A stretch of DNA of 59,176 bases, counting the filler. It is 7 parts of 7 records of this genome, joined end to end, with 100 filler letters (N's around TTAATTAATTAA, not from the genome) between each part and the next. Parts side by side here need not be neighbours in the genome. Positions count along the whole stretch, not along the records: positions 33,541 to 39,564 come from SRR31156797_11315; 6 more parts are not named here. One strand, written 5' to 3'. Both the position numbers and the translations under genes were made by a program. Below, in pieces: positions 1-59,176 of this stretch (the first letter of the stretch is position 1; each line of letters begins with the position of its first letter). Below the pieces are notes generated by a model. It ran no database searches. It saw nothing but the letters and a program-made list of their open reading frames with translations, and was not told the DNA's origin.

Positions 1-815
1 AGTGACATTCCTTGCATTAAATGTTTCTGAGCTATTAAGAATATTATTGTAACTGGTATAGCTGAAATAAGTGCTGCAGCCATCAAGTTCCCCGGCTCTA
101 ACCCATAAGTTCCTTGAATAATTCTAAGTCCAGCTGTTATTGTCATTGTATCGTTACTCTGCATTACAATTGTTGGCCAAAAGAAATCATTCCATGACCC
201 CAAGAAACATAGTAAACCTACTACTGATAATACAGGTTTCATTAATGGTACAATTATTCTCGAGTATATATAGAAATCATTTGCTCCATCTATTCTTGCA
301 GCTTCATCAAGATCTATCGGGATACTTTTGATGAAGTTATACATTATTAATACTGAAAATACACTTCCAACTCCCGGTACTATAAGGGCTAATTTGTTGT
401 CAACCCATCCGAAAGTATCAATAATTTTGAACGCAGGAATTAGATTAGCAATTCCAGGTATCATCATTGAACCTAATAAAATAGCAAGTAATGGTTTTTT
501 TCCTCTGAATTTTAAACGACCATAACCAAATGCAGCTAATGATCCTATAAATAACACACATATTACATGTAAAATTGATACTATCAATGAATTAAGCGCC
601 CATCTAACTACAGGTGCCTGTTCATTTGTTAAAACTGCTTTAAATGAATCTAAAGTAAAACCTGTTTTAGGGATAAATCTATATCCTCTTGCTAATATTT
701 CCGTATTATTTTTAAATGAAGATAGGATTACCCAGATTAGAGGAACCATCCAAAGTGCACATATTATCATCATGAATGCATATGCTGCTTTCGTCATAAT
801 AGTTGTACCTTTCAT
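1..815 (-). CDS. Carbohydrate ABC transporter permease (MalG-type), 3' end runs off the window
   Basis: Not in the ORF track; translated by hand: MKGTTIMTKAAYAF...IPIDLDEAARIDGA...FLGSWNDFFWP. EAA loop present; its ATG overlaps the upstream stop (TAATG at 817-813). Confidence 0.92.
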   Translation of the reverse strand, partial: MKGTTIMTKAAYAFMMIICALWMVPLIWVILSSFKNNTEILARGYRFIPKTGFTLDSFKAVLTNEQAPVVRWALNSLIVSILHVICVLFIGSLAAFGYGRLKFRGKKPLLAILLGSMMIPGIANLIPAFKIIDTFGWVDNKLALIVPGVGSVFSVLIMYNFIKSIPIDLDEAARIDGANDFYIYSRIIVPLMKPVLSVVGLLCFLGSWNDFFWPTIVMQSNDTMTITAGLRIIQGTYGLEPGNLMAAALISAIPVTIIFLIAQKHLMQGMS

Positions 816-1768
816 TATTTATCCCCCCTATAAAATATTTTACTTACTAAAACACTACTTATTATTATTATTACACCTAACACAACTGCCATTGTTGATG
901 CTATTCCTGCCTGTGATACTCCTGAACCAAAAGCTAATTCTCTTATATACATTAAGATAGTTTTATTTGTTTCCCCTGGTCCACCATTATTAAACATCCA
1001 CGTTTGACCGAAAACATTATATCCACCTATAATTGTAAAGATTAATGTAACCCCTATTTGAGGTTTGATTAATGGTAAAGTTATATATCTAAATTGATCA
1101 AATTTGTTTGCACCGTCTATCTCTGCTGCTTCGTAGAACTCTTCAGATATATCTGCCATTCCTGCTAGATATATAATCATGTTTCCTCCTACAAGCCACC
1201 ATATTGTTAAAACATTTATTGCTATCCATGCGAAAGGCTGACTTCCTGCCCAGTTTATTGTTTTACCTATAACATTGTTTATAATTCCTACGTCTGTTCT
1301 GAATAACCAGCTCCATGTTACTACTACTGTAGAAACTGATAATAGAGAAGGAAAATATAGCATTGCCTGCATAAACCTCTTGCCAGGGGGATTTTCGTTT
1401 AAAATCCCCGCAAAAGCAAGTGGTACAAATATTCCAAAAGGCACTGATACAATTACGTATATTAGTGTGTTTTTCATACCATTCATGAAATAGTTGTAAT
1501 ATGTATGACCGTGATTAAATAACAATAGTTTATAGTTGGCTAAACCAATGAAGTGTGGGGTACCATATAAGTCCCAACTTGTAAAACTAATATAAACTGT
1601 AAATAGAGTCGGTATCGCAATAAATATTAAAAACAACATATAATGTGGGAGAATGAAGAAATGTCCTGAACTAATTAATTTTGATTTCTTTTTTTTCTTC
1701 TTTTTTTCTTTTGGTGAAGACTTTGAAAGTTCTCCGTTTACCGCCTCACACTTATTGATTTTTTCCAT
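815..1768 (-). CDS. Carbohydrate ABC transporter permease (MalF-type)
   Basis: EAA motif FYEAAEIDGA, multiple transmembrane segments, lies between the binding protein and the second permease. Confidence 0.93.
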   Translation of the reverse strand: MEKINKCEAVNGELSKSSPKEKKKKKKKSKLISSGHFFILPHYMLFLIFIAIPTLFTVYISFTSWDLYGTPHFIGLANYKLLLFNHGHTYYNYFMNGMKNTLIYVIVSVPFGIFVPLAFAGILNENPPGKRFMQAMLYFPSLLSVSTVVVTWSWLFRTDVGIINNVIGKTINWAGSQPFAWIAINVLTIWWLVGGNMIIYLAGMADISEEFYEAAEIDGANKFDQFRYITLPLIKPQIGVTLIFTIIGGYNVFGQTWMFNNGGPGETNKTILMYIRELAFGSGVSQAGIASTMAVVLGVIIIISSVLVSKIFYRGDK

Positions 1769-1783
1769 TTATATCACTCCTAA

Positions 1784-3094
1784 CTATTTTCTTGTTTCTA
1801 ACATTTCCAACTGATCATTAACTTCTTTTTCAACTGTTGCTAACGCTTCTTCGATTGTTGCATATGTTCCGTTTAAATATCCAGTAGCTGCTTTTCCTAA
1901 TCCACCCCAACCCGCTAAAGCAAAGTTTTCTGTTTTAGTAGCGTAGAAGAAACTATCTGCTGCATATTCTTTAATGAAAGCAAATGGCATATCATTAAAT
2001 ACTTCTGAATCCCAAGTTGTTTTGTTTGCTGGAACTTGTCCTGCTGCTGCAAAATCTCCACTTTCATCAGACAAATATTTCATGAATTTTAAAGTTGCTG
2101 ATTGTTTCTCATCAGAGTTTCCATCTTTTTTAACAACAGTTAAGTTATGAGAACCTGTGTACATTTTGTTTTCTTTTCCGATTCTTGGAATTGGAGCTAA
2201 TCTGATATCTACACCAGAATCTTCTTTTAAAGCTTTGAAAGATGTAGTTGCCCAGATTCCGTCCCATTTGAATAAACAAGTTCCTTCTTGGAATGGAATA
2301 ACACCATCAATTGCAGGATCGTTTGATAATCCTTCATCTATCGCTCTTACATATTGTTTAAATGCTTCTACAAACTCGGGTCTTTGGAAATTAACTTTAT
2401 ATTCATTATCTTCATCAATAACATCAAAACCTTTTTGTTTGATGAATCCCATTAGAACTTCCGGCCATGGCCAAGCATCAAATACTGCCATTCCTGTATA
2501 TCCTTTTTCTGTAGCTTTTTTACTCATTTCAATTACTAAATCCATTGTAGGATCTTTTAAATTATCAGGTGTATATCCGATTTCTGTTAAGATATCATAG
2601 TTGTAGAATAAGAAGAATGGATACGAATCAAAAGGAATCGCATAGTTTTTTCCATCAACCACAGTTGCAGTCCAAGCATCTGTAATATAATCTTCTCCTT
2701 TTATGCCATATTCTCTTAATAAATATGTTAAATCTAAAAGAGTACCATTTGCTGCATATTGAGGTATTCTTGTGTTATCCATTAAAATAACATCAGGTTT
2801 ATTTTTTTCTTTATTTCCTGCTGCTGCAAGTTTTGAATAAAGGTCATCATTTGGTATAATTTGTTGTTTTACACTAACTTCTCCTGCATATTTTTCATTA
2901 AATGCATCAACTAACTTTGTCATATAAGGTCCATCAGGTCCTGTTAACGCATTCCAATATTCAATTACAATTTCTCCAGATTCATTTTTTTCTTTATTCT
3001 TCTTTTTACCAAATCCAAATAGAGCAAATGATTCTGTACTAAGAGTTACTAAAAGTAACGCCATTAATAATGTTGCCAAATAACCTTTTTTCAT
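1784..3094 (-). CDS. Carbohydrate ABC transporter solute-binding protein (family 1)
   Basis: Signal peptide, WNALTGPDG and YAIPFD..LFYN motifs, AGGAGG RBS. Confidence 0.92.
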   Translation of the reverse strand: MKKGYLATLLMALLLVTLSTESFALFGFGKKKNKEKNESGEIVIEYWNALTGPDGPYMTKLVDAFNEKYAGEVSVKQQIIPNDDLYSKLAAAGNKEKNKPDVILMDNTRIPQYAANGTLLDLTYLLREYGIKGEDYITDAWTATVVDGKNYAIPFDSYPFFLFYNYDILTEIGYTPDNLKDPTMDLVIEMSKKATEKGYTGMAVFDAWPWPEVLMGFIKQKGFDVIDEDNEYKVNFQRPEFVEAFKQYVRAIDEGLSNDPAIDGVIPFQEGTCLFKWDGIWATTSFKALKEDSGVDIRLAPIPRIGKENKMYTGSHNLTVVKKDGNSDEKQSATLKFMKYLSDESGDFAAAGQVPANKTTWDSEVFNDMPFAFIKEYAADSFFYATKTENFALAGWGGLGKAATGYLNGTYATIEEALATVEKEVNDQLEMLETRK

Positions 3095-3392
3095 AATTTT
3101 TCCTCCTGTTTTTTAAATAAAACAACTAAAATTATTTTTCATTGATACTTCTCTTGATTTTTTTAATTTTTTATAAAATAATATTTAAACCAAATAAAAT
3201 CAAGGATTTAATGATTTTTTAGTTGTGTTTTAACACATGATCAAAAGTTTATTTAAAGAATAGTTACTATATATTATTCTCTGATAACATTAAGTTTCAT
3301 AATTTTTCTCAATCTTTTTTTAACAAGATTGGTTTTTTTACGACTCATATGTTTAATTTCAGAAAATTAAGTACCCTTTTCTTCCTGAGACA

Positions 3393-3421
3393 ATTATATA
3401 ACAACACAACATCATTGTCAA
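3393..3421 (-). promoter_or_regulatory. Sigma70 promoter for the ABC operon
   Basis: Minus strand reads TTGACA (3421-3416), 17 nt, TATAAT (3398-3393): exact consensus. Confidence 0.75.
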
Positions 3422-3696
3422 TAGAAAAACTAAATCATTTTAAGTTTTTATAAAATAATATCTCTGTTACTTTTATTTTTTTGCTTTTTTCCCTATATTT
3501 TATTAGGATTTTAACAGACTGACCTTCGGTTTAATTTCTTATACCCCCCCATTCTCACCACCTTTTAACTCAACCGCTATAGAAATTTTACTCTTTTTTA
3601 CTCTTTTTTTCAACTTTTTCTAGGTTTTTTTGGCTTTTAACCACTTAAGAACACATAATCACTATAAACTATTTTAGGTTTTTTTAAAATATTATA

Positions 3697-3725
3697 TTGA
3701 CATCTAAACTCAAAAATAGTATAAC
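3697..3725 (+). promoter_or_regulatory. Sigma70 promoter facing the porin gene
   Basis: TTGACA (3697-3702), 17 nt, TATAAC (3720-3725). Confidence 0.6.
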
Positions 3726-4203
3726 ATTATCGTTGAACGTATTTTTTCTAAACATAAAAGCTAAAATTTGAACGAATAATTTATTCTCGCTTCATTTTAT
3801 TTTAAATATTTATCAAATAAATTTATTTAGACTATTTGAAATATATTGGATTTTAATTATGTAATTGAAAAAATACATTCAATATAATAAAACCTGAAAA
3901 GAAATTCTAATATTGACTCAGATTTAATTTAATTAATTACCTCTTTTAGTCAAGTTTATTTTAAAAAAGTCTTTATTAGAATTTTCTTTTTAAAGTTTTT
4001 ACCATTAATTATTTTACTAACTATACTAATTTATAAATCTATAAAGAAACCTGTTTATTCTAATTATTTTAATATATACAAAAATAAATTTATTTTATAT
4101 ATTATTTTTTAAAAATCATTTATATTATTAATATAAAATAGGTTTAGATTTAATTAAAGGAGTACGTTTATTAAATTTCTTATAAAATCACAAGGAGGAT
4201 ATT

Positions 4204-5052
4204 ATGAAAAAAAAGGTATTATTTTTAGCAGCACTATTTGCTGTGTCAACTGGGGCAATGGCTGCAAACGTAAACGGACATATTGGATCAAAAATTGAAG
4301 TAGTGGACCAAAGCAACGATGATGATTGGGAATATCAGGAAGTGCACTGGATTACACATGGACATGTAAAACCCGAAAATTGGAAAAACTTTGAATTAGC
4401 ATATGCTTTTAGAAAAGATAATTCTGACGAAGAAGAGTTTGATCATGCAGGATATACAAATTTTGAATTTATTCCTAAATACAACACTGGAACTTCATGG
4501 GGAAGCATCGGAGGTCAAGTTAACTTCTTACAAGAAAGATTCTGGACTCCATCTACAAGTGGTACAGGGGCAGATTCAATCAAACCTGAACTTTGGGGAA
4601 CTTATAACTTAACAGATTATTCTCATATTTTCGCCAGAGGTATGTACGAAAGCAGACAAACTACCGGTGTAGAAGATACTGAAGGATATGCCGAAGTAGA
4701 AGTTCAATACAGACACGATATCTTCGGTGGAACAGCTATGGGGGGTGCTTTTTATGCACCGGGTGTAGATGAAACAGATAGTCAAGAGGCCAGATTACTT
4801 GGTAATTTCGCAAAATGGTGGCCAAGCTTAAACATCTTTACTGTAACTTATGCTGATATCAGAGAGGTCACTTTAGAAAGCGGAGATAAAATCAATTCAT
4901 ATAAAGCTTCTTTATATGCAAATACACCTATTAAATTTATTGATGGTTTAGTTTTAGAAGGTGAAATAAACAGATTTGCGGAAATCGAAAATGAAGCTGG
5001 TGCTTTATTCGCTGAAAACTTCATGATGGTTGGTGTAACATATAACTTCTAA
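4204..5052 (+). CDS. Outer-membrane porin, OmpG/KdgM-like monomeric beta-barrel
   Basis: Signal peptide ending AMA, alternating amphipathic strands, C-terminal VGVTYNF BamA signal, AGGAGG RBS. Confidence 0.75.
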   Translation: MKKKVLFLAALFAVSTGAMAANVNGHIGSKIEVVDQSNDDDWEYQEVHWITHGHVKPENWKNFELAYAFRKDNSDEEEFDHAGYTNFEFIPKYNTGTSWGSIGGQVNFLQERFWTPSTSGTGADSIKPELWGTYNLTDYSHIFARGMYESRQTTGVEDTEGYAEVEVQYRHDIFGGTAMGGAFYAPGVDETDSQEARLLGNFAKWWPSLNIFTVTYADIREVTLESGDKINSYKASLYANTPIKFIDGLVLEGEINRFAEIENEAGALFAENFMMVGVTYNF

Positions 5053-5101
5053 TTTTTTAACAGTTAACAATAAATAGTAGTAAAATTTCATGTGAATATA
5101 C

Positions 5102-5147
5102 GGAAATACTTTCTAAACTTAAATTTATCCTCTTAGAAAGTATTTCC
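5102..5147 (+). terminator. Perfect 15-bp stem-loop after the porin gene (terminator or mRNA stabiliser)
   Basis: GGAAATACTTTCTAA, 16-nt loop, TTAGAAAGTATTTCC; no clean U-tract. Confidence 0.55.
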
Positions 5148-5197
5148 TAAATTTCATTTTTAAATGTATCTAATCATTTTTTGAAGAGGTGTTATAT

Positions 5198-6491
5198 ATG
5201 AGAAAATCCTTTAAAAGTTTTAAATTATCTAAAAACATTAAGTTTCTGGACAATCTTAAAATATCAACTAAAATACTTATTTTCGGACTAAACGGAGTTT
5301 TAATCATAGCCATTTTAACGGCATTATTATTAATACAATTATTCTATATGAAAAAAGATATTAACAATTTATATCAAAACAGAGTGGTTTCCATGAAAAG
5401 ACTGAAAAGTCTATCGGATATGTACTCTTCCAACATAGTAAATAACTCAAATAGAGTCAATAATAAAATTATTCCTTGGAATGTAGGGATCAGTAATCTT
5501 GAAAAAGCAAAAAAAGAGATAGATGAAAACATTGAACTGTATGAAAGCTCTATTACACTTCCAATTGAGCAGGAAGTTTTTCAGGAATTCCTTGATGCAA
5601 AAGTCGGTGCTGATACAGTTTATGATAATCTACTGGCAACCATGAAAAAAAAAGAGAGAGACAGATTAAGCAAGCTTGTTTCCAGTTCAATGTATCAAAG
5701 AGTTGAACGAGTTACAAATAAAATTGATAGATTAATGGATATGCAGATTGAAGTTGCAGAGGAGATTTATGATAAAAATATCGAAAGATATGCTTCTGCC
5801 ATAGTATTAGCTGTTTTTGCAATTACTGCTTTTATAGTTATTGAAATTATTTTTGCAATATTATTAGTTAAAAACATCAAAAAATCTTTAAGATCATTTA
5901 GTGATTTATTCTCTAAAATGTCAAATGGTAATTTAAAGGAAAATTATGTACTAAGTAATACTAAATCTAAGAAGAAAAATGAACTGGATGAATTAGGTGA
6001 AAGTTACAACAGATTATTAAACAATTTAAGAAGAATCATAAACGAAATAACTCTTGATAGTCAAAAAACATCCTCTTCAGCATTAGAGCTTTCCAGTGGA
6101 ATGAATGTTATAAATAAAGCAATAAATATACAAAATGAAGATATGTTGGGATTACAAAATCAAGTTTTAACTCTTGAAGATAAAATGACTATTGTTTTAA
6201 ACAATATTAGTGATCAGACTAATTCGATTTCGGAAACATCAAGCGGAATTGAAAATATATATGAAGCAATACAAAGTGTATTGGAAAGCACACAAAATAC
6301 AATTCAGCTATCTAAAGAAACCGGGGTTGCTGCCTCAAAAGGAAGCGAGGCTTCTGTTAAATCGTATGAAAAAATTAAAAATCTGGAACAAACAATTACA
6401 AATATAGAGGAAGTTACTACTTCTATTGATAAAATTTCAGAACAAACAAATTTATTAGCTCTAAATGCTGCTATTGAAGCTGCAAGAGCAG
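5198..6491 (+). CDS. Methyl-accepting chemotaxis protein (4HB sensor, HAMP, signalling domain), truncated by the contig end
   Basis: Two TM helices flanking a helical periplasmic domain, HAMP (NELDELGESYN), ISEQTNLLALNAAIEAARA signature. ATG 5198 preferred over GTG 5189 on RBS spacing. Confidence 0.93.
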
Positions 6492-6591
6492 NNNNNNNNN
6501 NNNNNNNNNNNNNNNNNNNNNNNNNNNNNNNNNNNTTAATTAATTAANNNNNNNNNNNNNNNNNNNNNNNNNNNNNNNNNNNNNNNNNNNN
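6492..6591. other. Artificial contig spacer
   Basis: N run with TTAATTAATTAA linker. Confidence 0.98.
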
Positions 6592-6601
6592 GAGGAATAA
6601 A

Positions 6602-7279
6602 TTGAGACTTTTAAAATATTTAATTAATTGCGGATTAGGAAGCAGAAAAGTTATAACTAATAAAGTAAGATCAGGTGAAGTAAGCGTCAACGGAGAGACT
6701 GTCTATGATGAAAGAATGGATATCTATGACGGTGATGTAATATTACATCTGGGAAATAGATTAGGGGAGAAAAAACTAAAATATTATGTACTTCATAAAA
6801 CTATGGGTTATATAACTGCTATGAAAGATGAAAACAGGGCAACTGTTGTTGAGCTACTACCCGATTGGTTTGATAAGGATTCTTTTTTCCCTATAGGCAG
6901 GCTGGACAAAGATACTGAGGGAGTTTTAATATTTACTAATGATGGTGACCTTAGTCAAAAAATGAGTCATCCGGAAAGCAAAGTTGAGAAAAAATACTAT
7001 GTTAAATTAAAACATGATATTGAAGAGATATCTCTTGAAAAGTTGAGAAACGGCGTTGATATTCAAGATCATAAATGCCTACCTGCCAAAGTTGAAAAAA
7101 TTGACGATAAATCGATAATGCTGACTATAGTAGAGGGAAAATTTCATCAGGTGAAAAGAATGCTTAGAGCTGTAAGTAATGAAGTAACTTATCTACAAAG
7201 AGTTGAATTTGGAAAAGTAAAATTAGCTCAATTGAAGAAAGGTGAACTAAAAGAGATTACTTTAGAAGAGTTAATATAG
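6602..7279 (+). CDS. rsuA: RsuA-family rRNA pseudouridine synthase
   Basis: N-terminal S4 domain, GRLDKDTEG catalytic motif, EGKFHQVKRM. Confidence 0.88.
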   Translation: MRLLKYLINCGLGSRKVITNKVRSGEVSVNGETVYDERMDIYDGDVILHLGNRLGEKKLKYYVLHKTMGYITAMKDENRATVVELLPDWFDKDSFFPIGRLDKDTEGVLIFTNDGDLSQKMSHPESKVEKKYYVKLKHDIEEISLEKLRNGVDIQDHKCLPAKVEKIDDKSIMLTIVEGKFHQVKRMLRAVSNEVTYLQRVEFGKVKLAQLKKGELKEITLEELI

Positions 7280-7280
7280 C

Positions 7281-7308
7281 AAAAGGGCAGACTCAAAATC
7301 TGCCCTAA
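7281..7308. terminator. Intrinsic terminator between convergent genes
   Basis: AGGGCAGA-ctcaaaa-TCTGCCCT hairpin with a flanking A run. Confidence 0.7.
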
Positions 7309-7319
7309 ATTTCATTAAT

Positions 7320-8102
7320 CTATTCAGCTACATGAATACTTTCCCTTATTTTTCCTTCTACAATAGATTTAGCTATAAATTTAGGAATCGCGCTAACATT
7401 TTCTCTACTTAAAACTATCTTTTTCTTTTCATTATCATCGAAAATGAGAGTAGAACCTATCTTTAAATTACTAATAAATTCAGCTAGCTGTCTTATAGAA
7501 GATTTATCTATATTTATTGATTTTCCATTAAACATTCCAGTTACATAATTTTTATCCAAAAAAATAGCTTTTTTTAATTTTCTAAAAATTTCAGAGTTGT
7601 CAGTAAATCCACGCTCTTTATAATCAATTATATGAGTCACAATCTCTTCTAATATATTGTAAGACAATACTTCTCTGTTATACATATTAATCAAAATTTT
7701 AGGTCTGATTCCTTCATAATCAATTTTATAAATTTTCACTGAAGAAGAACTGGCTACATCAATATCAAAATATAATGTTTTTTCACTAGATCCCGGATAG
7801 ATGTAAGCAAAAATTCCATTTAAAGTATCATATATTCGCTTAAGATCGGTTGTTGATAATTTGTCTTCTTTTGTTATTTTTAGCGATGGCTTTGAAATAA
7901 ACAGATCAGCAATAATTTTTTCAATTATTTTTTTATCAAATACTCTCTTTTTACTAACTGAAACTAATATCAACTCATCTAAAACTTTATAATAACCCGG
8001 CATAGTTGTATCCATAAGTAAATCATATTCCAAAATCAAACCTTTGGAAATCATTGTTTCAGACAAATAGTTTTTAAGATCAATAATGTTTGATACTTCC
8101 AT
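7320..8102 (-). CDS. Hypothetical protein (260 aa)
   Basis: Long ORF in AT-rich DNA; GGAGG RBS before ATG at 8102 (MEVSNIIDL); no recognised motif. Confidence 0.7.
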   Translation of the reverse strand: MEVSNIIDLKNYLSETMISKGLILEYDLLMDTTMPGYYKVLDELILVSVSKKRVFDKKIIEKIIADLFISKPSLKITKEDKLSTTDLKRIYDTLNGIFAYIYPGSSEKTLYFDIDVASSSSVKIYKIDYEGIRPKILINMYNREVLSYNILEEIVTHIIDYKERGFTDNSEIFRKLKKAIFLDKNYVTGMFNGKSINIDKSSIRQLAEFISNLKIGSTLIFDDNEKKKIVLSRENVSAIPKFIAKSIVEGKIRESIHVAE

Positions 8103-8264
8103 ATAACAGCCTCCTTTTTCAACTAACTCTAGTATAATATTATTATAATAAACTAATTTATTCAACTATTTTACTAAATTTAATTTTCAATTTTGTTCAG
8201 ATATAGAAATTCTTTACCGTATTAATATACTTCTATCTCTTTATCAATTTTCCTTCTAAAAACC

Positions 8265-8297
8265 AAAAAAAGATCTAAAAAAATCAGATCTTTTTTG
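8265..8297. terminator. Terminator downstream of the dehalogenase operon
   Basis: AAAAAAGATCT...AGATCTTTTTT inverted repeat. Confidence 0.6.
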
Positions 8298-8304
8298 ATA
8301 TAAA

Positions 8305-9276
8305 CTAAAATTTAGTTTGTTCTAACCAATTTATGATATTATCAGCTAATTGCTGTGATTCATCTTCTTGTAAAAAATGAGATGCATTTGTTATAGTGAT
8401 ATGGGGTTGACCACTTGCTCCACTTAAATTTGTTTGAAATTTCTCATCATACCCTTGACCAGCTAAAAACGGATCCTTATCACTGAATAAAGTCAATACA
8501 GGTTTATCCCATCTTTTTAGTTTCTGCCAATCAGCATTAACTTCATCGAGATCAGATGCTACTATTGCAGGCATTTTCCTAGGCCCGGCATAATATTCAG
8601 ACGTTGGAAATGGTGCATCATATGCGCTCATTTCAGCTTGAGTTAACTCTTTAGTTGTAAGTATCTGCATTAACTTTCCTATTTCTAATTTTTCTGATGT
8701 TTTAAAATAACCCGCCCAGTTTCCATAGTTAGTTTTTGCTTCGAATTTTTCAACTGTTGGTTTTCCACTCAGCGTTCTCAGAACTCCTAACATTTTAGGC
8801 ATCATCCATTTCTCAAATCCGCTTACTTCCGCAAGAGCTGTGTTTGCAACTATCAATCTATCAAGCCATTTAGGATTATTAGCTAATACACGTAGTCCAA
8901 TCATTCCGCCCCAATCCTGCATAAATGCAGCTGCATTTTTAATTCCTAATTTATTAACAAAAGTCGACATCCAATCAACATGAGCTGTATATGAGTGATC
9001 ATCTGAGCTCACAGGTTTATCTGATTTCCCAAAACCGATTAAATCAGGCGCTATAACTCTATAACCTTGCTTAACCAATATCGGTATCATGTGTCTATAT
9101 AGATAACTCCATGAAGGCTGCCCGTGGAATAAAAATATAACTTTATTGTTTTTATCCCCTTCATCAAGATAGTGCATGTTTACCCCGCCAACATTCATAT
9201 AATTTGATTTAAACGGATAATCCACAAGATTTGTAAATGAACTTTCCGGTGTTTTTAAAATTTTATTTTTCATCAT
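8305..9276 (-). CDS. Haloalkane dehalogenase (HLD-I type alpha/beta hydrolase)
   Basis: HGQPSWSYLYR, APDLIGFGKSDKP, nucleophile QDWGG, AYDAPFP, acid DKDPFL, base SHFLQE. Confidence 0.85.
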   Translation of the reverse strand: MMKNKILKTPESSFTNLVDYPFKSNYMNVGGVNMHYLDEGDKNNKVIFLFHGQPSWSYLYRHMIPILVKQGYRVIAPDLIGFGKSDKPVSSDDHSYTAHVDWMSTFVNKLGIKNAAAFMQDWGGMIGLRVLANNPKWLDRLIVANTALAEVSGFEKWMMPKMLGVLRTLSGKPTVEKFEAKTNYGNWAGYFKTSEKLEIGKLMQILTTKELTQAEMSAYDAPFPTSEYYAGPRKMPAIVASDLDEVNADWQKLKRWDKPVLTLFSDKDPFLAGQGYDEKFQTNLSGASGQPHITITNASHFLQEDESQQLADNIINWLEQTKF

Positions 9277-9322
9277 CTTCTCCTAATATTATCTTTTATA
9301 TATTAACAATAAAAATTCATAT

Positions 9323-9724
9323 TTAAAACTTAATTTCCTCTATCACTTCACCAACAGCACTGTGCAAACTAGCTACACCGTCATAAATACAAAATGCTTC
9401 AAATTTTGGATTATCAGGTGTTTTGTATGGACCTTTTAATAGTGGCGCAACTTCGAACATTTTTTCTTTTAATTCTAAACTATCTGAAAATCCAACTTTC
9501 CCTCTAATTCTTAGCCACTTCATATCTTTTCCCATTACTGCAAAAGCTGCCGTTTGGTTTTCCTTTAACTCTTTAAAAACCTCTTTATCATTTCCAGTTC
9601 CGAATATAAATTGTCCATCTTTTTCAAATATAAATTGAAATGGTCTCATTTGAATTTGTCCATCTTTAATTGTTGCAAATTGTCCTACTTTATTATTTGA
9701 TAAATATTCTATTACTTTACTCAT
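9323..9724 (-). CDS. Pyridoxamine 5'-phosphate oxidase-like FMN-binding split-barrel protein
   Basis: FATIKDGQIQMRPF, TGNDKEVFKEL and WLRIRGKV patterns. Confidence 0.85.
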   Translation of the reverse strand: MSKVIEYLSNNKVGQFATIKDGQIQMRPFQFIFEKDGQFIFGTGNDKEVFKELKENQTAAFAVMGKDMKWLRIRGKVGFSDSLELKEKMFEVAPLLKGPYKTPDNPKFEAFCIYDGVASLHSAVGEVIEEIKF

Positions 9725-9752
9725 TTGCTATCTCCTTTGAAATTTAATTTTA

Positions 9753-9950
9753 TTATTTGCTATCCCCAAATACTTCTTCAGCTGTCTTTTTACCAATCCC
9801 CAGTGCATTCATAGGTAACTCTGTAATCACAACTGCATTCCCATGTTCAGGCGTTCCTGTTATTTCCATTGATGCCTCTACCATTTTACTAATCAGCTCT
9901 CTTTTTTGTTCAACTGAGATCGGACCTACAGTTACATTTATATATGGCAT
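9753..9950 (-). CDS. 4-oxalocrotonate tautomerase family protein (DmpI-like), copy 2
   Basis: Pro1 after Met, 65 aa, EQKRELI and GIG motifs. Confidence 0.85.
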   Translation of the reverse strand: MPYINVTVGPISVEQKRELISKMVEASMEITGTPEHGNAVVITELPMNALGIGKKTAEEVFGDSK

Positions 9951-9978
9951 AAAATCACTCTCCTTAATTTATAAATTC

Positions 9979-10176
9979 TTATTTATTCTCCTCTATCATT
10001 TCCAATACAGTTTTTGTTCCTACACCAAGTGCATCTATAGGCAATTCATCAATTAAAATCATATGTGCATGTTCCGGCGCTCCCAAAACTTCCATTGAAA
10101 TTTCTGTCATTCTTTTAACATATTCTTTTTTTTGCTCCGTACTTAACGGACTAGTTTTAATATTTATAATTGGCAT
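9979..10176 (-). CDS. 4-oxalocrotonate tautomerase family protein (DmpI-like), copy 1
   Basis: Pro1, 65 aa, STEQKKE and GVG motifs, AGGAGG RBS. Confidence 0.85.
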   Translation of the reverse strand: MPIINIKTSPLSTEQKKEYVKRMTEISMEVLGAPEHAHMILIDELPIDALGVGTKTVLEMIEENK

Positions 10177-10224
10177 TTTTTTCCTCCTATATTTAATTCC
10201 GATTCAATTATATTTAATTTACAA

Positions 10225-11289
10225 TTAAGCTTCATTTTTTATACATCTAATTCCATTTGGACCTATACATTGAAAACATGTTGTACATCTTGATTCTTTT
10301 TCCTCTTGCCATCTGCTAACTAAATCTGTGTCAGCTATGAAGGGTCTTGCGAATGATACAGCATCTATATTTTCATATGAAATAAGCTCTTCAGAAACTT
10401 CTTTAGTACGAATACCTCCATGTGCAATTAATGGTATTTTTACTTCTTTTGATATCTCAATAATTTGCTCTTTAAAAAACGGCTTTCCATCATTAAAGTT
10501 TGCAGTTAATAATTTTTCTCCTACATTTCCTCCGGTTAATTCAATTGCATCATAGCCTGTGTCTTCCAATATTTTAATAATCTCTTTACTTTCACTGAAC
10601 TCCAATCCTTTTACATCATCTTTCATAAGGTCATCTATACTTAGTTTAATAAACACCGGGAATTCTTTACCACATTCATCTGCTATAGCTTCTCTTATTT
10701 CAACTAATATTCTTGCTCTGTTTTCAATAGAACCGCCATATTCATCAAGCCTTCTATTATAGAATGGAGATAAAAATTTATTTAATAAAAATCCAAATGA
10801 AGCTTGAAGCTGCACTCCGTCAAAACCAGCTAATTTAGAACGTCTGGCAGCTTGTCTAAATAAATTCACGGTATCTTTAATTTCATTTTTCGTCATTTCC
10901 TTAGGAGTAATTTGTGAAAATCTATCTTGAACAGCTGATGGACCAATCGCTTGATAATTAACTTCCCAAAATACATTTGAACCTCCATGTACAAGTTGTG
11001 CCATTACTTTACTTCCTGCTTCATGAATTGCATTAGCCAGGGTTTTTAATGATTCAATATTTTCATCTTTGAAAATATGCATAGAAGTTTTAAATGCTAA
11101 ATCTTCAGTTATTTCCATTCCGCTTGTAACTATTAATCCAACTTTTTCTTTTGCTAATTCTGTATATAGATCAATCAGTTCCTTAGTAACCTCACCTGTA
11201 AATGTCATATTTTCATGAGTTGCTGAACGGACAAATCTATTTTGCAGCTCAATTCCTCCTAGTAGATTTTTTTCAAATAATGTTTTCAT
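10225..11289 (-). CDS. NADH:flavin oxidoreductase (old yellow enzyme family)
   Basis: NRFVRSATHE, QLVHGG, GFDGVQL..GFLLNKFLSP.YN.R.DEYGGS.ENRAR, C-terminal CTTCFQC. Confidence 0.92.
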   Translation of the reverse strand: MKTLFEKNLLGGIELQNRFVRSATHENMTFTGEVTKELIDLYTELAKEKVGLIVTSGMEITEDLAFKTSMHIFKDENIESLKTLANAIHEAGSKVMAQLVHGGSNVFWEVNYQAIGPSAVQDRFSQITPKEMTKNEIKDTVNLFRQAARRSKLAGFDGVQLQASFGFLLNKFLSPFYNRRLDEYGGSIENRARILVEIREAIADECGKEFPVFIKLSIDDLMKDDVKGLEFSESKEIIKILEDTGYDAIELTGGNVGEKLLTANFNDGKPFFKEQIIEISKEVKIPLIAHGGIRTKEVSEELISYENIDAVSFARPFIADTDLVSRWQEEKESRCTTCFQCIGPNGIRCIKNEA

Positions 11290-11350
11290 TTTTTTCTCCC
11301 TTCTATATTTAATTGTATAATTCTTAAATCGTTAATTATATTTCGTTTTT

Positions 11351-11403
11351 TAGTTCAGTTTTGAACTTAATTTGATTATAGTTCAGTTTTGAACTTTTGT
11401 CAA
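11351..11403 (-). promoter_or_regulatory. Sigma70 promoter with two palindromic operators (probable MarR sites)
   Basis: TTGACA (11403-11398), 17 nt, TATAAT (11380-11375); identical 18-mers TAGTTCAGTTTTGAACTT at 11351-11368 and 11379-11396, each AGTTCA-N4-TGAACT. Confidence 0.85.
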
Positions 11404-11473
11404 TAGCTTATTTTTATGTTTTTTATTCTAACTTTTAAAAACCCTTAATTTTAAAAGGAAAAAAATCAAAAAA

Positions 11474-11511
11474 AAATAATAGCGAGAGTAGATTTACTCT
11501 CACTATTATTT
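11474..11511 (-). terminator. Intrinsic terminator of marR
   Basis: AAATAATAGCGAGAGTA-gatt-TACTCTCACTATTATTT hairpin followed by a T tract on the minus strand. Confidence 0.8.
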
Positions 11512-11532
11512 AAATAGTTCAATTATTGTAAT

Positions 11533-11955
11533 TTATTCATTTGATAGATTGAAATACATTCTCTCTAAAAACTCTGTTAACATAGCTTGTTCTGCATTAC
11601 TAAATGAACTCTTCAGCTTCTCTCCTGCGTTGTTCATCATAGACTTTATAGTACTTTCAACTTCTTTGGCTTTTTCGGTTGATTCAACATAATAGATACG
11701 TTTATCCTCTTCAGACTGATACTTTTTCAAGTATCCTTTTTTTTCTAATGAATTTATCATCTCTGTAACTGTTGATTTTTTCTTACCTAAATTTTTTACT
11801 ATATCTTTGATATTTGCTCTACCATCACTGCTATTTACTAAAAACACTACTCCCATGTGGCTACACTTCATATCAATTTTATTTTTTTTCAACTCATCAT
11901 CCAGCATTTGATATAGTAATTCATATACTCTGGTCATTAAAATTATATCCTTCAT
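11533..11955 (-). CDS. MarR-family transcriptional regulator
   Basis: KSTVTEMINSLEKKGYL...EDKR winged-helix signature, GGAGG RBS. Confidence 0.92.
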   Translation of the reverse strand: MKDIILMTRVYELLYQMLDDELKKNKIDMKCSHMGVVFLVNSSDGRANIKDIVKNLGKKKSTVTEMINSLEKKGYLKKYQSEEDKRIYYVESTEKAKEVESTIKSMMNNAGEKLKSSFSNAEQAMLTEFLERMYFNLSNE

Positions 11956-11988
11956 AAAAACACCTCCAAACCATAGTTATTCTAAAAT

Positions 11989-12040
11989 GATTCAAATATG
12001 AACTTATACTCATTTTATATCAATTAAGTTAATTTGTCAA
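11989..12040 (-). promoter_or_regulatory. marR promoter with a degenerate operator
   Basis: TTGACA (12040-12035), 17 nt, TAAAAT (12017-12012); GATTCA-AATA-TGAACT at 11989-12004. Confidence 0.65.
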
Positions 12041-12055
12041 ATAGCTTATACAAGA

Positions 12056-12180
12056 AAAGCTTCAGCTTACAAAAAAATTAAAGTAAAGCTGAGCTTTTTA
12101 AGAAGTTACAAATTCATACTTTCCCAATGCATAAAAAAGTCTTCAGCTTACAAAAAAATTAAAAATAAGCTAAGCCACTT
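12056..12180. repeat. Two copies of a ~40-bp imperfect palindrome
   Basis: CTTCAGCTTACAAAAAAATTAAA is identical at 12060-12082 and 12141-12163 (period 81); each copy is followed by an AAGCT(G/A)AGC complementary arm. Confidence 0.7.
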
Positions 12181-12280
12181 ATAGCTTCCCGCTTAAATCT
12201 TTATTTAATTTTATTGATTTTCATACATAATTTTCTTATAATAAATTATAAAATACATGAACTTATAAAGGAGATAAAAC

Positions 12281-12802
12281 ATGATACTTTCGGGTAAAGA
12301 GATTAAAAATAAACTTGGCAAAGATATATTTATCGAACCATTTTCTGAGGATCAAATCAATCCTAACAGTTATAATTTAACACTTCATAATGAATTAATG
12401 GTTTATGATGATGATGTGCTTGATATGAAGATCGAAAACAAGACAAGCAATTTGGTAATCCCACCTGAAGGACTTCTGCTTGAACCGGGAAAACTATATC
12501 TGGGAAGAACTGTAGAACACACTAGAACAGAAACATATGTGCCAATGCTAGAGGGAAGATCATCTATTGGTAGACTGGGGTTATTTATCCATGTAACAGC
12601 TGGATTCGGTGACGTTGGATTTAACGGGTTCTGGACTCTGGAAATATTCTGTGTACAACCAATCAGAATCTATCCTAATGTAGAGATTTGCCAGATCTAC
12701 TACCATAGCATCGAGGGAGATTATGATAAATACAAAAGTGGAAAATATCAGGGAAATAACGGAATTCAGAAAAGTTTATTATATAAGGATTTCCAAAAAT
12801 AA
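12281..12802 (+). CDS. dcd: dCTP deaminase
   Basis: MILSGKEI, NPNSYNL, EGRSSIGRLGL, TAGFGDVGF.G..TLE, EICQI, C-terminal KYQG. Confidence 0.93.
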   Translation: MILSGKEIKNKLGKDIFIEPFSEDQINPNSYNLTLHNELMVYDDDVLDMKIENKTSNLVIPPEGLLLEPGKLYLGRTVEHTRTETYVPMLEGRSSIGRLGLFIHVTAGFGDVGFNGFWTLEIFCVQPIRIYPNVEICQIYYHSIEGDYDKYKSGKYQGNNGIQKSLLYKDFQK

Positions 12803-12812
12803 AATATAAAAT

Positions 12813-12853
12813 AAAACACCAGCTTTTAAAATATAGAAGCTGGTGTTCTTTTT
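12813..12853. terminator. Bidirectional intrinsic terminator
   Basis: AACACCAGCTT...AAGCTGGTGTT with A and T tracts, between convergent genes. Confidence 0.8.
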
Positions 12854-12872
12854 ATTTATAAATAATTATAGT

Positions 12873-13670
12873 TTAAAGCATCATGAAACAAGTAAAAGCA
12901 TTATAGATATTTAGAATTATCATTAATAGCAATGCAATTGAAAAGATCGTTCTGATTTTTTTATTAGGTAGTTTTTTATTAAGACCACTTCCAATAAAAC
13001 CGCCAGCTATCCCTCCGGGAATCATAAATACAAGCATTGATAAATCATAACCTGCAAACCCGCTTTCAATTGCAATATATAGAAGTTTTGCTGATTGCGA
13101 AAAAAGAATTATCAACAGTGAATGAACAGCTGCAAATTTTGCACTCATTCTAAAAAATATCGTTAATACCGCTACATTTATCACCCCTCCTCCAATACCA
13201 AGGAAAGATGCAACAATACCTAAAATCATTCCAATTACAAAAACAAAAGGCATATTTTTAATATTCGATCTAGGAAGCTTGATTATATTCGTATAAATCA
13301 GTAAAACAGTTATTAAAAGAGTCGCTAAAACTATTGCCTGAACTAATGAAACCATCGCCTCTTTATTAGCAAATAACACGAAATATTTAAATATAGCTTT
13401 TCCTAATACTCCACCAACAATTGATCCCAGTGCCAGAGCACTTGTTCGTTTTCCATCAAATTTCATTCCAGATTTGGCTTGTCTAATTGTAGAAACAACA
13501 GTCATGGAAAAGACTGTAAATGATGATAATACTCCAATAGTTGCCACATCATAGTGTTTCAAAGTATCAAGAACAGGTTTTATTATAATTCCCCCACCTA
13601 AACCAGCCATTGCTCCAAATGTGGTAGCAAGTATTCCAACTAAAAAATAGATAATTCCATTGATCAACAT
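12873..13670 (-). CDS. TSUP (TauE/SafE) family transporter
   Basis: Two G-x-GGG repeats (GLGGGIIIKP, GIGGGVIN), about 8 TM segments; AGGAG RBS supports ATG at 13670. Confidence 0.88.
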   Translation of the reverse strand: MLINGIIYFLVGILATTFGAMAGLGGGIIIKPVLDTLKHYDVATIGVLSSFTVFSMTVVSTIRQAKSGMKFDGKRTSALALGSIVGGVLGKAIFKYFVLFANKEAMVSLVQAIVLATLLITVLLIYTNIIKLPRSNIKNMPFVFVIGMILGIVASFLGIGGGVINVAVLTIFFRMSAKFAAVHSLLIILFSQSAKLLYIAIESGFAGYDLSMLVFMIPGGIAGGFIGSGLNKKLPNKKIRTIFSIALLLMIILNIYNAFTCFMML

Positions 13671-13741
13671 GTCGGCTCCTTTTATTCTCATGGGAATACT
13701 TAACAATAAGCAAACTCACTAAAAATAAATATTAGTATATT

Positions 13742-14245
13742 TTATATAAGTTTTTCAAATGCTATTCTCGGACTTCCATCCTCTAATTTTATATCACCAC
13801 ATTGAGTATAATCATTTTTGATTAATAAACTCTGCATCGATTTATTATCATTATGTGTATCAACTTTGATACTGTGAATGTTCTTTTCAAGACATTGCTC
13901 TTCAACAGCTTTTAGTATCTTAGAAGCTATCCCTTGTCCCTTCTTATCAGTATCAACAACTACTCTGTGTATAACTGCATATGGCTGAATGCTAAGCCAT
14001 TCTCCATTATAAATTTTATTGTAAGTTGCTTCTTCAGCAAAGGATATAGCAGCAGACGCAACTATTTGCCCTTCTATTTCCAATACATAACTTTCATCTT
14101 TTTTGATATCATTTTCAATAACACTATCATCAGGATAACCGTTTTGCCATTGATCTATATTATTTGCTCCCAAATATTCCTGAGCTTGTTTTATCATTTT
14201 CATAATTTGCTTTACATCATTTACTGTACTTCTTCTCAAATGCAT
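13742..14245 (-). CDS. GNAT family N-acetyltransferase
   Basis: IDQWQNGYP, KKGQGIA acetyl-CoA motif, VDTHNDNKSMQ; RBS supports ATG at 14245. Confidence 0.9.
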   Translation of the reverse strand: MHLRRSTVNDVKQIMKMIKQAQEYLGANNIDQWQNGYPDDSVIENDIKKDESYVLEIEGQIVASAAISFAEEATYNKIYNGEWLSIQPYAVIHRVVVDTDKKGQGIASKILKAVEEQCLEKNIHSIKVDTHNDNKSMQSLLIKNDYTQCGDIKLEDGSPRIAFEKLI

Positions 14246-14328
14246 ACTAACCCTCCCAAATATTTGATACATATAATATAGCACTATTCTCTAATCACTG
14301 CAATATCTCTTCTATTTACTCAAAACTT

Positions 14329-15684
14329 TTACATTGGTAATTTATGAAGAATAATCGTAAACAGAACCATTCCAAGCAATGCAAAAGGATATGTCGCTCC
14401 ATAACCTGCTGCAGGATCATCATTTCCTATTGCATCAATTGCTGCTCCAAGTCCGGGAGTTGATGTCATCCCACCACATATTGCACCTGATAAGAGTATC
14501 CAGTTTATTTTAAACACATATCTTCCTATTAAAAAACCCACGAGCATAGAAAACATTCCAACTACTAATGCTGTGAGTGCCAAGTATAAACCCGATCCGG
14601 CTAAACTTTCAATTACTGCATAACCATATCTAAGTCCCACAACTGCTAAGAAAAAACACAGTCCAAACTCTCTTATTGCACTTAAAATCTTTTTATTCAT
14701 GTTGAAGTTTAATTTCCCTATCTTGCCTATATATCCGAGAGTTAAAGAACTAACCAGCACTCCTCCTGTTGAACCTAATCCAAAATATCCTAATGGTCCC
14801 AAGTATATTTTGAATCTCCCCAATAGATAACCGGCTCCACACGCCACACAGTAGGCTGCGATATCAAAGGCAAGTGCATCTTCATCAACTGATTTTGTCT
14901 TAGCTTCATTCATCTCTTTATTAAATTCAGAATACTCATCTTCAATATTTAATCTAAATATAATCGGAAATAATCGCATAGCAAGTATCACTATGATTAC
15001 TCCAAAAGGATAACCGACTGCATAACCAAGCCCTACTCCCGATTCAGATTTAATTATAAATTGTTCTATCTCCTGTTGATTTAAACTTTCCTGTTTTTCT
15101 TTTCCAAGTATTTTTGATATTCTTTCTTGCTCCCTATCATTTAAATCATCATAATTTTCCGACCATTCTTTTGCATGTTCCCTTGCTGTCTCTATAGCTG
15201 CTGCAAGCCCCGGTGAACTTGTAAGTGCACCTGTGTAAACTCCCGACACTTCATAGGGATTCGTATTATCACTTATTTTTGTCATTAGATATGTCAATCC
15301 TGCTCCACAGGAAGTAACTATAAATCCTAATAAAATAAATTTAAAGCCATATTTTTTTATTACAAATCCTACTTTTTCAGCTGTTAAGAGTCCAACAGAG
15401 GAAACGAACATTATTAAAAACAGAAGAAAAAAATTCTTATCAATTACATTTCTCTCTATTAATTGTTCTGTAATTTTTATATGGGATTCATTAATCAAGA
15501 TATTACTTTTTGCAAGCTTCATCACTCCCCAACCTATAGAGAGTCCCACAAACACAACTCCTGACGAGCCAATTTTTAATATCCTCCCTAACCACAATCC
15601 GATAATTACAGTTAAAAACATCAACATAAATTGATTCATCAAAAGTGAAATCAAATCAAACTTTATCATTACTTTTCCTTTCAA
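14329..15684 (-). CDS. AspT/YidE/YbjL-family antiporter (duplicated membrane domain, no TrkA-C domains)
   Basis: Two copies of the G..TS.PGL.AA...GY...YPF motif. Confidence 0.85.
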   Translation of the reverse strand: MKGKVMIKFDLISLLMNQFMLMFLTVIIGLWLGRILKIGSSGVVFVGLSIGWGVMKLAKSNILINESHIKITEQLIERNVIDKNFFLLFLIMFVSSVGLLTAEKVGFVIKKYGFKFILLGFIVTSCGAGLTYLMTKISDNTNPYEVSGVYTGALTSSPGLAAAIETAREHAKEWSENYDDLNDREQERISKILGKEKQESLNQQEIEQFIIKSESGVGLGYAVGYPFGVIIVILAMRLFPIIFRLNIEDEYSEFNKEMNEAKTKSVDEDALAFDIAAYCVACGAGYLLGRFKIYLGPLGYFGLGSTGGVLVSSLTLGYIGKIGKLNFNMNKKILSAIREFGLCFFLAVVGLRYGYAVIESLAGSGLYLALTALVVGMFSMLVGFLIGRYVFKINWILLSGAICGGMTSTPGLGAAIDAIGNDDPAAGYGATYPFALLGMVLFTIILHKLPM

Positions 15685-15842
15685 ATCAAATATTCTATTC
15701 CTAAATAGTATAAATCTTTTCCTGTAAATAACAAAATCTTTTTTTATTTTTTAAGCTCTTGTCAGATACTAATAAAAATATTATAGAAAAAATCCATAAA
15801 ATAAGATAAAATAAAGAAAATAAATAGTCAAGGAGTAGCAAA

Positions 15843-16037
15843 TTGAAAGTATCAAGAGGAAGAATCCAAAAAGCTGAACGTGAATATGCCAATCTTAAAA
15901 AGAAAACGGTTGTAATAACAACAGACCGAACTACTTGGAAAATTATAGATATTAAAACTAATAGATGTATTGCGAAATATCGATCTTTTCTTGAGATTGA
16001 GAATTTTATCAGGGATAAAAATAAAAAGAGAAAATAA
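15843..16037 (+). CDS. Small basic hypothetical protein
   Basis: AGGAG RBS before TTG, 64 aa, followed by a terminator. Confidence 0.5.
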   Translation: MKVSRGRIQKAEREYANLKKKTVVITTDRTTWKIIDIKTNRCIAKYRSFLEIENFIRDKNKKRK

Positions 16038-16081
16038 TAAAAGAGAGAGCAGGATTTTTTTCCTAATCTCTCTCTTTTTTT
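16037..16081. terminator. Bidirectional terminator
   Basis: AAAAGAGAGAG...CTCTCTCTTTTT. Confidence 0.7.
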
Positions 16082-16100
16082 AGTTTTCCCTCTATTTCTT

Positions 16101-17198
16101 TTACTCTTTCATTATATTAAATATATTTAAATTACCTGATCTCAACTCATCATTATTCTCTTCTAATATTCTATTAAAATCTATCTTACTAAAGTTTTCC
16201 TCATGCAAAATTCTTTCATATTTGGCAATATTTTTTTTATTAATTATACCCATTTTTGTTTGAATCGGATAGAGTTCTGAAAGAGAAGCGGCAGAATCTC
16301 CATCTGCATGATTTTTAATAAACATTAAGACATTTGCTCCTTCGAGAAAGTGACCTCCCATGCTTAAAGCCATCTTATTATTTTTTATAGCTTCAAGTCC
16401 GGCTTCAGTCCAATCTATTCCACCTACCAGATAATCATCTCCAGCAGTTTTTCCCAAACGCTCACAAGCTTTTATAACTCCCAAAGCTATTGAATCGCTC
16501 GCTGTCCAAAATATTGACAGATCAGGATAACGATTGTATAGACTGGGAACCATCTGCTCAGCTTTTTTTGCATCCCAATATGTATAAAATAACTGATCTA
16601 TTACTGCATCTTTAGATTCAAGTACAGCTTTTTTAAGTCCCATGTTTCTATCATTTGACACATCTGAATCTCTAGAGCCGGTTAAGGCTGCAATATGTAT
16701 TTTACCATCTTTAGCTCTTAGATTTTTTCTGTCTGCTTCTTCAATCAAAGCTTTCGCAAGTTGATATCCTGCATCAAAATCATCAGGGTAAATATGTCCT
16801 ATCCAATGCTTAAATCTTTCTTCTACTTTACCAACCTTTATCTTCTCATCTTCTGAGATATCACCATTAAATAAAAAAGTATATACTCCATTTTTTTCTG
16901 CTAGTTTTAGCATTTTTTCACCAATTTGGTTTGGGTACAGGTAAATTAAATAATCTGGTTTATTTAGCGATTCAAGCTCTTTCTCTAATATCTTCAAAGT
17001 TTCAAATCTAAAAGAGTTTGTTGGATACAAAACTCTTAGATCTACATCAAGCTGTTCTGCTGTTATTTTCATATAACTCGTCACTTTATCCCAGAACGGA
17101 TTGCCGGGACTATTTGGACTAATAAATGTAACTTTAGGGTTTCCAGAGTAAACGGTAAAACTAATGAAAATATAAAAAATACACAATAACTTCTTCAT
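16101..17198 (-). CDS. Periplasmic binding protein type 1 (sugar-binding/LacI-like fold), orphan
   Basis: Signal peptide, NPFWDKV, PDDFDAGY, DRNMGL, WTASDSIALG, VGGIDW, MGGHF. Confidence 0.82.
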   Translation of the reverse strand: MKKLLCIFYIFISFTVYSGNPKVTFISPNSPGNPFWDKVTSYMKITAEQLDVDLRVLYPTNSFRFETLKILEKELESLNKPDYLIYLYPNQIGEKMLKLAEKNGVYTFLFNGDISEDEKIKVGKVEERFKHWIGHIYPDDFDAGYQLAKALIEEADRKNLRAKDGKIHIAALTGSRDSDVSNDRNMGLKKAVLESKDAVIDQLFYTYWDAKKAEQMVPSLYNRYPDLSIFWTASDSIALGVIKACERLGKTAGDDYLVGGIDWTEAGLEAIKNNKMALSMGGHFLEGANVLMFIKNHADGDSAASLSELYPIQTKMGIINKKNIAKYERILHEENFSKIDFNRILEENNDELRSGNLNIFNIMKE

Positions 17199-17390
17199 TT
17201 CATTCTCCTCTAAAATAATGATTTTTATTTCTATTATAATTATATAATTGAAAACATTTAATTATAAGTAACATTTTTTTGGATTAAGTCTCTAATGTTT
17301 GAAAATATATCTTTTTGTTCTTTATTAACTATTAATAACTTCAAAAAAAACAAAAGAGCGAAAAATCGCCCTCTGATTTAAAAATTATTA

Positions 17391-18182
17391 CTAATAATAC
17401 TCTTCAAAAAATTCATCTATTATCTGATCATATCTACCGGAGGTTTTCAGCTCTCTCAAGCCCTCTTTTAGCTTGATTTTTAAACTATCAGCTCCCTCTA
17501 CATTTTGCGATAACATTATATAACTATTTATATAAGAGAACGGACTTAAGTCATTTTCAAATAACTCTTTCTGTTCAGGAAAATCTCTTTTTATCAGATT
17601 AACCACAACTCTATAACTTGCAAGATAGGCGTCAATTTCACCGGATAAAATTTTAGCTAAATTCATACTTTCTGTATCTGATTCGATAAAGCTTAATCCT
17701 AAATGATTATAGTATTCAGTTTGATAATAACCTTTAGTTGCGCCGAATCTATATTTTTTGAGGTCATCAAAACTACTCCATTTGAAATTTGTCCCTTTTT
17801 TATAAAAGAAAACATAGTCTTCCTGAAAAAAAGGCTCATCAACAAATAAAAAACTCTGTTCTCTTTCACTTGTTTTCACCCACGGAAAAGTAAGGTGTGT
17901 TTCCCCCGCTAAAGTTTTTTCATATGCTTCTCCCCACGACATATACACTGTCTCATACTCTAACCCCTTTAGTTCAAATAATTCTGCAATGATTCGTTCC
18001 ATTAAATTCTCTTTAGTTGTTTTTGAGATATATGGCCGCCATTCACCTAAAGCAATTTTTATTATTTCCTGCTTTATCTTTTCTTCTTCTATTTTTTCTT
18101 TTTTTATTTCTCCTATAGAATAGATTCTTAATGAAAGTAAGACAAATAATATCCCTATTTTTATTCCTGTTTTTACACTCAT
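17391..18182 (-). CDS. Solute-binding protein family 3 (amino-acid type), orphan
   Basis: GEWRPY, KTSEREQSF, GATKGY, LRELKTSGRYDQI. Confidence 0.82.
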   Translation of the reverse strand: MSVKTGIKIGILFVLLSLRIYSIGEIKKEKIEEEKIKQEIIKIALGEWRPYISKTTKENLMERIIAELFELKGLEYETVYMSWGEAYEKTLAGETHLTFPWVKTSEREQSFLFVDEPFFQEDYVFFYKKGTNFKWSSFDDLKKYRFGATKGYYQTEYYNHLGLSFIESDTESMNLAKILSGEIDAYLASYRVVVNLIKRDFPEQKELFENDLSPFSYINSYIMLSQNVEGADSLKIKLKEGLRELKTSGRYDQIIDEFFEEYY

Positions 18183-18405
18183 AATATATCACCTCTTAAT
18201 TTTCCCCTATATTAAATTATATCCCAAAATATATATTTCTTAAACTTTTTTAATCTTTTTTTATTCTTTTTTTATTCATTTTATAACGCAATAATTTATT
18301 ATTATTTTTCTAAAGAATTTTTATTTAAAATAAAGAGGAAATCCTCACTTTTTGCAAATACTATTATGGACCTAAATTAAATAAAATATAAGGAGGAATA
18401 AATCT

Positions 18406-19905
18406 ATGTCTATGTTTTGTTATCAATGTCAAGAAGCAGCGCAAGGTACTGGCTGTACAGTTCAAGGTGTCTGTGGAAAAAAAGAAAAAACGGCTAAATT
18501 ACAGGATTTATTAATTTTTACTGCAAAAGGAGTAGCTGTATACAGTTCTTTACTTAGAAAAAATGGTGTAATTTATGATAAAGTAAATTATTTCCTTTTA
18601 GACGCATTATTCACAACAATAACAAACGCTAATTTTAATGATGAAACTATTTTTGAAAAAGTCGGTGTAGGTTGCGAGCTGAGAAATGAGCTTCGTGATG
18701 AACTGCTTGAAAAAAACATAGAACTTGATCCTAAATTTGAAGATACTCTGTTAACAACTCTTACGTATGAATATCATGAACAAGATGGTGCCATGATGGA
18801 AGCAGCAGAAAAAGTTGGAGTCCTTAGTACGGAAAATGAAGATGTTAGAAGTTTAAGAGAACTTATTATTTATGGTTTAAAAGGTTTATCTGCTTATGCT
18901 GAGCATGCTAATAGACTTGGTAAAGAGAATCCTGATATATATGCATTTATGGAAAAAGCTCTTATAGCAACTGAAGACGATAGTCTAAGTGTTGATGATT
19001 TAGTTGGCTTAACTCTTGAAACTGGTAAATTTGGCGTGGAAGGAATGGCATTATTAGATGGTGCTAACACATCAGCTTATGGTAATCCTGAAATCACAAA
19101 AGTAAATATTGGTGTTAAAAATAATCCCGGAATCCTTATCTCAGGGCATGATCTAAAAGATTTAGAGATGTTACTTGAACAAACAAAAGGAACTGGAGTA
19201 GATGTATATACTCATAGTGAAATGTTACCTGGTCACTATTATCCAGCATTTAAAAAATATGACAATTTCGTAGGAAACTACGGTGGATCATGGTGGCATC
19301 AATTAGATGAGTTCCCTGCATTTAACGGACCTATCTTATTTACAAGTAACTGTATAGTTCCACCTAGAAAAGATGTAGAAAAATGTGTAGAGATGATCTA
19401 TACTACAAATTCAGCTGGTTTAACTGGCTCTAAGCACATTACTGGTGATGAAAAAGGACATAAAGATTTCTCTGAAATCATCGAGCATGCTAAAAAATGT
19501 TCAGCTCCTACTCAATTAGAAGAGGGGGAAATCGTTGGTGGATTCGCTCATAATCAAGTACTTGCATTAGCTGACAAGGTTATAGATGCTGTTAAATCAG
19601 GCGCTATTAAAAAATTCGTTGTAATGGCTGGTTGTGACGCTAGAATGGCTAGTAGAAAATATTATACTGAATTTGCTGAAGCTCTTCCAAAAGAAGCTGT
19701 AATTCTAACAGCCGGATGTGCTAAATTTAGATATAACAAACTTGATCTTGGTGATATAGGTGGTATCCCTAGAGTTTTAGATGCCGGACAGTGTAATGAT
19801 TCATACTCATTAGCTGTTATAGCTCTTAAACTTAAAGAGGTATTTGGACTTGAAGATATTAATGAACTACCAATTGCATATAATATCGCATGGTATGAGC
19901 AAAAA
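18406..19905 (+). CDS. hcp: Hybrid cluster protein (hydroxylamine reductase), truncated
   Basis: MFCYQCQE...[37 protein letters not shown]. Confidence 0.97.
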
Positions 19906-20005
19906 NNNNNNNNNNNNNNNNNNNNNNNNNNNNNNNNNNNNNNNNNNNNTTAATTAATTAANNNNNNNNNNNNNNNNNNNNNNNNNNNNNNNNNNNNNNN
20001 NNNNN
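19906..20005. other. Artificial contig spacer
   Basis: N run with linker. Confidence 0.98.
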
Positions 20006-20006
20006 G

Positions 20007-20360
20007 CGACTCTGCCGCCGGGCCTGCCTTGATCCGGAAGAGATTATCTGCGTCTGCACCCTGACGCAGGCCAAGGAAGTCGCTGCAGCCATATTGAAAG
20101 GTGCGAAAACGCCGGAAGAAATCACCCTGAAAACCGGAATCCGCAGCGCCTGCGCCATGTGGTGCGCCGGGCCGATATTCAGACTGTTAAACGCGGCTGA
20201 TGTTGATCTGCCCGAAGCTGATAACTACAGATGGTACAACATCAAAACCAACCTGTGGAACACCCCCGAGAAAGCGGCTGAGAAGTACCCTGAATACCGT
20301 TGCGAGGAAGACAAGGAGTTATACCGGAAGGGGATTTTTCATAACCTGATCAACCACTGA
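20007..20360 (+). CDS. BFD-like [2Fe-2S]-binding protein, 5' truncated
   Basis: Frame is open from the contig edge: RLCRRACLDPEEIICVCTLTQAKEVAAAILKGAKTPEEITLKTGIRSACAMWC, a CxC...CxxxC BFD pattern. Confidence 0.8.
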   Translation, partial: RLCRRACLDPEEIICVCTLTQAKEVAAAILKGAKTPEEITLKTGIRSACAMWCAGPIFRLLNAADVDLPEADNYRWYNIKTNLWNTPEKAAEKYPEYRCEEDKELYRKGIFHNLINH

Positions 20361-20379
20361 TAGAAGCACGGAGGATATC

Positions 20380-21729
20380 ATGTTTAACCGAGCAGTCGCT
20401 CCCCCGGACCTGGTCCGGACGCACATGGGGCCGGAACTTCCGAACATACGCGCCGCGGATCTTGAAAATATTGTTTCTCTGCCGGTCAGGGATCTTTTTG
20501 AGGATATCGCCCCGGAGATTTATTTGCCGGGCGACGATCCGGGCGTGATCAGGTGGACGACCGAAGAGGCCTTGGCTGGTGTGGACATGAACATGATCAA
20601 GCCCGGCGACAGGGTCAATCTTCTTTGTTCCGAACATGGTTTCGCCCTAATGGGCGGAGAGCCTTATGGAGAAATGGTCAAAACCATCAAGGACGTTGTC
20701 GCGGAGAAAACCGGTTGTGAAAATATCCGGCTCACGTTCTGCGTCGGCGACGTGCCGGGTGAAGCCAGACAAATGATTCCGCAATACGGGCTCGATCGGC
20801 AATTCGACCGTATTGCGGCCACATGGCCCTTTGACAAAGGCGTGGCCATCGAAACCGAAATCGGAACTCTCTATGGCCTGAAAAAAGTCTATGACGCTGA
20901 CTGGATCATACACACCTGTTATACAGACCCTCGGGAGGTCTGGTTCCACCGGGGGATAAACAGGATTCTGAAGACATTCACCATGGCCTATGCGCGCTTT
21001 GAAACGCGGTCGGCCTATCATATGAATTTTTCCAGCCGCAGCAGCAATATCATTCCCAGGGCCATCTTCGATTCTCCCTTTGTTCAGGAACGGTTCGCCT
21101 TTGTCTGCACCCTGGGAACGTCGCCGGCCGGCGTAACCGGCGTCTTTGCCGACAACGATCTCTACAACGTTAACCGGATCATCAGTAGGGACACCTTGAC
21201 TTCCTACGGTAAAATGACCCGTCTTTTCGCGGAAATAGATGAATGCGCGGCCGTGCTCGACGGTATGCGCTGGCCCTGGTACATTCATGGCGGCGGCCTG
21301 GTTTCCGGTACTTTGTTCAAAGCGCCCCACGATTATTACAATCTGGATTTTTCGGGCCGTAAACCGGAAGAGCCCCATTTTAATCAGGCAGTCAAAGCCC
21401 TGGTGGTCAACTATGCCTGGCGCAACGCCTTTCTGGGCCTGATACGCTCTTATCCCACGTATGCGGCCGGGAAACGGCTCGCGGAGGGACTGCCTAAATC
21501 AATTATGAAATATGGAATAGTTGCGGAAGATCTGGAGTCCGCGCTTAACGCGGCCTGTCAGGCGTCCAATACCGACAAGGTCATTGTTTTTGACGGCAGC
21601 TACGGGAGTATAAACCTGAGCCCTTCCATGGGGGAGTTTTTATTGGAAAAGGCGCCCGAGGTTAGCCGAAAAGTCGATGAAGACCTTCTGCCCATGTGGC
21701 TGGCCCAAAGGGGACTGGCCTTGCAGTAA
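20380..21729 (+). CDS. Uncharacterised protein with a LarA N-terminal/DUF362-like domain
   Basis: GGAGG RBS; IKPGDRVNLLCSEHG and YGLKKVYDADWIIH segments resemble the LarA-N/DUF2088/DUF362 fold (from memory). Confidence 0.55.
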   Translation: MFNRAVAPPDLVRTHMGPELPNIRAADLENIVSLPVRDLFEDIAPEIYLPGDDPGVIRWTTEEALAGVDMNMIKPGDRVNLLCSEHGFALMGGEPYGEMVKTIKDVVAEKTGCENIRLTFCVGDVPGEARQMIPQYGLDRQFDRIAATWPFDKGVAIETEIGTLYGLKKVYDADWIIHTCYTDPREVWFHRGINRILKTFTMAYARFETRSAYHMNFSSRSSNIIPRAIFDSPFVQERFAFVCTLGTSPAGVTGVFADNDLYNVNRIISRDTLTSYGKMTRLFAEIDECAAVLDGMRWPWYIHGGGLVSGTLFKAPHDYYNLDFSGRKPEEPHFNQAVKALVVNYAWRNAFLGLIRSYPTYAAGKRLAEGLPKSIMKYGIVAEDLESALNAACQASNTDKVIVFDGSYGSINLSPSMGEFLLEKAPEVSRKVDEDLLPMWLAQRGLALQ

Positions 21730-21777
21730 ATTATATTTAAACCTAAACTACGCCTGTCCAGGCAAAAGGAGTAGAGC

Positions 21778-22602
21778 ATGAGCGGGTACGAACATCTTAT
21801 TTTCGACCGTAAGGACGAGATCACTACCCTGACGCTTAATCGGCCCCGGGTGCATAACGCGTTGGACAAGAAGCTTTCTGATGAGTTGAATCATGCCGTC
21901 CGGCAGGTTCGCGACGATAGAGACTGCCGAATAATGATCCTGCGGGGAGCCGGCGATACCTTCTGCGCCGGAGACGATATCAAGGATTTTATGACCTGGA
22001 GCGTTGACGATCCGTATCGGGGCCATGATCCCTACTGGCAGGTGCGCAAATACCAGGAGACGGTTCAAGTTATCGAAGACCTGGACGCCGTTACCATTGC
22101 GGCTGTGGACGGGGTCTGCACCGGCGGCGGCCTGGAACTCACCCTGGTCTGCGATTTCGTAATCGCCACTCCCGGGTCACGATGGGGCATGCCCGAGATC
22201 GACTGGGGCATTACTCCGGGGTGGGGCGGCACATCTCGCCTGGCGCGGGCCGTAGGTTGGCGCAAAGCCAAGGAATGGAACCTGATCGGAGCGCTCTTCA
22301 CCGGGGAAGCAGCGGAAAAGTACGGCTTGGTCAACCGGCTCTGTGCGCCTGAGGATCTTCAGAAAGAAGTCGACGCGCTGGTAGAGGTGATGCTGGACAA
22401 GAACCGCTGCGCACTAAGGCGGACCAAGTTCATCATGAACAAGGGCATTGACCAGCATATTTCTGCGTCTTTGGCCTTTGAAGTGCCGATATTGCCGTAC
22501 CCAATCGGCGACTACGAAGGCGGCGCAAATATCTCTCATTTCCAGACCAGGGAAGGGCGGCGGGAACGCAGAAGGCTCTCGCGGGACTTCTGGCAGGATT
22601 AA
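21778..22602 (+). CDS. Enoyl-CoA hydratase/isomerase (crotonase)
   Basis: LNRPRVHNAL, FCAGDD, GGGLE and GMPE..WG.TPGWGG; both catalytic Glu present. Confidence 0.92.
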   Translation: MSGYEHLIFDRKDEITTLTLNRPRVHNALDKKLSDELNHAVRQVRDDRDCRIMILRGAGDTFCAGDDIKDFMTWSVDDPYRGHDPYWQVRKYQETVQVIEDLDAVTIAAVDGVCTGGGLELTLVCDFVIATPGSRWGMPEIDWGITPGWGGTSRLARAVGWRKAKEWNLIGALFTGEAAEKYGLVNRLCAPEDLQKEVDALVEVMLDKNRCALRRTKFIMNKGIDQHISASLAFEVPILPYPIGDYEGGANISHFQTREGRRERRRLSRDFWQD

Positions 22603-22616
22603 TAAGGGTTCGTCTC

Positions 22617-23591
22617 ATGAAAGCCATCGTTTGCGACCGAACCGGACCTGACGGATACGCCTGCTTTCGGGATTTCCCTGAACCGGCGCCCGGCCCCGGC
22701 AGGTTGATCATTGAAGCCAGGGCCATGGGCGTCAATTTTCCGGATGTCCTGCAGATTACAGGTGAATATCAGCAACGGCCTGAAACGCCTTTTATTTTGG
22801 GCATGGAATATTCAGGCGTGGTCCAATCCGTGGGCGAAGGAGTGCAAAACTTCAACGTCGGCGACCGCGTGGCAGGAATGACTCAAGGGGCTTTCGCGGA
22901 ACAAATTCTGGGTTTTGAGCCGCTATGTTACCCGCTTCCGGATGAGGTCGACTTCGAAACAGGTGCTTTGTTGCCTCTTGCCGGAGGCGCGGCTCTATAT
23001 GGTCTTACCAGGCGGAGCTCTTTACATTCCGGAGAAACGCTTGTCGTACTGGGTGCGGCAGGCGGAACAGGCTCCTATGCCGTTCAAATCGGCAAGGCTC
23101 GGCAGGCCAGGGTTATCGCTGTCTGCTCCACTGACGAAAAGGGAAACATGGTCCGTCAATTAGGAGCCGATGAGGTTATTAATTCTACAAGCGAAGACAT
23201 AACTGAACGTATAAAGGAATTGACGGAAGGCCGGGGTATCGACGTTCTTTACGATCCGGTTGGGGGTGAGGTTTTCCATAAGGCCGTACGCTGCATGAAC
23301 TGGAATGGACGCGTAATAGTCATAGGGTTTGCATCCGGTACGATCCCCAGCCTGGAAATAAACTGGCCTCTGATCAAGGGATACTCGCTCATCGGCGTGC
23401 ACTGGGCGGCCGCCATTTTAAAGGAAGTCGAGCTTGTACAGTCCGTGGTTGCCGAACTGTTTTCGCTTTACGCGGCGGGCAAAATCAAGACGATGATCCA
23501 CAGCCGGCACTCATTGGAAGACGGCCTGACAGCGCTGGCCCATATGCGCGAACGAAAAGTAGCCGGTAAATTGCTTTTGTCTCCGGATTAA
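22617..23591 (+). CDS. NADPH:quinone oxidoreductase family (zeta-crystallin MDR)
   Basis: GVNFPD, GMEYSG, LGAAGGTG, YDPVGG, IGFASG. Confidence 0.92.
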   Translation: MKAIVCDRTGPDGYACFRDFPEPAPGPGRLIIEARAMGVNFPDVLQITGEYQQRPETPFILGMEYSGVVQSVGEGVQNFNVGDRVAGMTQGAFAEQILGFEPLCYPLPDEVDFETGALLPLAGGAALYGLTRRSSLHSGETLVVLGAAGGTGSYAVQIGKARQARVIAVCSTDEKGNMVRQLGADEVINSTSEDITERIKELTEGRGIDVLYDPVGGEVFHKAVRCMNWNGRVIVIGFASGTIPSLEINWPLIKGYSLIGVHWAAAILKEVELVQSVVAELFSLYAAGKIKTMIHSRHSLEDGLTALAHMRERKVAGKLLLSPD

Positions 23592-23620
23592 TCGAGGATG
23601 AGAATAAAAGTCTGGGAAGG

Positions 23621-24706
23621 ATGAATAAAATGAAAGAGATGGAACTTATCGATCGGGCCGCGCCGGTCAGAAATGGCGAAGAACTGAACGCCGTCCTTTT
23701 GGAGTCCTTCCTGAGGGATTCCATCCCCGGCCTGAACGGGGAAATGTCCGTTAGTCAATTCCCCAGCGGGCATTCTAACCTGACCTACATGGTTGCTTTT
23801 GGAAATCGCAAGATGGTGCTGCGGCGGCCTCCCTTTGGTTACAAGGCCAAGTCGGCCCATGATATGAGCCGTGAGTACAAGGTCCTGAAGGCCTTGCACG
23901 GCGTCTTTCCCTACGCCCCCGAGCCGCTGGCCTATACTGACGATCCATCGATTCTCGGGGATCAATTTTATGTCATGGAACGGTTGGACGGAATCATTCT
24001 CCGCCGCGATCCGCCCCCGGGTCTGAAATACACGCCCGAGCAGGCCGGCCGACTGGGTATGAACTTCCTGGAGGTGCTGTTGGAATTCCAGGCCCTTGAC
24101 TATCAAGCAGTGGGCCTGGGCGACCTGGGGCGGCCTGAAGGATATGTTGCCCGCCAGGTCTCGGGGACCAACAAGCGTTTTCGAGCCGCTCGAACCCCGG
24201 ACGCGCCGGATTGCGAAGAATATATGGCCTGGCTAGAAGAGAAGCAGCCCCCGGACACGGACAGCCCGGCCCTGATTCACAATGACCTCAAGTTTGACAA
24301 TATGGTGCTTGACCCTAACGACCCGACAAGAATTATAGGCATCCTGGACTGGGAGTTGACAACAGTGGGCGACCCCCTGATGGATTTCGGGATAGCCTTG
24401 TCCTATTGGGTTCAAAAGGACGATCCTCCAGAATTGGATCTGATGAGGATGGGGCCTACCAATATCGATGGAATGCCGACCCGGGAAAAGATGCTCCGGC
24501 TCTATGAAGAGAAGTCGGGACATTCGATGAAGTATTATGACTTTTATTTCCTCTTCGGTCTGTTTCGTGGACTGGTTGTGATCCAGCAGATGTATTACAG
24601 GTATTACCAGGGCCAGACCAGGGACGAACGGTTTAAACATATAGCCCTGGCCGTCCCCATGCTAAATGACATCGCCCTTAGGGTAATTGAAAGGTCCGAT
24701 CTGTAA
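23621..24706 (+). CDS. APH-family phosphotransferase (LvaA/ACAD10-11 kinase-like)
   Basis: QFPSGHSNLTY, LRRPP...SAHDM.REY, FYVME, HNDLKFDN, LDWEL...GDP..D. Confidence 0.9.
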   Translation: MNKMKEMELIDRAAPVRNGEELNAVLLESFLRDSIPGLNGEMSVSQFPSGHSNLTYMVAFGNRKMVLRRPPFGYKAKSAHDMSREYKVLKALHGVFPYAPEPLAYTDDPSILGDQFYVMERLDGIILRRDPPPGLKYTPEQAGRLGMNFLEVLLEFQALDYQAVGLGDLGRPEGYVARQVSGTNKRFRAARTPDAPDCEEYMAWLEEKQPPDTDSPALIHNDLKFDNMVLDPNDPTRIIGILDWELTTVGDPLMDFGIALSYWVQKDDPPELDLMRMGPTNIDGMPTREKMLRLYEEKSGHSMKYYDFYFLFGLFRGLVVIQQMYYRYYQGQTRDERFKHIALAVPMLNDIALRVIERSDL

Positions 24707-24752
24707 CAACCCAAGCCGTTTGATTGGCCATGTATTAATGGAGGATTGCATA

Positions 24753-25505
24753 ATGAACGATTTATTTGATTTAACCGGGAAAACGGCGCTCGTAACCGGA
24801 GGCAGCCGGGGACTGGGCAAGGAAATGGTAAAGGCGTTCGCCCAGGCCGGCGCGGATGTTATAATTGCCAGCCGCAAAATTGATAACTGCGAAGCCCTGG
24901 CCGCGGAAGTAGAGTCGCAGACGAGCCGAAAAGCCATACCGTTCGCCTGCAACGCGAGTGACTGGGAACAAGTGGGCGCCTTGGCCGATGCGGCGTACGA
25001 ACGCTTCGGCAAGGTGGACATTCTGGTAAACAACGCAGGTATGTCGCCCATTTATCCGAGTCTGCCTGAAGTCAGCGAGGCGCTCTATGATAAGGTTCTT
25101 GGCGTGAATCTCAAGGGTCCTTTCCGTCTGACTTCCCTGGTGGGAACAAAAATGGCCGAAGGCGAGGGCGGATCGATCATCAATATCAGCAGCGTAGGTT
25201 CCATAAGGCCGACTCCAGGCATTGTCCCGTACGCCGCGGCCAAGGCCGGCCTGAATGCCATGACCGTGGGCTTTGCCCATGCTTTCGGGCCCAAGGTGCG
25301 TGTAAACTGCATCATGTGCGGGACTTTTTTAACGGATATTAGCAAGGCCTGGGACCTGGACATATTCAATCAGGTTGCTCAAGCCTTCGCCCTCAAACGG
25401 GGCGGCGAGCCGAATGAAATCGTGGGTGCGGCCTTGTATTTTGCCGGCCCTGCTTCCAGCTACTGTACCGGCGCAATTCTCCGGCTTGACGGCGGCGCTC
25501 CTTAA
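24753..25505 (+). CDS. Short-chain dehydrogenase/reductase
   Basis: TGGSRGLG, NNAG, YAAAK; GGAGG RBS supports ATG at 24753. Confidence 0.93.
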   Translation: MNDLFDLTGKTALVTGGSRGLGKEMVKAFAQAGADVIIASRKIDNCEALAAEVESQTSRKAIPFACNASDWEQVGALADAAYERFGKVDILVNNAGMSPIYPSLPEVSEALYDKVLGVNLKGPFRLTSLVGTKMAEGEGGSIINISSVGSIRPTPGIVPYAAAKAGLNAMTVGFAHAFGPKVRVNCIMCGTFLTDISKAWDLDIFNQVAQAFALKRGGEPNEIVGAALYFAGPASSYCTGAILRLDGGAP

Positions 25506-25548
25506 AAACTATAGTTAGACTGAATTATCCCGTGTTGGTTTAGGTGAA

Positions 25549-26346
25549 ATGATAGATATACGAGACGAAATTTTCCGCTGCAAAGTCGGCCGGCAATATT
25601 CCGCGGCGATTCTGGCGGACGACCATGGAATTCTGGCCGAGACCAAAGCCGCGGCCGAAGCGGCCTTGGAATTGGGACTGTCATTTAATGAATTCCCGAA
25701 TGACGGAACCGAGGTCCATCCGGGTAGTGAGATCGTTCGGATTAACGGCGGGCCCAAACAGATCGCCATGGCTGAAGACCGCCTGATCGGAACCATGGCC
25801 AAGCCCTCGGGCATCGCCACGTCGGCTAAACGATTCGTGGAGAGGGTAGGACCCCGGCCCAGGATCGTGTCCGGCGCCTGGAAAAAGATGCCGTTATCTC
25901 AAAAGGAGGCTATTCGGCGGGCCATTGTTGTAGGCGGGGCCGGCGGCCGAATCTGCGATGAACCGTTTCTGTACCTGGATAAAAATTACGTCAAAATACT
26001 GGGAGGCGTAGCCGCCTGCCTGGATGCCGTGGCCGGTATTAACGGACATGTGCCTGTGATCCAGTTAAAAGGCGATGAGAATATCGGTGAAGAAGCCTGC
26101 CTGGCGGCCCGGCATGGGGCCGGCATTATATTTATCGACACCGGCTGGCCGGGCGACCTGGATCTGGTCAGCCGGGCCTTGAATCAGGCCGGCCTGAGGA
26201 GTGGAGTTGAAGTTGCTTTCGGCGGCGGAGTCCGGCTCGACGATATAACGCTTCTCAAGACAATGGATGTGGACATATTGGACATAGGGCGACCCATTGT
26301 CGATGCACCGCTGTTGGACATGCGCATGGAAATATTGGAGGCCTGA
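25549..26346 (+). CDS. Divergent NadC/ModD-like type II phosphoribosyltransferase
   Basis: Collinear with QPRTase (GILA, DG..V.PG..I, AED..IG....SGIAT, AIVVGG, FGGGV, DILDIG) but RKT is replaced by AWKK and KDNH by DKNY. Confidence 0.78.
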   Translation: MIDIRDEIFRCKVGRQYSAAILADDHGILAETKAAAEAALELGLSFNEFPNDGTEVHPGSEIVRINGGPKQIAMAEDRLIGTMAKPSGIATSAKRFVERVGPRPRIVSGAWKKMPLSQKEAIRRAIVVGGAGGRICDEPFLYLDKNYVKILGGVAACLDAVAGINGHVPVIQLKGDENIGEEACLAARHGAGIIFIDTGWPGDLDLVSRALNQAGLRSGVEVAFGGGVRLDDITLLKTMDVDILDIGRPIVDAPLLDMRMEILEA

Positions 26347-26349
26347 TAA

Positions 26350-26798
26350 ATGGACGATTTTAACCTGCTTCAGAAAACGGAACTACGCATCGAAGGCATC
26401 GATCTTGACGGAGCGAATCTGAATGAAGTGGCCGAGATTACGGCGGACGTGATCGGTTTGGCCCGAGATGACGTCCTGGTGACGGATGCTCTGAATCGGG
26501 TGCTGACCATAGATATCCTGCGAAAAACCGTGGACGCCCGCCGCTTGATCGGCAAAAAGGACGAATTGTTGCAAAGGCTGGCCGTGCTGCCCGGCGTAGG
26601 CGTCCACCCTGAAACTTCAGTCTGCTCGGAAGGAATGCTGGGTTGGATCGCCATGGACGGCGAGGAGGCGATAGGCGCTCTGGAAAGGGCCCGTACGATG
26701 GCGGTTGAGATCCAGGCCAACATCGCCCGACGGGCCATGGTCTTTTCCACGGGTTTTGAAGTAGTGCACGGACAGATCGAGGACACCAACCAGCCGAC
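26350..26798 (+). CDS. MoeA/CinA-like (molybdopterin-binding fold) protein with an unassigned N-terminal domain, truncated
   Basis: VFSTGFEVVHGQIEDTN matches the STG.E...G.I.DTN motif, after ~125 unassigned residues. Confidence 0.72.
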
Positions 26799-26898
26799 NN
26801 NNNNNNNNNNNNNNNNNNNNNNNNNNNNNNNNNNNNNNNNNNTTAATTAATTAANNNNNNNNNNNNNNNNNNNNNNNNNNNNNNNNNNNNNNNNNNNN
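26799..26898. other. Artificial contig spacer
   Basis: N run with linker. Confidence 0.98.
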
Positions 26899-27577
26899 AT
26901 TTTTTCTTTGGAAAAGTAATACCATAAAGTCGAGTCAATTGCTTGCGTTTCTCATCACCACGCCAGTAAGCACCTGCAACGCTGGTTATTTTTATTGCTT
27001 TAATAGGTGAAGTATCGGGCAGGTGAGGTCCGCGGCATAGATCGGTAAAATCACCTTGTTTGTAAAAAGTAATTGTACCATCTTCAAGGTCGTTGATTAA
27101 TTCAACTTTGTATTCGTCACCCTTTTCTGAGTAAAATTTCAGAGCTTCATCTTTAGATACCTCAGATCTGTTATATGCTTCTTTTTGACGAGCCAATTCC
27201 AGCATTTTATCTTCAATTTTCTTGAAGTCAGCATCAGTAATGGTTTTGTCGCCAAGATCGATATCGTAATAAAAACCCTGCTCAATAGCTGGCCCAATAC
27301 CGAATTTAACACCCGGGTATAATTTTTCAACTGCTTCAGCCAAAAGGTGAGCTGATGAATGCCAAAATGCATGCTTGCCTTCTTCATCTTCCCATTTATG
27401 AAGCTTAATTGATGCATTTTCGTTAATAGGTCGAGTTAAATCCCAAAGTTGATCATTTACAGTAATGCTTAATACCTCTTTTGCCAATCTTGGGCTTATA
27501 TCACTTGCTATTTCATAACCTGTTACTCCCGGATTATACTCTTTTTTACTATTATCTGGTAAAGTAATTTGAATCAT
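26899..27577 (-). CDS. thrS: Threonyl-tRNA synthetase, N-terminal part
   Basis: TGS domain, [35 protein letters not shown]. Confidence 0.97.
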
Positions 27578-27581
27578 ACAT

Positions 27582-27869
27582 TTATTTTTTGTTGAGTTTG
27601 CTTACTTCATCAATGATTTCTAATACAATCTCTTGCAATTCTTTTTGGATGTTTTTAAAATAAACTGCAGCTTTCTCTTCTTTACTTTTTCTTCTATAAT
27701 CATTGATTTTTTGAAGTAATTCCTCTTTTTTTACTAAAAGTTTTGTTACTAGTTCGCTAAGTTTTTTTTCGTGTTTACCATCATGTATCATATCCGTGAC
27801 TAAACACTCTATAACTAATTCCGTCGTGACGTAATGAATGTCCTTTTTTAATTCTCTAATCGTTGCCAT
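27582..27869 (-). CDS. Small helical hypothetical protein (Bacteroidota-like)
   Basis: 95 aa ORF packed with 4-5 nt gaps between its neighbours. Confidence 0.75.
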
Positions 27870-27874
27870 AATTA

Positions 27875-28921
27875 TTAATTTTCGTCGTTAAAATAGAGCT
27901 TATAATAATTCATCCTACGCATTTCATCGTAACCTTTTTCCATATTATCCGGGTTGCCATGTACATAAAGATGAAAGTTCTTATCCAGCTTAATTACCGG
28001 TCTAAAGTACTTATTTTGCTTTTTGATAGCCGGTTTTGATATTCCAAATGTATCGTTAGTTTGGGTCTCGTATTGTTCTTCAAATTCGTTTTTAAAATCT
28101 TTAAATGCATCAATAATATCCGGTTCATTTATCACACTTTGTTGAAAATCATCTTCTTCAAACTTATCATGATTTTCAAAATACTCTTTTGATCGTTTCA
28201 AAAAATTGATCTGATCCGGAGTTGCAAAGTTATTATCTTCTGTCAAAACACCATCACTAAATGCCTTACATAAATCAATATAGTTTTTAGTATCATAAAA
28301 ATCATCTTCTCTAAAAGCCACTTGTAAGAACTCATTTGTCCAGTACAAGGCTTCTTGCCCTGTATTTGTTTTATCAACGATGCTTATTTTAAAGCCATCA
28401 TCTTTTTCAGTATTAAAAATTAAGCAGCCTTTGTCTAGTTTCTTTATATTGATACCACTTTGCATATCAACGTTATAGTGGTTGTTTTGTTGCACTATTT
28501 TTAAGAACGTATCCTTGTTTTCACTCTTAAAGATGCCAATTGCATTTGTAATTTCATCATCAACAACTAAACCATTTAAGTGTACCACATATAATTCTCC
28601 TTTTTTGATGTTAGGATGAGAAGAAACCATATGCAAATGCTTAGCAATGTTTTTTGAAACCTCTGCAAATGATTCTTCACCATCAAAAATTTTTGATATA
28701 TGTTGATACATTTGGTGAAAATCTAACCCATTTGTATGATTAAAATGGTAATATGCATCAGGTTTGAAAGGACGTAAAAAGAAGTCAATTAAAACCTGTT
28801 CAATATCTTCATCTAGCTGGGGTAGAGGAGATTCACTCAAATTAAGTGATTCTTCTTCCTGATTGGTTCCAACCTTATGAATTATTATGTCAGCTAATGA
28901 TGCTTCGCTAAAATCGAACAT
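27875..28921 (-). CDS. Nucleoid-associated protein (YejK/NdpA, NA37-like)
   Basis: IIIHKVG, HPNIKKGELYV, GIFKSE, KLDKGCLI, YW...FL. Confidence 0.82.
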   Translation of the reverse strand: MFDFSEASLADIIIHKVGTNQEEESLNLSESPLPQLDEDIEQVLIDFFLRPFKPDAYYHFNHTNGLDFHQMYQHISKIFDGEESFAEVSKNIAKHLHMVSSHPNIKKGELYVVHLNGLVVDDEITNAIGIFKSENKDTFLKIVQQNNHYNVDMQSGINIKKLDKGCLIFNTEKDDGFKISIVDKTNTGQEALYWTNEFLQVAFREDDFYDTKNYIDLCKAFSDGVLTEDNNFATPDQINFLKRSKEYFENHDKFEEDDFQQSVINEPDIIDAFKDFKNEFEEQYETQTNDTFGISKPAIKKQNKYFRPVIKLDKNFHLYVHGNPDNMEKGYDEMRRMNYYKLYFNDEN

Positions 28922-29425
28922 AGAAAAAATTTTCGCTAATTTATAAAAGAATTTCGAGGCAACCTTATTATTAATAGCCCCATTAACTTTTATTATTTAC
29001 TTTACTTTCGATTTTATATCCCAATTAACTTTTCATTGATTAAATAGATATTTTAACGTGGTGTTATTGTGTTGATAATCAATAGTATGAATTTTGTATG
29101 TAAGCTTTTATGGTTATTAATAATGAACTAAGAATAATTTCAGGTAAAATTACCCTATACGGATTTAGAAATTCAATATAATTTTGATAATGAAAGAATA
29201 AGAAAAAAGTACTTGTTCAAAAATATTCCCACCTGATACCTTTTGCGACCCTGATTTTAAACAACCTTGTTCCTCTCCGGTCCAAGGTTTGTTGCTTTTG
29301 TAAGGAGTTGGTATATAGATATTTACTAGGTGTTGATAACTTTATATAATTTTAACTTTTTCTTAAGTAATACTGCGGTAATTTTTCCGTTTTTTTGTCA
29401 CAATTAGACCTAAAAACACCCAACC

Positions 29426-29617
29426 ATGAAAATGATAGATCATCAAAAAACAATACTTCGTAATATTTACCACAATAGAAACCTTTTTTTAAAAGAACTG
29501 CAAAAATCAGTTCAATGGCTTACTCCCAATGAATTAAAAGAATTGATTAATTGGATCAATCAAGAATTAGGGGATAATTATTATCGAGATGCGCAATTAA
29601 TATTGCAATCGGCATAA
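29426..29617 (+). CDS. Small conserved-looking Bacteroidota protein
   Basis: K.IL.......LF.KEL.KS..WL...E...L..W pattern recalled from small Bacteroidota proteins. Confidence 0.65.
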   Translation: MKMIDHQKTILRNIYHNRNLFLKELQKSVQWLTPNELKELINWINQELGDNYYRDAQLILQSA

Positions 29618-29620
29618 GAT

Positions 29621-30352
29621 TTATTGAGCTACAAAATGGTATGTGATTTTACCATTTTGTGATTTACTTCCACTAGAAAATCTTGCTTTCATTGTTGCAT
29701 TATATGCTGCTTCTAAGAAACAACTGTTAGTTGAATTACTTTCAGCATCATTAATCTGTGCTTTCGTTACTGTTCCGTTTGCGTTTACAACAATATTAAT
29801 AGTAATAGTAGCTGATCCCTGGCATAGATATACAGGGATTCTCAAGTATTTTAAATCTCTACCCTCTAGATAAAATACAATATTTGATGGTCCGGTATAT
29901 ACTTCTTTTTTTACATCTTGAGGTTTAGTTTCTTTAGGAACTATAATTTCTTCTTCATCGTAAGTGTCTCTATTGGTGATATATTTATCATAATCGCTTT
30001 CACCAATGGCATTTTTTATTAATTCCTGGCGGTATTCCTCTTCCGTTTGATTTTCTCTAATTTTAGTTTGGGTATGCTCATCATCAGTGGGATCTTGGGC
30101 TCTATTTACTGCAATATTCCTGCGATTATCAATATATTCTTCTTGTTTGAGCATTTCTTCGATGGATTTATCCAATTCATCTATTTTTTTCTCTCTCTCA
30201 AAAGGATCTGGGGCTGCTAAGTCTTCATCATCAACTAAAACAACAAATTCCCGGTGTTCTTTTCTCGCATTCATCTCAAAGGCAATCAGCACTGATAGTA
30301 AGATAATCAGTGTAGTAAGAGTTGCTAAAGCTGCACGATGAAATAGCGACAT
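29621..30352 (-). CDS. TonB-like energy transducer
   Basis: N-terminal TM anchor, acidic linker, C-terminal IPVYLC...INIVVNANG.V...ARF...GKITYHF. Confidence 0.8.
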   Translation of the reverse strand: MSLFHRAALATLTTLIILLSVLIAFEMNARKEHREFVVLVDDEDLAAPDPFEREKKIDELDKSIEEMLKQEEYIDNRRNIAVNRAQDPTDDEHTQTKIRENQTEEEYRQELIKNAIGESDYDKYITNRDTYDEEEIIVPKETKPQDVKKEVYTGPSNIVFYLEGRDLKYLRIPVYLCQGSATITINIVVNANGTVTKAQINDAESNSTNSCFLEAAYNATMKARFSSGSKSQNGKITYHFVAQ

Positions 30353-30379
30353 ATCTTTACGGTTCGGTTTCTATTACCG

Positions 30380-30387
30380 CAAAGATA
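30380..30387 (-). promoter_or_regulatory. Bacteroidota -7 promoter element
   Basis: TATCTTTG (TAnnTTTG) about 28 nt upstream of the TonB-like gene. Confidence 0.6.
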
Positions 30388-30413
30388 ATTAAAGCAAGCG
30401 AAAGGTGGAAGTG

Positions 30414-30653
30414 CTAGGCCTGGAAAGCCGACTTTGAAGATGTTAAATAGTTAATGAGCTGGCACAAATTGGTTATACCGTTTAACTCGTCATGGCTACC
30501 ATGCAGGCTGAACTGCTCTTCCAGGTCCGTGTAGAACTTTTGCCTTTCATTGGCAAAATCTGATGAAGAAAGAAACCGAAATCCCGATACTTCATCATTC
30601 ACTAGAGCATGCTTTTCGAGTAAAGCATATAATTTGATAATGACCTGGTTCAT
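30414..30653 (-). CDS. Small hypothetical protein, acyl-carrier-like C-terminal half
   Basis: 79 aa; LEEQFSL...DELNGITNLCQLINYL resembles ACP helices II-IV; no DSL motif. Confidence 0.45.
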   Translation of the reverse strand: MNQVIIKLYALLEKHALVNDEVSGFRFLSSSDFANERQKFYTDLEEQFSLHGSHDELNGITNLCQLINYLTSSKSAFQA

Positions 30654-30796
30654 GGTAAAAATTTTAAAAAAGTTAGGGTAAAAAATATTAAAAACAAAAT
30701 AAAAATTAAGATAAAAAGTAAATAATACCTGTAGGTCCTGTTATGCCTTATGTTCTGTATATCAAATGCATAGTGAGTGAATTTTTTTGTCAAAAA

Positions 30797-30828
30797 TAAA
30801 GGCAGAACCCTTATGAGTCCTGCCTTTA
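30797..30828 (-). terminator. Terminator of the decarboxylase operon
   Basis: TAAAGGCAG...CTGCCTTTA hairpin followed by a T-rich tract on the minus strand. Confidence 0.7.
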
Positions 30829-30848
30829 CATATATTAAAACGTTATTT

Positions 30849-32492
30849 TTACATCAAGAAGCTTAGTAGAATACCTGCTGCTACAGCAGAACCAATTACA
30901 CCCGAAACGTTTGGTGCCATGGCATGCATCAATAAGTGGTTAGTTGGGTCTTCTTTGATTCCCATATTTTGAACCACACGCGCACTATCAGGCACTGCTG
31001 ATACTCCGGCAGCTCCAATCATTGGGTTAACCGGATTACTCTTTGGAGATAGCCAGTTCATGAATTTTGCAAATATTAACCCACCCATTGTAGCAACGGC
31101 AAATGATGCTGCTCCTAATCCAAAAATCATAATTGAATCAGCCGTTAGGAAAACATCAGCTTGAGTAGATGCTCCAACAGTTAATCCCAATAGGATGGTA
31201 ATAGTATCAATGAGTGCATTACTCGCTGTATTGGCCAAACGTGCTGTTACACCGCTTTCTTTGAGTAAGTTTCCGAAGAAAAGCATACCTAATAGTGGGA
31301 GTGAAGTAGGTGCAATAAATGCCGTAATTAGCAATCCAAAGATTGGGAAGAGCATTTTTTCTAATTTCGATACAGCTCGTGGTGGGCGCATTTTGATGCG
31401 TCTTTCCCTTTTACTTGTAAAAAGTTTAATAATAGGTGGTTGTATTACCGGAACCAATGCCATATAAGAGTAGGCCGCAATGGCAATTGGCCCAATCAGG
31501 TTTTTAACCAGTATGGGATCACCCATAGCATCATAGCCAATAATATTGAGACCATTAGCTAATTTTGATGATAGAAAAATCGCAGTTGGACCATCAGCAC
31601 CTCCAATAATACCAATTGCACCGGCTTCTGCTGGAGCAAATCCAAGGTATAAGGCACCAAGGAAGGTGGCAAAAATACCAATCTGTGCTGCAGCTCCGAG
31701 AATCATCAATCTTGGATTTGACATCAATGATGAAAAGTCGGTCATTGCTCCAATTCCAAGGAAAATTAATGGAGGGTACCAACCTTGTGTTACTCCCTGG
31801 TATAAATAGTTCATTACACTACCGGGCTCATAAACACCTAGTTGTAGATTGAAATCGACAGCCTGGAACATTGGGATGTTTCCAATGATGATACCTGTTC
31901 CAATAGGGATTAAAAGCAAAGGTTCATAATCATATTTAATGGCAAGGAATATGAAAATAAGACCTATAATTATCATTATGAGATTACCATGGGTTGCATT
32001 AGCAAAGCCTGAAAACTCAAAAAAGTTTAAAAGACCAGCAATGGCACCAGAATAATTTTCATAAGTTGTATGCTTCAAGATGAGTTTACCATCTTTTATG
32101 TATCCTTCTCTGGTCCCAAGGTCCAAAAGTTCATCAGTGGTTTTGTAATTTGATGATCTATCATTTGGATCGGTATTTTGGGAAAAGTGAGTTACATTTT
32201 TTGGAGTGAAAACAAGTACTACTTTATTTCCAACAATTTTCCATTTTCCTGGATATCGGGTTTTGGCCGAATCCATTTCAAATGAACCATCTTCTTTAAA
32301 AGTTAATACTTTGTAGCGTTTTACGGTTTTAGCTTCTTTGCCATCTTCGGCAATTGGTGTTGGCTGGTAGCCATCTGAATGGTCAAGCCATTTTCCCCGT
32401 AGAAGTTGTGATTGTATGTCGTTTTTCTGTCCAAATGCAGCACTGGATGCCACAAGCATGAACGAAAGAATTAGCAGAAATAGTTGCTTCAT
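30849..32492 (-). CDS. Na+-translocating decarboxylase beta subunit (OadB/MmdB) with an extra N-terminal exported domain
   Basis: YEPLLLIPIG, IFLGIGAMTDF, GIIGGADGPT, AAYSYMALVP, GAAGVSAVP, NVSGVIGSA. Confidence 0.93.
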   Translation of the reverse strand: MKQLFLLILSFMLVASSAAFGQKNDIQSQLLRGKWLDHSDGYQPTPIAEDGKEAKTVKRYKVLTFKEDGSFEMDSAKTRYPGKWKIVGNKVVLVFTPKNVTHFSQNTDPNDRSSNYKTTDELLDLGTREGYIKDGKLILKHTTYENYSGAIAGLLNFFEFSGFANATHGNLIMIIIGLIFIFLAIKYDYEPLLLIPIGTGIIIGNIPMFQAVDFNLQLGVYEPGSVMNYLYQGVTQGWYPPLIFLGIGAMTDFSSLMSNPRLMILGAAAQIGIFATFLGALYLGFAPAEAGAIGIIGGADGPTAIFLSSKLANGLNIIGYDAMGDPILVKNLIGPIAIAAYSYMALVPVIQPPIIKLFTSKRERRIKMRPPRAVSKLEKMLFPIFGLLITAFIAPTSLPLLGMLFFGNLLKESGVTARLANTASNALIDTITILLGLTVGASTQADVFLTADSIMIFGLGAASFAVATMGGLIFAKFMNWLSPKSNPVNPMIGAAGVSAVPDSARVVQNMGIKEDPTNHLLMHAMAPNVSGVIGSAVAAGILLSFLM

Positions 32493-32513
32493 TGTAATTT
32501 GCTTTTGAATGCT

Positions 32514-32936
32514 TTATTCCATTTCAATTAAAACATCATCCTGTAAAACAGAGTCACCTTCTTTTATTTTCAGCTCTTTAATGGTGCCTCCTTTTTCAGC
32601 CTGGATGTTGTTTTCCATTTTCATGGCCTCCATAATCAGTAAGGTTTGACCCTTAATTACAGTATCGCCGGGTTTAACATTAATTTTTATGATATTTCCC
32701 GGAAGTGGAGCTTTAACTTTAAATCCGCCACCTTCTGATTTCTGTAACTTACCTTCGCCAGGTTGCTTTGCTACTGGCTTACGCACTAGTTTTGGAGTTT
32801 TCCTAACAGTTGCTGCATGCTCTACTTCAACTTTATAGGTTGTACCATTAACGTCAACATCTAAATGAGTATCGTCAGTTTCAGTGACTGCGATATCGTA
32901 TTTCTGACCTTTTATAATGAATTTGAATGTTTTCAT
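32514..32936 (-). CDS. Biotin carboxyl carrier subunit (MmdC-like)
   Basis: KAPLPG, EAMKMEN biotinylation site. Confidence 0.93.
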   Translation of the reverse strand: MKTFKFIIKGQKYDIAVTETDDTHLDVDVNGTTYKVEVEHAATVRKTPKLVRKPVAKQPGEGKLQKSEGGGFKVKAPLPGNIIKINVKPGDTVIKGQTLLIMEAMKMENNIQAEKGGTIKELKIKEGDSVLQDDVLIEME

Positions 32937-32954
32937 TTTGACTATTTATCAAAA

Positions 32955-33323
32955 TTAATTTTTTATTGGTTGATTCTGAACGCCATAAATTTTTGAACTC
33001 CATGGCGAATATTTTTTCGACATATTCTTTATCGTAATAATATTCGATTCTTCATCGTGCATTTCACTGTAGTACAAGTGAATAGCAGCAGCAATAGCAG
33101 CACTGTCATCACCTGGTACATATAGATCATCTTGATCTGCACACTCATGTTTTCCCTGGCGGCGCAATTGGCTACGAATATTCATATTAATAATTCGTGG
33201 TAATTGCGAAAATACACCATAAAGAAGAACAAGTGCACCGAAAACTACCAGTATACCAACTAATGCTACTGTAAGGCCACCTTGGGCGGCAGTTGATGCT
33301 ATTATATTCATCATCGTATTCAT
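32955..33323 (-). CDS. OadG/MmdD family subunit
   Basis: G..VVF..L..L TM segment, AAIAAAIH, YSPWSSKIYG. Confidence 0.88.
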   Translation of the reverse strand: MNTMMNIIASTAAQGGLTVALVGILVVFGALVLLYGVFSQLPRIINMNIRSQLRRQGKHECADQDDLYVPGDDSAAIAAAIHLYYSEMHDEESNIITIKNMSKKYSPWSSKIYGVQNQPIKN

Positions 33324-33440
33324 TATAATGGTATGTTAGAGTGTTTTTTTGGTGGATTAACTACTTTCTTGGTAGCTAACAGGTCAAGTCCACGGCAAAT
33401 TCTAAAACGTGTATTTCTTGGCTCAATTACATCATCAATG
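33323..33440 (-). CDS. Acyl-CoA carboxyltransferase subunit (MmdA-like), C-terminal fragment
   Basis: Translated by hand: [43 protein letters not shown] overlap with the next gene. Confidence 0.9.
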
Positions 33441-33540
33441 NNNNNNNNNNNNNNNNNNNNNNNNNNNNNNNNNNNNNNNNNNNNTTAATTAATTAANNNN
33501 NNNNNNNNNNNNNNNNNNNNNNNNNNNNNNNNNNNNNNNN
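33441..33540. other. Artificial contig spacer
   Basis: N run with linker. Confidence 0.98.
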
Positions 33541-33740
33541 CTTAACGTATCGGATATTACTTGCGGCGCATGACCTAGACAACAAACCGCCCATCCTCCG
33601 ATAAAATCGAGGTACCGTTTCCCATCAGTATCCCAAAGGTACATGCCTTTACCTTTATCCATAACGACATCAGGTCTTTTTGTTATGGTAAGTAATCCAT
33701 CATTAGCAATGTCTATGAGTTCTTGCGTGGTCTTCATCAT
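33541..33740 (-). CDS. argD: Acetylornithine aminotransferase (class III), N-terminal fragment
   Basis: GKGMYLWDTDGKRYLDFIGGWAVCCLGH; GGAGG RBS; ARG boxes upstream. Confidence 0.82.
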
Positions 33741-33764
33741 GCCTCCGATCGTCCAGTATTCAAG

Positions 33765-33803
33765 CATGTATATTTATACTTCTATGATGTATATTTATGC
33801 AAT
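33765..33803. promoter_or_regulatory. Tandem ARG boxes (ArgR operator)
   Basis: caTGTATATTTATACTtc and gaTGTATATTTATGCAat: two 18-mers 3 nt apart, directly upstream of argD. Confidence 0.8.
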
Positions 33804-33993
33804 GAATTTTGTATTGATTTTCGTTCTCATTTAACGACGGCTTTAAAATCTACCCGAGTGAGTGAACAGAGTTATTGTGAAGAGCGATAATTTTCTCCAT
33901 TCCTGGACAGGAAATTCCATGCGGCATCAAGAAAGGCATCGGAAGCCGACGCTTGGTTTTCTCCCGATCCCTATGATGAAGGAGTTAAATCAC

Positions 33994-34620
33994 CTAAAAC
34001 TGCCAGCTGTTAAACGCAAAAGGAGGGACTTCCGGTTTTTCAGTATCGTTTTTTTCGTTTTTACAGTATTCCAGATATTCTTCATATATCTTTTGAATTT
34101 CTTCATTTTCCAACTGGGGAATAACTTTACTGGCTTCGGTCAGGAAATGATATTCATCCCGACCTTTTTCCCGGCCTTTTGCCGTATGCATATCATAGGC
34201 ATAATCGGGAACCTCTACGCCTCTTCCATGGGAAAATTCTTTGATGAGTTTATTTTTCAGATGATCGCTGCTCCGTTCTTTCGTCTGCTGGCACAGGAAC
34301 CGTATGGCATGGATAAAGAAAATAGGGCGGTCTCCGTCACTATAGGGAAATTCTTTGCGGATATTATTCAATGTATAGACTAACTGCGGTGCCTGAAGAG
34401 CTCCGAATCCGATGTCTTCCACGCTTATCGCCATTAGGCGGCGCCACATTTTATCTTCAAACTGGGAGCTGGTAATATACATTTCATAAGCGGCACAGAG
34501 AGCATTGTGCTCCAATCCTCTGCGGATGGATTTCTGAAGCATCGAAATAACTTCATCTCCCGGAATTCCATTACGCGTTTTTACATTGGACCAGGGATCA
34601 TATGACATAAAATCACTCAT
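33994..34620 (-). CDS. Stand-alone RarA/MgsA C-terminal-like protein, no ATPase domain (paralogue B)
   Basis: ISMLQKSIRRG, RRLMAISVEDIG, DGDR, LC...KERSSD, VPDYAYDMHT; no Walker motifs. Confidence 0.75.
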   Translation of the reverse strand: MSDFMSYDPWSNVKTRNGIPGDEVISMLQKSIRRGLEHNALCAAYEMYITSSQFEDKMWRRLMAISVEDIGFGALQAPQLVYTLNNIRKEFPYSDGDRPIFFIHAIRFLCQQTKERSSDHLKNKLIKEFSHGRGVEVPDYAYDMHTAKGREKGRDEYHFLTEASKVIPQLENEEIQKIYEEYLEYCKNEKNDTEKPEVPPFAFNSWQF

Positions 34621-34632
34621 TTTTATATTCCT

Positions 34633-35466
34633 TTAACCTTTGATTCCGGTGCTTTTTATACCGGCAATAAAATACTTCTGGGTGATGGTGAAGAGAATGA
34701 TGACAGGAATAACGGCCATAGCGGCTCCTGCCAACTGGACAGGAATATCTCCGCCGCCCCTTTCCTGAAAATACTGAAGGCCCGGTGTAATGAACTGCTT
34801 CTTTTCAGTTTTGATAAAAAGAAAGGGATCAAGGAAATTGTTCCATGTGTTTATGAAGGTAAACAGGATTGTTGTAGCAATAACAGGCTTTGACAGGGGT
34901 AGGAATATCCTGAGAAGAATCTGACGGTGTCCCGCACCGTCTATCAACGCCGCCTCACTGATATCCTTCGGGATCTCTCTGAAGAACTCCAGAATAAACA
35001 TCAGGTAGAGCACTTCACTGATTTCTGGAATGACGATGACCCAAAGACTGTCCAGGAGATGTATGTTTTTGTAAAAGAGATATCTGGGGACCATTGTGGC
35101 TTCTGGAGGAACCATATAGGCAATGAAGAACAGCAGAAAGAGTATCTTTTTTCCGGGGAACTTCAAATGCGACAGGGCATAACTTGCCGGCAGAGTGACA
35201 ACCAATCGGAATAGTATGATAAGAGTTACAGCCACAAATGTGTTGACGTACCAGTGATAAAAAGACTGTTTTCCGAGGATCTTCGCATAATTTGTCAGAA
35301 TGGGCACAGTTGGATAAAAAATGCTTTTATAGACTAAGCCTTGTGGCCTGAAAGAAATAATGACCATCATGATAAAAGGCGTAATCATCAAAATGGCTAG
35401 AAACCACATACAAAAGAAAAACAACAGATTTTTAGTTTTAGATCCACTTTGCTTCGTCAATTCCAT
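34633..35466 (-). CDS. Carbohydrate ABC permease (MalG-type)
   Basis: IPKDISEAALIDGA, FINTWNNFLDP. Confidence 0.93.
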   Translation of the reverse strand: MELTKQSGSKTKNLLFFFCMWFLAILMITPFIMMVIISFRPQGLVYKSIFYPTVPILTNYAKILGKQSFYHWYVNTFVAVTLIILFRLVVTLPASYALSHLKFPGKKILFLLFFIAYMVPPEATMVPRYLFYKNIHLLDSLWVIVIPEISEVLYLMFILEFFREIPKDISEAALIDGAGHRQILLRIFLPLSKPVIATTILFTFINTWNNFLDPFLFIKTEKKQFITPGLQYFQERGGGDIPVQLAGAAMAVIPVIILFTITQKYFIAGIKSTGIKG

Positions 35467-36347
35467 CTCTTCCTCAATCTCATAATTGCCAGAGTGATAA
35501 GCAGAATGACAACCGTTAAAAAAATAGCATGGGCCGATGCATAACTAAATTTGTAGTATCTGAACGCATCTTCATAAATCCGAAAAGAGGATACTTTAGT
35601 AGCATCTCCGGGGCCGCCGTTCGTCAAAGCGACGATGACTGTAAAGTTCCTGAAAGAATTAATGGTATTGATTATCAATAGAAAGCCCGTAATGGGTTTA
35701 AGAGTGTTCAGAGTTATGCAGCGGAACTCCTGAAAAGGAGTCGCTCCTTCAATGGAAGCCACTTCGTACATCGATTTTGGAATATCCTGTAATGCTGCCA
35801 GGTAGGTAATGATACTGAAAGCCAGAGTCACCCATGTGGTGATCAGGGCTGTTGTCGGCAAGGCACTTACCGTGCCTGTCAGCCATTGCGGCAACAGATC
35901 GTCTGTTCCCACCAGAAGCCTGATTAGAGAATTGATCGGTCCGTCATAGGGGTTCAACAGGTATTTCCAGACAATACCCACAGCGATGAGGTTGGTAACA
36001 TAAGGCATATAAAACATGGACCGAACTGCCGGCCTTCCCTTGAATTGGGTATTTAAGAGCATTGCCGAAGCCAGAGAGAAGACCATGGTGGAAAGAACAT
36101 AGACCAGAGAAAAAACTACCGTGTGGCCAAGAGAGATCCAAACGGACTCCGACTGCACTAGATTGAGAAAATTCTTCAAACCGGCAATAGTCATTGAGTC
36201 GATATTCTGTATTGAATTTCTGTTTAACAGACTGATCCCGATCTCATAGACAACGGGATAGAGCTTGAATACGGCAAAAAAAACAAAGAATGGTGCAATA
36301 AAAATAAATGCCGTAATTCTGTCATGCCTGCAGCTTCGAATTGACAT
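35457..36347 (-). CDS. Carbohydrate ABC permease (MalF-type)
   Basis: LQDIPKSMYEVASIEGA, LTNGGPG; ATG at 36347 follows AGGGG. Confidence 0.92.
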   Translation of the reverse strand: MSIRSCRHDRITAFIFIAPFFVFFAVFKLYPVVYEIGISLLNRNSIQNIDSMTIAGLKNFLNLVQSESVWISLGHTVVFSLVYVLSTMVFSLASAMLLNTQFKGRPAVRSMFYMPYVTNLIAVGIVWKYLLNPYDGPINSLIRLLVGTDDLLPQWLTGTVSALPTTALITTWVTLAFSIITYLAALQDIPKSMYEVASIEGATPFQEFRCITLNTLKPITGFLLIINTINSFRNFTVIVALTNGGPGDATKVSSFRIYEDAFRYYKFSYASAHAIFLTVVILLITLAIMRLRKRWN

Positions 36348-36364
36348 TTTTTCCCCTGTGAACA

Positions 36365-36396
36365 ATCCGACAGGATACGATGGGATCCTGTCGGAT
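36365..36396. other. Perfect 12-bp intercistronic stem-loop after the binding-protein gene
   Basis: ATCCGACAGGAT, 8 nt, ATCCTGTCGGAT; typical position for an mRNA stabiliser in ABC operons. Confidence 0.7.
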
Positions 36397-36407
36397 ATTC
36401 TGTACTG

Positions 36408-37718
36408 TTAGATGTTGCTAATGGCTTCATTGACACGATCACAAATATTTTTGATAGTCGTATCAAGGTCCTGCTGATCGAGGAAGTATTTTTCCCCTTC
36501 CTCTTTGATAATGGATGTATACTCCGCCCCGACAGAACCGGTAATGTCCGTAGGAAGAATATTCATACCATTGTCGATCAAAGCATTGTAGATCTCATCT
36601 GTTGTAATGCTGCCGTTTGAAGCATCCGCAGTGGCCTGGAACACCTTTGCCTGTTCTTCAGAACTCAGATTGACCTGTGCAGGGATTCCCCCTTCGTAGA
36701 TCCACTGATTTTTGGCTCTCCAGGCAGCATACTCAACGGCGGCAGCTTTGTGAGCGGCATTCTTGTTGATGGATATGTACCCCATGGAGTTGAAATTATT
36801 ATTACTTTCAGGAGTTCCGCTCGTCGGAATGGAGACGATTCCGTAAGACCAGTCTTTGGGATAGTCTTCCTGACTGTTAAGTAGCCTTGTATACCAGTTT
36901 CCCTGGGAAAACATACCGAGATTATCTACGGTAGCGTAGTAATTCCACTCTACGCCTTTAGCTTTCAGCTCTCTCGCATCCATCTGGATTTTCCAGTCTT
37001 TCCCAAGAGACTTGTACCACTCAAGCGCTTTGGCGAACTCGGCATCATCAAAATTACAGCTTCCGTCTTCCTTGTAAAAGGGGATCCCTTTCTGAGACGC
37101 CAGCATATAGACCCAAGGAGCATCGAGTTGCATGAATGATCCGTACACATCAACCTCTGAATCAGTCAGCTTTTCAGAAATGGTGATATAGTCATCCCAA
37201 GTCCAGGGCGCTTTGGGGTAGGGCACTCCCGCTTCGTCAAATATTTTTTTATTATAGTACAAACAAAAAATCTCCTGTTTGTAAGGCAGAGCGTAAAATT
37301 CGCCGTCATTTTCGAGCTGGATATATTTACCCCAAATTGAATCAACATCAATATTGAATTCTTTCATCAGTTCGCCGAGGGGCTGAAAAAACCCAGCATC
37401 GACTCTGGTCCCGTAATCTCTCGGACCCAAAGACTCGATTACGTCAATGTCACCGCCGGCAAGAAGATCGATGTTTACTTTCTGAACATGATCATCTCCC
37501 GTACCGGGAGTCGCTTCCACCCGAACTTCGATTCCTGTTTCCGCAGTAAACGCGGCATTCATGTCGTTATACCATTTTTCCGCCGCATAGGTGGATCTTG
37601 TCACGGTTGTAACAACATTCTCTTCCACCTGCTCCATCCCTCCCGAAGCAAAAATTGCCAAGGGACAAATCAGCAGCATACAAAGAAGTACAAAAATTTT
37701 TCTAAGTGTCTTTTTCAT
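36408..37718 (-). CDS. Carbohydrate ABC solute-binding protein
   Basis: Spirochaete-style signal IFASGGME, YALPY...LYYNKKIFDEAGVPYP..PWTWDD. Confidence 0.92.
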   Translation of the reverse strand: MKKTLRKIFVLLCMLLICPLAIFASGGMEQVEENVVTTVTRSTYAAEKWYNDMNAAFTAETGIEVRVEATPGTGDDHVQKVNIDLLAGGDIDVIESLGPRDYGTRVDAGFFQPLGELMKEFNIDVDSIWGKYIQLENDGEFYALPYKQEIFCLYYNKKIFDEAGVPYPKAPWTWDDYITISEKLTDSEVDVYGSFMQLDAPWVYMLASQKGIPFYKEDGSCNFDDAEFAKALEWYKSLGKDWKIQMDARELKAKGVEWNYYATVDNLGMFSQGNWYTRLLNSQEDYPKDWSYGIVSIPTSGTPESNNNFNSMGYISINKNAAHKAAAVEYAAWRAKNQWIYEGGIPAQVNLSSEEQAKVFQATADASNGSITTDEIYNALIDNGMNILPTDITGSVGAEYTSIIKEEGEKYFLDQQDLDTTIKNICDRVNEAISNI

Positions 37719-37760
37719 TTTCTTCTCCCTATTTTTAATCCATTACTCATGTGGATTTCT

Positions 37761-38324
37761 TCAAGGATTTTGAATAATAGCCATGACTCTCTCTCTGTAG
37801 GTCTTATCGCGATTCTCCATTTCAGGGGAGACAACAGATCCTACCTCATAGAAATCAATTTCATTCTTACCTTCCTGCTGTCCCTGAAGGGTATGTTTGT
37901 CTACGGCGTAATCGGGGATTTCCGGATTAGCAGTGCCCATCTTATAAGCCTTCTGAATCCAGCAGTACATTTCATCACTGCTGCGGTCTTTGACGCAACT
38001 GCAAAGATAACGGACCGCGTGAATGGCAAATAATCCGCGATCACCATCCTGCTTGATGGTTTTTCTCATCTGATCCAGACTGTTCATCACAACCGGAGCC
38101 ATGGGAGTTCCGAAGCCCACATCTTCAACGCTGATCGTCTTGAGACGAAACCATAGGTATTCTTCCAGGTTCTCACTGGTAATCAACATTTCATAGGCGA
38201 GCAGAGCGGCATTTTCCGGATGATTTCTCCGAATTTCTTTTTGCAAAGCTGATATGACAAGGTCAGCGGCAAGACCGGAAACTGTCTGGCATTTTTGCCA
38301 TGGGTCGTAGGGGGCATTCTCCAT
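37761..38324 (-). CDS. Stand-alone RarA/MgsA C-terminal-like protein, no ATPase domain (paralogue A)
   Basis: ISALQKEIRR, RLKTISVEDVG, DGDR, YLC...KDRSSD, IPDYAVDKHT; no Walker motifs. Confidence 0.75.
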   Translation of the reverse strand: MENAPYDPWQKCQTVSGLAADLVISALQKEIRRNHPENAALLAYEMLITSENLEEYLWFRLKTISVEDVGFGTPMAPVVMNSLDQMRKTIKQDGDRGLFAIHAVRYLCSCVKDRSSDEMYCWIQKAYKMGTANPEIPDYAVDKHTLQGQQEGKNEIDFYEVGSVVSPEMENRDKTYRERVMAIIQNP

Positions 38325-38483
38325 AACTTCAAATAAATCCTTTGTTATTAGAAAAATAATCTATATTATTCTTTTGTTAATAATTCATTGTATGCATTTC
38401 AATAAATTATTCTCAATAATGTAGTAAATCAATATTTTTGCTTTTTGAATCATTTGCTAAAATATTCTTGAGAGGAACAGTTT

Positions 38484-39371
38484 GTGACCAAGAAAATACA
38501 GAAAGAGGAAATTAATGTGACTCCCGATTGCCGGGAATCATTTCTTTTAAGTGATATGTTGCAACTCCCTCCCTTCAGAACAGCGAGATTAAGGGAAGGG
38601 GGATACAGCTTTCAGGCTCCTGGGTTCTGGATACAAAGAACGGGACAGAGGGGATTTCATGTACTGGTGATCACCTTTTCTGGACAGGGTCTTATTCATT
38701 TTGAGGATGGTTCAACAATCGCATTGACAGTGGGTACAGCTTTTTTCTCGGCAGCGACTGGGCAGGGGCATGTAGAAATTGTTGACGGTCAGGAAAAATG
38801 GGAGATGCTCTGGATGATATTTGAAGAATCATCGCCCTGGATTCAAACCAATTGCTGGGATTGGGAAGTGTTTCAATTGTCAAGGTCAGACAAAATTAAA
38901 GAAGCTATTATTTCGATTTTCCACGAAGAGACCTATAAAGATCCTGATTCCCTCAGGCTCCAGACAATCTACGAAGATCTGCTATTAATCCTCTTGAAAC
39001 GGGAGATAAACTGGACTGAACCAAAAACCATTGCTTTAAACCGATCCAAATTTTCTACACTGTGGTCCAGTGTGTCTCAGAATCCGGGATATAACTGGAA
39101 TGTCGATTTATTGAGTGAGGAAGTCAATATCAGTAAGGCTCATTTTACAAGATTATGTACTCAGCTTTACAATCAACCCCCGGCCCAGTTGTTAAAGGAA
39201 ATTAGGATGGATATTGCCACGAATCTCATACGTAACTCTAATCTTCTGATCTCCGAGATTGCAGAATATGTGGGATACAGCAGTTCTGCCACCTTCTCTA
39301 TAGCCTACAGGAAATTTTACGGATATCCTCCCTATTCAATTCGGCAGCAAAAAAGAGAGAATCAGAAATAA
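38484..39371 (+). CDS. AraC-family transcriptional regulator
   Basis: N-terminal cupin-like domain; C-terminal ISEIAEYVGYSSSATFS.AYRKFYGYPP; divergent from the ABC operon. Confidence 0.92.
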   Translation: MTKKIQKEEINVTPDCRESFLLSDMLQLPPFRTARLREGGYSFQAPGFWIQRTGQRGFHVLVITFSGQGLIHFEDGSTIALTVGTAFFSAATGQGHVEIVDGQEKWEMLWMIFEESSPWIQTNCWDWEVFQLSRSDKIKEAIISIFHEETYKDPDSLRLQTIYEDLLLILLKREINWTEPKTIALNRSKFSTLWSSVSQNPGYNWNVDLLSEEVNISKAHFTRLCTQLYNQPPAQLLKEIRMDIATNLIRNSNLLISEIAEYVGYSSSATFSIAYRKFYGYPPYSIRQQKRENQK

Positions 39372-39489
39372 AGCGTTGTTTTTCTGAGTAATCCAGGACT
39401 TGGATAGCTTTGAAAAAGATCTGAATATAGTTCAGACAAGTTGTCAACACTCTTTATCGACAGATTTGTCTAAAAACTTATAAATAAAA

Positions 39490-39524
39490 ATAGCTAATTT
39501 ATTTTATATAAACAAATTAGCTAT
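39490..39524. terminator. Hairpin downstream of the tRNA 3' end
   Basis: ATAGCTAATTT...AAATTAGCTAT. Confidence 0.55.
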
Positions 39525-39534
39525 GAATCCTAGA

Positions 39535-39564
39535 TACCGGCGATGGGACTTGAACCCATACGGC
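39535..39564 (-). tRNA. 3' fragment of a tRNA, probably tRNA-Leu (cut by the contig end)
   Basis: Minus strand GCCGT-ATGGG-TTCAAGT-CCCAT-CGCCGGT-A: T arm, acceptor strand and discriminator A; anticodon not visible; CCA not encoded. Confidence 0.75.
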
Positions 39565-39664
39565 NNNNNNNNNNNNNNNNNNNNNNNNNNNNNNNNNNNN
39601 NNNNNNNNTTAATTAATTAANNNNNNNNNNNNNNNNNNNNNNNNNNNNNNNNNNNNNNNNNNNN
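39565..39664. other. Artificial contig spacer
   Basis: N run with linker. Confidence 0.98.
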
Positions 39665-39731
39665 GAGCAGAAACACATTGATAACTAAGTATAGCAAATA
39701 GTACGAATAGTTGAAAAATAGTTTTTTTCAT
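39665..39731 (-). CDS. N-terminal signal peptide of a truncated exported protein
   Basis: MKKTIFQLFVLFAILSYQCVSA runs into the gap. Confidence 0.6.
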
Positions 39732-39968
39732 AAATATTTTTTTGAGTTAATAATATGCATGGATTTCTATATTACAAAACATCCATACTAATTTTATATA
39801 CAGAACAACTATTATGCCAAATATATCTAAAAAGATTATCTTTATGTCAAAGCCAATAAATGATTATCCTATTATCTTTAATTATCAAAAGATAAATCTG
39901 TTTAGTTTCATTTTTGTAAAATTAAGTATAAATATTATGCTACATTAAAATTTAGTAATATAAGAATT

Positions 39969-40775
39969 ATGAAACATATTTTACTATCATTAACATTATT
40001 GTTGTTGGTTAATGTTGTATATGCCCAAAGAGATACCATTGTTTACTACAAAAAACATGTTCCTCAAGTAACAAGTGTAGGTGCTGATTACCAAGTGGTA
40101 ATTCAGCAGAAAACTGACAAATTATCCATAATGATGAAATGTTCTTTTGAGGATGGTAAGTGGAAAGTGAATAGCACGGAGTTTATCAAATTGAAAAAAG
40201 ATAATACTTATTTCATATCGGATGGAAATAAGAAGTACAAAAGGAAGTTTAAAGTAATCCCTGGTGGTTATCAGGTCGAGGATTACAATCACAAAGGACA
40301 GTTGAAAGCCAAAGGTATTAGTACTACTTTATTTCCATTGACATGCCATGGTCAATGGTTGGATTATACTGATGGACGGATTAGTGGAGTAAGCACTTAT
40401 AAAAATGGAGAAATGACACGCTCCTTCATTAGCAATAAAAAGAAAGAACTTTTACCAACAAATACCTATGCTAATGCTGATGAATTGGCAGAGTATATTG
40501 GTGGTGATGAACAATTTGAAATAGACTTGAGTAAAAATATCACTTATCCGGTAATTTGTCAGGAAAATGGAATAATAGGTAAGATATTTGTTTTGTTTGC
40601 AATATCTGAATCAGGTGAGCCCTGCGAATTTCAAATGTTAGAGGGTAATGATATTTATTTGTACCAAGCTGCGGTACAGGCGCTAGCCAGTTGTAAAAAG
40701 TGGAAACCTGCTCAAAAGAATGGTATGTCGGTAAAGGTTTATACTGTTGTTCCAATCAATTTTGATTTAAGGTAG
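39969..40775 (+). CDS. Exported protein with a TonB C-terminal domain
   Basis: Signal peptide (AQ), beta-rich middle, YP....ENGI.GKI.V.F.I...G...KWKPA..NG..V.V....PINF. Confidence 0.85.
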   Translation: MKHILLSLTLLLLVNVVYAQRDTIVYYKKHVPQVTSVGADYQVVIQQKTDKLSIMMKCSFEDGKWKVNSTEFIKLKKDNTYFISDGNKKYKRKFKVIPGGYQVEDYNHKGQLKAKGISTTLFPLTCHGQWLDYTDGRISGVSTYKNGEMTRSFISNKKKELLPTNTYANADELAEYIGGDEQFEIDLSKNITYPVICQENGIIGKIFVLFAISESGEPCEFQMLEGNDIYLYQAAVQALASCKKWKPAQKNGMSVKVYTVVPINFDLR

Positions 40776-40797
40776 ATTCAATAGAAATATATTTATG

Positions 40798-40830
40798 AAA
40801 GTGGTCGCCAATTGGTAACCACTTTTTTTT
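40798..40830 (+). terminator. Intrinsic terminator
   Basis: AAAGTGGT...ACCACTTT followed by a T tract. Confidence 0.75.
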
Positions 40831-41674
40831 GATAGTAGCATTTAAATAGAATGTCCACCTCTTTTTTTTAGGTTAAAATTCTCAAAAAGGGATACTTCAG
40901 TAATTAAGGCAATAATATAAATGCTTTCTGTTATTTAGAATAAAAATAAATAGCTTGATGAAAGCTGTTTTTATTCTAACTAGAATTATGTATTAAATTA
41001 GATTTGGATAAATGAAATACATCCAATAAAGAATAAATGCTACAAAATAAATTATACCAACATTCTTACTGACTCGTCAATCCCAATGGCATTCGTAATA
41101 TCAGAATTATTTAAATGATTTAAAAGATCAGATTAAAGCACCTAAAAAAACGATTAAGAAAATAATATCACAAATGAGGATATTGCTATAATATAAAGGT
41201 TAAGCATAGGTGTATCATTATTAAATAGAACAATAAAAATCATAAAAAAATTTTATAGTGTAATGTTTTTGTTTTAAATTCATATGTAATACACCTCAGG
41301 AAATCAGACTTATGTAGAGTTTTGATTCATTGCTTAAACGGAAAAGTATTAAAGAGAGAGGGATTTTAAGGATATAAGGGGTAAAAAAACAACAGGTTAC
41401 AGACTACTCATTATATAATTAGTTTTTAAACACTTAAAATTTTACATATGAATGCATTTCTCACCTAGATCCAGATACCAAATTTCACTTATCGATATTG
41501 GAAATAAAATTTTCAAATTAACTCTATCAATAATTTTTTATTGAGAAAGGCAAAGCCTTGCAATCATGAAATCTCTATAATGATTTAAAAAATGTAATCA
41601 GATGGCGTTGTCTTTACCTAAACACCTAATCTATTTAATATAAGACTGTTAATAAATCATCCAACTTTATCATT

Positions 41675-44600
41675 ATGAATAAATTCTACGTTTTTAATAG
41701 CAATGTTAAGCAGATAAAAATAAAAAGACTATCGATGTTTTGCATAGGTTATAATAGGTTAGCATTAATATTACTTTTTATTCTAAACACAATACTTATA
41801 AATGGAAATACCATTTCAGCACAATGTACCATATCTCCATCTACTCAAGATGCATCTACTACAGATGACTCTCCTGTTGGGAATAGTTTTACAGCTTGTC
41901 AGGATGGTGTTATCTCTACCATTAGAGTTCTAGGTGTTATAGACCAGGCGGATGAAACATTAACAATTTATGATGGAGAAGGAATAAATGGAACGGTTTT
42001 AGGTACTATTTCAGGTATATCATTAACAGAAGCCACAGGTCCGAATACCTGGAGTTCAATAGATGTATCTTCTGCTAATATAAACGTTACTTCGGGTAAT
42101 ATATATACATTCTACTTTAATAGTTCAATTGCAATTTATCGAGCAAGAGAAGACAATATTTTAGGCGGGCAAATGTATCAGTTTATTGAGGGAAGCTTAC
42201 AGATTTATTCAGCTGAAGATATTCGTTTTGAGCTTGATATTGTAGGGCCCTCTAATGCTGCTCCTACAGTCACTGCACCTAGTGCACCAAATGTAAATGA
42301 GAATGACACAAATGTTGCTTTGGCAGATGATATTCATGTTTCAGATGCCGATGGAGATGATCAAACTCTTACATTTACAATTACTGGAGGAACACTTAGT
42401 ATAGGAACCGCAGGTATTTCTTTTGGAGCTGGTGGAAATGGCACTTCGAGTTATACGGCAGCTGGTACACTAGCTGCAATTAATACTGCCTTGGATGCAG
42501 CAACTTTTACACCTACTCCTAATTTAAGTGGGCTTAATGCAGGAATAATTTCTTTTGCGACTTTTGATGGAACAGCAACTTCGAATGCTGCTTCGGTTAG
42601 TTTTAATATAAATGATACATCTATTCCTATATTAACTTCTAGTGCGCCTATTGATGATTCTGATAATGTTTATTTAGGATCTAATATTGTTCTTGATTTT
42701 GATGACAATATGGTTGCGGGAACAGGAAATATTACCATAAGACGTTTAAATGATGACACTGTCTTTGAACAAATTGCAATTAATGATCCTAAAATTACAA
42801 TCACATCAAATCAAGTAATAATTAATCCTGCTGGAATTTTTTCAAGAGGTCTTGCTTATTATATCGAGATTGACGCGACTGCATTGGACGACGATGCAGG
42901 AAATTCATTTGCAGGAATTAGTGGCAATTCAACTCTTAATTTCACAGCAGTTGATGTTGTAATTAACGAAGTAGTGACTGATCCGCAGCAGGATTGGAGC
43001 ACCTATGGTTTTAACGGAACAATTGGCGCTGGTGCAATAAGCACAGGAACTGATGAATGGATTGAACTACTGATTAATTCTAATGGTATTGATTTTATAG
43101 GTTGGACTTTAGAGCTTTTGGATGGAACCGATGTTGTAGGAGATTTAACAAATACAGGTACTTTTGATGATATTGTTTATTCAGGGATAGGCTCATTCAA
43201 TAATACCAAATCTGGGGATTATTTGATACTTGGTAATGTCGATGGTAGTGGTGCCATGAATAATTCTATTACCATCAATTTAAAAGATCCAAGCGGAGCA
43301 ATTGTTGATGCAGTTGTTATTGGAGGTGGAACTGGGGAAGCTCCTTCTGGAAATGCTGATAATATTTATAATGAATCGGTTCAACGCTATTCCAATGGTT
43401 TGGATACTGATGTGCATAATTATGATTTTACTTTAGGAATGGCAAGTCTAGGTTCTGCAAACACAGGTCCAAGTGTGATCCTTTCAGCATCTGAAGCTAC
43501 CATTGTAGAAGCTGATGGCATCTCCACATTAACTGCTGAACTTAGTGAAATATCAAGTCAGGATGTAACGGTTACTTTGGCGGTGGATGGATCAAGTTCA
43601 GCTGCCCCTGCTGATTATACTTTATCTTCTACATCTATTGTTATTAATGCTGGAAGTTTAACGGGTACAGCTACTATAACAGCTTCACAAGACCTGTCGG
43701 ATGAAAGCAATGAAACGGTTATTGTTAGTATAACCAGTGTTACAAATGGAACAGAAGCTGGTACTCAACAAGAAACAGTAACGATTAATGATGACGATGC
43801 GATACCTACTGTAGCTTTTAATTTAACTTCTTCAAACGGTTCGGAGGTGATTGGCAGTGCTGATTTGCAAATTGACTTATCGGTTGCAAGTGGGCTTACT
43901 GTTACAGTTGATTATGCAGTAAGTGGTACTGCAACAGATGCAGATTTTACCATGACGGATGGTACTCTAACAATTGCTCCTGGTAATGAAAATGAAAACA
44001 TCACCATTTCAAGTATTGTGAATGATCTTTTGGATGAGAATAACGAAACGGTAATCGTGACGCTTACAAATCCTACAAATGCCACATTGGGAACCAATAC
44101 GGTTCATACCTATACGATTAATGACAATGATGCCACACCATCCATAGCTTTTAATGCGACTTCTTCCAATGGTTCGGAGGCGATTGCCAGTGCCAACTTG
44201 CAAGTTGATCTTTCTGCAGCAAGTGGTCTGACCGTAACGGTTGACTATACGGTTACAGGTACTGCGACGGATGCAGACTATACTTTAGAGAATGGAACAC
44301 TGACAATTGAGGAAGGTGATGAAAGTGAGAACATCACCATTGCAAGTATTGTAAATGACTTTCTGGATGAAAATGACGAAACGGTAATTCTTACTTTATC
44401 AAATCCGACAAATGCGACACTTGGTAGTAATACTACTCATACTTATACAATTAATGATGATGATGTGACAGGCTTCTTCTTTGCGGAAACAGACGGTGAT
44501 ACACAAGTATTCGAATCGGGTGCAAATGATTCTTTCACCGTGCAATTAGATGTTATACCTTCTTCAAATGTTGTTATTGATCTTGTTAATGGCAATATCA

Positions 44601-47600
44601 GTGAGATTTCCTTGAGTACAGCAAACCTGACTTTTACACCAGACAACTGGAATGTTCCACAGGTAGTAAGTTTAAATACCGTTGATGACAATTATGCCGA
44701 TGGAGATCAAAATGTAATCATTACTCTCAGTATCAATGATGCAAACAGTGATGATGCATTTGATAATCTTGCAGACGAAACGGTAATAGTTACTTCTGTA
44801 GATGATGAAGTTCCCGGATTTAGTCTGTCAAAAACGACAGCTATCATTAGTGAAGATGGAGGAACTGATAATTTTACCGTGGTTTTGGATTGTCAACCAC
44901 TGACCGATGTTGTCTTGGAAGTAAGTAGTGGAGATACTGGTGAAGTAACTGTTTCATCACCTTCCTTAACATTTACAACAGGTAATTGGGATACTCCTCA
45001 AACCATTGATCTTACTGGTATTGATGATGCTATTGTGGATGGAAATAAAAATGTATCTATTACTATTGCTGTAAATGATGCAAGAAGTGACAATGTTTTT
45101 GATGCAGTACCCAACCAAAGCGTAATATGTACCAATGAGGATAATGAAGAAGCTGGTTTTACTTTTAGGGAAACCGATGCTTATACACTTGTTAAGGAAA
45201 CTCATACAACAGATCAGTTTTCAGTTGTTTTGAATGGACAACCAGCTAGTGATGTGGTTTTAAATATTAGTAGCGGGGATACCGGAGAGGCTACTGTTAG
45301 TTCCAGTAGTCTAACTTTTACCTACGACAACTGGAATATATCCCAAACCGTTATTGTCACTGGAGTTGATGATGCAATAGCGGATGGTTCTCAGGAAACA
45401 ACTATTACTATTTCCGTGAATGCCCCTGGTAGTCACGATGCTTTTGATTCTTTAGAAGATAAAGAAGTTACAGTAATAAATGTTGATGATGATACGGCAG
45501 GATTTACAATTTCTCAAACTAATGGAGGTCCAAAAGTTAATGAAATAGGAATAATTGATACGATGTGGGTTGTTTTAAATAAGCAACCAGCTTCTGATGT
45601 TGTTCTTGGTTTTGAGAGTAGCGATGAAAATGAGATTATTCGAGAGCATGATGAGAATAGGTTTACTGTATCTAATTGGAATATGCCACAAGATTTTCGA
45701 ATCAGGGGAATGGCTGACTATATTGTTGATGGTGAAGTTTATACGGACCTAACAATTAAAGTACTAGATGCATATAGTGACAATACTTATGATGCCTTAC
45801 CTGACAGGGTAATAAGTGTTGTTAATATCGATAATGATATTGCTAGTTTTTCTTTATCTCCAGCAAACCTTAATGTTGTTGAAGATCATGGAACTGAAAC
45901 ATTTAAAATCACTCTTGGGACTGCAGCAGAAGGAGATGTAAGTTTTAACATTGCTAGTTCTGACGATGGTGTTGTTACTGTTTCTCATTCAAGTATTACA
46001 ATATCTGCAGGTAATACAGAATCTGCTAATATTACTCTTACTATTCAGGATAATGATATAGCTGACGGAACAAAAGATGCAAATATTATTGTAAGTATTA
46101 ATCAAGCTGTATCTTTCGATCCATTCGATGATCTTGAAGATGAAAATCTGCCAATTCAAGTTACCGATGATGAGGTAATTGAGTTGATTGTTGCAGAATT
46201 AGGTGGAACGAGTAGTGTAAGCGAGACAGGCAGTACAGATTCATTTACTGCAGTTCTTGGAGCCAAACCTGCTACGGATGTTGTCATAAATATTAGTAGT
46301 GATGATATCGGAGAAGTTACTGTCAATCCGACTCAATTGACTTTTACCAATGCTAATTGGGATTCTCCTCAAATTGTTACTTTAACGGGTATTGATGATG
46401 AATTTACAGATGGAGAACAGACCAGTACAATTACTTTAGCTGTTGATGCTGTAAACAGTGACGATAGTTTTGATACGATGCCGGATGAAACCGTTTCTGT
46501 TATAACCAGTGATAATGAAGTAGCTAATTTTACCATTGTTGAATCTGGAGGATCAACAGAAATTGATGAAACCGCTAACCAGGACGATTTTACTGTAGTT
46601 CTGGATGAACGTCCTGTCAATGATGTAGTATTTGATATTTCATGCAATGCTACTGATGAAGCAACAGTAGATCTATCAACGCTTACTTTTACAACTGATA
46701 ATTGGGATATGCCTCAAAGTATCTCGATTACAGGTGTAGACGATAATATTCTGGATGGTTCTCAAATTGCAATTATCACGGTAAGTGTAAATACTGCATC
46801 AAGCGATGACAGATATGATGCTGTTGCTGATAAGACGGTTACAGCCTCTAATGGAGATGATGATGTGGGATCATTCACTGTAGCAGAATCTGAGGGAACT
46901 ACTGTAGTACAAGAGCCAAATACAACGGACGCATTCACGGTTGTTCTGGATATCCAACCAATAACTGATGTTGTGTTTACCATCAGTAGTAATGATACAG
47001 ATGAGGCAACTGTTGATCAGTCAACTCTTACATTTACAAATGCAAATTGGAATATCGCACAAACTGTAATTGTTACTGCTGCGGACGACTATTATGTAGA
47101 TGGAGGACAGGCTTCTGAAATTAAAATCAGTGTAGATGATGCCAATAGTAACGATGGATTTGATACAGTAGAAGATCAAACAGTTAATGTTGTTACAAAT
47201 GACGATGATGTAGCTGGATTTACCATTACTCAGTCTGGAATTAATACGACAGTTTCTGAGCCTAATACTCAGGATGCATTTTTGGTAGTATTGGATGCTC
47301 AGCCATTAACTGATGTAGTCCTCAATTTGAAAAGTGATGATAGTAGTGAAGCCAGTTTAGATGCTTCCTCCATAACATTTACAAATGCTAATTGGAATGT
47401 TGCACAAACGATCACTGTAACTGCTGAAGATGATTATTTAGTTGATGGATCTCAAATATCCACAATTACATTGAGCATTGATAAAACTGGCAGTGATGAT
47501 TATTTTGATACTGTTTTGGACCAGGAAATTGACTGTATAACCCATGATGATGATGTGGCAGGATTCACAATTGTAGAAAGTGACGGAAACACTTCTGTTA

Positions 47601-49278
47601 CCGAAGGTGGAAACGGAGATTCATTTACAATCGTTTTAGATGGGCAACCAGATTCAGATGTGGTAATCGATATTATCAGTGCAAATATGGGTGAAGTAAC
47701 AGTTAGTCCTACCTCACTTACTTTTACCAATACCAATTGGAATAATGCTCAAACAGTAAATGTGATCTGTGTAAACGACGATGTAGATGATGGTGATCAA
47801 ATTGTTGGCATTACAATTAGTATTAATGATGATAACAGCGATGATAATTTTGATTCTGTTGCTAATCAAAGTTTGAATGCAACAACAGTTGATAATGATA
47901 CAGCAGGATTTACATTATCAAAAACTACAGCAAGTGTGGATGAATCTGGAACAACTGATGACTTTACTGTTGTACTGGATGCTGAGCCTCTTGTGGATGT
48001 TGTAATTGATATCAGTAGTAATGATACAGAAGAAGCAAGTGTTTCTCCTTCAACACTTACATTTACCAGTGCCAATTGGTCTTCACCACAAACAATAAGT
48101 ATAACAGGTGAAAACGATTATATAATTGATGGTAATCAATCAGCTGATATATTAGTTAGTGTTGATGATTCAAGCAGTGATGATACCTTTGATTTAGTGG
48201 AAGATCAATATGTGAACTGCACAACAACTGATAATGATGTTGCTGATTTTACTCTAACAGAATCTGATGGAAATACAATGGTTGATGAATCTGGTACAAC
48301 GGATAACTTCTCCTTAGTATTGGATGCACAACCTTTTGTTGATGTTGTTTTTGATATTGGAAATGCAGATCCGGGAGAAGTTTCAACTTCTGTTAGCCAG
48401 GTTACTTTTACCAATGCCAACTGGAATATTCCACAAACGATAACATTAACGGGTGTTGATGATTCGGATGTAGACAACGCCCAAACCACTTTGATAACTG
48501 TTTCGGTTGATCCTATGGCAAGTGATGACAATTTTGATGCAGTGGCTGATCAAACAATAAGCGTAACTACTACAGATGATGACGAACCATACATTTCCTT
48601 TACTTCTGCAAGTCAGGTAAGCCATAGTGAAAATGGTAGCTTGATTATTACTGCAGAATTATCTAATCCAAGTTCAAGAATGATAACACTGCCATTTACT
48701 GTGGAAAGTAGTAGTTCAGCAGATGGTACCGATTATTCGATTACCAGCAGCCCTATAACAATTGCAGCAGGACAAACTTCAGGTAATATTGTAATTTCTA
48801 TTAGTGCTGATGATTTAGATGAAATGGACGAAACTGTGATTCTAAGTATGGGTACTCCGGTCAATGCCATTCATGGTAGTACAACAACTCATACGGCGAT
48901 CATTACTGATGATGATCATGCACCTGAAATTACATCAACTCAGAGTTTTTCTATTAATGAAAATTCGGCTAATACAACAAGTTTAGGTTTTGTTGGTGCA
49001 ACAGATGCCGATACAGGAACTACATTCCAAAACTGGAGTATTGTAACAGGTAATTCTGATGGTATTTTTGGTATTGATATTGATACTGGGGAATTATTTG
49101 TTGCAGATAATACAAATCTGGATTACGAATCAACAACGCAATATACTCTTAGTCTTACTGTAGGTGATGGATTCAATACCAGTTCTCAGCAAGACGTAAG
49201 CATCAATATTAATGATCTGAATGACAACACTCCAGTAATTTTAGCGAGTCAATCATTCAGTATTGATGAAAACTCTGC
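41675..49278 (+). CDS. Giant secreted Calx-beta/cadherin/Ig-like repeat protein (adhesin), truncated
   Basis: More than 2500 codons, D/T/S-rich; Big_5-like (P.DD...V...I.L.F), lamin-tail-like (VVINEV...DEWIEL), Calx-beta (DE.NETVIVTL..TINDDD) and cadherin (INENS...ATDAD...LDYE...NDN.P) units. Start codon uncertain. Confidence 0.88.
44471..48585 (+). repeat. 12 tandem ~115-aa Calx-beta-like repeats
   Basis: Recurrent FTVVLD.QP..DVV...LTFT..NWN..Q...VDD...DG.Q...DD.FD units, counted by eye. Confidence 0.8.
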
Positions 49279-49378
49279 NNNNNNNNNNNNNNNNNNNNNN
49301 NNNNNNNNNNNNNNNNNNNNNNTTAATTAATTAANNNNNNNNNNNNNNNNNNNNNNNNNNNNNNNNNNNNNNNNNNNN
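49279..49378. other. Artificial contig spacer
   Basis: N run with linker. Confidence 0.98.
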
Positions 49379-49448
49379 ACTTTCGTTTGAATACAAAATT
49401 GGAGACCAGTATGCACATTTATCTGTAATTGAATAAGACTTTGTTTAT

Positions 49449-49479
49449 GGGCACTGCTTTTATAGTAGTGCCCTTTTAT
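49449..49479 (+). terminator. Terminator of a gene ending at the contig edge
   Basis: GGGCACTGC-ttttata-GTAGTGCCC-TTTT. Confidence 0.7.
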
Positions 49480-50294
49480 AATTTGCTTTCTTTATTTTGA
49501 ATTAAAATCTTATGCCGAATAGAGCCTTTTTTGATGCTTAAAACAACTAAAAACCAAAACCTTGAGAAAATTCTGATAAGGATAATTTATGCTTTTCAGA
49601 AAGTAAAATCTCAATATATTTAAATGAAAATCCCAAATTTATTTAGGATTTTCCAAATGGTAGTAAGCTTTTTTCGATAGAAATATTTTAAGCAGATTTA
49701 CAGAGTTTATTAATTAGAATCTTCTTCCGCCATACTACATAAATTTATTTGGTTGGGAGAAGATTTTTTTAAATGGTGCATTGAACACCAGAATGAGAAT
49801 TCAACTTTAATCAACTTCGTTAGGTATATATAACTAACGGAGTTTTGTGGTTTGTTGAATTTTATGCTGTTTTTACTATTAAGCAAATCCGGAAATATAT
49901 AAAGTATGAAATGTGAATTATTAATTGAAGTATGCTTTGACAAAAGAATTGAAATAGAGATTTGATTTTTTCGAAAGTTAAATATTAAAAAGACAGATAA
50001 AGAAACAAAATGTGAAGAAAGAATTCAGTTTTATTCGGGTTTTAAAAAGGATATGATAAATTTGGTTTTTTAAAATCACTAAACCAGATTTTTTATCATT
50101 AAATCCAATGTTGTTATAAATTTTCAGATAGTTGAATTTAATTTAAATTTGTTAGCGTTAAAATTAATTATATTAATGAAATGCGTCACGAAAATAGTGG
50201 AATTTATACCTTATTTTTTCAAGCTTTAATTTTTAAGAAAAAAGGCATAAAAAATCATCTTATTAAAATTCTCTTGAAATATTATAGTTAAACC

Positions 50295-53200
50295 ATGAAA
50301 TTGCAATTTATTTATATATTGTTCTTTTTAATGCTGATTTACAGTAATTTATGTGCCCAGGATAAAAAATTTAATTTTAATGCTGAACGCCAGCAAATTG
50401 TATCTGTTCTGAAAGAAATTGAAGAAACCAGTAATTATCGATTTTTTTATATACGCGAACAGGTAAACGTTGAACGGTTGGTTACTGTTAAAGTAAGAAA
50501 TGCCACTGTAGAAGAAATTTTAGATGAATTGTTTAGAGGGCAAGGTGTTTCATTTCAGGTAATGGATAATTATTTGATTTTATTAAGTCCTGATAATTTT
50601 GTTTTCGAAAAAACGATAGAAGATTCAGAATTAGGTGAAGTAAATGGCATAATTAGAGATGAAGCTGGAATTCCTATGTCTGGCGTGTCAGTGGTAATAA
50701 AGGGAACCAATAAGGGAACATTTTCCGATGAAAATGGAGGTTTTTCATTAATAAATATTCCCTTAAATGCAACTTTGCAATTTTCATTTGTAGGAAAAAA
50801 CACAAAAGAAGTGCAGGTTAATGGTCAACAAAATTTAAGGATAACACTTACTACAGAAGATTTTGATATTGAGGAAGTACTGGCTATCGGATACGGAGTT
50901 CAACGAAAAATTGATGTTACCGGATCGGTTGGGGCACTGCAAAGAAGTAAGATTTTAGATAAACCTGTTTTTAATGCTTTACAGGGGCTTCAGGGTAAGG
51001 TTGCGGGAGTAAATATTTTTTCAAATTCAGGATCGCCAACAGGAAGTGCACGGGTAATTATCCGGGGTATAAACTCCATTGAAACAACTTCTGATCCTTT
51101 GTATGTTGTCGATGGTGTTGCAATGGAACACTTCGATTTGCTAAATCCCAACGACATTGAAAGTATTGAAGTGTTAAAAGATGCATCGTCGGCGGCAATT
51201 TACGGAGCGAGAGGTGCAAATGGTGTTGTGTTGGTTACCACAAAAAGAGGCGCAAAAAACAACGAAATTGTTGTTAAGTACGATGGTTATTTTACCGTAG
51301 GACGTATTCGAAAAAAAATGGATGTTTTAAATTCCAGCGAATGGCTCCAAGTAGTAAAACAAGGTTATGCAAATGCACCTAAATATAGCAACTACGATGA
51401 AAATAATATTCCAACAATAGAATTTACCGATCCTAATTTGTTTGATGCAAACGGATTACCGTTATACGATACCGACTGGCAGAAAGAAGCTACCCGTACC
51501 ACTTTTTCATATAGTAATCAGTTTAGTATTCAACATGGAAATGAAAAATCATCAACGGGTGTGTTTTTAAATTACACCAATATTCAGGGGATTTTGCTGA
51601 ATTCGTGGATGAAACGGGCAAACATTAAAACAGTTTTTGATGCTAAACCAAAAGAGTGGTTAGATTTTGGATTGAATATGCTGTTAAATAAAACCTGGGA
51701 AAATGAAATCGACGAGAGCGGTGGATACCAAATGCCACGCAGAACAATGATTGAATTTGTACCTATTTTACCCGTTAAATTCCCAGATGGAAGCTGGAGT
51801 AGCTCTTCCAGCACAAATAACTTTGCACTGGAAGGAATGTCAAATCCGGTGCATGTGTTAACAACTCAGGAAAGGTTAAGAAACCGGACACAATTTTTTG
51901 GAAATACATTTTTTGCTTTCCATCTTTCGCCAGGACTACAATTGAAAACACAGTTCGGAATCGATTATCATATTAATCAGAACAAAGATTACAGTCCGAA
52001 AGATTTGCTAAATATTTCTTTCCCAAATGCGTATGCCGAGATACGTAATTATGAAACGTTTTATTGGCAGGAAGAAACATTTTTAAATTACGACAAAACT
52101 ATTGCCGAAGAACACCGAATTAGCTCGGTGCTGGGAATAAGCTGGCAGGAACGTACTTACCAGTTTAATAGTATTGGCACCACCGGTTTTTCCGACGATT
52201 TTCTGAAATATAATAATGTGGGGGCAGCAAATAATCCCGATGCTCCTCAATCTGGTTATGAACGCTGGGCAATGAATTCATATTTTTTTCGACTTGCATA
52301 TTCATCGATGAATAAATATCTGGCAACAATTACTGCTCGTGCCGACGGTTCTTCACGATTTGGGAAAAATAATAAATTTGGTTTCTTCCCTTCAGCAGGT
52401 GTTGGTTGGATAATTTCGAATGAAGATTTTTTTAAAGAATATTCTTTCATCGATTATATGAAAATAAGGGCGAGTTATGGAATTACCGGAAATACCGAAC
52501 TCGGAACATATCGGTCGCTGGCAACCATAAGTAGTGGTACGGTGCTTCTGAATAACGAAAGGGTAAATTACAGCGAAGTCACAAAATTATCGAATCCCGC
52601 TTTATCATGGGAAAAGACATCTCAATTTGATCTGGGTTTAAATGTTACTTTGTTCGAGCAGAGTGTTAGTATTGAATTAGATTTTTATCGAAAACTCACC
52701 AGCGATTTATTGCTTGGAAGACCGGTTCCTCATTCAACTGGATTTAATTCTGTAATGGATAATATCGGGGCTGTTTCAAATAGTGGAATCGACTTTTTGT
52801 TTTCCCTTCATAACAGAAAAAATGTACGGTTCCCGTGGGAAATGAATTTTAACCTGAATTATAACCGGAATAGAATAGAAGAACTGGGCGAAAACAACGA
52901 AGATATATTTCCCGGGCCATGGTGGGTTTCCGGGAGCCAGACCATTCTTCGTGTAGGAGAACCACTGGGCTCGTTTTGGGGGTATCGCAGGTTAGGAGTT
53001 TGGGGAACACACGAAATTGCCGAGGCTGCTGCAGTTGGCGCAGTGCCGGGAGTAGCAAAAAGATCAGAAAAGAAAGAAATCCTTGGGAACGGACTTCCCG
53101 ATGTGACCGGGAGTTTTAGTAATAAAGTTTATTTCGGAAATTTTGATGTCTCACTCGATCTTCAATTCTCATTTGGTGCCGAAATTTTGCAACAGTTTTT

Positions 53201-53609
53201 TCATTCGATAGAAGATAGAACAGGTTATGCAAACGGGCTTTCTACAATTTTATATGAAGGTTGGACAGAGAATAACCAGAATACTATGGTGCAGCAAATA
53301 AGAAATGCTTCGGTAAGCGGGCAGAATACCGAAGTTGATGATCATTGGGTTGCAAACGGATCTTATTTGAGAGGAAATTTAATATCGGTTGGATATATGT
53401 TTAATAAAGAAATGCTTAAAAAAACCGGCTTGAATTCGTGTCGGATTTATGCCAGTGTAGACAATGCTTTTGTTATTCATTCAAAAGATTTTAAAGGGTA
53501 CGATCCCGAATCGACATCGTGGACAGGGAATCAATGGGGACAAAATATTTTCTTTTTTCAATATCCAAAACCAACCACCGTTTCGGTTGGAGTTCATATT
53601 GAGTTTTAA
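50295..53609 (+). CDS. SusC/RagA TonB-dependent transporter with an N-terminal STN extension
   Basis: STN-like N-terminus, CarboxypepD-like domain, DIESIEVLKDASSAAIYGARGANGVVLVTTK, C-terminal Phe. Confidence 0.95.
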   Translation: MKLQFIYILFFLMLIYSNLCAQDKKFNFNAERQQIVSVLKEIEETSNYRFFYIREQVNVERLVTVKVRNATVEEILDELFRGQGVSFQVMDNYLILLSPDNFVFEKTIEDSELGEVNGIIRDEAGIPMSGVSVVIKGTNKGTFSDENGGFSLINIPLNATLQFSFVGKNTKEVQVNGQQNLRITLTTEDFDIEEVLAIGYGVQRKIDVTGSVGALQRSKILDKPVFNALQGLQGKVAGVNIFSNSGSPTGSARVIIRGINSIETTSDPLYVVDGVAMEHFDLLNPNDIESIEVLKDASSAAIYGARGANGVVLVTTKRGAKNNEIVVKYDGYFTVGRIRKKMDVLNSSEWLQVVKQGYANAPKYSNYDENNIPTIEFTDPNLFDANGLPLYDTDWQKEATRTTFSYSNQFSIQHGNEKSSTGVFLNYTNIQGILLNSWMKRANIKTVFDAKPKEWLDFGLNMLLNKTWENEIDESGGYQMPRRTMIEFVPILPVKFPDGSWSSSSSTNNFALEGMSNPVHVLTTQERLRNRTQFFGNTFFAFHLSPGLQLKTQFGIDYHINQNKDYSPKDLLNISFPNAYAEIRNYETFYWQEETFLNYDKTIAEEHRISSVLGISWQERTYQFNSIGTTGFSDDFLKYNNVGAANNPDAPQSGYERWAMNSYFFRLAYSSMNKYLATITARADGSSRFGKNNKFGFFPSAGVGWIISNEDFFKEYSFIDYMKIRASYGITGNTELGTYRSLATISSGTVLLNNERVNYSEVTKLSNPALSWEKTSQFDLGLNVTLFEQSVSIELDFYRKLTSDLLLGRPVPHSTGFNSVMDNIGAVSNSGIDFLFSLHNRKNVRFPWEMNFNLNYNRNRIEELGENNEDIFPGPWWVSGSQTILRVGEPLGSFWGYRRLGVWGTHEIAEAAAVGAVPGVAKRSEKKEILGNGLPDVTGSFSNKVYFGNFDVSLDLQFSFGAEILQQFFHSIEDRTGYANGLSTILYEGWTENNQNTMVQQIRNASVSGQNTEVDDHWVANGSYLRGNLISVGYMFNKEMLKKTGLNSCRIYASVDNAFVIHSKDFKGYDPESTSWTGNQWGQNIFFFQYPKPTTVSVGVHIEF

Positions 53610-53623
53610 AAACCGAATTGAAA

Positions 53624-55213
53624 ATGCGAAATACAATGAAAATAACCATAATTCTAATATTTATAAGCCTGCTTTTTGTTTCCTGCCAGGAATTTCTGGC
53701 CGAAGAACCACGAAGCGAAATTAATGTCGATGAGTATTTTAGTTATCCTTCACATGCATATAATGCGGTACATATTTTATACCGGACCGGTTGTCCGAAC
53801 TTCTTTTCTGCCGGTGTTTATGCCGGTAGCAGGGCAATGCTTGGCGGATACATGTCGGGATTATTCGATAATGATTATAAAGGGCAGGAAGTTCATGTGC
53901 AATATTGTCAGGATCTTACCTTAAATGGAAGTAATCTTTCGGGGTATTTCGATGTAATTTGGGATGATTGTTATAATGCCATTTCAAAAGCAAACCTGGC
54001 AATTAATAATATTCCAAAAACTCCCGATTTAACTGAAAGTGAGAAAAAGAATCTAATTGCACAGGCAAAGTTTTTCAGAGCCTTTAACTACTATTATCTG
54101 GTGAAAAACTTTGGAGATGTTCCACTAATTCTTGAGTCATATTCTTCGCTCGAGAATTTATACGTAGAACGTACACCGGCAAAAAATATCTGCGAGCATA
54201 TTATTAAAGATTTGAAATATGCATTTGATGAAGGAGGGTTAAATAATATACCCATGCCTAAAAATGACTTTCTAATTTCAAAAGGTAGTGTAGGTGCTTT
54301 ACTGGCCGATGTGTATTTAAATGTAAGTGGGTATCCGTTATTTATGAATAAATATAATGAAGCAAAAACTGTTGCCCGGGAATTAATTAACAGTGGAAAT
54401 TATAGCTTAATTGAAAACGGAATAACTGAAGCAGAAAGTGCTTATAATATATTGCGTAAATCAGATAATGAAGATGAATATTTGTATAGCATAGAATATA
54501 AATCAAATATAGTTTCAAGCTACTGGCAGCCATCAATTTGTTATCCTGGCAAGGCTACTTCATGGGGAATTCTGAAATATTCGGTTACCAATAATGCATA
54601 TAAACCAACCAGGGCATTATTAAATATTTATAATAAGGAAAAGGATCTGAGAATTCAGGAAAAACAATATTTTCATTCGGGATTAAAGTATACGTTGAAC
54701 GACGAGACAATCACAAAATCTTTTGAAACTACACCTTATTTGTGGCACGACGATGACGCACTTTTTGAAACCGGTGAAACAAATAAAGATATTGTGGTTT
54801 ACCGTTATGCCGAAATTCTTTTAATTGCAGCAGAGACCATTGCTAAAACCGAAGGTGTAACCGATGAAGCTGTTCAGTATTTGGCTGATGTTCGCAGCCG
54901 GGCTTATTGGGAAACTGAAAAAAGTGAAATTGTTGCAGAACTTGCCGGGCTTTCAGAAGTGAAATTTATTGAAGAAGTCTGGAGTGAACGGTTACGTGAA
55001 TTTTCACTCGAAAGTAAACTCTGGTCAGATATACAGCGTACGCGAAAATTCCCGGTAACCGATGAGTCAACTCCGGGAGCTGTTAATTATGTTGAAGTTG
55101 TGGGACATACAACGGTTTGGGGCAAAACCTTTAGCGAATTCCACTTGCTTTTTCCAATCTCTGAAAACGAAAGACAACGAAATCCAAACCTAAGGCAAAA
55201 TCCGGGATATTAG
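53624..55213 (+). CDS. SusD/RagB lipoprotein
   Basis: Lipobox FVSC, AKFFRAFNY..LV..FGDVPL, YRYAEILL, ERLREF, NPNLRQNPGY. Confidence 0.94.
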   Translation: MRNTMKITIILIFISLLFVSCQEFLAEEPRSEINVDEYFSYPSHAYNAVHILYRTGCPNFFSAGVYAGSRAMLGGYMSGLFDNDYKGQEVHVQYCQDLTLNGSNLSGYFDVIWDDCYNAISKANLAINNIPKTPDLTESEKKNLIAQAKFFRAFNYYYLVKNFGDVPLILESYSSLENLYVERTPAKNICEHIIKDLKYAFDEGGLNNIPMPKNDFLISKGSVGALLADVYLNVSGYPLFMNKYNEAKTVARELINSGNYSLIENGITEAESAYNILRKSDNEDEYLYSIEYKSNIVSSYWQPSICYPGKATSWGILKYSVTNNAYKPTRALLNIYNKEKDLRIQEKQYFHSGLKYTLNDETITKSFETTPYLWHDDDALFETGETNKDIVVYRYAEILLIAAETIAKTEGVTDEAVQYLADVRSRAYWETEKSEIVAELAGLSEVKFIEEVWSERLREFSLESKLWSDIQRTRKFPVTDESTPGAVNYVEVVGHTTVWGKTFSEFHLLFPISENERQRNPNLRQNPGY

Positions 55214-55539
55214 GTTTTTTATATTTCTATCTGAAATAAAGAAATATTTGTTTTGTTAGATTGTGATGTTTCGATTCCCTGGAGTATCATTTCAACCAGG
55301 TTTTAAATGATTTGAAGATAAGTTTTAAATTCAATTTATATTATGTTTTAATTTTACTAAATTAGGAGTTAACCGCGAATGAAGTGATTTTTTGTTGGAA
55401 TTCCGGTTTTTTTAATGGAAGCGCATGAATATTCTGTTAGTGCAAAATCAGTAAAATAAAGTTGAAATATGATAATGATTTTGAAAGTATTTATTCAAAA
55501 TTTATAATATAAAAAACCTAATCAAAATTTAGTTGAATC

Positions 55540-56856
55540 ATGAAAAATAAGTATTTATTATCAATTTTTGCCTTCGCAATATTATTAGCACACAGTATTA
55601 TTACTGAAGGGAAATCGAACACTATTCTGGAATCTGTAAATAACATGCAAACCGGTGAATATACCGTTGTAATTGAGGGCTACGACTGGGGAGCGGCAGT
55701 TAGTAAAGTTATTCTACCAACGGAGGAAATGGTTTCTTCTGTTGAAATAAAAGATTTTTCTGTTCAGGTAGAAAGAAAGTCGGAATGTGGAGAGATTGCA
55801 CAAAATGCTACAGGAAAAAGAACGATAATATATGGTTATGTTTCCGATGAAAATGGAAACTTAATTAGTGAAGGAAAAAATGTTACATTGGTAATGTCAG
55901 TCGGACCTAATTTATCCATTGGTTCCCCTTTGCAATATTTTCGTTCAGAAGATTGCAGGGGTACAAAATGGATAGATTATAAAATGACCATTACCAATAA
56001 TTCATCAAACCAAAAATGGGATACAGAAGTAAACCGGATAATTCCTATTGTAGATGATTTCGACCTTTCCGGAACTTTTACTCACGGCAGTATAACAATG
56101 TCTTACGCTTCTTTTGTTCCTGAAACAAAAAACAAAAAATCGCCATTAATAATATGGTTACATGGTGGAGGAGAAGGAGGTTCAGATCCAACAATTCCGT
56201 TGCTGGGAAACCGGGCTGCAAATTATGCATCTGACGAAATTCAGGACTATTTTTCAGGTGCTTATGTTTTGGTTCCACAATGCCCAACAAGATGGATGGA
56301 TACCGGAGAAGATAGTTCAACAAGCGGAGATAAAAACGATATGTACAATGAATCATTGATGGCACTTTTTAAAGAATATGTTGCAGCCAACCCGGGTATC
56401 GACGAGGATAGAATTTATGTGGGAGGCTGTTCAAATGGCGGTTATATAAGTTTAAAACTTTTACTTGTTGAGCCCGATTACTTTGCTGCTGGCTATATCA
56501 GCTCTCTGGCATACCGCTCGCAATATATTTCCGATGAACAAATGGAAAGTATCAAAGATATTCCAATCTGGTTTGTTCATTCGGCCGACGATGGTACAAC
56601 GGTGCCGGAAGAAACCTGTCTTCCTGTATATAAACGGTTAATTGATGCAGGAGCCAAAAATGTTCATCTTTCGTTTTACGACCATGTTGTAGATATTACC
56701 GGATTTTATGGCGGTGAAAACTATCAGTATTCAGGACATTGGTCGTGGGTGTATTTACACGCAAATAAATGCAAATACGATTTTGATGGAACACCGGTGA
56801 CAATAGATGACCGCCCGGTTACAATTATGGAATGGTTGGCGGGACAAAAGAAATGA
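55540..56856 (+). CDS. Exported alpha/beta-hydrolase esterase with an Ig-like N-terminal domain (EstA/COG4099-like)
   Basis: Signal peptide, IWLHGGGEGG, GCSNGG nucleophile, HSADD.TV, GHWSW. Confidence 0.82.
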   Translation: MKNKYLLSIFAFAILLAHSIITEGKSNTILESVNNMQTGEYTVVIEGYDWGAAVSKVILPTEEMVSSVEIKDFSVQVERKSECGEIAQNATGKRTIIYGYVSDENGNLISEGKNVTLVMSVGPNLSIGSPLQYFRSEDCRGTKWIDYKMTITNNSSNQKWDTEVNRIIPIVDDFDLSGTFTHGSITMSYASFVPETKNKKSPLIIWLHGGGEGGSDPTIPLLGNRAANYASDEIQDYFSGAYVLVPQCPTRWMDTGEDSSTSGDKNDMYNESLMALFKEYVAANPGIDEDRIYVGGCSNGGYISLKLLLVEPDYFAAGYISSLAYRSQYISDEQMESIKDIPIWFVHSADDGTTVPEETCLPVYKRLIDAGAKNVHLSFYDHVVDITGFYGGENYQYSGHWSWVYLHANKCKYDFDGTPVTIDDRPVTIMEWLAGQKK

Positions 56857-56860
56857 AAGA

Positions 56861-57862
56861 ATGAATAAAATGAAAATGAATAATTTGTTCGGTATTGCAG
56901 CTGTTCTTTTTATCATTTATTCTTGTGGGAATAAAATGACAGAGAATTCAGTTCCACCGGAAAAAGAACTTTCGAATGGAATAGTTACAGCAAAATTTTA
57001 TCTGCCCGATGCACAGAATGGATATTATCGTTCAACGCGGTTCGATTGGTCTGGGATAATTTATTCGTTGGAATACGAAGGACATTCATACATAGGACAA
57101 TGGTTCGAAAATTACGATCCATATGTTCATGAGTCGATTACCGGACCTGTGGAAGAGTTTGGTACTATTGGGTACGATTCTGCAAAAATTGGCGAAGGAT
57201 TTCTGAAAATAGGGGTGGGTATTTTAAAAAAACCGGATGAAGAACGATATCACTTTTCCAATCAATACGAAATCTTAAATCATGGAGAATGGAAAGTAAA
57301 ATCGGGTGAGCGGAAAATTGATTTTGTGCATACACTTGAAAGTGATATCGGATATTCATATTCCTATTCAAAAACAGTTGAATTGGCAGAAAATAGCCCT
57401 GAAATTACAATAAAACATAAACTGAAAAATACAGGTAATAAAATAATTGATTCGAATGTATATAACCATAATTTTTTCATAATCGATGATGAATTGGCTG
57501 GCCCGGATATAACGCTCGATTTTATATTTAATGTTGAAGGAGAGGGAAGGGGGCTTGGTGAATTGTTTGAAGTTCAGGAGAATAAAATTGTTTATTTAAA
57601 AGACCTGCCTGTTGTAGATGGCAGGCGCACTGTCGGATCGATGGCAATTGAAGGTTACGGTAATTCTGCCGACGATTATGACTTTAGAATCGGTAATAAA
57701 AAAACAAAAACCGGTATAAGAATAAAAGGCGATAAGCCTATAATTCAATTTAGGTTTTGGACAAGCACAACTACATATTGCCCCGAGCCATTTATTAAAA
57801 TTTATGTGGAACCCAATAACGAAATTACCTGGGAGTATAAATACGAATTATATACATTTTAA
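56861..57862 (+). CDS. Lipoprotein, galactose-mutarotase-like beta-sandwich, function unknown
   Basis: Lipobox IIYSC after ATG 56861; YYRSTRFDWSG, YNHNFF and C-terminal CPEP...W.Y.Y resemble the aldose-epimerase fold. Confidence 0.6.
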   Translation: MNKMKMNNLFGIAAVLFIIYSCGNKMTENSVPPEKELSNGIVTAKFYLPDAQNGYYRSTRFDWSGIIYSLEYEGHSYIGQWFENYDPYVHESITGPVEEFGTIGYDSAKIGEGFLKIGVGILKKPDEERYHFSNQYEILNHGEWKVKSGERKIDFVHTLESDIGYSYSYSKTVELAENSPEITIKHKLKNTGNKIIDSNVYNHNFFIIDDELAGPDITLDFIFNVEGEGRGLGELFEVQENKIVYLKDLPVVDGRRTVGSMAIEGYGNSADDYDFRIGNKKTKTGIRIKGDKPIIQFRFWTSTTTYCPEPFIKIYVEPNNEITWEYKYELYTF

Positions 57863-58114
57863 ATGTTTTTTTTGGAAATGAAGCGGTTTTGAAAAATTTT
57901 CGCTGGACTTTTTTGGAATAAAGAGTTTTCCTGAACAATGCCCTAATTGTTAAAAGAATTAGGGCATTGTAGTATCCTGTTTATTAATTTTGACTGAGTT
58001 GAACGGGATTAGCTGCAAATAGAAATGTAAATTTTGTTGAATTAATCCCCTTATTTTTTTGAAGATATGAATGCCTGAAGAAAAGTAGTTGCGATTAATT
58101 TTCTTTTTCTTTTG

Positions 58115-58122
58115 TATATTTG
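58115..58122 (+). promoter_or_regulatory. Bacteroidota -7 promoter element for ribB-deoR
   Basis: TATATTTG about 20 nt upstream of the GTG start. Confidence 0.6.
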
Positions 58123-58141
58123 TGTTTTCAAAAATTAAAAA

Positions 58142-58768
58142 GTGAGCAAAGCAAATTACAAAAAAGTTGAAGAAGCAATAAATGCTTTTAAGAAGGGAAA
58201 GGTTATAATAGTTGCCGACGATGAACATCGCGAGAATGAAGGAGATTTTATAGCGGCAGCTGAATTAATAACACCTGAGATAATAAATTTTATGGCGCAA
58301 AAAGGAAGAGGATTGATTTGTGCTGCAGTTACAGAAAACAGGTGTAAAGAGTTGGAATTGGAAGATATGGTGAAAAATAACAGTGCACTTAATCATACAA
58401 ATTTTACTGTTTCAGTAGATTTAATTGGGCACGGTTGTACAACCGGAATTTCTTCATACGATCGATCAAAAACACTTCAGGCACTGGCAAATAGAAATAC
58501 GCGTCCTGAAGAGTTAGGCCGCCCGGGGCATATTTTTCCTATTAAAGCAAATCCGGGTGGTGTTAGAGTCAGACCGGGACATACCGAAGCCGTAGTTGAT
58601 CTCGCAAAACTTGCCGGATTACAACCGGTGGGTGTTTTAGTGGAAATTATTAAAGATGACGGAACAATGGCGCGTTATCCCGATTTGGTTAAATTAGCTA
58701 ATGAGTATAATTTGAATTTAATTACCACCAAGCAATTAATTGATTTTCTTAATCTAAATCAGATTTAA
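58142..58768 (+). CDS. ribB: 3,4-dihydroxy-2-butanone-4-phosphate synthase, stand-alone
   Basis: DDEHRENEGD, GLIC, FTVSVD, TTGIS..DR, RPGHIFP, GHTEA. Confidence 0.93.
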   Translation: MSKANYKKVEEAINAFKKGKVIIVADDEHRENEGDFIAAAELITPEIINFMAQKGRGLICAAVTENRCKELELEDMVKNNSALNHTNFTVSVDLIGHGCTTGISSYDRSKTLQALANRNTRPEELGRPGHIFPIKANPGGVRVRPGHTEAVVDLAKLAGLQPVGVLVEIIKDDGTMARYPDLVKLANEYNLNLITTKQLIDFLNLNQI

Positions 58769-58769
58769 C

Positions 58770-59176
58770 ATGTTACCACAACAACGAAGACAAAAAATAT
58801 TTGAGTTAATCCGTGAAGATGGTCATGCTAAAGTGTTAAATCTTAGTAAGATATTCAAAGTTACCGAGGTTACCATTAGGCAGGATTTAGAAAAACTGGA
58901 AGAGGAAGGTTTAATTAAAAGAGAACATGGTGGTGCTTATCTCAAAAATATTGGGTTGAATGTTAGAAACATTGAACTCGAAAATAAAGAGAATATGACC
59001 GAGAAATCGTCGATTGCGAAAAAAGCAGTCGAAATGATTAATGATGGTGACACTATTATTCTCGACTCCGGTTCAACTACTTCTGAAATAGCAAAACTAA
59101 TTTCGGGATATAAAAACCTTACCGTAATAACCAATGCACTGAATATTGCGTTAATTTTAGGTGCCGATCCGGAAAT
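58770..59176 (+). CDS. DeoR/GlpR-family regulator, runs off the window
   Basis: Not in the ORF track; MLPQQRRQKIFELI...VTEVTIRQDLEKLEEEGLIKREHGGA...IILDSGSTT...VITNAL. Confidence 0.93.
   Translation, partial: MLPQQRRQKIFELIREDGHAKVLNLSKIFKVTEVTIRQDLEKLEEEGLIKREHGGAYLKNIGLNVRNIELENKENMTEKSSIAKKAVEMINDGDTIILDSGSTTSEIAKLISGYKNLTVITNALNIALILGADPE

Follow-up and report, generated by a model that had tools for sequence, protein, structure and literature searches.

The window analysed here, a stretch of 59,176 nucleotides, consists of seven contigs joined by N spacers, and the operon under study lies on one contig of 6,024 bp (33541-39564, GC 0.424) which is probably of Sphaerochaetaceae origin. 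A gene encoding an AraC-family regulator (38484-39371, plus strand) was recognized by its Pfam HTH_18 (62.6 bits) and HTH_AraC matches; its NCBIfam matches are AraC-like, every one under the equivalog cut-off. This gene is divergent from an operon carried by the minus strand. In the intergenic region (38325-38483), a consensus scan gave a promoter-like match on the minus strand (38416-38387), which is weak evidence since the number of such matches was not above the shuffled expectation. The first gene of the operon (37761-38324) encodes a protein of 187 aa, A, and the last one (33994-34620) a protein of 208 aa, B, whose C-terminal tail is aromatic and conserved in B-type proteins. Between them are found the genes of an extracellular solute-binding protein (SBP; 36408-37718, Pfam SBP_bac_1, 100.9 bits) and of two ABC permeases overlapping by 10 nt (35457-36365 and 34633-35466; Pfam BPD_transp_1, 41.2 and 55.5 bits, respectively). 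One SBP_bac_1 protein with two BPD_transp_1 proteins is the composition of a CUT1 importer, and among solved structures the SBP is closest to generic binders of sugars or oligosaccharides (best match 4rk2, E 4.2e-23). No ABC_tran gene for a cognate ATPase was found on the 6-kb contig, nor inside the cassette in 11 Spirochaetota loci (L001-L011); in CUT1 systems, the ATPase is often a shared one with its gene at another site. This layout, araC divergent from A-SBP-permease-permease-B, had been proposed in an initial annotation of the window, and all its ORFs were found in place.

The consensus scan also gave a terminator-like hairpin on the minus strand (33936-33952), a pattern match only, which lies 42 nt past the B stop and has a stem of 7 pairs, 5 of them G-C, ahead of a T-rich stretch. 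It stands in the 226-nt gap separating B from a class-III aminotransferase gene (33543-33767, minus strand; Pfam Aminotran_3, 37.2 bits), of which only the first 75 codons remain, the contig ending 453 bp past B. The aminotransferase gene is not conserved beside the cassette in related loci and is probably a separate unit from the operon. The initial statement that no catabolic enzyme is encoded in the operon is thus provisional, as it covers the gene content of the 6,024-bp contig only.

A and B are paralogues, as initially annotated, with 45% identity over 176 columns (E 9e-52), and their alignment contains all the motifs listed at that time (YDPW, IS.LQK.IRR, AYEM.ITS, W.RL..ISVED.GFG, DGDR, IHA.R.LC, K.RSSD, and PDYA.D.HT..G). 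Against Pfam MgsA_C (PF12002), B scored 26.1 bits and A 22.0 bits, both under the 27-bit gathering cut-off, a miss that we consider marginal because many close homologues have a precomputed PF12002 match. B also matched the sequence of PDB entry 2r9g (E 5.7e-5). With an AF2 model of B (pLDDT 94.2), Foldseek retrieved RarA C-terminal fragments alone (E 4.6e-7 to 3.6e-4), and VIA aligned 85-116 residues of these fragments with Z scores of 12.3-16.0 and an rmsd of 1.3-2.0 Å (8g28, 16.0; 2r9g, 14.7; 3pvs, 14.2; 3bge, 13.9). Only RarA tails gave strong fold matches (Z above 12). A regex search detected neither Walker A nor Walker B motifs in A and B, and neither protein has an AAA Pfam match. The proposed likeness to a RarA/MgsA tail deprived of its ATPase is therefore backed by Pfam, the PDB match, Foldseek, VIA, and the Walker regex, and these data show that A and B each consist of the helical C-terminal (collar/tetramerization) domain of RarA/MgsA alone. 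They share the fold of the RarA/MgsA/Mgs1/WRNIP1 tail (solved in 3pvs, 2r9g, 3bge, 8g28, 2qw6, and 3ctd) and a detectable sequence homology with it but, unlike RarA/MgsA, they are free-standing, members of the family being about 190-210 aa long. The absence of an AAA+ module and the lengths of 187 and 208 aa rule out that A and B are full-length RarA/MgsA/WRNIP1 ATPases. The helical-bundle arrangement of the B model is also common with the clamp-loader collar (domain III of RFC, T4 gp44, and E. coli gamma/delta), with VIA Z scores of 5.5-8.0 over ~84-99 residues and 8-16% identity, values that may mean a common arrangement only. The collar domain holds the clamp-loader oligomer together and, to our knowledge, is never free-standing in these complexes. 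No enzyme with this fold was found among the structure matches of B, which does not favour a catalytic role.

A and B belong to a widespread, uncharacterized family of free-standing RarA-tail proteins. Stand-alone homologues, for which the initial annotation had suggested a search, are common: 1,029 homologues at E ≤ 1e-3, 1,246 cluster representatives at the same threshold and 431 at E ≤ 1e-10, with a relative encoded in 566 of the 594 pattern-matched stretches (185,579 species genomes). These stand-alone forms are complete ORFs conserved in more than 100 loci. That they could be fragments of full-length rarA genes had been raised as an objection. In the five related genomes in which this was checked, as relatives of the window's own genome, separate frames of 445-799 aa with a weaker profile match are present in addition to the stand-alone genes; they were taken as full-length RarA, and in five of them the match to the family model spans residues ~257-409. 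A and B are thus neither rarA genes nor fragments of them, and the database name "replication-associated recombination protein RarA" given to family genes is misleading. In the phylogenetic tree, the members found in uptake operons form one clade of 121 rows (SH-aLRT 100), set apart by a branch of 1.17 from deep-branching relatives devoid of such a context and by a branch length of 3.37 from RarA. A-type proteins form a Spirochaetota-only clade (19 rows, SH-aLRT 99), and B-type proteins a clade of 13 rows (SH-aLRT 99) nested within a Bacillota clade. Members from CPR, archaea, and Verrucomicrobiota lie outside the 121-row clade, with no transport context for the first two. Two phage families (phrog_16866 and phrog_33349) also contain MgsA_C alone, a domain composition like that of A and B but in a phage setting without transport genes. 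In agreement with the initial annotation, no description of a free-standing RarA-tail uptake family was found in the literature searched.

The genomic context was tallied over 101 loci containing 112 family genes. A transporter gene directly adjoins 65 of them and is present within three genes for 77, the other 35 having no labelled transporter at this distance, which bears out the suspected link to transport operons. In the same loci, genes labelled as transporters made up a share of 0.31 at offset 1 but of 0.07 at offsets 5-7, a contrast that may be inflated because neighbours were labelled with a gene caller of our own making and a BLAST search against seeds taken near family genes. Five types of transporters adjoin the family, namely CUT1 ABC, Bmp/PnrA-type ABC, MFS plus NCS2, and lactose/cellobiose-family PTS EIIC. 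A nucleoside marker lies within three genes of 42 of the 112 family genes, and an IU-nucleoside hydrolase gene within the same distance in 28 of 75 loci. The other enzymes encoded nearby are a TRZ/ATZ amidohydrolase (22 loci), an M20 deacylase (11), and a uridine-phosphorylase-like protein (5); ribokinase, an NPP-type phosphodiesterase, and an uncharacterized FAD-dependent oxidoreductase are also recurrent. The family is found in gut Bacillota, Spirochaetota, and environmental Chloroflexota. In Chloroflexota, its gene is located between enzyme and transporter genes of nucleoside operons containing Bmp ABC transporter, nucleoside hydrolase, ribokinase, and deaminase genes, and the deepest well-sampled branches of the family are in nucleoside-scavenging operons. 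Across the family, the context is thus that of nucleoside or riboside uptake and catabolism as much as the "sugar" context first assigned to the operon. Unlike RarA, the family is encoded in uptake and catabolic operons, in genomes that keep a separate RarA-like gene. We place it among the components of solute-uptake operons rather than with DNA repair.

Conservation was examined on 69 diverse sequences. Three residues are invariant (R33, D69, and K114, in B numbering), 15 more positions are at least 90% conserved, and A and B keep every family-conserved residue. Five RarA ORFs of related genomes were aligned to the family profile with hmmalign, which revealed ten positions common to RarA (S26, K30, R33, R61, E68, D69, G71, K114, P138, and D143), and the MgsA_C motifs (S...K..R; R......ED.G; K; P....D) are present. 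Six conserved residues are specific to the family (Q29, R34, W59, R116, T146, and G149), RarA tails lacking these gains of the free-standing proteins. S26/Q29/K30/R33 and R61/E68/D69 follow an i, i+3/4, i+7 spacing and fall in model helices 21-33 and 52-73, so each set would lie on one helix face. The initial annotation had seen a possible catalytic or anion-binding site in the shared polar residues. They are indeed conserved family-wide but bring no evidence for a new catalytic site: since ten of the conserved positions are common to RarA, these represent an inherited feature of the domain.

How could a RarA tail contribute to solute uptake? Our preferred explanation, which we hold tentatively and give a little less than an even chance, is that the family protein is a cytoplasmic, oligomeric protein which binds or converts an imported riboside or glycoside. 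We infer the cytoplasmic substrate-directed role, the class of ligand, and the oligomeric state from the data above. The neighbouring transporters being of five unrelated types, the protein probably does not dock on the transporter. It would rather act in the cytoplasm on an imported riboside, nucleoside, or related glycoside, hold this compound in a polar site, and isomerize it, convert it, or pass it to the next enzyme. This site may combine a part inherited from RarA (S26, K30, R33, R61, E68, D69, K114, and D143) and a family-specific part (Q29, R34, W59, R116, H145, and T146). In Spirochaetota, two diverged copies bracket the AraC-controlled CUT1 ABC importer. Such a role would resemble that of RbsD, FucU, and RhaM in the rbs, fuc, and rha operons: these small mutarotases and pyranases are oligomeric, need no cofactor, work in the cytoplasm, and have their genes directly next to those of a transporter and a kinase, irrespective of the kind of transporter. 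The analogy is only functional, their folds being unrelated to those of A and B, neither of which matches the Pfam families of these mutarotases, RbsD/FucU (PF05025) included. RbsD is present in three of the five genomes carrying the family, so there is no complementary distribution as expected for a simple replacement of RbsD. Other observations go against a substrate-directed role. RarA, which has the same ten positions, is not a metabolic enzyme; these positions could be structural or serve in protein or nucleic-acid binding; the fold is an oligomerization collar common to clamp loaders; and some relatives are found elsewhere, in phage families or, for CPR and archaea, without transport context.

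Other explanations have to be weighed. The initial annotation proposed that A and B work as a heteromer, and they could form an obligate hetero-oligomeric enzyme that jointly processes the imported solute. In Spirochaetota, the A-SBP-permease-permease-B arrangement is kept in 10 of the 11 loci L001-L011, with an AraC homologue beside the cassette in nine; both proteins are also present in L106, and every conserved residue is intact in the two paralogues. Two copies stand in tandem in L030, L031, and L109, and a protein of 378 aa (P0121) contains two complete copies of the domain, although it is a lone sequence from a 3.7-kb contig. However, eight Spirochaetaceae cassettes have the A-type gene only (seven extend beyond the permeases and one, L102, ends there), Bacillota cassettes have a single B-like gene, and Bacillota and Chloroflexota operons contain one copy. 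Moreover, the pair looks assembled rather than inherited as an ancient heterodimer, since B-type proteins branch within a Bacillota clade and A-type ones form a Spirochaetota clade of their own. Pairs of A and B are peculiar to Spirochaetota and, the A-only and B-like-only cassettes not supporting obligate pairing in general, we regard such an enzyme as improbable.

A regulatory accessory role, in which the protein would be the sensor of a small molecule, for instance a nucleotide or a sugar phosphate, and would tune uptake or transcription without acting on the substrate, is unlikely but deserves consideration. For this, it would bind the regulator or the shared ABC ATPase, or else some other partner. 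A divergent regulator gene lies immediately upstream of 22 of 115 family genes (AraC 14, LacI 4, and RpiR 4), but the regulators vary by lineage (AraC, LacI, RpiR, or a putative two-component pair), and the Chloroflexota genes have no adjacent regulator. The RarA-tail fold is a protein-protein oligomerization module, and the Spirochaetota cassette, devoid of an ATPase gene, must borrow one; yet the five transporter types make one common protein partner unlikely. The Lys/Arg-rich conserved site would also suit an anionic ligand. Finally, we consider it very unlikely that the family retains from RarA a function directed to nucleic acids or SSB (the target being a DNA end, an RNA, or a peptide tail of acidic and aromatic character, for example), its operon location being incidental or linking nucleoside salvage to replication. 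The ten positions common to RarA tails, the free-standing tails of phage protein families, and the conserved aromatic end of B-type proteins are consistent with it, as is the interaction of bacterial RarA with SSB via the SSB C-terminal domain, described in PMC6101539. Nevertheless, long branches set the 121-row clade apart from RarA and context-less relatives, the family acquired its own conserved residues, and transport and catabolic genes dominate the neighbourhoods, no DNA-metabolism gene being present among the annotated neighbours in this clade.

It seems doubtful that the clamp-loader-collar fold has given rise in this family to a new kind of enzyme, or to an obligate handler of nucleosides, ribosides, or related glycosides as substrates. 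If so, this would be the first small-molecule function of the MgsA_C domain and, because the site is largely inherited from RarA, the RarA/WRNIP1 tail may also bind a nucleoside- or nucleotide-like ligand. RarA/Mgs1/WRNIP1 are among the most conserved genome-maintenance proteins. According to PMC8735627, their molecular function remains obscure, and nothing on a role of the conserved polar residues of the tail was found in the RarA literature searched. Here, the RarA tail domain, free of ATPase and with most polar residues intact, is fixed in hundreds of nucleoside and sugar uptake operons. If the family protein binds or converts a small molecule, a step of bacterial nucleoside or riboside scavenging that is missing from current annotation would be identified, and there would be a direct and testable clue to the target recognized by the RarA tail.

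The window of 59,176 bases is a composite: twelve runs of N, each 44 bases long and arranged in six pairs, form spacers at 6492-6591, 19906-20005, 26799-26898, 33441-33540, 39565-39664, and 49279-49378 and separate seven contigs, so "genes" on either side of a spacer are not neighbors. The GC contents of the contigs are, in order, 0.30, 0.31, 0.55, 0.35, 0.42, 0.35, and 0.35, and the bin may contain mixed organisms since the 0.55 and 0.42 contigs differ strongly in GC from the others. On the operon contig (33541-39564, 6,024 bp, GC 0.424), the ORF listing and Pfam reproduced the gene layout proposed by the initial annotation. An AraC-type gene (38484-39371, + strand) is divergent from an operon encoding A (187 aa, 37761-38324), an SBP_bac_1 binding protein (36408-37718), two BPD_transp_1 permeases (35457-36365 and 34633-35466), and B (208 aa, 33994-34620). 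The contig stops 453 bp past B, and this stretch contains a terminator-like hairpin (33952-33936) and, cut short by the contig end, a class-III aminotransferase gene of which 75 N-terminal codons are present. The initial annotation's remark that the operon lacks a catabolic enzyme therefore covers only what lies within this contig. Neither the ORFs nor Pfam revealed an ABC ATPase gene on the 6,024-bp contig, and an Rfam scan of it gave no match. The only PADLOC match, of A to LmuA/DUF4297 at 16.8 bits, was set aside. The binding protein shows likeness only to generic sugar or oligosaccharide binders. The nearest relatives in the tree are L114_6977 for A (77% identity; its row is identical to L003_4248) and L001_8001 for B (80%), and, judged by these relatives, the operon contig is probably from a Sphaerochaetaceae-like organism.

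Two other features of the window were observed. An ORF of >2,551 aa at 41675-49330 (+ strand), which runs into a contig end, is built of numerous D-, T-, S-, and N-rich repeats, each roughly 100 aa long, and by eye resembles a giant surface adhesin. On the contig that precedes the operon contig in the window, three co-directional ORFs are found at 30849-33323 (- strand). The first (547 aa) has a signal-like start, a soluble segment of about 150 aa, and then a polytopic membrane part; the second (140 aa) contains a biotinyl-type AMKM motif; and the third is a 122-aa membrane protein. The trio resembles a Na+-translocating decarboxylase set in which the membrane subunit would carry an unusual N-terminal extension.

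A and B share 45% identity over 176 columns (E 9e-52), and all the motifs listed for them in the initial annotation were found in their alignment. Both score slightly under the Pfam MgsA_C cut-off of 27 bits (26.1 for B and 22.0 for A), and B matches 2r9g, a solved C-terminal fragment, at E 5.7e-5. The AlphaFold2 model of B, built from an alignment of 69 diverse homologs, is all-helical with a mean pLDDT of 94.2. Foldseek searches with this model returned, at E<0.01, only RarA/MgsA C-terminal fragments: 2r9g (4.6e-7), 3pvs (2.4e-5), 3bge, 8g28, 3ctd, and 2qw6, the first match beyond them being at E 0.7. In an independent all-against-all structural scan, these fragments gave Z scores of 12.3-16.0 and rmsd values of 1.3-2.0 Å, followed by clamp-loader collar domains (Z 5.5-8). 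No enzyme fold rose above the helical-bundle background in either search, and residues 136-208 of B were barely covered by the matches. Walker A and B motifs are absent from both proteins. The Pfam scores, the 2r9g match, the fold matches of the model, and the motif check thus confirm the likeness to a RarA tail devoid of ATPase motifs.

Copy number and rarA presence were judged in relatives of the window's organism. In all five genomes reached via related loci, stand-alone genes (E 1e-58 to 1e-73) are accompanied, at other sites, by longer frames (445-799 aa) with a weak match to the family profile (E 1e-14 to 1e-21). In five of these longer frames, the match falls at about residues 257-409, the expected site of the RarA tail. 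Since the stand-alone genes coexist with separate long frames in these five genomes, they are not fragments of rarA, a possibility that the initial annotation had raised.

Among 69 diverse members of the family (stand-alone MgsA_C proteins homologous to A and B), R33, D69, and K114 (B numbering) are invariant, and conservation reaches 90% or more at S26, Q29, K30, I32, A40, E46, W59, R61, E68, R116, P138, D143, H145, T146, and G149, so that the polar residues shared by A and B are conserved family-wide. The RarA proteins of the same genomes were also aligned to the family profile. Ten positions are common to RarA (S26, K30, R33, R61, E68, D69, G71, K114, P138, and D143), while Q29, R34, W59, R116, T146, and G149, and largely H145, are specific to the family. 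The residues previously described as catalytic-looking are therefore conserved indeed, but most of them were inherited from the RarA tail, for whose conserved residues the RarA literature searched, including part of PMC6101539, gives no role. The family's own additions, one Trp, one Gln, two further Arg, and a His-Thr pair, would be typical of sugar or nucleobase binding sites. Conserved residues follow an i, i+3/4, i+7 spacing on the helices of the model, predicting that they lie on one helix face.

We then analyzed gene neighborhoods in loci from other genomes (L001 and following), 37 gathered with B and 80 with a 19-sequence alignment. Genes were called by a codon-model caller anchored on verified genes, which missed the family gene in L022, L065, L080, L120, L127, and L128; neighbor products were clustered, and clusters were named by Pfam or NCBIfam on representatives. 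With these six loci, the duplicates L011, L079, L104, and L114 and the distant or deep-branching L035-L037, L055, L056, L074, and L122 were left out, leaving 101 loci and 112 family genes. The link of homologs to transport operons, on which the initial reading depended, was recovered: a transporter gene directly adjoins 65 of the 112 family genes and lies within three genes of 77, and a nucleoside marker (IU hydrolase, PNP/UDP phosphorylase, ribokinase, or Bmp SBP) lies within three genes of 42. In the same loci, transporter-labeled genes made up 0.31, 0.30, and 0.28 of the genes at offsets 1, 2, and 3, but 0.15 at offset 4 and only 0.07-0.08 from offset 5 to offset 7, a fall somewhat favored by construction as labels came from BLAST to seeds taken near family genes. 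The remaining 35 family genes have no labeled transporter within three genes; some are on short contigs, and others lie beside different genes, such as those for a SpoU methylase and a histidine phosphatase, a tryptophanyl-tRNA synthetase, or a ZIP transporter.

Several arrangements recur. In Spirochaetota, the AraC gene divergent from A-type, SBP, permease, permease, and B-type genes (A-type and B-type being members that group with A or B) was found by tblastn in 10 of the 11 loci L001-L011, the eleventh being cut, and also in L106. A gene for an NPP-type phosphodiesterase, named for its likeness to NPP, follows B in L001, L003, L005, L006, and L106, and a ribokinase gene is found downstream in L001 (TIGR02152, 318.5 bits, cut-off 299.65), with a same-cluster homolog in L005. 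In Spirochaetaceae, eight loci have an A-type-only cassette, seven of them with sequence beyond the permeases. Oscillospiraceae and other Clostridia show three layouts: ATPase-permease-permease-SBP-family gene-AraC-FAD oxidoreductase; a putative two-component pair-SBP-permease-permease-family gene; and LacI, then family gene-MFS-xanthine/uracil permease-FAD oxidoreductase. In Erysipelotrichaceae and Sporosarcina, RpiR is found with the family gene and a PTS EIIC of the lactose/cellobiose family, or EIIC precedes two tandem copies. In Chloroflexota, the order is ribokinase-TRZ/ATZ amidohydrolase-IU nucleoside hydrolase (RihC-like)-M20 deacylase (ArgE/DapE-type)-family gene-Bmp/PnrA-type SBP-ATPase-two permeases, conserved in L107 (2558-7555, Pelolinea submarina) and about 20 other loci. 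Because a deacylase and a deaminase are encoded together, this operon suggests, speculatively, a modified nucleoside as substrate. Chloroflexota variants have Bmp ABC-family gene-nucleoside hydrolase with a 4-nt overlap, or a uridine-phosphorylase-like gene directly upstream. Finally, a FAD-dependent oxidoreductase (Pyr_redox_2 plus PF21688) accompanies the family in nine Bacillota loci (L012:9552-10928, L013:9626-10993, L014:11304-12701, L018:9312-10721, L129:7618-9048, and also L016, L017, L020, and L133) with four transporter types, CUT1, Bmp, MFS/NCS2, and PTS. Its only likeness among solved structures is the uncharacterized 3nlc, and it may be an enzymatic partner of the family in Bacillota.

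We computed a maximum-likelihood tree from 125 family proteins, with five RarA tails as its root. In it, A-type members form a Spirochaetota-only clade (19 rows, SH-aLRT 99), and B-type members a 13-row clade (SH-aLRT 99) inside a 27-row clade (97) whose other rows are Bacillota or loci without phylum record. Members from Chloroflexota nucleoside operons occupy deeper branches, and CPR, archaeal, and Verrucomicrobiota members lie outside the 121-row uptake-operon clade (SH-aLRT 100). On this tree, the A/B pair looks assembled from two family lineages rather than inherited as an old heterodimer. The C-termini of B-type and most Bacillota members close with a conserved aromatic tail of the form F-x-[YF]-N-x-W-Q-[FYH] (33994-34056 in B; equivalent in L001-L031, L076, L109, and L129, irrespective of transporter), which A-type and Chloroflexota members lack. 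This tail, where the confidence of the B model is lower (77-87), may serve for docking as a peptide.

At E<=1e-3, a word-indexed search with B yielded 1,029 proteins, almost all 200-210 aa long, with source names ranging from "hypothetical protein" to "replication-associated recombination protein RarA", the latter being misleading for stand-alone members. A full HMMER scan with A gave 1,246 representatives of 50%-identity clusters at E<=1e-3 and 431 at E<=1e-10, and a scan for IPDYAxDxHT in one genome per species gave 594 stretches, 566 of which encode a relative. Within one phylum, that of genome G003, the family is sparse (matches at E<=1e-25 in 2 of 301 sampled genomes). Most named carriers belong to Chloroflexota (Anaerolineae and relatives), Spirochaetota, or Bacillota, with a few Verrucomicrobiota, CPR, and archaeal MAGs; isolates of Sphaerochaeta, Paenibacillus, Cohnella, and Sporosarcina are among the cultivable ones. 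None of 10 longer matches examined for domain fusions had an informative partner domain; one with ABC_membrane appears to be a chimera, as its domain coordinates overlap. Two complete domain copies in one chain were seen in a single protein, P0121 (378 aa); since it is one sequence on one 3,684-bp Logan contig, it may be a tandem pair joined artificially by assembly or a frameshift. PHROGs contains two phage families of the stand-alone RarA tail (phrog_16866 and phrog_33349) and one Atlas cluster of the stand-alone domain is half viral, showing a separate mobile-element branch. L055, L056, L074, and L122 (CPR, Woesearchaeota, an archaeon, and Verrucomicrobiota) carry deep-branching free-standing RarA-tail genes with no transport or nucleoside labels beside them. 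The stand-alone domain has more than one career.

Our preferred reading, held tentatively and at slightly less than even chances, is that the family has a substrate-directed role on the imported solute. The protein would act on the solute entering the cytoplasm and not on the transporter, because the family is found with five kinds of transporter that share no mechanism and with regulators of at least three families, the entering solute being the sole constant. For the same reason a regulatory accessory, the other role initially envisaged, seems unlikely. An enzyme made obligatorily of A and B is less probable again: two copies do stay together in some loci, as tandem family-gene pairs in L030, L031, and L109 demonstrate, but A-only and B-like-only cassettes exist and the pair looks assembled from separate lineages, which argues against the A/B heteromer as an obligate unit. 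Prediction of an A + B complex, run without controls, scored 0.18 and 0.07 for a mark of 0.34, a result that weighs neither for nor against binding. Retained nucleic-acid or SSB-type binding, to which the inherited residues could point, is the least probable of these alternatives, the added residues and uptake-operon context speaking against it.

If the family does act on the solute, the favored ligand would be a riboside, a nucleoside, or a related glycoside, or a product thereof, because nucleoside scavenging is the deepest and most uniform context, and a ribokinase and an NPP-like enzyme often follow the Spirochaetota cassettes. The nearest functional analogy is with small mutarotases and pyranases, which accompany sugar transporters and kinases; this is analogy, not membership. 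Replacement of RbsD by the family was considered and rejected, since RbsD coexists with it in three of the five genomes carrying the family, with no complementary pattern. Full-text literature searches turned up no paper on the stand-alone family or on its setting in operons, and databases recognize the domain but not a function. The novelty is that a known domain occurs here without its ATPase, as an established component of uptake operons.
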